From Eledone cirrhosa (taxonomy: Eukaryota): a stretch of 64,000 nucleotides of DNA. The notes below the pieces were generated by a model that ran no database searches, was not told the origin of the DNA, and was given only the letters and a program-made list of their open reading frames with translations. Each line of letters starts with the position of its first letter. The first letter of the stretch is position 1. The stretch is from NCBI GenBank assembly GCA_964016885.1, contig OZ024746.1:84506001-84570000 (forward strand). The letters are read 5' to 3'. The translations under genes were made by a program, and so were the position numbers. Of the stretch, positions 1 to 64,000 are shown one piece after another.

Positions 1-182
1 TTTTATGTGAAAACGGCCCTGATAAACTAGAAGTTGGTTCTTGGCCAGTTGTCTGTCAGTTCTCTAGCATTGGTTCACTTGGACCTACTGCAGAAAAATG
101 GTTGTGTGGAGAATTTCACCAGAGTTTGGCAGCCTGCCGTGCTAGTGTATTACCCATGTCAGCACCTGAAAAGATGAAACTG
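1..182 (+). CDS. TDP1: TDP1 coding exon (5' boundary at or before the window start)
   Basis: Frame from nt 3 reads [42 protein letters not shown]...EKMKL, matching the TDP1 'SWPVVGQFSSVGSLG...KWLCSEF' block. Donor gtgagc at 183 (phase 0). Confidence 0.93.
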
Positions 183-1053
183 GTGAGCAAACACGACATA
201 TTCTCTCTTTTGTAGTGGATCTTGATCTTGTGTGTAGGTAAATGTGTATTATGAGTGTGTCTGTTGTGTTGTCCATGTTGCATTGTGTGTTTGTTTTGCA
301 TTAACTGTATGTATATGTGTTATATTGTCTGTGTGTTACATTGTCTGTATATGTGTCACATTGTTTGTGTGTATATATGTTACATTGTCTGTGAGTGTGT
401 GTTATGTCTTTTGTGTGTGTATGAGTCTCACTGAGTGTATCTATGAATATGTTAAGATGATTAGGTGTAAGCCTTTGATATGTGAATAAAATCTGCTGTC
501 AAAAGACAGCTGAAGTTGTTGCATATTAATCATTATGAAGTTAACATCTAATCTAATCTCATCAATTTCAAGTTCAAAGTATAATCAGTGGTTTGTCTCA
601 GAGTAATCTCCCTTGATAATCGTCCACTTCAGTTTCTATCAAAATCAATGTATATCATCACGACCATATTTATCATCAATTTTATGCCTGCTTTTCCACA
701 CTTGCATGGTTTGGGATTATTTGAGGCAGGGTTTCTATGGCTATTGTATATAGTGCTAATGTTCATTGAACTTCTTTGCTGCAGGACGTATTGTTTACAG
801 ACGGCTTAAACAATGTCATTGCAGGTGTTTATAAATAGCAGTTGAACTGAAATCATTTAGGGTTGAGAGGGTTAGTCATTTGTTGGAGACATAATAAAAA
901 ACACTCAGTACACTCTATAAAACGGTTGATATTAGGAAAGGAACCCAGCCATAAAAACTGTGCCAAAAAATGGAATGTATGAGTGAGATGAGATGCTTCA
1001 GTCTGTCCATTCTCAAACTGAAAATGAAACACCAATTTTCTCATCTCTCAACA

Positions 1054-1099
<46 letters not shown>

Positions 1100-1681
1100 A
1101 TGATGATGATGATATATATATATATATATGTGTGTGTGTGTCTTTTGTACTTTTGATTTTCACAAAATATGTGAGCAACTATTTGAAATTCATGAGTCAG
1201 AGTATTTCTTTAGACGATATTATGCCTAGAAGATCTGCCTCTGTTGAGACTTCTTAAATGGCAGCAAAGAGAAATAGCTACCACTAGAAAACCTAATGTG
1301 TCCACTTTTGTTGTTGATCTCTACAGCTGTCATTGGATAAAATTATCTTACTAACTCTGAATATTTCATTCCAATTACACTATCTTCCATGCTAACATTA
1401 TGTAAGGTTGTCTCCCTTGCATCCATTGATTGACTCAGTATGGAAAAGTGGACTTAAAACGATAAAAAGTATTCTCTTATTCTTTTGCTTGTTACTGTCA
1501 TTGGACTTCGGTATTTGGTAATTATATTATCGATCCTGGAAGGAGAAAGGCAAAGTTGAATTGGGTGGGATTTGAACTTGGTCATGGGATTTAACCAAAT
1601 AACACAAGCTACTTTGTCCAATGCACTGTAGAATCTGCCCCCCCCCCATTTGTTGATATATATATATATATGCACACACAC

Positions 1682-1729
<48 letters not shown>

Positions 1730-2029
1730 TCTTATGCACACACACATATACATATATTAACACACATATATAACGAATGAAAACAAGGCAAAACAAAGAA
1801 CATTTTTTTGAAGGGAAACCTTAAAACTGACACAGAATCCAAGGTCTACAGCCATCGAGATGGGTTTCTGGCAGTTTCAACCCCTACCAACGGTACTGCT
1901 GGCCTACCCAGGGTCACAGCATATGACACAAGTAAAAGACAAGACAAAAAAATGTATAGCAATTAAGCCATTGTACTTTTATAGCAACGGAAGTCTTGTG
2001 AGACTGAAACAACGGATGTAAAGAAAGTA

Positions 2030-2108
<79 letters not shown>

Positions 2109-2170
2109 CAGACCATGTACATAGGTATCTAAACTATATGTTTTCGCCTACATTAAGTTCCAGCCGAGAG

Positions 2171-2244
2171 CAGAGTAAGGTGCATTAGCTTGATGACGAC
2201 CAGAGTCAGAAACGATGTCGTCAGTTACCCACCCTTAGCTTCTG
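2171..2244 (+). ncRNA. Type-I hammerhead ribozyme-like motif (core appears to lack C3)
   Basis: tagct-TGATGA-c-gac-caga-gtc-a-GAAA-cga-tg-tcg-TC-agtta, with an extended bulged stem I (cagag..taagg / ctta..ttctg). Confidence 0.6.
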
Positions 2245-2513
2245 TTGGAATCTGCTAGATGGCGCTATGTCATCAGTTTCCAAATTCATAGTTGAAGGCT
2301 TTCAAAACGTTTATTCATAAACATACCATATATCTCTAGATATACAAAAACACATACTATATATATGTAATTATGGTGGATACCTGTTGGGCATTAGGAA
2401 GTGACCACAGTTCAAAAAGGAATTCAATATGTTAATAGAGTATAGACATCTTTATTTGATATAGAAATGACTTCTACAGGACTAGAACTGTTTCATTTGT
2501 GTGTATGTGTGTG

Positions 2514-2554
<41 letters not shown>

Positions 2555-2582
2555 TCTCATACTTATTTTTCTTCCTTTTCAG

Positions 2583-2698
2583 ATCTTCCCTAGTGTAGAA
2601 AATGTGCGGATCAGTCTTGAAGGTTATCCAGCTGGCACTTGTCTTCCTTATAGTATACAAACAGCTTCCAAGCAGCCATACCTATTGAAATTCTTACA
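2583..2698 (+). CDS. TDP1: TDP1 coding exon
   Basis: Acceptor ttttcag. Encodes [38 protein letters not shown](H). Donor gtaggt at 2699; 116 nt, phase 0 to 2. Confidence 0.96.
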
Positions 2699-2950
2699 GT
2701 AGGTTCCTTTATTCTTTTTCTCTTATTCTTTTACTAGTTTCAGTCATCGGACTACAGCCATGCTGGGGTACTCTGGGTTTTGTCAATCATGCCAATCACA
2801 GTACTTATTTTTTTCAAGTATATCAAGTATTTCTTTCTGTCAAACCGTTAAGTTATGTGACACAAAGACGGATATAGTCACTTACACTTATATTTGTTCA
2901 TGCGCGCGCGCACACGCGCACACGCACGCACGCACGCACGCACACACGCA

Positions 2951-3000
<50 letters not shown>

Positions 3001-5408
3001 TGCGCACGCACACACACACACATATTTTCTAATCTATTATTTATAGCAACAACTGTGTTTACAGTTATTATCTGTGTCTGAAATTCCTACATTTTCTATA
3101 GATTGCATAAATACTCAGTGTTTTGATAATGTTGTTTAGATTTCAAAATTTACTTCTCTAATTTAGACTGAAATTGTTGTTTAGTATTCGAATGAACTAT
3201 AGTCATCAACTTCATCATCATTGTCTAACGCCTATTTTCCACACTTGCATGGGTTAGACAGGTAGTCACATTATGAGACAAGTCAGGTCAGGTGATCACT
3301 TCTTGGTCATATAGATCTGTATTTTGGCTTGGTTTCTATGACTTGATGATCTTCCCAATGCCAGCCATGTTACAGTCTGGACAGAGTTATTTTTATTGTG
3401 GCACTAAAACAACCATCTGTCAGGGTGGACTGGGTACTTTTTCATCTAAATATAGTGTGAAGGCATGTGACTTACTGGTTAGGGATCCATTGTGTCTATG
3501 AGCAAGACATTTTATTTCATGTTGCTGCAGTTCACTGTTATAAAAATGAATTGTGACATCATTGGTGCTAAGCTGTATCAGCCTTTCCCTTGGATAATGT
3601 GTCATGGAGAAGGGAGACTGTTATGCATGGGCAACTGCTGGCCTTCCTCAGAAACACCTAGTCTGGTCTTGCGCCTCAGAGGGGAATTTTCTAGGTGCAA
3701 AACCCATGGTCATTCATGACTGAAGGGGATCTTTATCCTTTACCATTTATTAAATGTAAGACTACATTGTACAGTGTGTCATTCCTTTTTCTTTTTCTTT
3801 TTTATAAAGCAGTTGAGTGTCATTTGAGGGAGATTTGGCTTCTATGTCTCACAAGTTGCATATCATATAGAGGGTCTCCCATTGGTTACTTTTTAGATAT
3901 TGTTTTATTTTGGGTGTTTGTGAAAAATATATATTGGCATGGTCTAGAATTGAACTGCACAATCTTGCAAGGTTTCTACAGTCATATCCTCTATGGAACT
4001 GTTCTGTTTGAAATACAAACTATATTATAATGGTTGTACAGCATTTTTTTTATCCATCTGTCACAAGAACTGGCTGTTAAACATACATTGTAACCATAAC
4101 ATATTCAATTGTGCACAGCTTCGGTTAAAAGCCCGTACTGTTTATACAGATAGGAATTTATAATATACTTCAGCAGCTCAGTGCACAATTTAATATGTAG
4201 TTGAATTAACTACCTTTCTTGCAGCTTTGTTTAAAAACCTGTACTGTTTGTACAGATACGTATTGCAACCATAAATACTGACAGACAAACACGACATACA
4301 TATGCTTACACACACACATAATCCACAAACAGCTTTGTTAAAGTTTGGTGAAGAAACATTACTTACTAGTGGACCTGTTCTACCAATAATGATAGCAACA
4401 GCATTGAACATATTTAATTTTGGGAATCCAGGATAAGTATGTCATCTATACCAGGATTACTGGATATATGAATAATCATACAAACTGAGGAATTTATATT
4501 GTGATAAATTAATGGTTTACATAAGAAAAACTCTATGGTTTATGTTGATTACTGACATATGGAAGTGATTAAAGATAAGAATGATATTTTAATAAATCAT
4601 TTCTAGGATATAATTACATAAATTTTCGGTATATATGTACAAATGTTATACAGGTATGAGTAACTTTGGAGAAATTATTAATTACAGGGACAAATGTAGG
4701 GTTAGAGCTTAGGATCTTGTGATTGGAAAGCTAACTTCTTATTATAACATGTATGTTGGTGTGAGAAAATTTTAATGAGTTACAGACACACATGTATATA
4801 AATAAATATACAAACACACATGGCATATTATTATGGTTGATTCTGTCTGCAGAACAATAGGTTATGTACTAATGTAAATAAAAAGCATAGATGTTGCTTA
4901 GCTGCTGCCTGATATCTTCTTAACTCTACAGATACAAATCAGAAATAGAAACACTTTCTCTCTTTCTTTATGTTTGTCTGTCTGTTTGTCTCTTTCACTC
5001 TCTCTCTCTATATATTTCTCACTCTTTTTCTTTCTCTCTCACTCTCTCTCTATTTATCTCTCTTACCCTCTCTCTCTATCTGTCTCTCCCACTTTCTCTC
5101 TCTATCTGCCTCTCACTCATTGCCTGCTTATCCCTCACTCTCTATCTGTTCTGTTTCTGTCTCTTATTTTGTCATACTCCCTTTTTTTGTTGTTGCTCTA
5201 TCTCTCTTTCACTCTCTCTTTGTCTGTCTATCTCTACATTGTCACTTTTTCCTTGTCTCTATATATCTCTTGGTCTGTCTCTATCACTTTGTCTCATTCT
5301 CTATTTGTTTATCTTTCACTCTTGCTTTCTCTATCTCTCACTGTCTTTTATTTACTTTCTTTCTCTCAGTCTCTCTCTATCAATCATTCTTCCTCTCTTC
5401 TATTTTAG

Positions 5409-5516
5409 TCAGTGGAAATCAGAAGGTCGTGGTCGTACCAGAGCTTGTCCCCACATAAAGACATACATGCGGTCATCTCCTGACTATTCCATAGCCTCGT
5501 GGTTTATTGTTACAAG
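5409..5516 (+). CDS. TDP1: TDP1 coding exon carrying the second catalytic HxK motif (PHIKTY)
   Basis: Acceptor ttttag. Encodes [35 protein letters not shown](S). Donor gtaagt at 5517; 108 nt, phase 2 to 2. Confidence 0.97.
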
Positions 5517-5589
5517 GTAAGTGTCATTAAAAACAAAAATCACTTTTTATATATTCTTCTTCTCCTCCCCCTCCTCTTCCTTGTCCTCC

Positions 5590-6260
5590 TCCTCCTCCTG
5601 AGAGGGACGTAGGAGCAGAGTTGTTAAACACTCTTTCCAGTGGGTCCTGCCAGAAGCAACCATTTCCAACTGATCCAGCTGGATCCCCAAGTGAGAGCAA
5701 CTGAGCTCATGGATGTTATCCAACCATCTTGCTTAGGGTCTACCCTTGGGTTTCCTGCTAGTTGGTTTTGCCCATAAAATCTGTCCATCAATTCTTTCCT
5801 GAGACATTCTAACCACATGCCCATAGTATCAGCACTGTGATATCTCAGCTTGGAGAAGTAGCAGCTCTACCTGAAGCAACCCCCTCTGATCTCCGAGCTA
5901 CACACTCTATCGCTTGTATTCGCGATCATAATCTTTCAGTCATTACCCAAGATTCATGACCATGCTTAAGAGTTGGCACGAATACTGAATTGAAGATAGC
6001 AAGTTTGGCTTTTGTACCTACCACCCTCCTTCTGATTACCGAATGCTTCAGTGGAACTCCATTCACATGTAGAGCGCACTGTGTAGGCTTGCTTGAGAGA
6101 ATGAGTGTCTCAGTTTTTGCAGCACTGATTTTCATTCCAGCCATGCACCACTCAGCATTAAACCTATCAAGTGCAAGTCGGAGATCACCTTCTGTCAAGT
6201 TAAGTAACATCATGTAGTCTGCAAATTCCAGCCAACTGATTTTACAACTGCCAGTCATGA
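5590..6260 (-). mobile_element. Degenerate, internally deleted RTE-clade LINE fragment
   Basis: ORFs 5926-6258 (LEFADY..., GMKISAAKTE, PTLKHGHESW) and 5624-5824 (GNPR...W) resemble RTE reverse transcriptase and C-terminal regions. Related 3' pieces at about 18390-18520, 25852-26010 and 38090-38270. Confidence 0.75.
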
Positions 6261-6609
6261 TACTTTTTATATCACTATTATTATATTTTCTGCAAAGAGA
6301 TGTGACTGGCAGATAATATTAGTAATGGAAAGACCAATGGAATGACCAGTGGAAACATAGTTTCCTTGGTCCAATCATAGTTCTTACAGTGGGCCTCCCC
6401 TTTCAAAGATCACATTATGCTTAGCCAATATCTTTTTACTAACCTTTTGAATAACTAACCTTTTGAAACATTACTCAACAAAAAATTCTTAAATAAAATT
6501 ATGATGGAAGGTTTTAATGTAAGTATGAACATTCTAAAATGAGCAGTTGTATATCATAAAATCAGGTTGGTATCAAAAGTGACATTAACTTTTTAGAATT
6601 TACATTACT

Positions 6610-7385
6610 TCTCCCTCAGAATGAAAGGCAGACTGTATGATGCGTGTATCCGAACAGCGATGTTGCATGGTAGTGAGACCTGGGCGCTGAAGGTGGAAGA
6701 CTTACGTAGATTAGAGAGAAACGAAGCCTGCATGCTCCGATGGATGTGTAACAGTAATATACGTGAACGACAAAGCATAAAGGAATTGAGAGAGAGACTG
6801 AGCATAAGAGGAATCAAATGCTGCGTGCAGGAGAGGCGGTTACGCTGGTATGGACATGTGATGCGTATGAAGGATGACAGCTGCATAAAAAGGTGCAGAG
6901 CACTAGAAGTTGATGGAAACCGCGGAGTGGGGAGACCCAAGATGACTTGGGATGAGGTGATAAAAGCCGACCTTACCCAACTACACCTCTCAAAGTCAAT
7001 GACACACGACCGTGACTTCTGGCGTCACGCAGTAATACAGGGTACCCGACCTCCCATGGGTACATGCTGAAGCATATAAACAATATGCCCCCCCCCCCCC
7101 CCCCCCCACCGCAAGGTGGTCGTGGAGGTGCCACGGCAAAAAAGCACCCAGCCCACACTGTAAAGTGGACGTGTAGGCGCCACGAAAAAGCACCCAGCAC
7201 TCACTGTAAATGAGGTTGGTGTTAGGAAGGGCATCCAGCTGTAGAAATCAAGCCAGATCAGTTCCTGTATGAGCAACGCATGGTCAGCCGACCAGACACT
7301 GCCCACAACAGGACAACCCGTCTAACCCATGCTAGCGTGGAAGAACGGACGTAAAACGGTGATGATGATGATGATGATGATGATG
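6610..7385 (+). mobile_element. 5'-truncated RTE-clade LINE (ORF2 C-terminus, 3' UTR and (GAT)n tail)
   Basis: ORF 6621-7070 has RTE motifs (YDACIRTAMLHGSETW, ERRLRWYGHVMR, GRPKMTW). (GAT)n tail at about 7359-7387. Candidate TSD attact at 6604-6609 and 7386-7391. Confidence 0.9.
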
Positions 7386-8051
7386 ATTACTCTATATATA
7401 CTATTGTATTTTCACAGTAAAGGCTTTACCTCACATAATTATCTCACATAATATCAAATCTATGAGATTTTGATATTATTTATTTTAAGAACAATACATA
7501 AGTATGAGCAGCGAATTACAGCTGGTTTGAATAGAAAGAGGTGAGAGGCTGGTTTAAATGATAATGGGTTAAGTTAAACATTTAGGAACATCCACATGAT
7601 GATGATGTCCAAATACACAAAACAATTACAGTGGATTTGAATTTAATGCTGTATCCATTTGGCCATTTCATTTTTATCATGTGTGACAGATGTTGCTGTC
7701 TAACATCAATCAGACCTTTGATCAAAAACATTTCAGCTCTGCCATGCCATATATTTCATTTTTGTATATCTTTGACTACATTATCCAATGTGTCCTTTTT
7801 TATAAGAGAAATGGTATGATTTGAGGGAAATTTACCTACTGTTTCTAGCAGGTGGTGTGACTGCATGGTAGCTACCACACTGGCTGTTTGAATTAGTTTT
7901 GCATGTGTATTATATTCTAGTAGTTCATTAAATGTATGGTGATTGAAAATGTTTGTTTGTATATTTTCAACATTCTAATTTTCTACACATCTCTCACACA
8001 CACACACATACAAACAAGTTCTATTGATATTTATATTCTACTTTTCAACAG

Positions 8052-8154
8052 TGCCAATCTGTCCAAAGCAGCCTGGGGTGTACTGGAGAAGGATGGTTCA
8101 CAGTTCATGATACGCTCATATGAATTAGGAGTCCTTTTCATGCCAAATGTTTTT
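8052..8154 (+). CDS. TDP1: TDP1 coding exon ([10 protein letters not shown] motif)
   Basis: Acceptor ttcaacag. Encodes [34 protein letters not shown]. Donor gtaagt at 8155; 103 nt, phase 2 to 0. Confidence 0.97.
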
Positions 8155-8191
8155 GTAAGTTTACTTACCATTATTATTTATATTTATATAA

Positions 8192-8385
8192 ATGGGTGAA
8201 GGGCGATGAATTAGCAGTATCGGTAGAGGGTTGGACGCCATGTTTTCTAGCATAGTTACGTCCCTTTACGATCTGAGTTCAAATCCCGCTGAGGTTAACT
8301 TTGCCTTTCATCCTTACGGGGTCGATAAAATAAAGTACGAGTAATGTACTGGGTAATTGCTGGCCTTGTGCCTAAAGTAGAAACA
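8192..8385 (+). mobile_element. tRNA-derived SINE, full length
   Basis: A-box-like tagcagtatcgg, B-box gagttcaaatccc, body gcctttcatccttacggggtcgataaaat, tail agaaacaatt. 19-bp TSD attatttatatttatataa at 8173-8191 and 8386-8404. Confidence 0.85.
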
Positions 8386-8404
8386 ATTATTTATATTTAT
8401 ATAA

Positions 8405-8565
8405 GGTGGTGGATTGGCGGAATCAGTAGAGCGTCAGACAACATGCTTAGCGGCAGAGAGTTACGGCCCTTTGCGTTCTGAGTTCAAATCCCACTGAGGT
8501 TAATCTTGCCTTTCATCCTTATGGGGTTGATAAAATAAAGCAGCAGTAATGCCTAAATCAGAAAC
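8405..8565 (+). mobile_element. Same SINE family, internally deleted copy
   Basis: ggtggtggattggcggaatc...gagttcaaatccc...gcctttcatcctt...gcctaaatcagaaacc. Confidence 0.8.
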
Positions 8566-8835
8566 CACACTTTGTGTTGTAATTTGTCTATATATTGTCG
8601 CCACCATCTTGGGTCCTTATGAAATTATAATTAGATAAAGAAATAATAATTATTATTATTAATCATATTTTTATTGCATGTTGTTACTGCATTACCGAGC
8701 ACAGTTACCGAGCCTTGGGTATGTGCAGTGTATTTTTTTTTTTTTTTTGTGGTGTTGTTTCTACGGTATTTAGAGTACCCTTTGTAATATGTGTCTGTGC
8801 CTCATAATGCTATTATTTTTATTATTGGATTGGCA

Positions 8836-9055
8836 AGGGTGGTAGATTGACAGAATCAATAAAGTATTGGACACCATGCTTTGCAGCATATAGTTATGGC
8901 CCTTTATGTTCTGAGTTCTAATCTCACTGAGGTCAGCTTTGCCTTTCATCCTTGTGGGGGTCAATAAAATGAAGTACCAGTAACACACTGGGGTTGATTT
9001 AATCGACTTTCCTCTCCCCCAAATTGTTGGCCTTGTGCCTAAATCAGAAACCTTT
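8836..9055 (+). mobile_element. Same SINE family, longer subfamily
   Basis: Same head and body, plus the insert ggggttgatttaatcgactt...caaatt before ggccttgtgcctaaatcagaaac. Confidence 0.8.
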
Positions 9056-9263
9056 ATTATTGTTATTATTATGGACTATTGAAGTAGAAGCCACACTTTA
9101 CATTGGCTCTATAAAGTTTGTATTATTTTTGTTTATTTTGTTGATGTGGCACCCTCTGTTGGGGTGTCGGCTTTCTTAATTTTGTTAATTTAAAAAAAAA
9201 AAATATTTATATAAATTTATATACATTGATTCTGATACCAAATGTGGAGAATGCAATGAAAGG

Positions 9264-9347
<84 letters not shown>

Positions 9348-9980
9348 TTTAACACCAACTGAAGGGAAGAGTGAGGAAGACAGTGTCTCTATAATAGAGA
9401 TGGACTCAAAAAGAAAACAAAACCATATTATTTTAATTAATGGTTTTAATTAATGGTTTTAAACATACAAAATAATATTGGAAACACATCCAACAAGAAT
9501 AACAACAATAATAGCAGCAGCAACAATAATAACAATGAAAACAACAACGATAAAAATGAAAACAACAACAAAAACAACAGCAGCGAAAATAACGATAAAA
9601 TCGAAAAAGACAATAACAAGGAAAAAAACAACAAAAACAAGTCAACCAGCAAACAATGGCAGCATTACCAAATCTTTTGCTGGTGCCATGAAAACTTCTT
9701 TTTCAAAGATCCCTTTCTCTGAAGAAGAAGTAAAACAAGCAAGACACGGCCACATTGTAAACCTCAACACCCCCAGCGAAACTATCCAAAATATGACATG
9801 TTGGACCATAACATTTTGTATTGGAATAAAAACTAGGAAGGTCGAAAGAGTGATGAGTGCTCCACTTGTTCAAACACTAGAATGGTCTTTCTATGAAAAT
9901 AATGGGCAAGTAGCTGAGCATTCCACAGACACGTGTACCCTTCACAGTGTGTGACAAGCCTGGCCCTTTGAATTACAGGT

Positions 9981-10258
9981 ATCATCATCATCACCGTTTT
10001 ATGTCTGTTCTTCTATGCTAGCATGGGTTAGATGGGTTGTCTTGTTGTGGGCAGTGTCCGGTTGGCTGACCTTGTCTTGCTCATACAGGAACTGATTCTG
10101 GCTTGATTTCTACAGCTGGATGCCCTTCCTAACACCAACCTCATTTACAGTGAGTGCTGGGTGCTTTTTTCCGTGGCGCCTACACTGTCCACTTTACAGT
10201 GTGGGCTGGGTGCTTTTTTTTTTTTTTTGCCGTGGCACCTCCACAACCACTTTGCAGT
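9981..10258 (-). mobile_element. Short copy of the RTE 3' UTR and tail (antisense to about 7105-7385)
   Basis: Near reverse-complement match to 7105-7370, including the (CAT)n/(GAT)n tail and the ORF-track twin peptide MPFLTPTSFTVSAGCFF. Confidence 0.85.
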
Positions 10259-10289
10259 GGAATGATAGGGACCCCAGTCCTATCATCTC

Positions 10290-10550
10290 ATTTCTACAGC
10301 TGAGTAAACTGGAGCAATGTGAAATAAAGTGTCTTGCTCAAGGAAACAACACATCACCCAGTCCGAGGATTGAACTCACAACCTTTCGATTGCAAGCCCA
10401 TGTGCCTTCTGGCATAATTAATTGTTTTCTACCTGAGTAAACTAGAGCAATGTGAAATAAAGTGCCTTGCTCAAGAACTCAATGCACCACTGGGAATCAA
10501 ACTCACGACCTTACGATCATGAGCCAAACACCCTAACCACTTAACCATGT
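10290..10550 (-). mobile_element. Two tandem copies of a second SINE-like family
   Basis: Repeated tgagtaaactggagcaatgtgaaataaagtgtcttgctcaagg...gattgaactc (reverse B-box). Related pieces near 3500, 18200-18310 and 19560. Confidence 0.65.
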
Positions 10551-10986
10551 AAATGGTGGTAGTATTGTCGTGAATAGGTGTTAGGCATTTACTAGAACTG
10601 ACACCTACCATCACCTATCTCCTACCCCTCATCTCCTCCATCCTCTAACACACACACACACGCACACACACTCTCACACTCTCTCACTCTCTCTCTCTCT
10701 GATTAGTTCATGTTACATGCCTTGCTGTCAGCTAATGTCACCAGGCAGTTGGCAGTAATATAGTCTTACAGTGACTGAATGACATGGTTAGTGCTAGGGA
10801 TGCTGTGTGTGCGCGTAAAGTACATGTGTTTCTATGTTTGTGCATATATACGTTTCTGTGAGTGTTTGTGTGTGTGTGTATATACATATGTATACATAAG
10901 AATGGTTTTCCAAAAAGGAATGGAAAGAGACCACAGTTAAATAAGGTACTCAATGCATAAACAGTGAAGATACAGGATTTATTCCA

Positions 10987-11088
10987 TATAGAAATGACTT
11001 CTATAGGACTAATACTGTTTCATTTGTTTGAAATTATCATAATGAGTTCAAATGAAACAGTTCTAGTTCTGTAGAAGTCAGTTCTATG
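10987..11088. repeat. Palindromic short element (same family as 39028-39140 and 2461-2498)
   Basis: atagaaatgacttctataggactaatactgtttcatttg ... caaatgaaacagttctagttctgtagaagtcagttctat. Confidence 0.75.
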
Positions 11089-11357
11089 GTTTCTACAGCT
11101 GGATGCCTGCACACACATGTTTGATGTTTATTTGTGTGTTTATTTGTTTATTTGTGCATATGTATTTGTGTCAGTCTGTGTGTGTGTAATATATATATAT
11201 CAACATCATTTAATGCCCATGGGTTAAATGGGTTGTCCCATTAGAGACAAGTTGTGTCAAGTGACCATGTCTTGCTTATATATATATATATATATATATA
11301 TATAGATATAGATAGGTAAATATACACGGGTGTGTATGATTGTGTATAGAAGATTAT

Positions 11358-11668
11358 ATTAATAAGAGGAATTCCAACTTTGTCTGATTTACTCGTTTTA
11401 TTTACAATCCTTTAAAATATATATAATGGTATTATAATGAAATAGTATGATAGAATATTAAATTCTAAGTGTTAATTGAAAATTGCAAACTCGACTGTCA
11501 CCACATATCATGAACCTGAAGATTGCGAAAGCATGAAAGTACTTGTTCAATTAACACTTAGAATTTAATATTCTATCATACTATTTCATTATAATACCAT
11601 TATATATATTTTAAAGGATTGTAAATAAAACGAGTAAATCAGACAAAGTTGGAATTCCTCTTATTAAT
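11358..11668. mobile_element. Perfect 123-bp inverted repeat with 65-bp spacer containing a hammerhead (Penelope-like/retrozyme remnant)
   Basis: Arms 11358-11480 and 11546-11668 read as exact reverse complements. Confidence 0.9.
11511..11549 (+). ncRNA. Minimal type-I hammerhead ribozyme, intact core
   Basis: TGAAC-CTGAAGA-t-TGC-GAAA-GCA-t-GAAA-G-ta-C-TT^GTTCA: 5-bp stem I, GNRA-capped stem II, palindromic AAGTACTT stem III. Confidence 0.8.
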
Positions 11669-12217
11669 CATCATCATCATCATCATCGTTTAACGTCCGT
11701 GTTCCATGCTTGCATATATATATATATTATAAATGGCTCCTCTATCAATTTCAACGAGTATTTTGGTTGTTCCATTAATGGAAATATCTATTCATTGTAG
11801 TCTCCCCACCTTTTTATTCTCACTCTCTAAAACGTTTTGCTTTGGGACAAGGCAATCTCTCTATTGCTTGTGTTACGATAATATGTACTTAGTGTATAGA
11901 GTGGTTGGCATTAGGAAGGGCATCCAGCTGTAGAAACCATGCTAAAAAAGGGTTGAAAGGACTCTTCAGTTGTGTCAAGGGCATGACAACCTCACTTACA
12001 TTGGTGCCACAATAAAATACACCCAGCATACTCTGTAAAGTGGTTTATATTAAGACGGGTATCCAGCTGTAGAAACTATGCCATAACTGGAATGTTAGTA
12101 AATAAAGCATGACCTGGATGCTGGCTTGACTATGAAGAAAGTAGCTTTGTTAAGTAGTGAATTGGTCTGTAACCTTCAGTCCAACCTATGCCAGCATGGA
12201 AAACTGGATGTAAAATA

Positions 12218-12530
12218 ATTGTTTCTACTTTTGGCACAAGGCCAGTAATTACCCAGTGCATTACTGGTACTTTTTCTTATTTAGGCACAAGGCGAACAAT
12301 TTTGGGGGAGGGGAAAGTCGATTAAATCGACCCCAGTACGTCACTGATATTTTATTTTATCGACCCTGTAAGGATGAAAAGCAAAGTTAATCTCAGTGGG
12401 ATTTGAACTTAGATCATAAAGGGCCGTAACTCTATGCTGCAGAGCATGGTGTCCGACTCTCTACCGATACTGCCAATCCACCACCCTTAGGTTAACTTTG
12501 CCTTTCATCCTTATGGGGGTCGATAAAATA
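12218..12530 (-). mobile_element. Cluster of SINE pieces (3' fragment and full minus-strand copy to about 12488, then a short plus-strand fragment)
   Basis: aattgtttctacttttggcacaagg...; aggatgaaaagcaaagtt...gggatttgaact...ccgatactgccaatccaccacc. Confidence 0.8.
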
Positions 12531-12993
12531 AGGTTGACGATTATATCATCATCAGCACCAATTAACATCCATTTATCCACGCTAGCATGGGTTAGACGAG
12601 TTGTCCTATTGTGAGAGAAGTCAGATCAGATGACCGTGTCTTGCTCATACAGAACTGTGTGTGTGTGTGTATGAATGTGTATATGTATGTATGTGTGTGT
12701 GTACGTGTATGAATGTGTATATGTATGTATGTATGTGTGTGTGTATATGTATGTATGTACATACCTATGTATGTATATCAGGCTTTCAAACAGTTTCTTT
12801 CTACCAAATTTCACTTACAAGTCTTTGATCAACTCACAGCTATGAGTACATTACAAAGCACCAGGTGCCGAACAGTGGGATCAAACATGAAACTATGTTG
12901 TTGTGAAGCAAACTTCTTACCCACCTGGTTGTATGTGTGTTTCCATGTATAAGTCCAGTTTCCAAATTAAGACCTAGCATTGCTTTCCACATC

Positions 12994-15900
12994 CTATCAC
13001 TCTTCCTACTCCTTTCTAACACTCTTCCTACCCCTTTCTAACACTCTTCCTACCCCTTTCTAACACTCTTCCTACCCCTTTCTATCACTCTTCCTACCCC
13101 TTTCTAACACTCTTCCTACCCCTTTCTAACACTCTTCCTACCCCTTTCTAACACTCTTCCTACCCCTTTCTAACACTCTTCCTACCCCTTTCTAACACTC
13201 TTCCTACCCCTTTCTAACACTCTTCCTACCCCTTTCTAACACTCTTCCTACCCCTTTCTAACACTCTTCCTACCCCTTTCTAACACTCTTCCTACCCCTT
13301 TCTAACACTCTTCCTACCCCTTTCTAACACTCTTCCTACCCCTTTCTAACACTCTTCCTACCCCTTTCTAACACTCTTCCTACCCCTTTCTAACACTCTT
13401 CCTACCCCTTTCTAACACTCTTCCTACCCCTTTCTAACACTCTTCCTACCCCTTTCTAACACTCTTCCTACCCCTTTCTAACACTCTTCCTACCCCTTTC
13501 TAACACTCTTCCTACCCCTTTCTAACACTCTTCCTACCCCTTTCTAACACTCTTCCTACTCCTTTCTAACACTCTTCCTACCCCTTTCTAACACTCTTCC
13601 TACTCCTTTCTAACACTCTTCCTACCCCTTTCTAACACTCTTCCTACCCCTTTCTAACACTCTTCCTACCCCTTTCTAACACTCTTCCTACCCCTTTCTA
13701 ACACTCTTCCTACCCCTTTCTAACACTCTTCCTACCCCTTTCTAACACTCTTCCTACCCCTTTCTAACACTCTTCCTACCCCTTTCTAACACTCTTCCTA
13801 CCCCTTTCTAACACTCTTCCTACCCCTTTCTAACACTCTTCCTACCCCTTTCTAACACTCTTCCTACCCCTTTCTAACACTCTTCCTACCCCTTTCTAAC
13901 ACTCTTCCTACTCCTTTCTAACACTCTTCCTACCCCTTTCTAACACTCTTCCTACCCCTTTCTAACACTCTTCCTACCCCTTTCTAACACTCTTCCTACC
14001 CCTTTCTATCACTCTTCCTACTCCTTTCTAACACTCTTCCTACTCCTTTCTAACACTCTTCCTACCCCTTTCTAACACTCTTCCTACCCCTTTCTAACAC
14101 TCTTCCTACCCCTTTCTAACACTCTTCCTACCCCTTTCTAACACTCTTCCTACCCCTTTCTAACACTCTTCCTACCCCTTTCTAACACTCTTCCTACTCC
14201 TTTCTAACACTCTTCCTACCCCTTTCTAACACTCTTCCTACTCCTTTCTAACACTCTTCCTACCCCTTTCTAACACTCTTCCTACCCCTTTCTAACACTC
14301 TTCCTACTCCTTTCTAACACTCTTCCTACCCCTTTCTAACACTCTTCCTACCCCTTTCTAACACTCTTCCTACTCCTTTCTAACACTCTTCCTACTCCTT
14401 TCTAACACTCTTCCTACCCCTTTCTAACACTCTTCCTACTCCTTTCTAACACTCTTCCTACCCCTTTCTAACACTCTTCCTACCCCTTTCTAACACTCTT
14501 CCTACTCCTTTCTAACACTCTTCCTACCCCTTTCTAACACTCTTCCTACTCCTTTCTAACACTCTTCCTACCCCTTTCTAACACTCTTCCTACTCCTTTC
14601 TAACACTCTTCCTACCCCTTTCTAACACTCTTCCTACTCCTTTCTAACACTCTTCCTACCCCTTTCTAACACTCTTCCTACCCCTTTCTAACACTCTTCC
14701 TACCCCTTTCTAACACTCTTCCTACTCCTTTCTAACACTCTTCCTACCCCTTTCTAACACTCTTCCTACCCCTTTCTAACACTCTTCCTACCCCTTTCTA
14801 ACACTCTTCCTACCCCTTTCTAACACTCTTCCTACTCCTTTCTAACACTCTTCCTACCCCTTTCTAACACTCTTCCTACCCCTTTCTAACACTCTTCCTA
14901 CCCCTTTCTAACACTCTTCCTACCCCTTTCTAACACTCTTCCTACTCCTTTCTAACACTCTTCCTACCCCTTTCTAACACTCTTCCTACCCCTTTCTAAC
15001 ACTCTTCCTACCCCTTTCTAACACTCTTCCTACTCCTTTCTAACACTCTTCCTACCCCTTTCTAACACTCTTCCTACCCCTTTCTAACACTCTTCCTACC
15101 CCTTTCTAACACTCTTCCTACTCCTTTCTAACACTCTTCCTACCCCTTTCTAACACTCTTCCTACTCCTTTCTAACACTCTTCCTACCCCTTTCTAACAC
15201 TCTTCCTACCCCTTTCTAACACTCTTCCTACCCCTTTCTAACACTCTTCCTACTCCTTTCTAACACTCTTCCTACCCCTTTCTAACACTCTTCCTACCCC
15301 TTTCTAACACTCTTCCTACCCCTTTCTAACACTCTTCCTACCCCTTTCTAACACTCTTCCTACCCCTTTCTAACACTCTTCCTACCCCTTTCTAACACTC
15401 TTCCTACTCCTTTCTAACACTCTTCCTACCCCTTTCTAACACTCTTCCTACCCCTTTCTAACACTCTTCCTACCCCTTTCTAACACTCTTCCTACCCCTT
15501 TCTATCACTCTTCCTACTCCTTTCTAACACTCTTCCTACTCCTTTCTAACACTCTTCCTACCCCTTTCTAACACTCTTCCTACCCCTTTCTAACACTCTT
15601 CCTACCCCTTTCTAACACTCTTCCTACCCCTTTCTAACACTCTTCCTACCCCTTTCTAACACTCTTCCTACCCCTTTCTAACACTCTTCCTACTCCTTTC
15701 TAACACTCTTCCTACCCCTTTCTAACACTCTTCCTACTCCTTTCTAACACTCTTCCTACCCCTTTCTAACACTCTTCCTACCCCTTTCTAACACTCTTCC
15801 TACTCCTTTCTAACACTCTTCCTACCCCTTTCTAACACTCTTCCTACCCCTTTCTAACACTCTTCCTACCCCTTTCTAACACTCTTCCTACTCCTTTCTA

Positions 15901-15995
15901 ACACTCTTCCTACCCCTTTCTAACACTCTTCCTACCCCTTTCTAACACTCTTCCTACCCCTTTCTAACACTCTTCCTACCCCTTTCTAACACTCT
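12994..15995. repeat. 22-bp minisatellite, about 136 copies (CTAACACTCTTCCTACCCCTTT), in the largest TDP1 intron
   Basis: Exact 22-bp period (the line pattern recurs every 660 nt). Variants CCCC/CTCC and rare CTATC. Confidence 0.98.
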
Positions 15996-16095
15996 CTTAC
16001 TCTCTAAGAATAATCTTCCCGAACTTTAGATGTTTTCAGTGCAAAAAGCTGTTCTTTTTAATTCTAGTTTATTTATTGTTACTAATAAGCAATTT

Positions 16096-17370
16096 TAACC
16101 ACCACTACCCCCACCACTACCCCTACCACTACTCCCACCACTACCCCCACCACTACCCCACCACTATCCCCACCTACATTCACACCTGTCTTTTAACCAC
16201 TCTTACACCCACTGTGTTGCACTCAGTTGTTTTCATTATCACTATCATCATCACCATCAACAACACTACTATCATTGGCATCATCATCATCATCACCACC
16301 ACCACCACCACCACCATCATCGTTACTATAACGAACACTGCAGACATCATCATCATCATCATCATCATTGCCATCATCACTACTACCATTGCTATCATCA
16401 TCATCATCATCACTAGTGCCATTTCCAACGCCATCATCACTGCTACCACTACCGTCTCCATCACCACTACCAACACCATCATCATCACCATCACTACCAC
16501 CATTACTGTCATCATTATCACCAACATCACCATCACCACGCCAACCACCATCATCATCAACATTATCATGATGTTTGTATTCAAAATCTTTTCCTTTTTT
16601 TTTTACTACTCTTCCTTTTCTTTTGTTTTTTTTTAGTAATTTTATCTTCTTCTTTCCATCTCTCTGCCCCCCCCCCTCTCTCTTGTTTTCCTTTTATTCT
16701 CTTTTCTCCCTCCCTCTTTTCTTTCTTCCTTTCGTCTTTTCCTACTCTGCTTCCTTCTTCCCACCCACCTTCCCCCTCCTCTCTTTCCTTTCTGCTTTTT
16801 TAGTCTTTAGTTCCTCCTCCATATTTATGTATCTTCATTATATATAAAGGAGTTTGTGTGCATGTGTGTGTGTGTATGTATATGTTCATATATATATATA
16901 TGTGTGTGTGTCTGTGCATCTAAAGAAGATACATTTCATGAAGCTATATATATATATATATAATGTATATATATAATGTATGTATATATATAATGTATGT
17001 GTATATATATATAATGTATGTATATATATATATATATATATAATGTATGTACATATATAATTAATGTATGTATATATATATAAATTGTGTGTATATATAT
17101 ATATATATATAATGTATATATATATATATATATAATGTATATATATATATATATATATAATGTATATATATATATATATATATATATAATGTATGTATAT
17201 ATATATAAATTGTGTGTATATATATAATGTGTGTATATATATATGTGTGTGTATATATGTGTTTATATATATATACACAATGGGTATATATATATATAAT
17301 GTGTATATATATATATAATGTATATATATATAATGTGTATATATATATATATAATGTGTATATATATATA

Positions 17371-17402
<32 letters not shown>

Positions 17403-17431
17403 ATGTGTATATATATATGTGTATATATATA

Positions 17432-17466
<35 letters not shown>

Positions 17467-17540
17467 GTGTATATATGTATATATATATATATGTGTATAT
17501 ATATAATGTGTATATATAATGTATATAGATAATGTATGTA

Positions 17541-17601
<61 letters not shown>

Positions 17602-17625
17602 ACACACAGACACACACACACAATG
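16096..17625. repeat. Low-complexity block: (CAC/CAT)n, pyrimidine tract, interrupted (TA)n
   Basis: Direct inspection. Confidence 0.9.
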
Positions 17626-18018
17626 CAAACTCACTCATAGGAAGATATATTATATGAATGTATCTTCATTAAATGTATCTTCTTTATACATACCTCATCT
17701 CTCTCATACTTTGCTATTTATTTATTCTTTGGTTTCTCTTTGCTGTGACACTTGAAGCTTAAAAGAAAAAAACTCCTCACAAACTACTAGTTTGCCATGT
17801 TAATCCTGGAGCTTAGCTCGTTAAGTGATTGGCTCTGCAGGATACTTTTATGACAGAGCTAGTATCTTCTAAGTCAGTGAAACTGGATAGCTAAATAACA
17901 CCATTTCTCACATGTCAAGCCGAGGTTTGAACCTAAATCCCTCTTCTCTACATCTTTTTTTGCCATCATGTATCTGACAAGGCCAAATAATTTTTGGCTT
18001 GTCTATAATTTTTTTTGT

Positions 18019-18068
<50 letters not shown>

Positions 18069-18927
18069 CAGTAGGCGGAGGTGGAAACGCCGAAGGTATG
18101 TTGGACACCACCGGACGACTTTTCCTGGTTACAATCCTAAGTCCATGTATCTGTCTGTGTGTGTTTGTATAAAGGCTTAGTGTTTTTTTTATTTTTAGAT
18201 CAATGGATCTGTACATTATGCCCTTGAGCAAGAAACTTCATGTTTCTCCAGTCTATCCAGCTAACAAAAATGAGTTGTACTTATAATTCGAAGGGCTAGC
18301 CTTGTCACATTTGTCTATATTTGGTGATCCATGAATTTTGTGGAACACCTGAAAAAGATTGTACATTACTTCTTCATCTTTACCCTCTTATTCCTGGGAG
18401 GGCTGAAGGGACAGAGTCCTTAAGAACGCCTTCCAACAAATTCTGTTAGAAGCAACTGTCTCCAATTGGTCCAGCTGGATCCTCTAGTGAGACTAGCTTA
18501 GCTCATTGTACACCACTTCCTTAGACTAATTAATTAAGCTAAGGGAATGTCTCACTGGTTGTTTGACCTGCTCAAAATAGCAGCCAAATCTTCTAATCCC
18601 ACCCTAAAAGAAATTGAACCAGTGAGGAAGCTTTTATGTGATCACTTGGCCTACTAGAAATAACAGCTAGTCCTCCCTCAAATCACATTTTATAGCTTGA
18701 AATGAAGGACACATTGAATAATGCCTTCCTAGTCATACTATGAATGGAATGGTCTTGAAGAAAAAGAGAGTTTAGGGTACTGAAGTAAAAAAAAAATAGC
18801 ATTAAAAAAATGAATTCAATGGTTCAAATGAGGTCAGATCCTAGAATAAATTTTTGATATAATTTTTGTTATATTTTTGATGAAATAATTACTAGTCTTT
18901 CTTGAGTTGTTGCTTTCACTTTTCCAG

Positions 18928-19036
18928 GACTTGAGACGGCTTAAGTTGACTAACGAAGTGAGTGAAGCTTCATCTTCTGAAAAACCGAGTTTTGTGCTCC
19001 CATATGATATTCCATTAAAACCCTACAAGAAAGATG
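18928..19036 (+). CDS. TDP1: TDP1 coding exon
   Basis: Acceptor ttttccag. Encodes DLRRLKLTNEVSEASSSEKPSFVLPYDIPLKPYKKD (conserved F.vPYD.P..Y). Donor gtttgt at 19037; 109 nt, phase 0 to 1, compatible with the next exon. Confidence 0.88.
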
Positions 19037-19074
19037 GTTTGTATTACCATTATTATTATTATTATTATCATTAT

Positions 19075-19268
19075 CTGCGGTGGATTGGCAGTATCAGTAG
19101 AAGGTCGGACGCCATGCTTTGACGCATAGAGTTACGGCCTTTGCCATTCTGAGTTCAAATCCCGCCGAGGTTAACTTTGCCTTTCATCCTTACGGGGTCG
19201 ATAAAATAAAGTACCAGTAATGCACTGGGTAATTGCTGGCATTGTGCCAAACATAGAAACAATTATTA
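19075..19268 (+). mobile_element. tRNA-derived SINE, near-consensus, about 40 nt downstream of a TDP1 donor
   Basis: gcggtggattggcagtatcagtagaaggtcggacgcc...gagttcaaatcccgccgagg...agaaacaattattatt. Confidence 0.85.
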
Positions 19269-19904
19269 TTATCTTAACCCTTTATCATTTACATTACTCT
19301 GTCAAATGTCATGTTTATCTAACCACATTATTTTGAGTTAATCATACTCGAGAGGGTTATAACTATATTTGTTTGTAATTTTCTTAATTTTGTATGTACA
19401 GACTTGAAATTTGTTGTTGGACATATCGATTTGTCTCTTTTGCCACAACTTTGAAGAAAGTTTGTGGCAAAAACCAAAAAGAAATAATCCAGTGCTTTAG
19501 CATCGGGAAGTAATGTGTGTTGTATACCAGTATTTTTAATAAAATTGGGAACATCTACTGGGGCATTGTGTTCTTCAGCAAGACACTTAATTTCCCATTG
19601 TTTTTCATGAAAAGACTGGAACCCCTATTAGTAACCGTTTTGTTACTGTATTTTTCATGAAATACACTTAATTTGAATTAATAAATAATTTGAAGGTATT
19701 TACTAAAATTATTGTTTCATAATTACGATTGTATTTTAAACATAATTTAACAAAAGGTTTTTATATCAGGTTATGTTGGAAGTTTATATAGGAACTCTTT
19801 AAAATGAGTGGTTCTGTTTCATAGAATCAGAAGTAGTTTCAGGCAGTTTCATATCAAAGGGATTATAAAACCCTCCAAAACCTCCAGTAAGTATATATAA
19901 AAGG

Positions 19905-20557
19905 TATAGTGGTGAATTGGAAGAACTGTTATAATGTCAGATAGAATGCTTTAAGGTATCTGTTCAAATTTTCTATGCTCTAAGTTCAAATCCTGGCAAG
20001 GGTAACTTTGCCTTTCGAGGTTGATACAAAAAGTACCAGCCTAGTACTGTGGTTGATTCTTCTTCTATATCTCTTTCTTATTTCCTCTCTATCATTTTCT
20101 CTCCTGGAAGAAATTGGCTGTGTTCAGAACTAGAGAAGGGTTGGCTCTGCCAGGTTTAAAATGCCAAGCAATGCCATATGTCACTACATCTCTATTACTT
20201 CACCATAAGTTATGAATCCATACATACCTATATAAAAGAAAGAACAGCAGCTATGTGTAATTGACACTAATAATATTACATCACCTTTATAATCGTGGTA
20301 TGGTTCCGTAACTCCTGATAGTCATAGGGGCGCCATATTGACATACAGAGTTTCTTGGGCATTTTAAGCCTGGTGGAGCCCATCCCTCTCCAGAGGAAGA
20401 ATCGACCCCAGTACTAGACTGGTACTTTTTTTTTTATCAACCTCAAAAGGATGAAAGGCAAAGTTGAACTTGGCGGGATTTGAACTCAGAGAGCCAGAAT
20501 GAATACCATAAAGCATTCTATCCGACGCTCTAACAACTCTGTCAATTCACCACCTTA
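19905..20557. mobile_element. Tail-to-tail pair of extended SINE-subfamily copies (+ 19905-20202, - 20340-20557)
   Basis: Both carry the SINE head and body plus a shared 3' extension (..agggttggctctgccaggtttaaaatgcc..atgtc and its reverse complement). Confidence 0.7.
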
Positions 20558-20672
20558 TAAGTACTCCTGGAAAATAGACTAAAAGTACTTCTAACAATAT
20601 ATGAGTTTTGCAGCTATTCCTGATAAAAATACATACATAGTTGATATTTAAGTATTTTGTATTTCTTTACAG

Positions 20673-20752
20673 ATGAACCTTGGATTTATGATGTTGCTCA
20701 CAAGGAACTCCCTGATTGCAATGGTATGATGTGGTGTCCATCCCTCTTATAG
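20673..20752 (+). CDS. TDP1: TDP1 terminal coding exon
   Basis: Acceptor ctttacag. Encodes (D)EPWIYDVAHKELPDCNGMMWCPSLL*, matching the TDP1 C-terminus 'PWIWN...PDTHGNMWVPS'. TAG at 20750-20752. Confidence 0.95.
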
Positions 20753-23700
20753 TACACTTCCATGCTACATTTATTGCCTAATGAGAAGACAAGGTCAAGC
20801 TGACTGCATAACTGATTGACTTGAGTTTTTAATTGACATGTCTCTACCACTACTACTACTACTACATGATAATAATAAATGGTGTCATGAGAGTAATTTA
20901 TCTTGCTTCCTACAGTGGCACTTCCACAAATTATGCCACTGTAATCTACCTGAAGAGATTATTCCATAAACCCTAACTCTACAAAACACCTGAAATCCAT
21001 ATCCAGTCCACCTCAAGCAAACAAAAACATTGGAAAAAATATATTTGCTGCAAACAGTATTCAAAATAAAGAAAAAAATAAGACTATGCTGATTTTTTTT
21101 TTTATATAATAATTAATTATAATCATATTTTCTCTGCATTTTCTTGTTAGATTTGTTATAATTGTTAATATATCAATCTCTGATTTCTTGCAATTTACTC
21201 CTTTTACTTTTAGATGTCCAAAATTACCACATCCAATTGTTGATCAGCTCTCTAATAATAATACGAGGTCTGGTATTTCTTTTTTGGCAGATTTTTAACA
21301 TGAGTCACATCCTATGGCTCAACTAAAAATGCCAAACAATGCATTGCATAGAACAAATATTGTGTTGACAATTTTTTGAATGGATTATTGGCTCTTTTGA
21401 ACAACTTCACCAATTACACTGTTGCCTGACTATCTTAGCTCTGATCATTAATGCTACTTCTTTACTGTATTAATTTGTGTCTTCAAGGCTCAGTTATCTT
21501 TTGTCTGCTTCAAATCTTTTGGTTTTATTTTGTTTTTTTGAGCAGCTCAATATCTGCTAATGTTTATATTATGTTTTCTTCTCAAACTTCTTCTGAAGCA
21601 GATTACCTAGTTTCTTTTCTCATTCTTCATATCATTAACCATTGATCTCTTTAAGCCTGTTTTTTTTTTAAGGTTTATTTTTACTACATGAGCCTGAGAA
21701 TAAAGTTGGCATCTGCCATTGCTCAATTTATTTTAGAGCTGGTTGCCATATGCTATCACCATTGAAATATTCAAAGATCTCAGAAGTTATTGTTATTCTT
21801 TCAGCCAGCTCTGTTAGGAAATACTGTATGGCAAGTTTTAGTCTATGGAAGAATTATTGAGTCAGCATTCTGGTCAAGGCCAACAGATTTTTAGTGTGAA
21901 AATATTGTTCTATGATTTTGTACTTTTTAAAAGAAATCACGTTTAAATCCTAAGTTTGTTGAAGATTTAACTGCTATATTGAACAGGTTGATAAAGAACT
22001 GTATAGTTTTTTTGAGGTTGATTCTCACAAATTTAACATATGACAAATTGTTTGTGTTATTTTTTTCATATATGACATGGATCTTTTTTTTTTTTTTCGT
22101 TGCTAATCTTCATTACTAAGATCTCTGATGCAACTTGCTAACAATCCATACTTAAACCTTTGGCTCTGTTGGTCTAATTGGTGAAAATCTTTAAATATTT
22201 CTTTGATCTCCTGAGGTTTCTTTTGTATGTATGTCTCAACTACTTGTAATCCTGGAAGTAGATATACAGAATTATTTATCCTTCATCCTAATAGTGAAAG
22301 TATCTAATGGACAAGAAATACAGTGTAGAGATAAATTTGCATTGAATCAAGACAAAAACTAAACAAAACAGCAGCTTGGTTTTGATTTCCTTATTGGAAC
22401 CAATTAACTTTACTTACATTACTAAATTCTTTGAGGAAAGCATGAACATCATATAACCTTATTTCTCTGGGGTCTTGTGTCTAAATAAAAGGATCAGTTA
22501 TTATTGTTTGGCACCAGTTCTACTCTGATTGAGTATTCCTACGATCAAAGGCATTCCAATTATGACCAATCTGCTAGTTTGTATATCAGGAATTTCATAA
22601 TCTAAGATGTGTTTTCTTTGTTTATGATGTTGGGGCATATTTGAAGGTATCTGGTTGCTATTTCCAGCAGACCAAGTGACTGCATAGAGACTCTCTTGAT
22701 TAAAATAAATCAGTAATTGACAAAGGGAGAGTAATTGGCGAGCCCTTATGAAGTAGTGTCTTTAAACCTGGTTTTGGATTCCAGTTAGAGAAACTTCATT
22801 TCAAATACTTCACTAGTGTCCTCATAAACAGCAGAAATATCATACAATTCTATTTTTTACTCTATTATTTAGAGTAATTTACCTTGCTTCCTACAGTGGC
22901 ATTTCCACAAATTATGCCACTGTAAGTCTGGAAGAAATTATTTATGTAATCAGCTTATGTTACTTTGTCTAAATCTCTATTAATTTTATTATGGTTGGCT
23001 ACTCACATAATTGTTTCTACTTTAGGCACAAGGCCAGCAATTACCCAGTGCATTACTGGTACTTTATTTTATCTACTCACATAATGTCATCTAATAGTTC
23101 TTTTCTTTATCTCTTCATGTTTATGTTTGCTTTTTGTTGTACAATTTCTTGGACTCTAATTTTGTTTTTCTACTCTTTGTGGAAACAATATTGTACTAGT
23201 TATTTTAGCTCCTTTTGTTCAGAGGTCAACTAAATAAAATATTAGTGTCAGATTGTGGGCAGGGAGAGTTGTTAAAGGTTTTGATAGGACGTCTTAAGGT
23301 ATTTTACTTAGGTTCATTTCATCTTCAGTTCCAATCTGCTGTGGCCTATTTGGGACGGTAGATTTAATCATGTGGACTGTGCTAAAAGCCCTTGGGGTCC
23401 TTTAGCACAGGTCATATTGTTGCAAGCAAACATCCAGACAAACTTTTGGTTTGAGGATACCATTGTCCCTCCTATTAGACTTGGAGGGTAAGGGTCATGG
23501 GAACTGCCCTTATTCATGACTAAGCAATGAAAAAAAAATTACTTTCAGTTTGTTTTCTTTTATTGCTCTTCCTCAGCATATTCAATGAAGAATTGTATGT
23601 TACATGCATGAATGTGTCTGCATATTGGTTCTTCCTAGTTGGGAAAATGGACATTAAATGATGATGATGATGAAGTACATCTTTAATCATGTGATATTCT

Positions 23701-24575
23701 GTATGTGAGAAATGGGAATATCTCTTTTTTTTTAAACTAATTTTGTGTGTGCTGACATTTCTTCACCCTGCTGTACAAACTTTTTATATTATAGTGAACT
23801 GTACCGTGTGGTGCTAGATTACAGGTGACTAAGCCAACTAGGTACCTGACAAACAGCCAGAAAGTCGACAATTCATATTCTATTCATTGGTACTATATTG
23901 TGTCCACGGCAAAGACATTTGTTTCTGAAATGTCTAAGTTTTCATAACTGTAGGTACTATAGTGTAAAAACACCCCATTACATTAAACAGCGACAGCAGC
24001 TTTGAAAAATGGACTCAATGGTTCATTAATGTGCAGTGCTGTAAATATAGAAAAGTTGTTTCTGCTTTTGAATTTGATTTAGTTTCTGAACTTCAACTTC
24101 AATTATGTGCTGTGGTGAGATCATGTCAATTGGTGTGCTGTATACTACAGAAATCCACCTCCAGATTCTCTAAACTCTCAGCAATACACCACCATGTTGT
24201 AGATGTTTTTCTGGTCCTGTGTGAATACCTTGTTCTGTTAATGGAGAGTTGAGTCTTGCAGTATTTGGTAATGGTTTTGATTTTTGCTCTTCTTTTCACT
24301 CCATTCCACTTCACATATTTCTTACACACTCTTTTCACTTCACAGATTTCTATCAGACTAAACTTGCCTTAGACACTTTACTGTAAAACAAAGTCTTCAG
24401 TGGTGATAGTGATAACCCACTACCCATCAAGGGTTGCAGATATACTTTTATTTAATTTTTCATACCATTATCTCAATAACACCATTTAATTTAGTGGTTG
24501 AAAAATGTGACTATGAAACCTCAAGCACATTGCATCATATCCCTTTTTTTTTTTATAAACCCCTTTTAATTTCTA

Positions 24576-24614
<39 letters not shown>

Positions 24615-24704
24615 TGTGTGTTTAAAACATTCAAATAACTGATTAAGCACACTCAGTACTGGTGAGTAGAGTTTAAATTTTATTTTCTAAGTAGAAAAAA
24701 GATA

Positions 24705-24783
24705 CAGTGACTTCGAAGCTTTAGCCTGGTTGATTCATCTGGCATCCAGATGAAGCAACTGAACTGAAACTTCGAGGTCACTG
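24705..24783. repeat. Palindrome with degenerate hammerhead cores in both arms
   Basis: cagtgacttcgaagcttt...tcatctgg-cat-ccagatga...gaaacttcgaggtcactg. Confidence 0.55.
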
Positions 24784-27020
24784 CCTCTTATATATATTTA
24801 TATATATATATGTGTGAAATTTTGTCATCCTAGCGTAAATGATTATAATAGTAGTTGATCACTATAAATAATAGAGAAAACGAGTTAAAGTACCCATAGA
24901 AATAGAAAAAAGAGTCATCTGTCAGCTTTTTCCATCTCCTGAAGGTATTTTACATGAATTTTTTCAACTGTTTATAGTGACCGACTATTATCATTATTAT
25001 TTACGTTGGGACGACCACATTTCAAACTTTCTCAATTTTTGTCAACTCAATCGGACGTTTATATACATATATACATAAAAAAACAAAAACAGTTTCTTGA
25101 TAATGTTTATGATTTTAATAAGGTTGAAAATAAAATTTGCTTTTTATGGGGGTAATTTTGTTTTCTTTGTGTAACCTATGTTATTTACTTTGTAGTGTGT
25201 GTGTTGTAATATAATATACGTGTGAGTGTGTAGTGAACATACCCAAAAATGTTGTATGTCTTACAGTGCATATCTATCTGATTTGGTTCAATGCTCAAAT
25301 ACTGCTGTCATCGATATTTTCTTGCATCTCTCTCTCTCTCATAGACACACACACGGTGTCATAGTTTTTTTGAAAATAAATAAAAATTAAGTTGTATCTT
25401 TGTCCACAGTTTACAAACAAGAACGCATGATCCTTTTTATTTGGTATGCATTTTCAAGAGATTTTATGTAAGCAAATAAGATCATTGATTGCCCTAACCC
25501 ATAAACAAAACACTCAGAAAATTTCGTTATACCAATCGTTGACCTATGTTCATAATTCCCATTGAATCGCCCCAAAACCCGCATCCCTATATTCTGTAAA
25601 CCAACCACAGACTTGCACCAGCCGCCAGTATGGAGGAAGGCAGGCGTTATTAAGCTGCAGACGTCATATTACGTAGTTTGTGTATAATAAAACTAATTTC
25701 TCAGTTTCAATGAGCCGATACAACCATTAAAATGTTTCATTTATTCACTGAAAAACTCGATCTTTTCCATCATAATATTCGGAAGTTTTTGGAATTGTCA
25801 TTAATTAAAGATGATATAATTTCATAGGTGAGTGAAAGGTTCAGTAATCAGTCACCCCTCTTCCTGTGGGGGCAGAGTCCTTAAATGCTCTTTCCAGTGG
25901 GTCCTGTCAGAAGCAACAGTTTCCAACTGATCCAAGCTCATGGATGTTATCCAACCATCTTGCTCAGGATCTACCCCTGGGTCTCCTGCCGGTTGGTTTT
26001 GGCCGTAAAATATTTTTAATATATGCAGTTTCAAGTGTTTGTTTGTTTTACGCAGGGCATATGGCTTTTTTGCTTTCAATTGAAAAAAATGTGGTCGATA
26101 CGAAAAGTTACAAAAAGAGGGCATTATGTGTTAAAAGGTTGAGTATTTTTCGCAAAGCGTCTCTAACACTATGAGGCTCTTAGTTTTATTTTTGAAATTT
26201 AAAATAGGGGCCTGTGTTATATTTAGTTTTCATAAAGCATGTCCAATCATGTAAAATGCTATCAACTGAGAAAGTCACTCTTGTAATTGGATGTGGGTTA
26301 TTTTTTCTTCTGGAAACTGAAATTGTAGAAGAGAGCAACGTCCATGGTTTATCTCTTCCGTTAGTGTTTAGGTCATTGTCCAAGTCTCGCTACTATAGAA
26401 CATAACTGTTTTAATGCTAGCTCTGAAAAGCTAGCATGTTAATTCTATCACAGACTGAATAATTCTAATTAAATTAGAGTTTGCGTGCTGCTACCCATTC
26501 TAATTAGCGTCGACTTCAAGATGGAGAAAATGTTTGACAATAAGGAAGGTAAACTTTGGAGACGGTAAATGTATGGTTATGGTGTTCAGATCACCAGCAA
26601 ACATTAACTTAATTTTAAATTTGATTTTCCTTTAGACCTACCTTTGCAAATGTAGTTTCAAAGCTTGTCACTTTTCTATGGGCTGCCAATGAATTATTAA
26701 GTAATGTATCATCACCGGTAAAGATCAATACAGGAAATTTTACAGCAGTAATTTACTAGGAATTCCCCTCCTGATAGTGTACTCATCTTGTTTTGGCAGC
26801 GATGTACACGCATTACATAATCTATAATGAAGTGGTAACGTACAAGTGTGCCTCTCCGGAGTACGTCGTAAGATGTTTGGAACTTATTACTGTTGTCAGT
26901 TATACGAACATACACGTTGGTATTAGTGTTCAAATACATAAAGGCATTCCAACCATAACGGTCCTGTTTTAATTACAGTGAACTCGGCATCAAATCATCC
27001 ATTGTGTCATTATTTAAGAC

Positions 27021-27199
27021 TGGATTGGCAGTATCGGTAGAGGGTCGGACGCCATGCTTTCCAGCGTAGTTACGTCCCTTTACGATCTGAGTTCAAATCC
27101 CGCCGAGGTTGACTTTGCCTTTCATCCTTACGGGGTCGATAAAATAAAGTACCAGTAATGCACTGGGTAATTGCTGGCCTTGTGCCTAAAGTAGAAACA
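27021..27199 (+). mobile_element. tRNA-derived SINE, near-consensus
   Basis: 12-bp TSD attatttaagac at 27009-27020 and 27200-27211. Confidence 0.88.
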
Positions 27200-28677
27200 A
27201 TTATTTAAGACGGCAGGGTGTGGTTTTAAGAATTCTAGCAGGTCGAGCAATCGCGAAGAGGCTCTGCCGTTGGTTCGAGTGCTGAATGTTCTTAACCATA
27301 GGTGTCAACGTAAGCACTGTGTAATTCTCGAGCATTTTTTTTTTCAGCATGTTGTGCTTAGTTAGATGAAATCCCGAACAAAAAGGAAGAAGAAATTACA
27401 ATAGCAATATTGTTTTTGTTTTTCTTCCCGAACTACTGGATATTTATTGCAATTAGCGCCTTCCATAGTAGACGAGGCTAACCGGTGCAAGCTTATACTA
27501 TTTACTTCGTTGAAATTCCGCTGCCAAGAAGTGTCTGCTCGTCTGAATGAAGCCACTTTGGCAACGGAACGGTTTTCTGTTTATTTACACAGTAAAAGTA
27601 AATGGCCAACTGTAAAAACTGATTTCAGTGTTTGTGTGACAGAGAGAGATAGAGGAAGATGAGAATAAGAAGTGAGATGGTGGTGGGTGGAAATAAATGA
27701 CAGCAGCAACAATAACAACACTATATCACTAAAGAAAGATTATAGTCATCAACTGGTCTCGCTAAATGTTAAAGCTACTAAACAAAAATCTAAGCTGTTT
27801 GCTTGATATTTTAAACCCTCCTCCTCTTCTTTCACCTTCTTCTTCTCCTCCACCACCACCGGCATCGCCTCTGTCTCGTTGGTTCTGACGTTCTCGACAA
27901 ATAACAACAATTGATAGAATTACCTAACTATTTTCTACCCCTTCCCTTCCCTTACAACCACTACCGGTGCTATTACCGCCACCCCCCCCTCATCACCACT
28001 AACGTTACCACCACCACCATCACTACAACGAATATTTCTATTACCTTCACCATCACTGCTATCGCTGTAGGTACCACCACCACCACCACCTCAACTGTCT
28101 CCCACCCCCAAACAACCACCATCACCACCACTACGGTTACTGGCACTAATATTATTACAAGCATCGTTACTATCGCCAGTGGTACTATTAATACTATAGA
28201 TATCTCCACTATTACTTTACCATCGGTACAATCCTCACAAAAACCACCACTTCAAATATCACCACCACCACTCAGGACCGGCCTTGGATATTTAGCACAC
28301 GAGACCAGCCCTATGATCTGCGCCCCATTCTCAGAAATGCAGTTTGGCAAACTGACGAACCTAGTTTTTGACACTTATTCTGCCTACATGAAGAAAATGA
28401 CTAAACCCGAGTTTCTACTACAGAATCCATATCCACCCACGCCAAATCATGTGATAGGTCATAACACCATACATTCCGCTCCACCGCTTTGAATATTTTC
28501 ACAACGTTACGTATCGGACATTGAGCGATTTATTTATTGATCGCAAAAAGTTATTGCATATTTTGATTTAATTATACAAATTTAGATAACATTGTGATCC
28601 TTTAAGGTTCAGCAATGCGCCCTTCTGAAATTTGCGTCCTAAGCGGCTACCTAGTTGGCCCAATACTAGCCTATATA

Positions 28678-28781
28678 CAAGGTGTCCCCCCCAAAAAATG
28701 TATACACACTTCAACAGCATTCTAATAAATATTGCCTGTACAGGTAATCAAACTGTGTATACATTTTTGAGGGACACCCTA
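28678..28781. mobile_element. Tc1/mariner-type MITE
   Basis: TIRs caaggtgtccccccc-aaaaaatgtatacaca / tgtgtatacatttttgagggacaccct, with TA flanks. Second copy at about 55704-55805. Confidence 0.8.
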
Positions 28782-28856
28782 TATATATATGTAAAAAGTA
28801 AAAATAAATAACAATACAATCGGTACATATATGGAAGGGATATAGCAGGAAGAGCG

Positions 28857-28892
28857 TTTTAACGTTTCGGACGCTAGTCCTTCATCAGAAGA
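28857..28892 (-). ncRNA. Hammerhead ribozyme motif (family E)
   Basis: Minus strand reads tctt-CTGATGA-a-ggac-tagc-gtcc-GAAACGTT-aaaa. Confidence 0.65.
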
Positions 28893-29906
28893 AAGAATGA
28901 GAAATAAGATAGATTGAGAGGACGGGTGGGCTGGAATTGGAAAAAAAGGTCTTTAGATAAAAATAACAGGTCCTATTTACATATAAGAGGTTGGTCACAA
29001 TTAGAACGTCTTTGATCGTAGATCTGCTCAAGCGGGGCTAAACAGCAACAACAACAAAAAGAAAAGCTGAAACACCAGCACTACCATCATCATCATTATC
29101 CATAACAATACAATTAATGGGAATAGAGCATTCTCTATCCTCATCTCATCATGTTTGTTTGATCAAGGTTGACTCGGGGCTAAACAATAACTTGAAAATC
29201 AACAAGATCAATACCATCACTACCACTTCCCCAACCACCAACCAGAATATCTTTATTGTCATCATTGCTGAAACTACTCTCAAACCACCACCGCAGTCAT
29301 CACCCCAGCCCCTCACCATCACCACTAACACAATCACCCCCCCACTCCCCCCTCACCACCACAGCCAACAACAAAAACAATAACATCATTGACACTTGCT
29401 CTGCCCATTCACACTCACACCCCAATACTTGCCAAGAGAAAGTGTACAATTTTGAGATTGCTCCAATGTCTCTTAAATTCGACTTTAGACGAGTAAAATA
29501 AAGAGAGGAAGTATGTATATATATATATATATAGAGAGAGAGAGGATATATATATATTGAGAGAGAGGGAGGGGGGAGCAATGTAAGGAAGAAAAGCGTC
29601 TTTATGTGAGAGCGAGGAGAATTTTGGTAATATACTTACTGTTTACCACAAATACACTTAATAAACTCAATGAATGGTTTTTACAGACACCAGGCACACC
29701 CATTTTCGCTGTGTATTTAAAAAAAACAGCGGTAGATGAGCAGATATCTACTTATGTAGATGGGTATATCTATCTATATTTGTTTTCTCCAAAATGGCTG
29801 ATTGAATACAAACATGTGCCCCCCCCCCCCCCCTACACACACAAATAAATGTTCTCACCTCTTCTCACCCTCTATATTTCTATTTCATCTTTTATTTATC
29901 ATTCTA

Positions 29907-29942
29907 TCTTCTGATGAAGGATTAGTGTTCGAAACGTAAATA
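29907..29942 (+). ncRNA. Hammerhead ribozyme motif (family E)
   Basis: tctt-CTGATGA-a-ggat-tagt-gttc-GAAACGTA-aata. Flanks match 56400-56515 on the minus strand. Confidence 0.65.
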
Positions 29943-30007
29943 CTCTTTTCTTACTGTATTAAACTAATATATTTCTTCATTGTATCACGTCGTTTGCATT
30001 TTGCACG

Positions 30008-30083
<76 letters not shown>

Positions 30084-31140
30084 TATCAGGATTGAATCAG
30101 TTTTAAACTAGTCAGACAATTATTCAACAGAGTACTCAATACTTGGGATAGTACAGTCGACTGAGCTCTTGCCGTTTCAACAGCATGGAACCAGTAGCTG
30201 AAAAGTAATACATACAGGTATTAAATAAAAAAAACATCTTACCATCATTTTACATCCACTTTCCATTCTAGCTTGTATTAGACGGGTTGTCACAGTCTGA
30301 GACCAGACATATAAGAGTGACCTCATCTTGCTCTTACATTACATATTTTGCATGGTTTCTATGACTGGATACCCTTCTTAACATAACCACTTTAGAGTGT
30401 TTACTGGGTGCATTGTTTTTACGATACCAGCACAACCACTTTATACAGTTGATTAGGTATATTCTATCAAGGCACCAAGATTAACAATTTACAAGATGTA
30501 CTGAGTGCATTTTATCGTGGCACTAGTACTAAAAGGTAGTCACATGCTCGGCCAGACAAAAGCGTTCTCTTAAACACTATATTGCCTCCATTCGATTGCC
30601 AAACACGGTGGCCTCCAATCACTCTCCACTCTTACTTTTAATGTCTCACAGCTTGTACTGGTGGGCATGTCTTTTGTATTAGATACTTTTTGTTAAAAAT
30701 ATAGTTCTCGTTGTCAAAGGGTCAAAACTAAAATGCCCAGCAGAGGGTACAAATAAATTGCTACGTCCATTGCTGGTGCCTCCCGCCCTCATTAAATCCG
30801 ACCCGGCTAGCAGTAGTGTCAGGCGTTGCCCTAGCGCTAAATATGATGAAAAATATTTTTTATTAAACTTAAATGACTTAAACTTCCTTACTTGCACACT
30901 GATTAATAAACATACATCGGGTCACTATTACTGATATGTATATATATGTTTACAGAATTTATCCCTGAAATTCGTCATTATCATTTTTAATCTCATCTTT
31001 GTCAGTCTTAATTTCACTCATGCCAATGCCCCACCCTTCCGAATAATAATAATAAATTCGCTCCATCCTAGAGTAACGACGAAATTTAAGTTGATAACGA
31101 AATTGAGACTGGCGGTAACGAGATTGATGAAGACGACAGA

Positions 31141-31204
<64 letters not shown>

Positions 31205-31260
31205 AGATAGATAGAGAGAGAGAGAGAAAGAGACGGTTAGTTCCATAACAAATTAGCAAA

Positions 31261-31311
31261 CCATACTCGAGGACGCGCGTTTCATCGGACGGATTTTCAA
31301 CCCGTGTATGG
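31261..31311 (-). ncRNA. Degenerate type-I hammerhead with an 11-bp stem I
   Basis: Minus strand reads ccatacacggg-TTGAAAA-tc-cgtcc-ga-t-GAAACGCGCGTC-ctcgagtatgg. The core deviates from CTGANGA at two positions. Confidence 0.55.
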
Positions 31312-31400
31312 TTGCAGTGAGAACGGAAGTATATATACTCTATACCGAACTCATCCTTTGGACTGAGTGCTCAACCAACTACGGATGTAATCTCTCATTT

Positions 31401-31960
31401 TTATTTTATCACATCTATGTTCAGCGACCTGAGGTCGTTGAGCAGGTGGCCTCGCTTCCAAAACAATCCCACGCCACGTTTATTTATACTGCCTATCATG
31501 AGAGAAGCCATGTTGGATAATATAGGAGGAAAACAGATGAGAGGTGGAAAATCTTTACCTTTGGCCTTTTGGAAGGAGGGTGGAATGATCCATCCCTCCG
31601 GCCGGTGCTGGGATTCTCCACGAGAATGTCAATGTATATTTTCTTCGAGAGAGTCCCTCGATAGTCTCCAATTGCCTCGAGTAACTCTTTTTTTCAAGTT
31701 TGTATATGTCTTTTGTGATATTTCGATTATGTTTAAGTGTGTGGGAGGAGTAATTTTGGGGGGTTGTATGTATTGGTGGAATAATTTATATTCAGCTCTA
31801 TGTCTGACATTGAAAAGACGCACACTTTTCTCGTGCGAAATTTTTCTGCTTTGGAAGGGGATGGGGGTTCTTACCTCATATTTCTTTTGGGAAATTTTGA
31901 AAATTTTGAGCGTTTTTCAAAGAATAAATGCAATGTTTGAGCCAGAGGCCTAAATATTAT
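31401..31960 (-). mobile_element. L1/Tx1-like LINE fragment (ORF2 APE-endonuclease N-terminus and upstream sequence)
   Basis: 31511 to 31401 translates as MASLMIGSINKRGVGLFWKRGHLLNDLRSLNIDVIK*, resembling the APE N-terminus (S.N.RG...l..l..l..D.i.lQET) truncated before QET. Upstream extent uncertain. Confidence 0.55.
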
Positions 31961-32834
31961 GCTCAAATATTATGGGGTCGCTTTTCTTGAGGGTCAAGTT
32001 AGTGACAAAAAAAAAAATGGGAAGCCTTTGTAAAGAAGTAAAAAATGACAAACTTACACAAGCCGATACGAACACGGCTGTATATACCAATGACGATAAT
32101 AATAATTTGGCTTTCTGGAATACTTTTAAGTGTTTTTTTTTCCTAATACACGTGGTTTCTTTTATGTATACATGAAATGTTAACTATTATTTGTAAGGGT
32201 GAAAATTTCATTACAAATGCAAACTGTATTTATTTTAAAACCCGCGCCGAATATATTTTTTTAATCTATAAATATATATTTACATTTGTAATGAAATTTT
32301 CATCTATGCATCGATTTTGTCCACACCACATCATTTAAAAAAAATCTATAGATATGTTTATGCATTTGTAATGAAACTTTCATCATTGCAAACAGAATAT
32401 ACTTAACGCTTCATGTATATGCAAACATAATTTCATTTAAAAAATAGGTGTACTATGGAAATAACAACAACAAGAACATTTAGTTAAACTAGAAGTATCC
32501 ACAGTTAATACCTATTCCTTTTGGTATCCAAGAAAACTAAGTTATTGATTTTTATTTTACATTTCCCAGCTACGTACGTATCCGGCAAGATTACCTAATT
32601 TGATAAGTTCATTTGATGCGAGGAGCGTTGAATCTATCGTTTCTGGCTTTGACTTTCGAGGAAAGGAGATAAAAGTAATGCTGTGTCGCTTAGATGGAAG
32701 GTCTTAAATAACAAACAACACAAGAGAACAGAAAACCGAATTATATCAGAACGAGCAAAAGCAGCTTCGATAGCCTGTGTCTAAAGAACGAAGAAAAGGG
32801 AAACGCTACAGGTTAGCCATCGCCTTTGGATGTA

Positions 32835-33384
32835 TAGAGTGGTCCGAAAGTCTTGTCACACCTTGTCACATATTGTTTTAACTTTCATTATTTATTTTGT
32901 TTTAATAATGTAATATATAATATCATTAATTATAATATATAATAATAAATGTTTCTACTTTTGGCACAAGGCCAGCAATTACCCAGTACATTACTGGTAC
33001 TTTATTTTATCGACTCCGTAAGGATGAAAGGCAAAGTTAACCTCTGCGGGATTTGAACTCAGACCGCAAAGGGACGTAACTATGCTGGAAAGCATGGCGT
33101 CCGACTCTCTACCGATACTGCCAATCCACCGCCCCTAATAATAATATAATTTTCTATTTCAGATGGCTGTCACGAGCTCCTACAGTTTGGAAGAGAGGCT
33201 GCTTGCAAGTGTATGGACACATGATCGTGTGCATTCTGGCAAGAGCGTGGAGGATGTGCAACATGACTTCACTGCAAGATTTGGCAAAAAACCAGCACCT
33301 CCGAAGAGAACGATACTGCGATGGGAACATAAACTGTTTCTCATTACCTTTTGGTAGGGGGTGACAAGACTTTCGGACCCCCTG
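32835..33384 (+). mobile_element. Tc1/mariner internal-deletion derivative with transposase N-terminal HTH fragment
   Basis: TIRs tagagtggtccgaaagtcttgtcacacc / ggggtgacaagactttcggaccccctg, TA at 32833-32834 and 33385-33386. ORF 33163-33357 YSLEERLL...VQHDFTARFGKKPAPPKRTILRWEHKL (DUF4817-like HTH). Confidence 0.85.
32950..33135 (-). mobile_element. SINE nested inside the mariner derivative
   Basis: gtttctacttttggcacaagg...gggatttgaactc...ccgatactgccaatccaccgccc. Confidence 0.85.
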
Positions 33385-33885
33385 TATTAGGCATTAAATG
33401 TTAGTCCGCTGGTTAGAGTGACAATCATAGAATGAGAATCATTGGGCATGCGATTCATTGCTATACTTTCCCACTCGTTCCTTTAAATATGCAGGATAAA
33501 TTAAGATGTTGTGACATTCATGTTTTTCCGAAGTACATTATAGTCGAAACTCACTGAACAAAATAAAATAAAATAAAATAAAAACCCCCGACAAGCAGAA
33601 TTGGCTCACTTCGTGTTTAGATTCTCAATTAAGCGCAAATTACAAAACAAATATATTCTATTCCTTATGGGGTTCCTTACTTTTTAAATCTGTCTTCAAT
33701 ATTCTGGCGTCATTTATAAGCAAATGACACCGCGTGTTTCTCTTTAACTTGCTGCAGTGTTTGTTTGAAAACAACGAATAAGTCGGAAAGTGGAGCAATC
33801 CGAACGGTACGACTCGTTGACAGCTCTTGGCTTCTGTTGCTCTTTCATTCATTTACTTACGTGCAATCTTAATCCCTTCCTCCCC

Positions 33886-33955
<70 letters not shown>

Positions 33956-33966
33956 GTGTATGTATG

Positions 33967-34011
<45 letters not shown>

Positions 34012-34047
34012 GGGTAGGGTATATACACGTCTACATAGTATGCGTGT

Positions 34048-34081
<34 letters not shown>

Positions 34082-34306
34082 TGGTAAAACGTACTACAAT
34101 GTGGTACAACTGAACCCTGACGTTTTCTGGTAGCATTAATGCTTCTCTGTATCGCCGAAGAGAATGATAATATCCACGAGATACTGAAATCATACTGATC
34201 TCTAATCGATAGCTGATGAGAGGAGTGTCTCGCGGTGCAAATTACACACACACACACACACTCACACACACGTTCACACACACACACACACACACTCACA
34301 CACACG

Positions 34307-34385
<79 letters not shown>

Positions 34386-34505
34386 CCACGCACTCACCTC
34401 AAAACAGACACATCTTCTTTAGACATAGCCACACATTCTCAAATTTCTATTAGAAATATATATTTAGACACAGTAGTTACTTTTAGAAGCATTTAAACAC
34501 CCACC

Positions 34506-34540
<35 letters not shown>

Positions 34541-35471
34541 TGATATATGAACTCTGTATTTTCTTGGGTCACATAAATATTTACTTATTCTACTAACTAG
34601 GTACATTTACAAATACAATCACCCCCCCCCCCCCCACACACACAGACATTCTCTTGCTCTATCTCTCGTCATCTCTGTCTATCTCACACAGAGGCAAGAA
34701 CAAAATTATCAGGTATCCATCCCTTTTACTATATGAATGACCAGGCCTACCATATACTAAATAACCAACCGAGTGCTGAGTGATCCCAATACAATCAACG
34801 ATATTGTGTTGCCCCGAAATTTCTACCGAGCCCGATCTCTCCACTTCGCCATCCTCTCTCTTTTTCCTTTTCACACATACAATCACATATATTCACACAT
34901 GTCTATATATTCAATGTGTAAATTCATATACAGGGTTATTGAGTTCTTTGAGGGTATTTGCATGAATTTAGTAAAAGACGCATAAGTCACGAAAGAAAAG
35001 CTGTATAGGGGAAAACCTGGCACGAATAATCTTAAGACTCTTCTTGGCGAATCTATTTAATAAAACCATCATTATCCTCGATGACTGCTTGAAGACGAGG
35101 TCTGAAAAATTGACATGCTCGAGTCAGATGATCTTTATCTATCTTGGACATTGTGTTAATTATTGTGGACTTCATAGGGGCATCGATTGACTTCTCTCTT
35201 GACTACTTCACATACGTAGTATTCCAACATATTCGGGTCTGGAGAACTAGAAGGTCATATATTTGGGGTGACGTGACCATTTTTTTTTCCAGTGAAAGAT
35301 GGCGGGATTTGAACTCAGAATGTAAAGAAATGAAACAGTTCTATTTCACTAATCTATCGCACTGGACTCGTACTTTATTTATCGACACACGAAAGGCTGA
35401 AAAACAAAGTTGAATGCATAGAACCGGAACAAATACCGCAAGACCTTTATTCTGACGCTCTAGCCAATCTA

Positions 35472-35544
<73 letters not shown>

Positions 35545-35804
35545 CCGTTATATATTAACAACACAATGTGTTATATATTTATATAACGTTTATATGACAT
35601 TATGTGTTTTTCAGGTATTTTTATTAATATTATTACACTTCAATGTTAAATACTGTCTTTCTTATTAGACTCTCCATACACACACACACACACACACCAA
35701 CACACCAACACACCAACACACCAACACACCAACACACAACCATATATGATCACGGAGATGTTATGCATATACATAAATATGCATATAAATGTATATGAAT
35801 GTAA

Positions 35805-35869
<65 letters not shown>

Positions 35870-35931
35870 CACACACACATATACATATGTATTTACATAC
35901 GAATACATACACATATGAACGTTTCCGTATG

Positions 35932-35995
<64 letters not shown>

Positions 35996-36034
35996 GTATA
36001 TATAGGTAAATATATATATATATATTATATTATG

Positions 36035-36100
<66 letters not shown>

Positions 36101-36245
36101 TATGTATATGTATATATATATATGTGTAAATATGTATATATATTATATTATATATATATGCATATATATATGCACATATATATTATATTATATATATATA
36201 TGCATATATATATGCATGCACATATATATATATATATATATATAT

Positions 36246-36379
<134 letters not shown>

Positions 36380-37112
36380 TATATATCATACGGAAACGTG
36401 TGTATGTGTTCGTATGCGAGGAGTATTAGTGTTTTCGCCTGTGTGATGGTGTTTTGAACGAGTGTCCCCAACCAAACCATACATACTTGCACCCTACTTC
36501 TCTCATCTGTTAATAATCTACATATATTTCAAGCTTATAGCTTTCACCCATATCGTTATAGAGCATAATAAATATGATCAGATTTACATATTTCACAGAT
36601 TTTTCACTGCATTTGTTACCTTTGTTGCAAACTTTTATGTGCAACATGAATGAATGGTTAAATCGCATTAGAGAAAACTTCAATTCAAGATTTATGATGA
36701 AACGCCACATCGCTACATAAGGTAGTTTATTTATCAATAGTGCCCCCCCTTCCCCGCCCCCCAGCTGCCACCATTACCATTACAAGCATCACAAACAATC
36801 AACACCAACACCACTACCACTACAGCAACGCCGATGTATCATCACGCACCGATTCCATCACATAGGTAGCAACTTGTATAGATTGTATAGCAATGATGCC
36901 GTAAATTTCCGTTTAGAGGTCTGTTTATGAAACTCTTCGACAATGGTTATGTATATTTTTGAAAGGAAATGATTTATTGTTTCGTAAGATATTAGGTATT
37001 TTGAATGACTTTGCATAAATATATTTTACACCGACCGACTGATAAAATAAATGAGCGTTTTGTTGTTTATTAAATGGTGGAAACAAACTTCTTTCCCTTT
37101 ACAAATTATAGG

Positions 37113-37184
<72 letters not shown>

Positions 37185-37206
37185 TATATGTATATATATC
37201 TATATG

Positions 37207-37309
<103 letters not shown>

Positions 37310-37411
37310 TATATATATATATCATATATATATATATCATATATGTATATATATATATATGTATATATATATATGTATATATATCTATATATGTATATAT
37401 ATGTATATATT

Positions 37412-37442
<31 letters not shown>

Positions 37443-37493
37443 CATATATATATATATATATCATATATGTATATATATATATGTATATATATG

Positions 37494-37550
<57 letters not shown>

Positions 37551-37813
37551 TATATGTATATATATATATATGTATATTATATATATATATATATATATAT
37601 ATGCATATATATATATGCGTGTGTGTGTGTGTGTGAGTGTGGGCGCATACACACACACACACACACACACACATACACACATATATATTTATAGCTTAGC
37701 AACGGAAACATGACAATGACGACATTAATAACAGTTTCTTTTGACTTGGCACACAAGCATTTAGTAGTAGTAGCAGCAGCAGCAATAGTCGTAGTAGTAG
37801 CAGCAGCAGTAGC

Positions 37814-37857
<44 letters not shown>

Positions 37858-38504
37858 AGACACACCAAGGCCATGAAACGGTTGCAGACCCTAAGTGTGT
37901 GTACTATATTCGACCATTTAGTAGAAAGGTGACTTGATTTAACGATATCGATATTCAAGAATAGATACAACCAGATTGTTCAAATATATCTCGGAAATCA
38001 GAGAGTGGCTCCGGGGTAGAGCCTCTACTTCACCGAATGGACAGATGACATCTCTGATACTAAGGACTTGTAGTTAAAATATCTCAGGAAAGAGTTTACG
38101 GGCCAAACCAACTGGCAGTAGAACCAGCGGTAGATCCAGTGTAAAATAGTTGGATAACATCCAAGAGCTCGGCTGATCTCGCTTGGGGATCCAGCCGGAT
38201 CAATTGGAAACTGTTGTTCCTTACAAGGCAGACTGGAAGATAAGTTTGCAGACTTTGCTCCCACAACATCCCCAGGAATTACTGAGTGAAGAAGAAGAAG
38301 AATATATGGAGGAGGGTCACACCATAATCATTTAAGGTATTTAGGGCCTCAAATGAACGTAATCTGGTCCTGCTTCTAATAAATGTAATGACAACAAACC
38401 CATCATAAGTATATATATGAAATAGAGGTTTTGTTCTATTTATTCTATTACTTGTCTTTCTGTGGTAACATCGAAACGAAGAGGAGTCACAGAGGACCAA
38501 AACA

Positions 38505-38770
38505 GTCACTGAAAAGGTCACTGAATGTTTGACAAAGGAGCTTTGACAAGTAAATAGCCATTTAGTTATTAAACTAACTGATTAATGAGTTAGTTACCTG
38601 ACTAATAACGATTTATTTATTTAATTATCTGACTAATAATAAAACCGAAATGAAAAATGCAACTGGTGCGTGTGTTTTTATTGGCAGTATGACACTCCCA
38701 AATTATAACAATATCTGTTTCAACATATGATTTCATATCACGAATGTTGCAAAACAAATACAAAAACCAA
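38505..38770 (+). mobile_element. Diverged copy of the hammerhead-bearing family I element
   Basis: gtca-ctgaaaa-ggtcac..tgac-aaaggagc-tttgac, and gcaactggtgcgtgtgttttt attggca...ataacaatat...ttcaaca shared with 61301-61552. Confidence 0.6.
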
Positions 38771-38771
38771 G

Positions 38772-38868
<97 letters not shown>

Positions 38869-38871
38869 GCA

Positions 38872-38931
<60 letters not shown>

Positions 38932-39027
38932 ATTAAACAAATTTTTTCCTAAGAGAAACGGGAAAATCTCGCATTTAAAAAAGTTACTCAATGCATTAAG
39001 AGAGAAACTACACATTTATTTAATGTC

Positions 39028-39140
39028 TAAATAACTTCTAAAGGACTAGAAATGTTTCATTAGTTTGAAATCAATCGGAAAGACTTTCCTGATGATTTCA
39101 AACGAATGAAACAGTTCTAGTCATGTAGAAGTAATTTCTA
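39028..39140. mobile_element. Palindrome with hammerhead core (family B)
   Basis: The + arm reads CTGATGA(39089)-t-ttc-aaac-gaa-t-GAAAC(39108)-agttctagtc. The left arm is its imperfect reverse complement. Confidence 0.65.
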
Positions 39141-39171
39141 TATGAAATAAACAAATAAACACATTCATATT

Positions 39172-39214
<43 letters not shown>

Positions 39215-41470
39215 AGATTGCGAAAATAGATTTGCCCAGTAAGCAAAAGATGTGTTGGGCGATTCTCGTCAGTGATTTCGCTATTTCTGTCTCGCTGCTT
39301 GTGCGTGCGCGCATGCGCATGTGTGTGCGTGTGTGCATAATTAATTTCTATAATTTACACAACTTAGCTAGTTGGTTAGAAAGACAGATAGAGTTGCCTT
39401 TTAGGTCTCTCAATTTCTTGGTTACATATTGTTCTGAACTGGATCTTACTCTCTGAACAATGCTATTATGTTGTTAGGGCGACCATATTAGAGGTAAGCC
39501 CACATGAATTTGTTTTGCTCTCAAGGGACTGCTGCCATTTTTGACACTAACGCATGCATATAAACTTCGTTTCAGAAAAGTGGAGTGTATTGCAATCTTT
39601 CAAATGACAATATGATGGATATTAACATTAAATTAGAAACTCGAAACTTGAAATCATTCATACAATAATTCTCTTGTATATATTTATTTAATTATTTATT
39701 TATCAGTCTATTTATTTGTTTCATTAGTTTGTTCTGGTGTAAGGGGTTCTGACTATGGCCTTCTCAACCCTTTCAAAACCAGTGTTGCCCTTGAACAAGT
39801 TATAGAAAAACACACACACAGAAAACAACAAAAAAAACAAACAAAAAATACAAGTTATAGAAAAACACACACAACCCCCCCCCCCCCAAAAAAAACAACA
39901 CAAAAACAAAAAACAACAAAAAAAAACAACAACAACAACAAAAGCAAAACAAATAGTACTAAGAAGGAATTCCTGATGACCAACGTTTTGGGAAGGAAAA
40001 ATTTGACGTAGTGCTTAGTGCTAAGCTTAAAGAGGCGTAGAAGCAATATAAGTGAGTCGATAGAGGCTGAAAGACAAAACCATCAGATCTGAGGGTAAAA
40101 GACCCCTGCAGTTGTAACAGAAAGACAGTGAAAGAAAATTGCACGTTTGTAGGCCAGCGGCTGGAATGTTTGTTTTCGACTTAATACTAATCTGACGAGT
40201 GGCTTTTCTTTAGATACTGTTGTGTAAGTGTAGTATTAGTACTTTCTAAATTTTGGAGCAGGATTTCATTGCGTATTCCACCCCGAGCTTTGTAGAGGGT
40301 CTGTAGGTGTTATGAGATGAAGTATTTTCTGGCTCTGAAATGGAAAGTTTTTGAGATAAAATCTTTGGTATATTATTTATAGAAGTGGGGAAGAGTGGGT
40401 TAGTGAAAAAATGAGAGCGTTTGTTAAGCTGTTACAATGTAGACACTGAATTCATAACCCTTCATATGGTGTATGTAGAACTAACGTGGAATATGAAATA
40501 TGTTTAGAGCAACGAGTCCGTTAATAATGGTAGATTGATATAAAATGCTTCGTAGCATTTATTTACGCCTCCGAATGGTGGTAAATATCAAAGTTGGTTG
40601 AGTGGCGGAAGAAATATCTTGCAGAATTTAGTGACACATATTTACTTTTAAAGTTCGCCTTCCAATTAAGTACCGAGATCGATATGATCGATAGTGCCTA
40701 AATTGTGTAGGCTTAGGGGTAATAATCATTTTCCTTCTACGTTATACGTTCTGACCTCAAATTTTATCTAGTTCAAATAAGTTTAGTTCCTGATGCACTT
40801 ACTAACAGAGGACAGCATAATAGTTTATCAAACCGACACCGTTTCTACTGGTGCGCGAGGCATGTGATCCGTGATGTAGAAGAATAAAAGGGCACCAAGG
40901 ACTGAGACATGTAGGGAAATACATATAACACTGCCGAGATAGATCATATATATATATATATATATAGATAGATAGAGAGATAGAGAGAGATCAACACAGC
41001 ATCTTGAGAGGTTACCGCTCAGCTAATTTACGACCTCAATTCTGTGGGAGATGCGTGAGTCCTGATTTCACTAATTGACACGTGGATAGCACCTTACTCC
41101 AGTAAACACGACTGCTGGGAGACCCTTTCAGGAACTCACATGTCTGCTGGACGCACGAGCAGAAGGACGTGTGTTTTTTTCCAGCCGGCAGCATATCACT
41201 AAATCGGATTTCATTTGAGGATACCGTTCTCATAGCAACAACAAATGCATGAAGGACTTCTCAATTGCATGGAGAACCGTGGAAATAATTATAATGATTA
41301 AACGATTTATGTAACATCAGCATCTTTATTTTTGTTATATATATATAAGGGCGGTGCCCCAGCATGGCCTCAGCCGGATGGCTGAAACAGGTAAAAGAGT
41401 AAAAGAGTATATATATAATATATATGTAGTGAAATTGATAAGTTATGATGTCATAGGTAGAAGATGAAAT

Positions 41471-41556
41471 TGATGTTTCGGGGCTTGACCACTTGAAAGA
41501 AAATGTTTCCAGTTATTTCTTTCATCTCAGATGAAGGGTAAAACCCCGAAACTTCA
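41471..41556. repeat. Imperfect inverted repeat with degenerate hammerhead core
   Basis: tgatgtttcggggcttgacc ... cAGATGA-a-ggg-taaaac-ccc-GAAACttca. Confidence 0.5.
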
Positions 41557-41901
41557 CAAGCCTCCTCTCCTTTATAACATAATGAATTTACCCATATTTG
41601 TAAACTTCTGAATGTTAACTAGTTTATATGGAATGTTTTCTTCATGGAAGATTGATGGCTAAAAATGTAATGCTCTTACAATCTGTATGAAATATACTCT
41701 TTAATTGGGTGGTTGTCTACAAGTCGACAACTTCCTTCCGGTAATCAATTCCAGTTTAAATGGACCATGCGCTCTGTTCCCTGTTTAAGAAGCTCTGTTG
41801 TCTTGTCTTGTTAGTTTGTTGTTTCTTATATGATGACTTTATGGAATTTCAAGATATCGTCTTTCGTTGAAGTTCATTTTGTCAGTTATTATCTCATAAA
41901 C

Positions 41902-41990
41902 AACTTTGCCTTTCATCCTTACGGGGTCGATAAAATAAAGTACCAGTAATGCACTGGGTTATTGCTGGCCTTGTGCCTAAACTAGAAACA
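41902..41990 (+). mobile_element. 5'-truncated SINE
   Basis: 17-bp TSD attatctcataaacaac at 41888-41904 and 41991-42007 (the left copy overlaps the element start by microhomology). Confidence 0.85.
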
Positions 41991-42726
41991 ATTATCTCAT
42001 AAACAACATACACCCCAGAAGTATCAACGAACATGAAGTATTGTTGTGTGGTTAACAAGTTTGCTCTAATACTACGTAGTTTGGCATTTGATCCCATTAC
42101 ACAGCAGCTTCAGAAAGTGTCTTCGGATTGATCAATGTCTAGTGAGTTGGTGAGCTGATTTAATTAGACCGAAACTGTGTGGAAGACCATAATTTATATA
42201 TTTCTGGCTCGTTACATTCTAACTTCAAATCCAGCCGAAATCAACTTTACCTTTCAACCTTGCGCAGTCAATAAAAAAAAGTACCAGTCAAATACTGGAC
42301 TTGATTTAATCAACTTCGCATTTTTCCCATATTTCTGGCTCGTTACATTCTAACTTCAAATCCTGCCGAAATCAAATTTACCTTTCATCCTTCCGCAGTC
42401 AAAAAAAAAAAAAAAAAAAAAATACCAGGTAAGTACTAGACTTGATTTAATCAACTTTGTAATTTCCCACTATTTGCAAGCCTTGTAATAAATTAGAAAT
42501 CAACATTGGTACAGTTTTCTGAAAAGGGTTGAATTACTAAGTAGCAATTAAGAGATCTGTCTTTATAAGGTTTGTGTCGTGGAATACTTTTGTAAACATG
42601 CAATAACTTTGTCTTCGTCATTACTTCGGAGTTCTCGCCCTTGTGCTTTCGTTTGTCGCCTGAACTCGGAACAGTAACAGAATAAATCATCAGTTTCAAA
42701 CAAATAAATAAGCTCTATTTTATATA

Positions 42727-42784
<58 letters not shown>

Positions 42785-42786
<2 letters not shown>

Positions 42787-42988
42787 ACAAAGGAAATGTG
42801 GTAAGGAACCAGGTGGACCATAACGCACCAAAGTACTCAATACTTGGGGTAGTAGAGTGGGTAATAGGAACCAGTAAGACCCCGACGGCTGAGCTCAAGC
42901 CGTTTCGACGGCTAATTCTGGACGGCTAATTCAGTCCAGAATTAGCCGTCGAAACGGCTTGAGCTCAGCCGTCGGGGTCTTACTGGTT

Positions 42989-42993
<5 letters not shown>
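42785..42993 (-). mobile_element. Asymmetric palindromic element with hammerhead 3' half (family H), inserted in (TA)n
   Basis: 60-bp arms 42864-42923 and 42934-42993, plus an unpaired extension of about 80 nt. Contains gacggctaattc..gaattagccgtc-GAAAcggct-tgagctc-agccgTC. Confidence 0.8.
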
Positions 42994-43027
<34 letters not shown>

Positions 43028-43106
43028 ATATATGTATGTATGTATATATGTATATGTATATGTATGAGTGTATGTATATATATGTATGTATATATGTATG
43101 TGTGTG

Positions 43107-43138
<32 letters not shown>

Positions 43139-43522
43139 TGTATGTATGTATGTATGTATGTATGTATGTATATGGGAGTGAAGGATCCCTAGCCTTTGTC
43201 AGGGCATTCTTCTAGGAGAAGGTAACTCAGGAAACTGGGATAACTCCGATATAAAACCTGCGGCTCAATAGTTACCGATGACGTTGATCTTTACTTCTTT
43301 TCGGGTTATAGCTAGTCGTTCAGAGAGTGGGATTGGCTCAGTGCACAGTCTTTCCTCACTTTAAAAATATCTTCCCGCACAGGCATTGCACGATAGAATT
43401 AATTAATAATTATTAATAATGGTATATCGTGCAATGGCCATACTCGATAACGAGGGGGCAGCCATCATATATATATATATATATGCATATATATATAATT
43501 ATATATATATTATATACATATT

Positions 43523-43552
<30 letters not shown>

Positions 43553-43559
<7 letters not shown>

Positions 43560-43671
43560 ATACTTTGGGAGGGTCATGTTGCCAATAAGAAACACACGCA
43601 CCAGTTGCTTTCACTTCAATTTATTCAACACACGATTTCAGATAAAGAATCTTGCTAAACAAATTCAGAAA

Positions 43672-43674
<3 letters not shown>
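43553..43674 (+). mobile_element. 5'-inverted truncated copy of the family I element
   Basis: 43553-43625 is the reverse complement of about 61424-61497, and 43624-43674 is a direct match to 61502-61552. Confidence 0.8.
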
Positions 43675-43764
<90 letters not shown>

Positions 43765-43964
43765 GAGAGAAATATATCATACGGAAACGTTATATATATA
43801 TATAAACCAGTAGACCACCTTCAAGCCCACCGCCACCGTGTAACCACACCATCACCATCACCATCACCATCACCATACACCAGTCTCACACATATAAACT
43901 TATATATATATATATCTGATCATACACTTGGTTGAATTGTTCATTCGTAAGATCTATCTCCTTC

Positions 43965-46560
<2,596 letters not shown>

Positions 46561-47099
46561 TATACAGTGTCGGTCTTACAGTTGGTTGCCCGTCGAGGGA
46601 GCTATAATGTGCGACATCTGGTGGCCGTTTAGCCACTTATTAAATACATAATCGAGTCGACATTTTTTTTGACACCTCCATTGGGCCCTGTTAAACCAAC
46701 TGACGACAGAATGGTGTCAAGGTAGTGGTGAATGGGGTGTTGGGGCTACTGTTAGAGAAGGTGGTGAGTGGGTGGATAATATTTGGGACGGGGTATGTGG
46801 GAATGTGGAGGAATTTATTAGGTGTGGGGTTACATTTCTTTTCGTAGCTTTTTAGTAACGTAGTAATGATAGCTGGGGTGGTTGTTGTTTAACTTTAGGT
46901 CAGCCTTGATTAAAGACATTCCATTCTTGGCCATCTCACAAGTTAAGGACATCTCGGATTACATTACCTAATATACTTTGTCAAGCGATTTGAGGGTACT
47001 TTAGCTTCTATTTCTAATAGTCGAATGCCTCTAAGAAACTCATTCCTGTATGTCTTTGATGTTTAGACCTAAGTTAGTCCTGATCGAGCAGATCTTTGA

Positions 47100-47400
47100 T
47101 CAAAGGCGGTCAACCCACATATGTTATTCAGACATAGTGTACCGAAGCGTTCAACCATGATATTTACACCTCTTATTTAGACATAGTGTACAAAAGCGTT
47201 CCATGTACGACCATCACATCATATAGTCAGGCATAATTTATCAAAGCGTTCCAGTTACGACTATTCCATCTTTTATTCAGACATAGGGCATCAAGGCGTC
47301 CCGGCCATATCCACCCTACCTTTTATTCATATAGTGTATATCTAGGTGTTTCAGCCATGACCATCACATCTTTTACCCAGACATAGTATATCTAAGTCTA
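47100..47400. repeat. Degenerate tandem repeat of about 50-55 bp (about 5-6 units)
   Basis: Recurrent ttattcagacatagtgta..aagcgttcca...gaccatcacatc. Confidence 0.7.
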
Positions 47401-47800
47401 CATTCTCCTTTCATTCTAAGAAGCTATTTAGGGGAGTTTTTCTTTTTTGTCATAATTTCAAATAGGGCTGTTGGCAGAGACGCTTCCATAGGCTTTTGGG
47501 CTTTTGGTGAATGCTGTTATTGAGTGTGATGTGGTATAGGTGTTGGTACTAGTACTACTAATGGATGGTAATTGTTGTGGTAGTGGAGCAAGCTGTGCTA
47601 ATTATCGTGTTGGTGATGGAAATGTTTTTGTTGTTGATGTTGTGGTAGGTGTGATTGTGTTGGTGGTGGTGGTGATGGTGGTTGGGTTGTTGTTATGCTG
47701 GTGGTGGTGGTGATGGTGGTGTTTATTTTGTTGTTTTGCTGTTGGAGACAGTGGCGGTAGCAACGAGACTGGTTGTTGTAGATTAGTCTCAAGTCAACCA

Positions 47801-47885
47801 TAATGGAGCAGCCTATTAATGGAGCAGCCTATTAATGGAGGCAGGCTATTAATGGAGCAGCCTATTAATGGAGCAGCCTATTAAT
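47801..47885. repeat. 16-bp tandem repeat x5 (TAATGGAGCAGCCTAT)
   Basis: Direct inspection. Confidence 0.9.
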
Positions 47886-48087
47886 CAACGCCCTTCAAAC
47901 CGTGACTATCCCGTCTTTTTGTTAATAAATACATCGTGTGTTTAGGGCATTAAAGCGGTAGGGGGAGATATGAGGAGATTTTGTTGCTATTTCTAGCAGG
48001 TCAAGCGACCATATAGACGCTCCTTCATTGGCATGCAGTGGTGGTGGTTATTAATAACGGTAATAGCAGCAGTGGGAGTTATATACA

Positions 48088-48268
48088 ATAATTGTTTCTA
48101 CTTTTGCACAAGGCCAGCAATTATCCCAGTACATTACTGGTACATTATTTTATCGACCCCGTAAGGATGAAAGGCAAAGTCAACCTCGGCGGGATTTGAA
48201 CTCAGTTCGTAAAGGGACGTAACTGTGCTATAAAACATGGCGTCCGACCCCCTACCGATACTGCCAAT
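48088..48268 (-). mobile_element. tRNA-derived SINE
   Basis: Reverse complement of the family consensus. Confidence 0.85.
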
Positions 48269-48883
48269 TATATAATAATGCTGACAGTTGTGACGAGTAG
48301 TTAGATGAACAATGATGCAGTTTAAGCAGACTTTAAATCGTTATAAAAATGTTAAGGAAAAATACCATTTAATTAATTGGGGTTTTAACAAAATAAAAAA
48401 AAAAACCCCAAACAAACATTCACTGTAACACTAACAATGCTTACTTGCACGTTCTCGATCATGTATGCTGTGTGATGTAATATAAAGTTTATCTCGACCA
48501 CTTTTTGTCAAATCATTACGACATTCTCTCTGACAGAATATCTGTAAGAGGTCTGCATCTCAACCAGAGAGCACGTGACTGGACTAATACAAATTTATAA
48601 TTTAGGCACAAGGCCAGCAAATTTTTGGTGAAGGAAAAAGTTGATTAAATCAGCCCCAGTATTTGACTGGTACTTCATTTTATCGATCCAGATGGAATAA
48701 TGGGCAAAGTTGACCTTAGATAGATTTGAACTCAAAATACAAAGAGCCAGAACAAATACAGCAATGGTATTTTATCCAACACTCGGCCAATTCTGAAACC
48801 CCACACCCACCCCTTGGATCTTATAGGTATAAAGCCACATTCATGGATGATATTTGCATCAAATGATATCATTTGGAATGCAT

Positions 48884-49070
48884 GATTGGCAATATCGGTA
48901 GAGGGTCGGACGCTATGCTTTGACGCATAGATTTACGACCTTTACCATTCTGAGTTCGAATCCTGCCGAGGTTAACTTTGCCTTTCATCCTTACGGGGGT
49001 CGATAAAATAAAGTACCAGTAATGCACTGGGTAATTGCTGGCCTTGTGCCAAAAAATAGAAACAATTATT
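48884..49070 (+). mobile_element. tRNA-derived SINE (an older minus-strand copy lies at about 48600-48790)
   Basis: gattggcaatatcggtagagggtcggacg...gagttcgaatcc...agaaacaattatt. Confidence 0.85.
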
Positions 49071-49789
49071 ATACTTCTGGATATTTTAAAGAAAGTGTCT
49101 TGATTCAGTAGTTGCACCAATCAGCAGTCCCCTCAAGGGTTCTGGTGACTCAGGTAATAGTTTAAACTTAATCTTTCCATTTAAACAGCACAATCCAGTT
49201 GACTCACCATTCCATTTTTAGCACCTTAATTTGGATAAATTTTGTTCATTGAGGAAATTCGATTTTGAAATTAAAGCAGGCGTGTGGTGTTGCTTGATGT
49301 TGATTGAACGCATGGCGCTCGTTTTAGTCATACCTCCTATTATACAGGAGAGAGTGGGGAAGTTCAATACTGAAACAAACGTATGTTTGTTGCTTTAGTG
49401 TTGGCTACCACGTGGAACGTGTATCGCTCACTTTCTTCACTTTCATTATCTCTGTTTCTTTTTCTACTCATTCATTCATTGTAAACTTATTTGCCTAGTT
49501 CCATCTTTGGATTTCAGCACTTTTTAATTTAACATTTGTTGACTTTCTCTCAAATTCTCATTTCTTTAACTCTCACTATTTTCCGTCACATACCGTCGTA
49601 GTGAAGACGATCACCCACGACGACCACCGTCACACAGGTTGACAAACAAACAAATATATAGGAAACGAGTGTAAGGAAAACCTATTCCTGAGTCTAAGGA
49701 ACTGATATAGCAAGTTCGAACATGATTGATCACTGGTTTTTAAGTGCATAGGAGACAAACAGACACAAATGAGCTGTTATATATATATA

Positions 49790-49896
<107 letters not shown>

Positions 49897-49948
49897 TATA
49901 GATATATGTGGAGTGAGATATGAACACGCACGGATGTGTATTCACGTA

Positions 49949-49989
<41 letters not shown>

Positions 49990-50028
49990 ATATGTATATG
50001 TATATATATATATATGTATATATATATG

Positions 50029-50121
<93 letters not shown>

Positions 50122-50160
50122 GTATATATATATGTATATATATATATGTATATATATATG

Positions 50161-50388
<228 letters not shown>

Positions 50389-50401
50389 TATATACATACA
50401 T

Positions 50402-50434
<33 letters not shown>

Positions 50435-50509
50435 GTATGTATATATATATATATGTATGTATATATATATATACATATATATACATATATATATACATAT
50501 ATATATGTA

Positions 50510-50573
<64 letters not shown>

Positions 50574-50579
50574 TATATG

Positions 50580-50632
<53 letters not shown>

Positions 50633-50637
50633 CTATC

Positions 50638-50738
<101 letters not shown>

Positions 50739-50739
50739 G

Positions 50740-50796
<57 letters not shown>

Positions 50797-51039
50797 ATCT
50801 CTCTCTCTATATATATATATATACTTGCACAAATTACGTATTACGATGATAGTATATACTTATTGGTTTGAATAGCTGGAAGAAATAACCAATAAAAATA
50901 GGTACAATCAAAGAGCATTAGTAACGTCAGCAACCATTAGCAATTATTGAGTAACTGGTACAGAGGGGAAGGGTGTATATGTAAGTGATAGGTAGTTATA
51001 TACTACACAATACACACACCTTCCTCCCTCATACATGTG

Positions 51040-51070
<31 letters not shown>

Positions 51071-51130
51071 GTGTATATGCATATGTATATATATATGTAT
51101 ATATATATATATATGTATATATATGTGTAT

Positions 51131-51149
<19 letters not shown>

Positions 51150-51186
<37 letters not shown>

Positions 51187-51195
51187 GTGTATATG

Positions 51196-51226
<31 letters not shown>

Positions 51227-51337
51227 GTATATATATATATGTGTGTATAGGTATATATATATGTATATGTATATGTATATGTATATATATATGTATATAT
51301 ATATGTGTATATATATATAAATATATATATATATAAG

Positions 51338-51369
<32 letters not shown>

Positions 51370-51411
51370 AGTATGTATATATATATATATATGTATATGT
51401 ATATATATATG

Positions 51412-51463
<52 letters not shown>

Positions 51464-51862
51464 TACATATACGCACACACACATATATACATATATACAC
51501 ACATATATATATATATACACACACACACCTATATATATACATATATACATACATACACACACACATACACACACATATATATTTATATATATATATTAGA
51601 GAAAAAGAGATAGAGAAAGCTAGTGTGGTGTTGGTGGTAGACAGACATACTGAATAGTTGTCTGCTGCTCTTTCCATTTCGTTCACCCTCCTTACCACAA
51701 AGCAGACGATGATATTTCTGCTTCAGTCAATTACCTCTTGTTATATATTTCGCATTTTACCTAATTTTAGACTAAATCTCCTTTCAAATAATCGCTACCC
51801 GATTTTACTTCACTCTTACCTTTTTTTCTCCTTCATTTCATTCTCTTAGCTCTTTCTGTCTG

Positions 51863-51934
<72 letters not shown>

Positions 51935-52721
51935 TAAACTATATATCGTTTTCTTCTCCCTTCATTTTACCGACGTTTTTAAATTTCTTTATTTTATCAT
52001 ATATTTTTTTTTTTTATTAGTCACGGAAATTTCATTATTAAGATTCCGCTATTAATAATATATATCTTTTACACTTGGTTGATTATTTTGCATTTTAACT
52101 CGCTTATTTCAATTCCTCTTCCAAAATATCTTTGGTCTTTTAATGCTTTCGATATATCTTTATTTTTGTTGTTGTTGTTTGTTTATTTTTTTCATTTCTT
52201 GGTTCATTTGTTGGCTTCTTACGAACAACTGTAAATTAAAGTTATTATGTTCTTTATTATATCGTCTGTAAACGTTCACAGTGTGATATAAGCGGGGAGA
52301 GCGTGAGAGAGAGAGAGTAAGAGAAGAAGAGAGAGGGAGAAAGAGTGAGAGAGTGAGAGGAGAAAGAGAGAGAGAGAGAGAGAGACATACACACGCTCAC
52401 ACAATACATCTTTTTTATTCATACACAACACAGACATGCTCAAACGCAAATTCATATATCTGTACAACTATATGTATGTATGTATGTCATATATGTATGT
52501 ACTTATGTATGTATGTATGTATGCATGTATGTATGTATGTATGCATATCTACGTACGTACATATGTATATATATGTATATATATATAATATATATATATA
52601 TATATAGTACATATACATATATATATCTGTATGTATGTATGTACGTATGCATCTACGTACGTGCATATGTACATATATATACATGTATACATGTATATAT
52701 GTATGTGTGTGTATGTGTCTG

Positions 52722-52786
<65 letters not shown>

Positions 52787-53165
52787 GTACGTACGTAGAT
52801 ACATATATATACTACGTACATATATGTATTAGGCATTTTAAAGATACACGCATACATAATCACACATGCAAACACACATATATTCGACTCTGNNNNNNNN
52901 NNNNNNNNNNNNNNNNNNNNNNNNNNNNNNNNNNNNNNNNNNNNNNNNNNNNNNNNNNNNNNNNNNNNNNNNNNNNNNNNNNNNNNNNNNNNNNNNNNNN
53001 NNNNNNNNNNNNNNNNNNNNNNNNNNNNNNNNNNNNNNNNNNNNNNNNNNNNNNNNNNNNNNNNNNNNNNNNNNNNNNNNNNNNNNNNNNNNATATATAT
53101 ATATATAGTAGTATATGTATATATATATATGTATATATGTATATGTATATATATATATGTATATG

Positions 53166-53212
<47 letters not shown>

Positions 53213-53242
53213 GTATATATATATATGTGTGTATAGTATATA

Positions 53243-53283
<41 letters not shown>

Positions 53284-53436
53284 ATATATGTATATATATA
53301 TGTGTATATATATATAAATATATATATATATATAAGTATGTATATATATATATGTATATAAATATATATATATATAAGTATGTATATATATATATATATA
53401 TATATGTATATGTATATATATATATGTATATATATA

Positions 53437-53478
<42 letters not shown>

Positions 53479-53880
53479 TATATCATACGCACACACACAA
53501 TATATACATATATACACACATATATATATATATACACACACACACCTATATATATACATATATACATACATACACACACACATACACACACATATATATT
53601 TATATATATATATTAGAGAAAAAGAGATAGAGAAAGCTAGTGTGGTGTTGGTGGTAGACAGACATACTGAATAGTTGTCTGCTGCTCTTTCCATTTCGTA
53701 TCACCCTCCTTACCACAAAGCAGACGATGATATTTCTGCTTCAGTCAATTACCTCTTGTTATATATTTCGCATTTTACCTAATTTTAGACTAAATCTCCT
53801 TTCAAATAATCGCTACCCGATTTTACTTCACTCTTACCTTTTTTTCTCCTTCATTTCATTCTCTTAGCTCTTTCTGTCTG

Positions 53881-53940
<60 letters not shown>

Positions 53941-54727
53941 TAAACTATATATCGTTTTCTTCTCCCTTCATTTTACCGACGTTTTTAAATTTCTTTATTT
54001 TATCATATATTTTTTTTTTTTATTAGTCACGGAAATTTCATTATTAAGATTCCGCTATTAATAATATATATCTTTTACACTTGGTTGATTATTTTGCATT
54101 TTAACTCGCTTATTTCAATTCCTCTTCCAAAATATCTTTGGTCTTTTAATGCTTTCGATATATCTTTATTTTTGTTGTTGTTGTTTGTTTATTTTTTTCA
54201 TTTCTTGGTTCATTTGTTGGCTTCTTACGAACAACTGTAAAATTAAAGTTATTATGTTCTTTATTATATCGTCTGTAAACGTTCACAGTGTGATATAAGC
54301 GGGGAGAGCGTGAGAGAGAGAGAGTAAGAGAAGAGAGAGGGAGAAAGAGTGAGAGAGTGAGAGGGAGAAAGAGAGAGAGAGAGAGAGAGAGACATACACA
54401 CGCTCACACAATACATCTTTTTTATTCATACACAACACAGACATGCTCAAACGCAAATTCATATATCTGTACAACTATATGTATGTATGTATGTATATAT
54501 GTATGTACTTATGTATGTATGTATGTATGCATGTATGTATGTATGTATGCATATCTACGTACGTACATATGTATATATATGTATATATATATAATATATA
54601 TATATATATATAGTACATATACATATATATATCTGTATGTATGTATGTACGTATGCATCTACGTACGTGCATATGTACATATATATACATGTATACATGT
54701 ATATATGTATGTGTGTGTATGTGTCTG

Positions 54728-54792
<65 letters not shown>

Positions 54793-54898
54793 GTACGTAC
54801 GTAGATACATATATATACTACGTACATATATGTATTAGGCATTTTAAAGATACACGCATACATAATCACACATGCAAACACACATATATTCGACTCTG
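51150..54898. repeat. Near-identical direct duplication of about 1.75 kb on either side of the gap
   Basis: About 51150-52892 matches 53093-54898, and both copies end in tattcgactctg. Confidence 0.92.
52893..53092. other. Assembly gap (200 N)
   Basis: Run of N. Confidence 1.
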
Positions 54899-55703
54899 AA
54901 TCTGACATTAACACCATGTACACACACTCAAAATCCAATCACCTTCCAATCTTTATGAACCAAATTCCCCGAGAAGTAAGCTGAAGAATAATTGGGCTAT
55001 TTTCGGACGCGGCAACTTTCTCCATAGCTGCAGTGTTCTATAAGAAGCCATCCCAGAATTCCTCCAATATTTTGGGAGAAATCTTTACACTGATTCAACT
55101 ACAAACGAGCTTTCTACCCCCCCCCCCCCCCAAAAAAAAAATCAGAAACATTGTCTTGTGTAATATTTCCCTACTATTTAAAAACAAGAGGAGTAAGTGT
55201 AGAAAAAAAAAAATAACAAGCGCGTCCTTCTCTTTAACTGACAAACACAAATATAAAAACACCACGCTCCACCAATTGTTCAATAGAAACATATTAAATG
55301 TTAGCTTCAGTTGTGTCCAAACATTGCTGACACAATACACATACATGATGCAAACCACTTACTATTAGAGACTGCTTCTAAAGGAATAATGTAAAAAATC
55401 GCAGTATCTAAGTTTTTTTCCGTGTTGATGTCCAAGATTTTGCGAATAAATGACTAAATAAAAAGAATGAAAAATATAAATGTTAAGAATGTAACAGGAA
55501 GCTTTGGAACACTTTTATAGTTCTTACACACGATAAACTATCACTTTTTCTCCCCCCCTCTCTCTTTCTCTATCTATCCATCTATCTTTCTCTCTCTCCC
55601 CGCCCCCTCTCTCTCTCTCCCTCTCTCACACACGCACAGACTCTTATATATATATGTGATTATACATGTATATATATGTATAAACACGTGCACACACTTA
55701 TAT

Positions 55704-55805
55704 AAAGGGTTTCCCCCCCAAAAAATGTATACACACTTCAACAGCATTCTAATAAATGTTGCCTGTACAGGTAATCAAAGAGTGTATACTTTTTTAGGAC
55801 ACTAT
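55704..55805. mobile_element. Second copy of the Tc1/mariner MITE
   Basis: Same internal sequence as 28678-28781 (aatgtatacacacttcaacagcattctaataaat...gcctgtacaggtaatcaaa). Confidence 0.78.
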
Positions 55806-55894
55806 ATACATATATATATATATATATAAAAAGAGAGAGACAAAAAAAAAGAAAAAAAAATTTTTCTTCCTCATAATCGTCTCTTTCTCCCTGT

Positions 55895-55970
<76 letters not shown>

Positions 55971-56448
55971 ACAAACATGCGTTCATATGTACATATGATT
56001 GTATCTATATACTTTTATACCTTTACTTGTTTCATTCAGTAGACTGAGGTCATACTGGGAAACCACCTTGAATTATTCGATCATATCAACCCCAGTACTT
56101 ATTTCATCGATCTCATTTTTGCTAGGTTACACCACCAATACAAACGTAGACACCGGCGTACACACATATGGACACACACATGGGCGCACACATACATTCA
56201 CACATTCACACAAACACATATATATATATGTTTAAGGCGAATTGGAAGAGTCGTTAGAATGTGTTGTTTGTTCTAGCTCTGATTTTAAACCACGTCGAGG
56301 TCAACTCTGTCTTTCAGCCTTTCGAACTTGATATATCTCTTTATTAATTTCCTTCTCCGGAAGAAAATTGGAAATATCAAACTAAACAACACAACATAGT
56401 GCAATGAAGAAATATATTAGTTTAACACTTGATATAGTAGGAAAAGAG

Positions 56449-56484
56449 TCTATAAGTTTCGGACACTAGTCCTTCGTCAGAAGA
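56449..56484 (-). ncRNA. Hammerhead ribozyme motif (family E)
   Basis: Minus strand reads tctt-CTGACGA-a-ggac-tagt-gtcc-GAAACTTA-taga. Confidence 0.6.
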
Positions 56485-56788
56485 TAGAATGAGAAATAAA
56501 AGATGAAATAATAGATATATACGTATCTCATAGCATTAACCAAATTATATTTAGAATAAAAGTACATCTTTAAAACATTTTAAAATAAAGAAACACACAC
56601 TCACACACATGCATACACATACACACAACATACACGGAACATACACTTATACATTCACACACATATACATTCCCACATACTTTCTCCATATTTTTTAACC
56701 TTACACGCAAACGAAACTGTCTCCTTCTCTTACACTTTCACACACAAACGCATACACATATGCACGCACATATGCACGCACATATGTA

Positions 56789-56853
<65 letters not shown>

Positions 56854-57364
56854 ATACACATATGCACGCACATATGTAGACACACACACACACACATACA
56901 CACATATACACACACGCACAGACACGCACAAACACACACACACACACAAACACACACACGCACAGACGCACACACATGCACGCACATATACGCACACACA
57001 CATAAACACACACATCAAACATCTGAAAGTGTGGCCTAAGATAAAATAAAAGACAAGGAATAACAAAACAAGCACCACACATAGAAATAAAAAATTAAAG
57101 CAAAAAAAAAAACCGATATTATCCAATGAGTGAACGACAATTATATGCAAAATACAGCAGCGTCTTGAAGTGACAATTCCACTCACATAATCAACAGTTG
57201 TAGAAAATAGTGATGTTTATGGATGTCACTTAGACACGATTATAAAATATTGTTGATTCTTGCTTATTTGTTTGGAAACTACTTAATAACAGTTCAATGC
57301 ATCTAAAACATATGGTTTAGACAAGAGAGAGAGAGAGAGAGAGAGTGAGAGAGAGAGAGAGAGA

Positions 57365-57415
<51 letters not shown>

Positions 57416-57496
57416 CTATGCCACCCCACACAGACAGAGAAAACATTAACAAGAAGATATCCAAATCTCTCTATCTGTCTATGTAATGTGTGTGTA

Positions 57497-57531
<35 letters not shown>

Positions 57532-57639
57532 TATATAGACACACACACACACATATATATACATATATATATGTGAATACATAAAAGAGGGAACAAATCA
57601 ACGTATAATGTATATATGTTCTTCCATGAATACGTAAGC

Positions 57640-57670
<31 letters not shown>

Positions 57671-57697
57671 TGTATGTATGTATGTATGTATATATAT

Positions 57698-57875
57698 ATA
57701 GGAACAAGTAAGACCCCGACGGCTGAGCTGAAGCCGTTTCGACAGCCGTCGAAACGGCTTGAGCTCAGCCGTCGGGGTCTTACTTGTTCCTATTACCCAC
57801 TCTACTACCCTAAGTATTGAGTACTTTGGTGCGTTATGGTCCACCTGGTTCCTTACCACATTTCCTTCGTTATAT
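57698..57875 (+). mobile_element. Second family H asymmetric palindromic element
   Basis: 46-bp arms 57698-57743 and 57748-57793, then an extension matching the reverse complement of 42785-42863. Flanked by TA repeats. Confidence 0.8.
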
Positions 57876-57964
57876 ATAGATTCAAAGTAAAGAGAATCAA
57901 GGTTTATAAATTAAATACATCTTTAATATCTACAATCGTCTTTAAATCATCCTAAAATAAAGAA

Positions 57965-58026
<62 letters not shown>

Positions 58027-58254
58027 AGACACACACACACACTCACACACACAGATTCTTAGAAAATGTAGAAAATCTCTAACGCAGAAAATAACATGCA
58101 CTACAGTCGATTGCTATAAATGATAGCCTAGAACGTACTCCATATAGACGGGAAAGATGGCTAGCAGCTACAAAGAATCTAAGTCTGTACCTCTCAAATA
58201 CGTGTGGCGTAGACAGACGCAAGAATGAGTACTTAATACTGAAGTAGAGTTTAA

Positions 58255-58652
58255 TAATTGTTTCTACTGTTGGCACAAGGCCAGCAATTTACCCAGTGCA
58301 TTACTGGTACTTTATTTTATCGACCCCGTAAGGATGAAAGGCAAAGTTAACCTCGACAGGATTTGAACTTAGACCGTAATGGGACGTAACTATGCTGGAA
58401 CGCATGGCGTCCGACCCTCTACCGATTCTGCCAATTCAATGATTTCTACTTTAGGCACAAAGCCACCAATTTGGGGTGTGGGTGGGGAAAAATCGATTAA
58501 ATCGACCTCAGTGCGTTACTGGTACTTTATTTTCTCAACCTCGTAAGGATGAAAGGCAAAGCTAACCTCGGCGGGATTTGAACTCAGAAAGTAAAGGGCC
58601 ATAACTCTATTCTGCAAAGCATGGTGTCTGACGCTCTACCAATACTGCCAAT
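58255..58652 (-). mobile_element. Two tandem SINE copies (58255-58436 and 58441-58652)
   Basis: Reverse complement of the short and long subfamily consensus. Confidence 0.85.
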
Positions 58653-59203
58653 CTTGTGGCTCAGAGATGAGTTTTGTTATTCTGAACCTTCACCTGTGTT
58701 CTACAAAGATCATCAGACAAGACTGAAGGTTTAGTGGATGAACAGTATAAATAGGGAAAGAGCCGCGGGTGGGGGAGGTGTATTTAGGGAGGGTGGGTGG
58801 CATTCAGGGTAGATGTGGTCAGTATTAGAATGGATATGAGGAGGAGTGAAAGAAAAGAGAATGATAAAGAAAAAGTTACGTAGGCGGCTGGAAGGGGAGA
58901 ACAAACAAAGAGAATACAGAGGTGAAAGAAAAGGTGACAAAGTGAGGAGGAAGAAAAAAGAAAAAGGAAGACGAAGGAAAGAGAAAGAAAGAAGGGGAAT
59001 TGGTGGAGAAAATCTAGCGTAAAGATTTGAGGGAATTCGATCTTGTTGATGATGATGTCAGTGCCGTCCTAATGTTGTTAATGTTGTTATTCTTGTTACT
59101 GCTTGGCTAGTCCTAATCAAGTAGGCAGCGAAAAATAATTGGGATAAACACTGCTGATGTCTTTCATTATTTCATCGCAATAAGAAGCCATTATTACGAT
59201 AAG

Positions 59204-59556
59204 GCCGGTGGATTGGCAGTATCGGTAGAGGATCAGACGTCATGTTTTCCAGCATAGTTACGTCCCTTTAAGATCTGAGTTTAAATCCCGCCGAGGTTGA
59301 CTTTGCCTTTCATCCTTACGGGGTCGATAAAATAAAGTACCAGTAATGCACTGGGAAATTGCTGGCCTTGTGCCTAAAGTAGAAACAATTATTACGATAA
59401 GAAACCATTATTTCATCGCATAGAGTTACGGCCCTTGCCATTCTGAGTTCAAATCCCGCCGAGGTTAACTTTGCCTTTCATCCTTACGGGGTCGATAAAG
59501 TAAAGTACCAGTAATGCACTGGGTAATTGCTGGCTTTGTGCCAAAAGTAGAAACAA
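59204..59556 (+). mobile_element. Two SINE copies (59204-59387 full, about 59417-59556 truncated)
   Basis: TSDs attattacgataag (59190-59203 / 59388-59401) and attatttcatc (59406-59416 / 59557-59567). Confidence 0.87.
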
Positions 59557-60908
59557 TTATTTCATCTCAACTAAAAGCATAATTAGGCAGCTGTGTCCAG
59601 TGTCTCCACCTCAAAATAACACCCATTGTGGTCTCTCACGCACACAAAGAAATATATATACTATTCAGACCTAGAAGACCCTTGTTTGTAGATGACTATA
59701 AGAAAACATACGAGTTTGATTTTAGCAGGTTGAAGAAATTTCCACAGTTACTTAATAGAAGCACGCAGAGTTAAACGTCTACCGGAGAGGTTCAACAAAA
59801 CACCAACTGTGGTTTTGAACTCATAATGTTTTATATGATAGTCAAATAATTTGTCAAAATATGGTTTTATAAATTCTTTTTTGGAAGTAAGTACATACAC
59901 AAATAAATACAGACTACATTTATATAAATATTTCCATACAAGAGTTATTGCTATTTATACCACAATATACTTTACTTCTCGTGTTTAGCACTCATTTGGA
60001 CCCTATAAGTTATGTAATCTGCGGTTTTCAATGTATTACGGAGCGTCAACATATAAATATGTGAAGAAATGCTTAGATATAATGGTACGAGGGAAATAAA
60101 CATACATTCAATAGCTTGTTTTCCCTTTATATTGATCCATGTTTGTGATGGAATTGTGTATATAAAACTGTATTCACACACATCGTCTCCATTAACAGGC
60201 GATAGACATACAGTATAATATTATCAGCTGTATACTAATATTATTATAGCCCATCTCTAAATTTATTTACTAGAGATTGATTCTGAAGGAAGAGTACTTT
60301 CACATAAAAAGGTATTTGTATTTTCTCGAATTTGCGATTAATCATTGTAGATATCAACAATTTATAAAAATTGTGGCAAGATCCGGGGTGTATATAAACT
60401 AGTATCGTTCTCATATCACTCGGTGATGAAGGCAAAATATGTATATATAACTTCCGCAAGAAACATGGATCCATGTCCATGTAAAAGATACAGATATTAT
60501 GTAAGTATATTTTTTATTATATTTACCTATTTAACTATGGTCTGGTACCATGTAACCTAGTACAACCTGCTTCATGGTCGAGTAGTCGGCGACTAAACCG
60601 GTTCACCCACCAGACCAGGATCTGCTGAGGAGTGTAAGGGGAACCCAAACAGTACAAAAAACAAGGGCTGTTAAAAAGGCAGATGAACTATGGGTTAAAC
60701 AGCCTCACCAACCTGCAATTGGCCAAGCGTGGTGAGTACAGCTATACCCCAGACATGACCAAAACCAAACAGAAAGCGGTGGAGGTCAACCAAGGAAGGA
60801 GTTTCTCAGACTGGAGTGAGAAGACCCTGGATTGGATTAGATCTATTTATCTATTTGTCTATTTATCCATACACGCGCACACACACACACACACACACAC
60901 ACATACAT

Positions 60909-60969
<61 letters not shown>

Positions 60970-61066
60970 TACACACACACACACATACATAATCATACGG
61001 GCACACGCACGCACACACACATGGACTCCCCCCACACACATACACACACAGATACATACATATGTA

Positions 61067-61124
<58 letters not shown>

Positions 61125-61300
61125 CGTGTTTTGCAACTGGTCACTTTGTGGCTCAAAGAAAAATTAATAAATTAAACAATCAGAGCTATATATCATAAAA
61201 CATGTCTATAGACAGTCTGTGACCTCTTCAATGACTGAAGAACAAGATGGCGTAGGACAGAACAAAGGAGAGGCACAAAAAACAAAGAAAAGAATCCCCA

Positions 61301-61343
61301 GTCACTGAAGAGGTCACATAATGTGTGACGAAAGAACTTTGAC
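61301..61343 (+). ncRNA. Minimal type-I hammerhead ribozyme, intact core (family I; element extends to about 61552)
   Basis: GTCA-CTGAAGA-g-GTCACA-taatg-TGTGAC-GAAA-G-aa-C-TT^TGAC. Confidence 0.78.
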
Positions 61344-61602
61344 AATATATAAACAACCATCTGGTTGTGGAACCAACCAACCAACCGGAAATTTATAAAT
61401 TCCTAAATTTATAAATTTATTATAATAAATTGAAGTGAAAGCAACTGGTGCGTGTGTTTCTTATTGGCAACATGACCCTCCCAAAGTATAACAATATCGG
61501 TTTCAACACACGTTTTCAGATAAAGAATCTTGCTAAACAAATTCAGAAACGAAATATAAATATATATTTATATATATATATATATATATATTTGTATATA
61601 TC

Positions 61603-61661
<59 letters not shown>

Positions 61662-61673
61662 ATGTACATACAC

Positions 61674-61707
<34 letters not shown>

Positions 61708-61794
61708 ATGTACATACACATATATACATATATATATATGTACATATGTATAAATACACACACACACATTTATATATATATATTTATATATATG

Positions 61795-61874
<80 letters not shown>

Positions 61875-62141
61875 AATATATATATAGATAAGTATACATA
61901 TGTATATAACTTTGCACATATTTTTTCTTGAGAATATTGTATGTGTATGACTGTATGACTGTATGACTGTATGACTGTATGCTGGTATGTGGCTGCGTGT
62001 GGGTCTGTGAGAACGAAAACGCCTAATTTCACGCCTCGGTAACATTAATTAGCTAGTAGTCATTTGATTGACTTGCTCCGGTTATTTTCGTTGGCAAATG
62101 TATATATAGGCACCCACCCTAGACACTCAGAAGTATACACG

Positions 62142-62265
<124 letters not shown>

Positions 62266-62309
62266 ATATTGTATATATACATACGGGGGAGGCTGTCTGT
62301 TTGTCTGTG

Positions 62310-62435
<126 letters not shown>

Positions 62436-62442
62436 GTGTGTG

Positions 62443-62477
<35 letters not shown>

Positions 62478-62478
62478 G

Positions 62479-62636
<158 letters not shown>

Positions 62637-62774
62637 TTTATTTATTGCATGTGTATAAAATCAGGTATTTATATGGTTTCCTGTTTTCATACAATCATAT
62701 ACACAAACACATGTTTATAATGTATTTTTTATAGAAGTATGGATATTATGCACGCACGCTCACACACATATCCA

Positions 62775-62808
<34 letters not shown>

Positions 62809-63648
62809 CAAGTATAACAATATATATATATATATTTTCATATATATATATATATATATTAGTAATAGTAAATACACAATCACATACAGACACACATGCA
62901 CATATATCTGAATATATACTTACGTATATATGTATATATGTGTTAACATGTGTGTGTATACGTGTGCGTATGTGTGTGTGTGTGTGTGCGTGCTTGTATG
63001 TATATGTGTGTGCTACATAATCTTAGTCAATGCATGAAATTTCTGAATGTCTCGTTATTTAATCAATGGATATATATGTATATATATATGCACACATTCA
63101 TACATACATGTATATATATATACACACATATGTATATATGCACGTACTCTACTAAAATATATACATATATATATATATATAAATATATATGTATGTTTGT
63201 ATATGTGTGTGTGTGTGTCTGAGAAAACAGATCTATTTAGGAGCGTAAAAAAAAACGTCAACACTCACCACCATCACAACAACAACAACAACAACAACAA
63301 TAACAACAACAACAACAACTGCAACGACGACGACGACGACGACGACGACAAGAACAAAAATAAGATCAACGATAAAATCAAGGACTTAATGAAAACCTTA
63401 CTAATATATATAATGAACAACTCTCAATAGTAAATGAACGCATGAAAGGCATGGAAACGAAGCAAGGGAAGCTATGGGAGAACCTGATGGTAGCAGTGTC
63501 GGGGAAGCTATGGGAGAGAACCTCTTGGTAACAGTGTCACTATTTGCTTAAGGTCGTGTCAGCTGTGTGATGGGTGACAATTAATTGATGTCAACTTTTT
63601 TTTTTGCCGTAAATAATATTTGCAATGGAATTATTTTATATATATGTA

Positions 63649-63714
<66 letters not shown>

Positions 63715-63838
63715 TATGCATATCAAATTGTACAAACACATACATACATACACACGCACACACACGTGTGTGCGTGTGCGCGTGTGTGTGTATGTGTGTG
63801 TTTGCATTTGTATTTACAAACATGAATTTACAAACGTG

Positions 63839-63906
<68 letters not shown>

Positions 63907-64000
63907 AGAAAAACCACAGAGCCTCCATCTCAACTCTACTTTTGAAAAGCAGAAGAACTGCGAAACCGGTAAAGGAACCAAATAAATATATATATTTAAA

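Follow-up and report, generated by a model that had tools for sequence, protein, structure and literature searches.

TDP1 is the host gene at this locus, and the feature studied here lies in one of its introns, within a window (the whole stretch of DNA analysed) of 64,000 nucleotides (nt). One TDP1 exon at ~8052–8154 is identified on the + strand by Pfam PF06087 (E 5.9e-14), and the next, from ~18928 on the same strand, by translation only. Because these exons flank it on the + strand, the hammerhead is sense-intronic, as an earlier note on this DNA had placed it. The same intron holds a 22-nt tandem array with extreme GC skew (~12840–16000), and a 200-nt run of N occupies 52893–53092. The features of the locus are listed in Table 1.

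Table 1 Features of the TDP1-intron insertion and its surroundings (window coordinates)
Feature	Position	Strand	Remark
TDP1 host intron	8155–18927	+	Motif scan: no exon between; reading phases of flanking exons agree
(TA)n target, left side	11278–11301	.	
Element 'tail' (left arm only): ~40 nt and a further ~16 nt that extend into the (TA)n target	11302–11357	-	
Short inverted arm, element +124 down to +2 (cut: +1 at 11545)	11358–11480	-	
Junction microhomology TTGAA, 5 nt: short arm +6 to +2, long arm -69 to -65	11476–11480	.	
Long arm, near-complete pseudo-LTR, -69 to +124, without tail	11476–11668	+	193/193 nt identical to L170
Hammerhead motif, minimal type I, with its cut predicted at 11544/11545	11511–11549	+	
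Right arm of the inverted repeat, the 3′ part of the long arm	11546–11668	+	
(CAT)n adjoining the right end of the insertion	11669–11687		

The insertion is a young copy of a Penelope-like element (PLE) of the canonical EN+ type, with two 3′ ends arranged head-to-head. The perfect 123-bp inverted repeat that had been described at 11358–11668 is real, its arms being 100% complementary and separated by a 65-nt spacer, but it is only part of a larger, asymmetric insertion. The adjoining sequence at 11302–11357 is the tail of the element, so that the insertion spans ~11302–11668 and consists of a tailed short arm and a tailless long arm. On the + strand it reads as the reverse complement of the tail, a sequence that also comes after the 3′ end of many element copies; its left limit at 11302 is blurred by (TA)n, and 11290–11480 matches another copy (L171) at 99.5%. 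The proposal that the insertion is recent is upheld by the identity of its arms and by the perfect agreement of the long arm with a full-length copy (L170). Hereafter, element positions are numbered from the predicted cut, with 11545 as +1 and 11476 as -69. The reported start of the right arm at 11546 stands as an outer limit only, since 11476–11480 is common to the two arms, which allows the short one to end anywhere from +2 to +7. No target duplication was discernible in the flanks of the insertion. An older 39-nt inverted repeat (10988–11087, 87% complementary) lies 200 nt away; it resembles the sequence next to a hammerhead core-like motif at 39089 and may be the degenerate remains of an inversion from a different PLE family.

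The parent element, as represented by full-length copies, encodes a reverse transcriptase (RT) that is recognized by RVT_1 with an E value of 2.9e-06, yet at 27.6 bits, below the cut-off of 29.6; its translation contains DKG and YLDD motifs; at the C terminus a GIY-YIG endonuclease scores above the cut-off of PF01541. The linker CX4CX2C in the open reading frame (ORF) of L170 fits the Neptune pattern CX2-5CxxC, a linker type common to Nematis, and by this motif rather than by an RT tree the element is classed as Neptune/Nematis. In a second copy, L174, two hammerhead cores lie 4,208 nt apart (a tandem unit with pseudo-LTRs), accompanied by one inverted core; both hammerhead and tail reside in the pseudo-LTR. 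An upstream frame of ~450 amino acids (L170:3-1427), without a Pfam match, overlaps the start of the RT frame, possibly by frameshift or intron. Two other assignments were rejected. A non-LTR retrozyme consists of head-to-tail tandem hammerhead units in the accessible part of its description (10.64898/2026.07.22.740005), whereas our copy has a single core and head-to-head arms; a MITE or DNA transposon does not fit arms that represent an RT element's 3′ end, with differing outer ends and no target duplication seen. Elsewhere, one short hammerhead-bearing inversion (L004) lies between two RT-coding LINE-like fragments.

The hammerhead core reported earlier is intact. It agrees with the minimal type I consensus (CUGANGA...GAAA...UH, helices I and II and a palindromic helix III) in having stem I TGAAC/GTTCA, CTGAAGA, a 3-bp stem II with a GAAA loop, GAAA and a palindromic helix III, which is predicted to pair as a dimer duplex, the dimer being a predicted requirement. 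An Rfam search with the hammerhead gave no match at the gathering score, and the isolated fold is predicted to be no stabler than shuffled sequences (z = -0.15). In pattern searches of the genome, exact matches to the 31-nt core number 5,562, which is an at-least figure for the family, against 0 for the reversed control pattern, and a 25-nt anchor downstream of the core has 7,391. Opposite-strand hammerhead pairs 100–700 bp apart were known earlier (PMC4209133). A second family of hammerhead-like motifs, in which helix II is longer, is represented in the window by three copies, at 29911 (+), 28888 (-) and 56480 (-), and further core-like motifs lie at 39973 and 61305.

Perfect arms, and the fact that among the matches listed no short-read contig spans the TDP1-intron junction, are what an assembly or long-read fold-back artefact could offer in its favour. 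The outer arm ends differ, however, only one bearing a tail, as do the flanks; the 65-nt spacer is genuine element sequence, and the architecture recurs at hundreds of loci. Moreover, a sister junction type, the commonest among those in which both arms end near the cut, is also present in short-read contigs of X1 and X2 (from one sample, possibly the source of the assembly). We consider an artefact barely credible.

In TDP1 pre-mRNA the two arms would form a 123-bp duplex with a predicted energy of -183 kcal/mol. The earlier note had proposed that this hairpin sequesters stem I of the ribozyme and thereby protects the host transcript. The predicted fold does pair the 3′ strand of stem I (4/5 nt), but no protective role is needed: in the accessible text of the source papers, in vitro cleavage was absent for a lone minimal PLE hammerhead (PMC4209133) and, without the element protein, for that of an anole PLE (PMC11167929), and among 100 copies surveyed many have an intact core and no inverted arm. 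A hairpin selected or domesticated as a regulator of TDP1, silencing the ribozyme or serving as an ADAR site, could draw on the capture of stem I and on the sense-intronic position; it is nevertheless very improbable, given arms that are identical to each other and 100% identical to a mobile copy, an architecture generic to the family and the inactivity of the lone minimal hammerhead (PMC4209133). We propose that the hairpin is a by-product of insertion. Differences between short-read letters were rejected as signs of editing, as they come from piled-up paralogues. A 123-bp duplex is in itself a plausible ADAR substrate.

Family-wide, the cut is not the main 5′ boundary. Among 100 unbiased copies (those at the first 100 anchor matches out of 7,391, all on contig C1), 58 have their 5′ end at -74 to -62, 23 further upstream, 9 at -59 to -4, 4 (at 3 loci) at -3 to +3, and 6 at +4 or beyond; the Poisson p of 0.003 for the four ends at the cut is not relied on, as two of them represent one locus. 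A TATA-like motif at -104 in L170 and L174, 31 nt before -73, suggests that the main boundary, ~70 nt upstream of the cut, likely represents the start of transcription. An additional C or G, absent from the full-length copy and possibly non-templated or cap-related, is present at many of the ends at -73; the boundary is also similar to a 3′ splice site.

The TDP1-intron copy falls into a class of inversions, termed long/short, in which one arm reaches -62 and the other ends near the cut. There are 67 such junctions near the cut, against 30 and 44 in control windows, the 44 being a plain count of matches; junctions that contain fillers (gap limit 30) and long arms beyond -73 escape this search. 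Corrected for anchor conservation (84/96 and 65/96 arms), the class is ~1.7-fold commoner near the cut than in the downstream window, so some of it may stem from cut RNA. The exact junction of the TDP1-intron copy occurs at two genome sites, here and in L032, an older-subfamily copy, with L264 as a possible third instance. Among all 67, the outer limits of the short arms are scattered from +19 to -12 (2 at +2, 4 at -1, 7 at +5, 7 at +16 and 9 at -4), and 15 of the 67 pass the cut by at least 2 nt (at -2 or beyond).

According to the earlier note, the short arm copies RNA whose 5′ end was made by the ribozyme. In its full form this model makes the arm a run-off cDNA of hammerhead-cut RNA, joined through terminal overlap to the cDNA of a second, uncut RNA. 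It would account for the outer limit at +2, from which a cDNA end at +1 differs by the trimming of a 1-nt flap, and would set both halves of the overlap near cDNA ends; the independent junction in L032, the 1.7-fold excess and the apparent existence of cut templates in the family are also in its favour. Yet the long/short class has no pile-up at +1/+2 (2/67 at +2), and a microhomology of equal length (5 nt), 40 nt away at +40 to +44, is used three times among the 30 control junctions, with one further mutated case. Equal microhomology is thus used as often elsewhere, and microhomology alone suffices for the TDP1-intron junction. Independent RNAs also predict mixed cut/uncut pairs far in excess of both-cut pairs, which are not seen in such proportions. 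With a long arm that reads through the uncut ribozyme and a 5-nt microhomology at the join, a cut-RNA origin is not supported for 11302–11668 and seems to us rather unlikely; this copy probably came from uncut RNA, and its junction likely adjoins the cut site only because of the 5-base overlap.

Ribozyme-made 5′ ends find their support in a separate class, in which both arms stop near the cut (both-short) and to which the TDP1-intron locus probably does not belong. This class numbers 124 loci, against 16 in a control window 29 nt downstream searched with the same design, an excess of ~4.4-fold after anchor and non-element correction. Arm ends were examined in the first 50 of the 124 loci, 47 of which are the element. 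In 15 of these 47 the deeper arm ends at +3, in 11 at -1, in 7 at +5 and in 3 at -2, and the -1 ends, lying within a 4-nt overlap, are compatible with an end at +1. The clearest single-locus cases are L076/L077 (= L235) and L305, where both arms stop precisely at +1; one of these junctions is blunt and the other contains a 4-nt filler. A pattern search for foreign sequence just upstream found 34 matches at the cut and fewer at the control positions +74 (7) and -29 (15). By script the 34 comprise 15 inverted, 8 solo, 5 deletions, 4 mixed and 2 non-element matches. For the controls the script gives 3 and 1 solos, but inspection by eye shows two of those 3 to be internal indels, which leaves about one genuine solo per control. 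In L072, L073 and L080, the same upstream-ORF stretch is joined to +1 of the cut, in sense or antisense, which may point to ligation or to a template switch at the end of a cut RNA.

This boundary might have nothing to do with cleavage if the quasi-palindrome at +1 to +12 attracts annealing between cDNAs or stalls the RT at the 3′ edge of the ribozyme. The commonest both-short junctions indeed use overlaps of 4–6 nt within it, its self-dimer is predicted at -6.1 kcal/mol, and in the accessible text on the anole PLE no RNA-seq reads start or end at the cut and no requirement for cleavage was seen in vitro (PMC11167929). A stronger perfect palindrome, predicted at -7.6 kcal/mol, lies at -8 to -1. 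Against such a palindrome effect, the script finds no arm past -2 in any of the 47 loci (inspected by eye, L205 extends to -3), whereas 3/16 control arms run correspondingly deeper (Fisher p 0.014). A 4-nt microhomology that requires read-through is used in 0/50 loci compared with 9/50 for the 4-nt one at the cut, and a 3-nt one reaching -2 is used twice. Finally, solo copies, which gain nothing from the palindrome, keep the +1 G in 8/8 matches (6 independent loci, L069 doubtful). We regard the palindrome explanation as somewhat unlikely. The excess instead likely records occasional hammerhead cleavage in vivo, as judged from assembled junctions, and ~3–4% of the arms of the family were likely copied from hammerhead-cut RNA, both arms then stopping at +1 to +5.

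A further regularity concerns the tail. An inverted 5′-truncated copy with a tail on exactly one arm, as at 11302–11668, is found in 127/144 inversions (43/47, 58/67 and 26/30), more than the maximum of 50% that two independent choices allow. Among the long/short cases (n=97) the tail is on the short arm in 48 and on the long arm in 36. This distribution excludes simple snap-back from a tailless arm; for the TDP1-intron locus snap-back from the tailless long arm was rejected, as it cannot supply the tail. The greater number of both-short loci (124) than of long/short junctions near the cut (67) indicates that the status of the RNA, cut or uncut, is common to both arms, which could mean that one RNA was copied twice, the reading we prefer, or that two RNAs were cut together as a hammerhead dimer. 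For the anole PLE in vitro, the accessible text describes nicking and extension of both DNA strands, two adjacent RT starts that define the tail, and uncut RNA as the main substrate (PMC11167929); one-arm tails together with both-strand nicking and two RT starts fit two coordinated primings.

Our best explanation of the locus, to which we give a probability of roughly 0.7, is a head-to-head insertion by double nicking, double copying of one uncut RNA and microhomology end-joining. The element protein would nick both DNA strands at a microsatellite in the TDP1 intron, and a single uncut RNA would be copied twice from two neighbouring RT start sites, the tailed and tailless ends presumably corresponding to the two starts known from the anole PLE. 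The long arm would run through the ribozyme to the main 5′ boundary of the family (-74 to -62), taken as the transcription start, and the two cDNA ends would be joined through the 5-base overlap just inside the cut site. In ~3–4% of arms the RNA would already have been cut, both arms stopping at +1 to +5. From sequence we infer both the transcription start and the one-RNA step. LINE-1 twin priming resembles this scheme in its two primings on one RNA, its inversion and its junction microhomology; it inverts a different, upstream segment, whereas both PLE arms here copy the same 3′ segment. Extended to the whole family, the junctions would be a fossil record of in vivo cleavage, in which a single RNA serves twice as template, once per RT start site and per DNA strand, and each of the two cDNAs runs off the 5′ end of that RNA, mostly the transcription start and in ~3–4% the cut; we hold this wider reading to be slightly favoured.

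The head-to-head architecture has already been published, and the TDP1-intron locus is an ordinary one among thousands; as a single locus it has little weight, and what deserves attention is the boundary at the cut across the family. What the hammerhead does in EN+ PLEs has been described as unclear (PMC8557442), and in vivo cleavage was undetected in anole RNA-seq as far as its accessible account goes (PMC11167929). In the openly accessible literature covered by our searches, we found no report of PLE insertion ends at the hammerhead cut. If our reading is true, the boundary would be direct genomic evidence of germ-line cutting by an animal PLE hammerhead, the 3′ product being reverse-transcribed and integrated, and a single model would account for the inverted repeats of PLEs and their one-sided tails. 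Where the genome shows so sharp a boundary at the cut, assemblies alone are enough to test for in vivo cleavage, whatever the PLE family, and the one-tail rule limits the ways in which PLE inverted repeats can arise.

Known systems, as far as their accessible descriptions go, frame these results. Canonical EN+ PLE insertions have a pseudo-LTR, an adjacent inverted 5′-truncated copy and a 30–40 bp tail at one end (PMC8557442). The 11302–11668 copy shares their head-to-head arms, one-sided tail, hammerhead within the pseudo-LTR, (TA)n target and lack of a clear target duplication; there is no architectural difference, our copy being very short and without an ORF. The accessible description does not place inversion ends relative to the ribozyme cut. 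The parent ORF resembles Neptune/Nematis PLEs (PMC8557442) in its DKG motif, CX4CX2C linker, C-terminal GIY-YIG domain and (TA)n targeting, and differs in the separate, overlapping ~450-amino-acid upstream ORF. With the minimal metazoan PLE hammerheads (PMC4209133) the motif, known here from its sequence, has in common a short helix I, an unpaired base before helix II and a palindromic helix III, whereas its helix II has only 3 bp. The anole Poseidon element PAc (PMC11167929) is alike in both-strand nicking, two RT starts bounding the tail and AT-rich targets; no requirement for cleavage and no reads at the cut were found there, whereas the junctions described here suggest a minority of cut templates.
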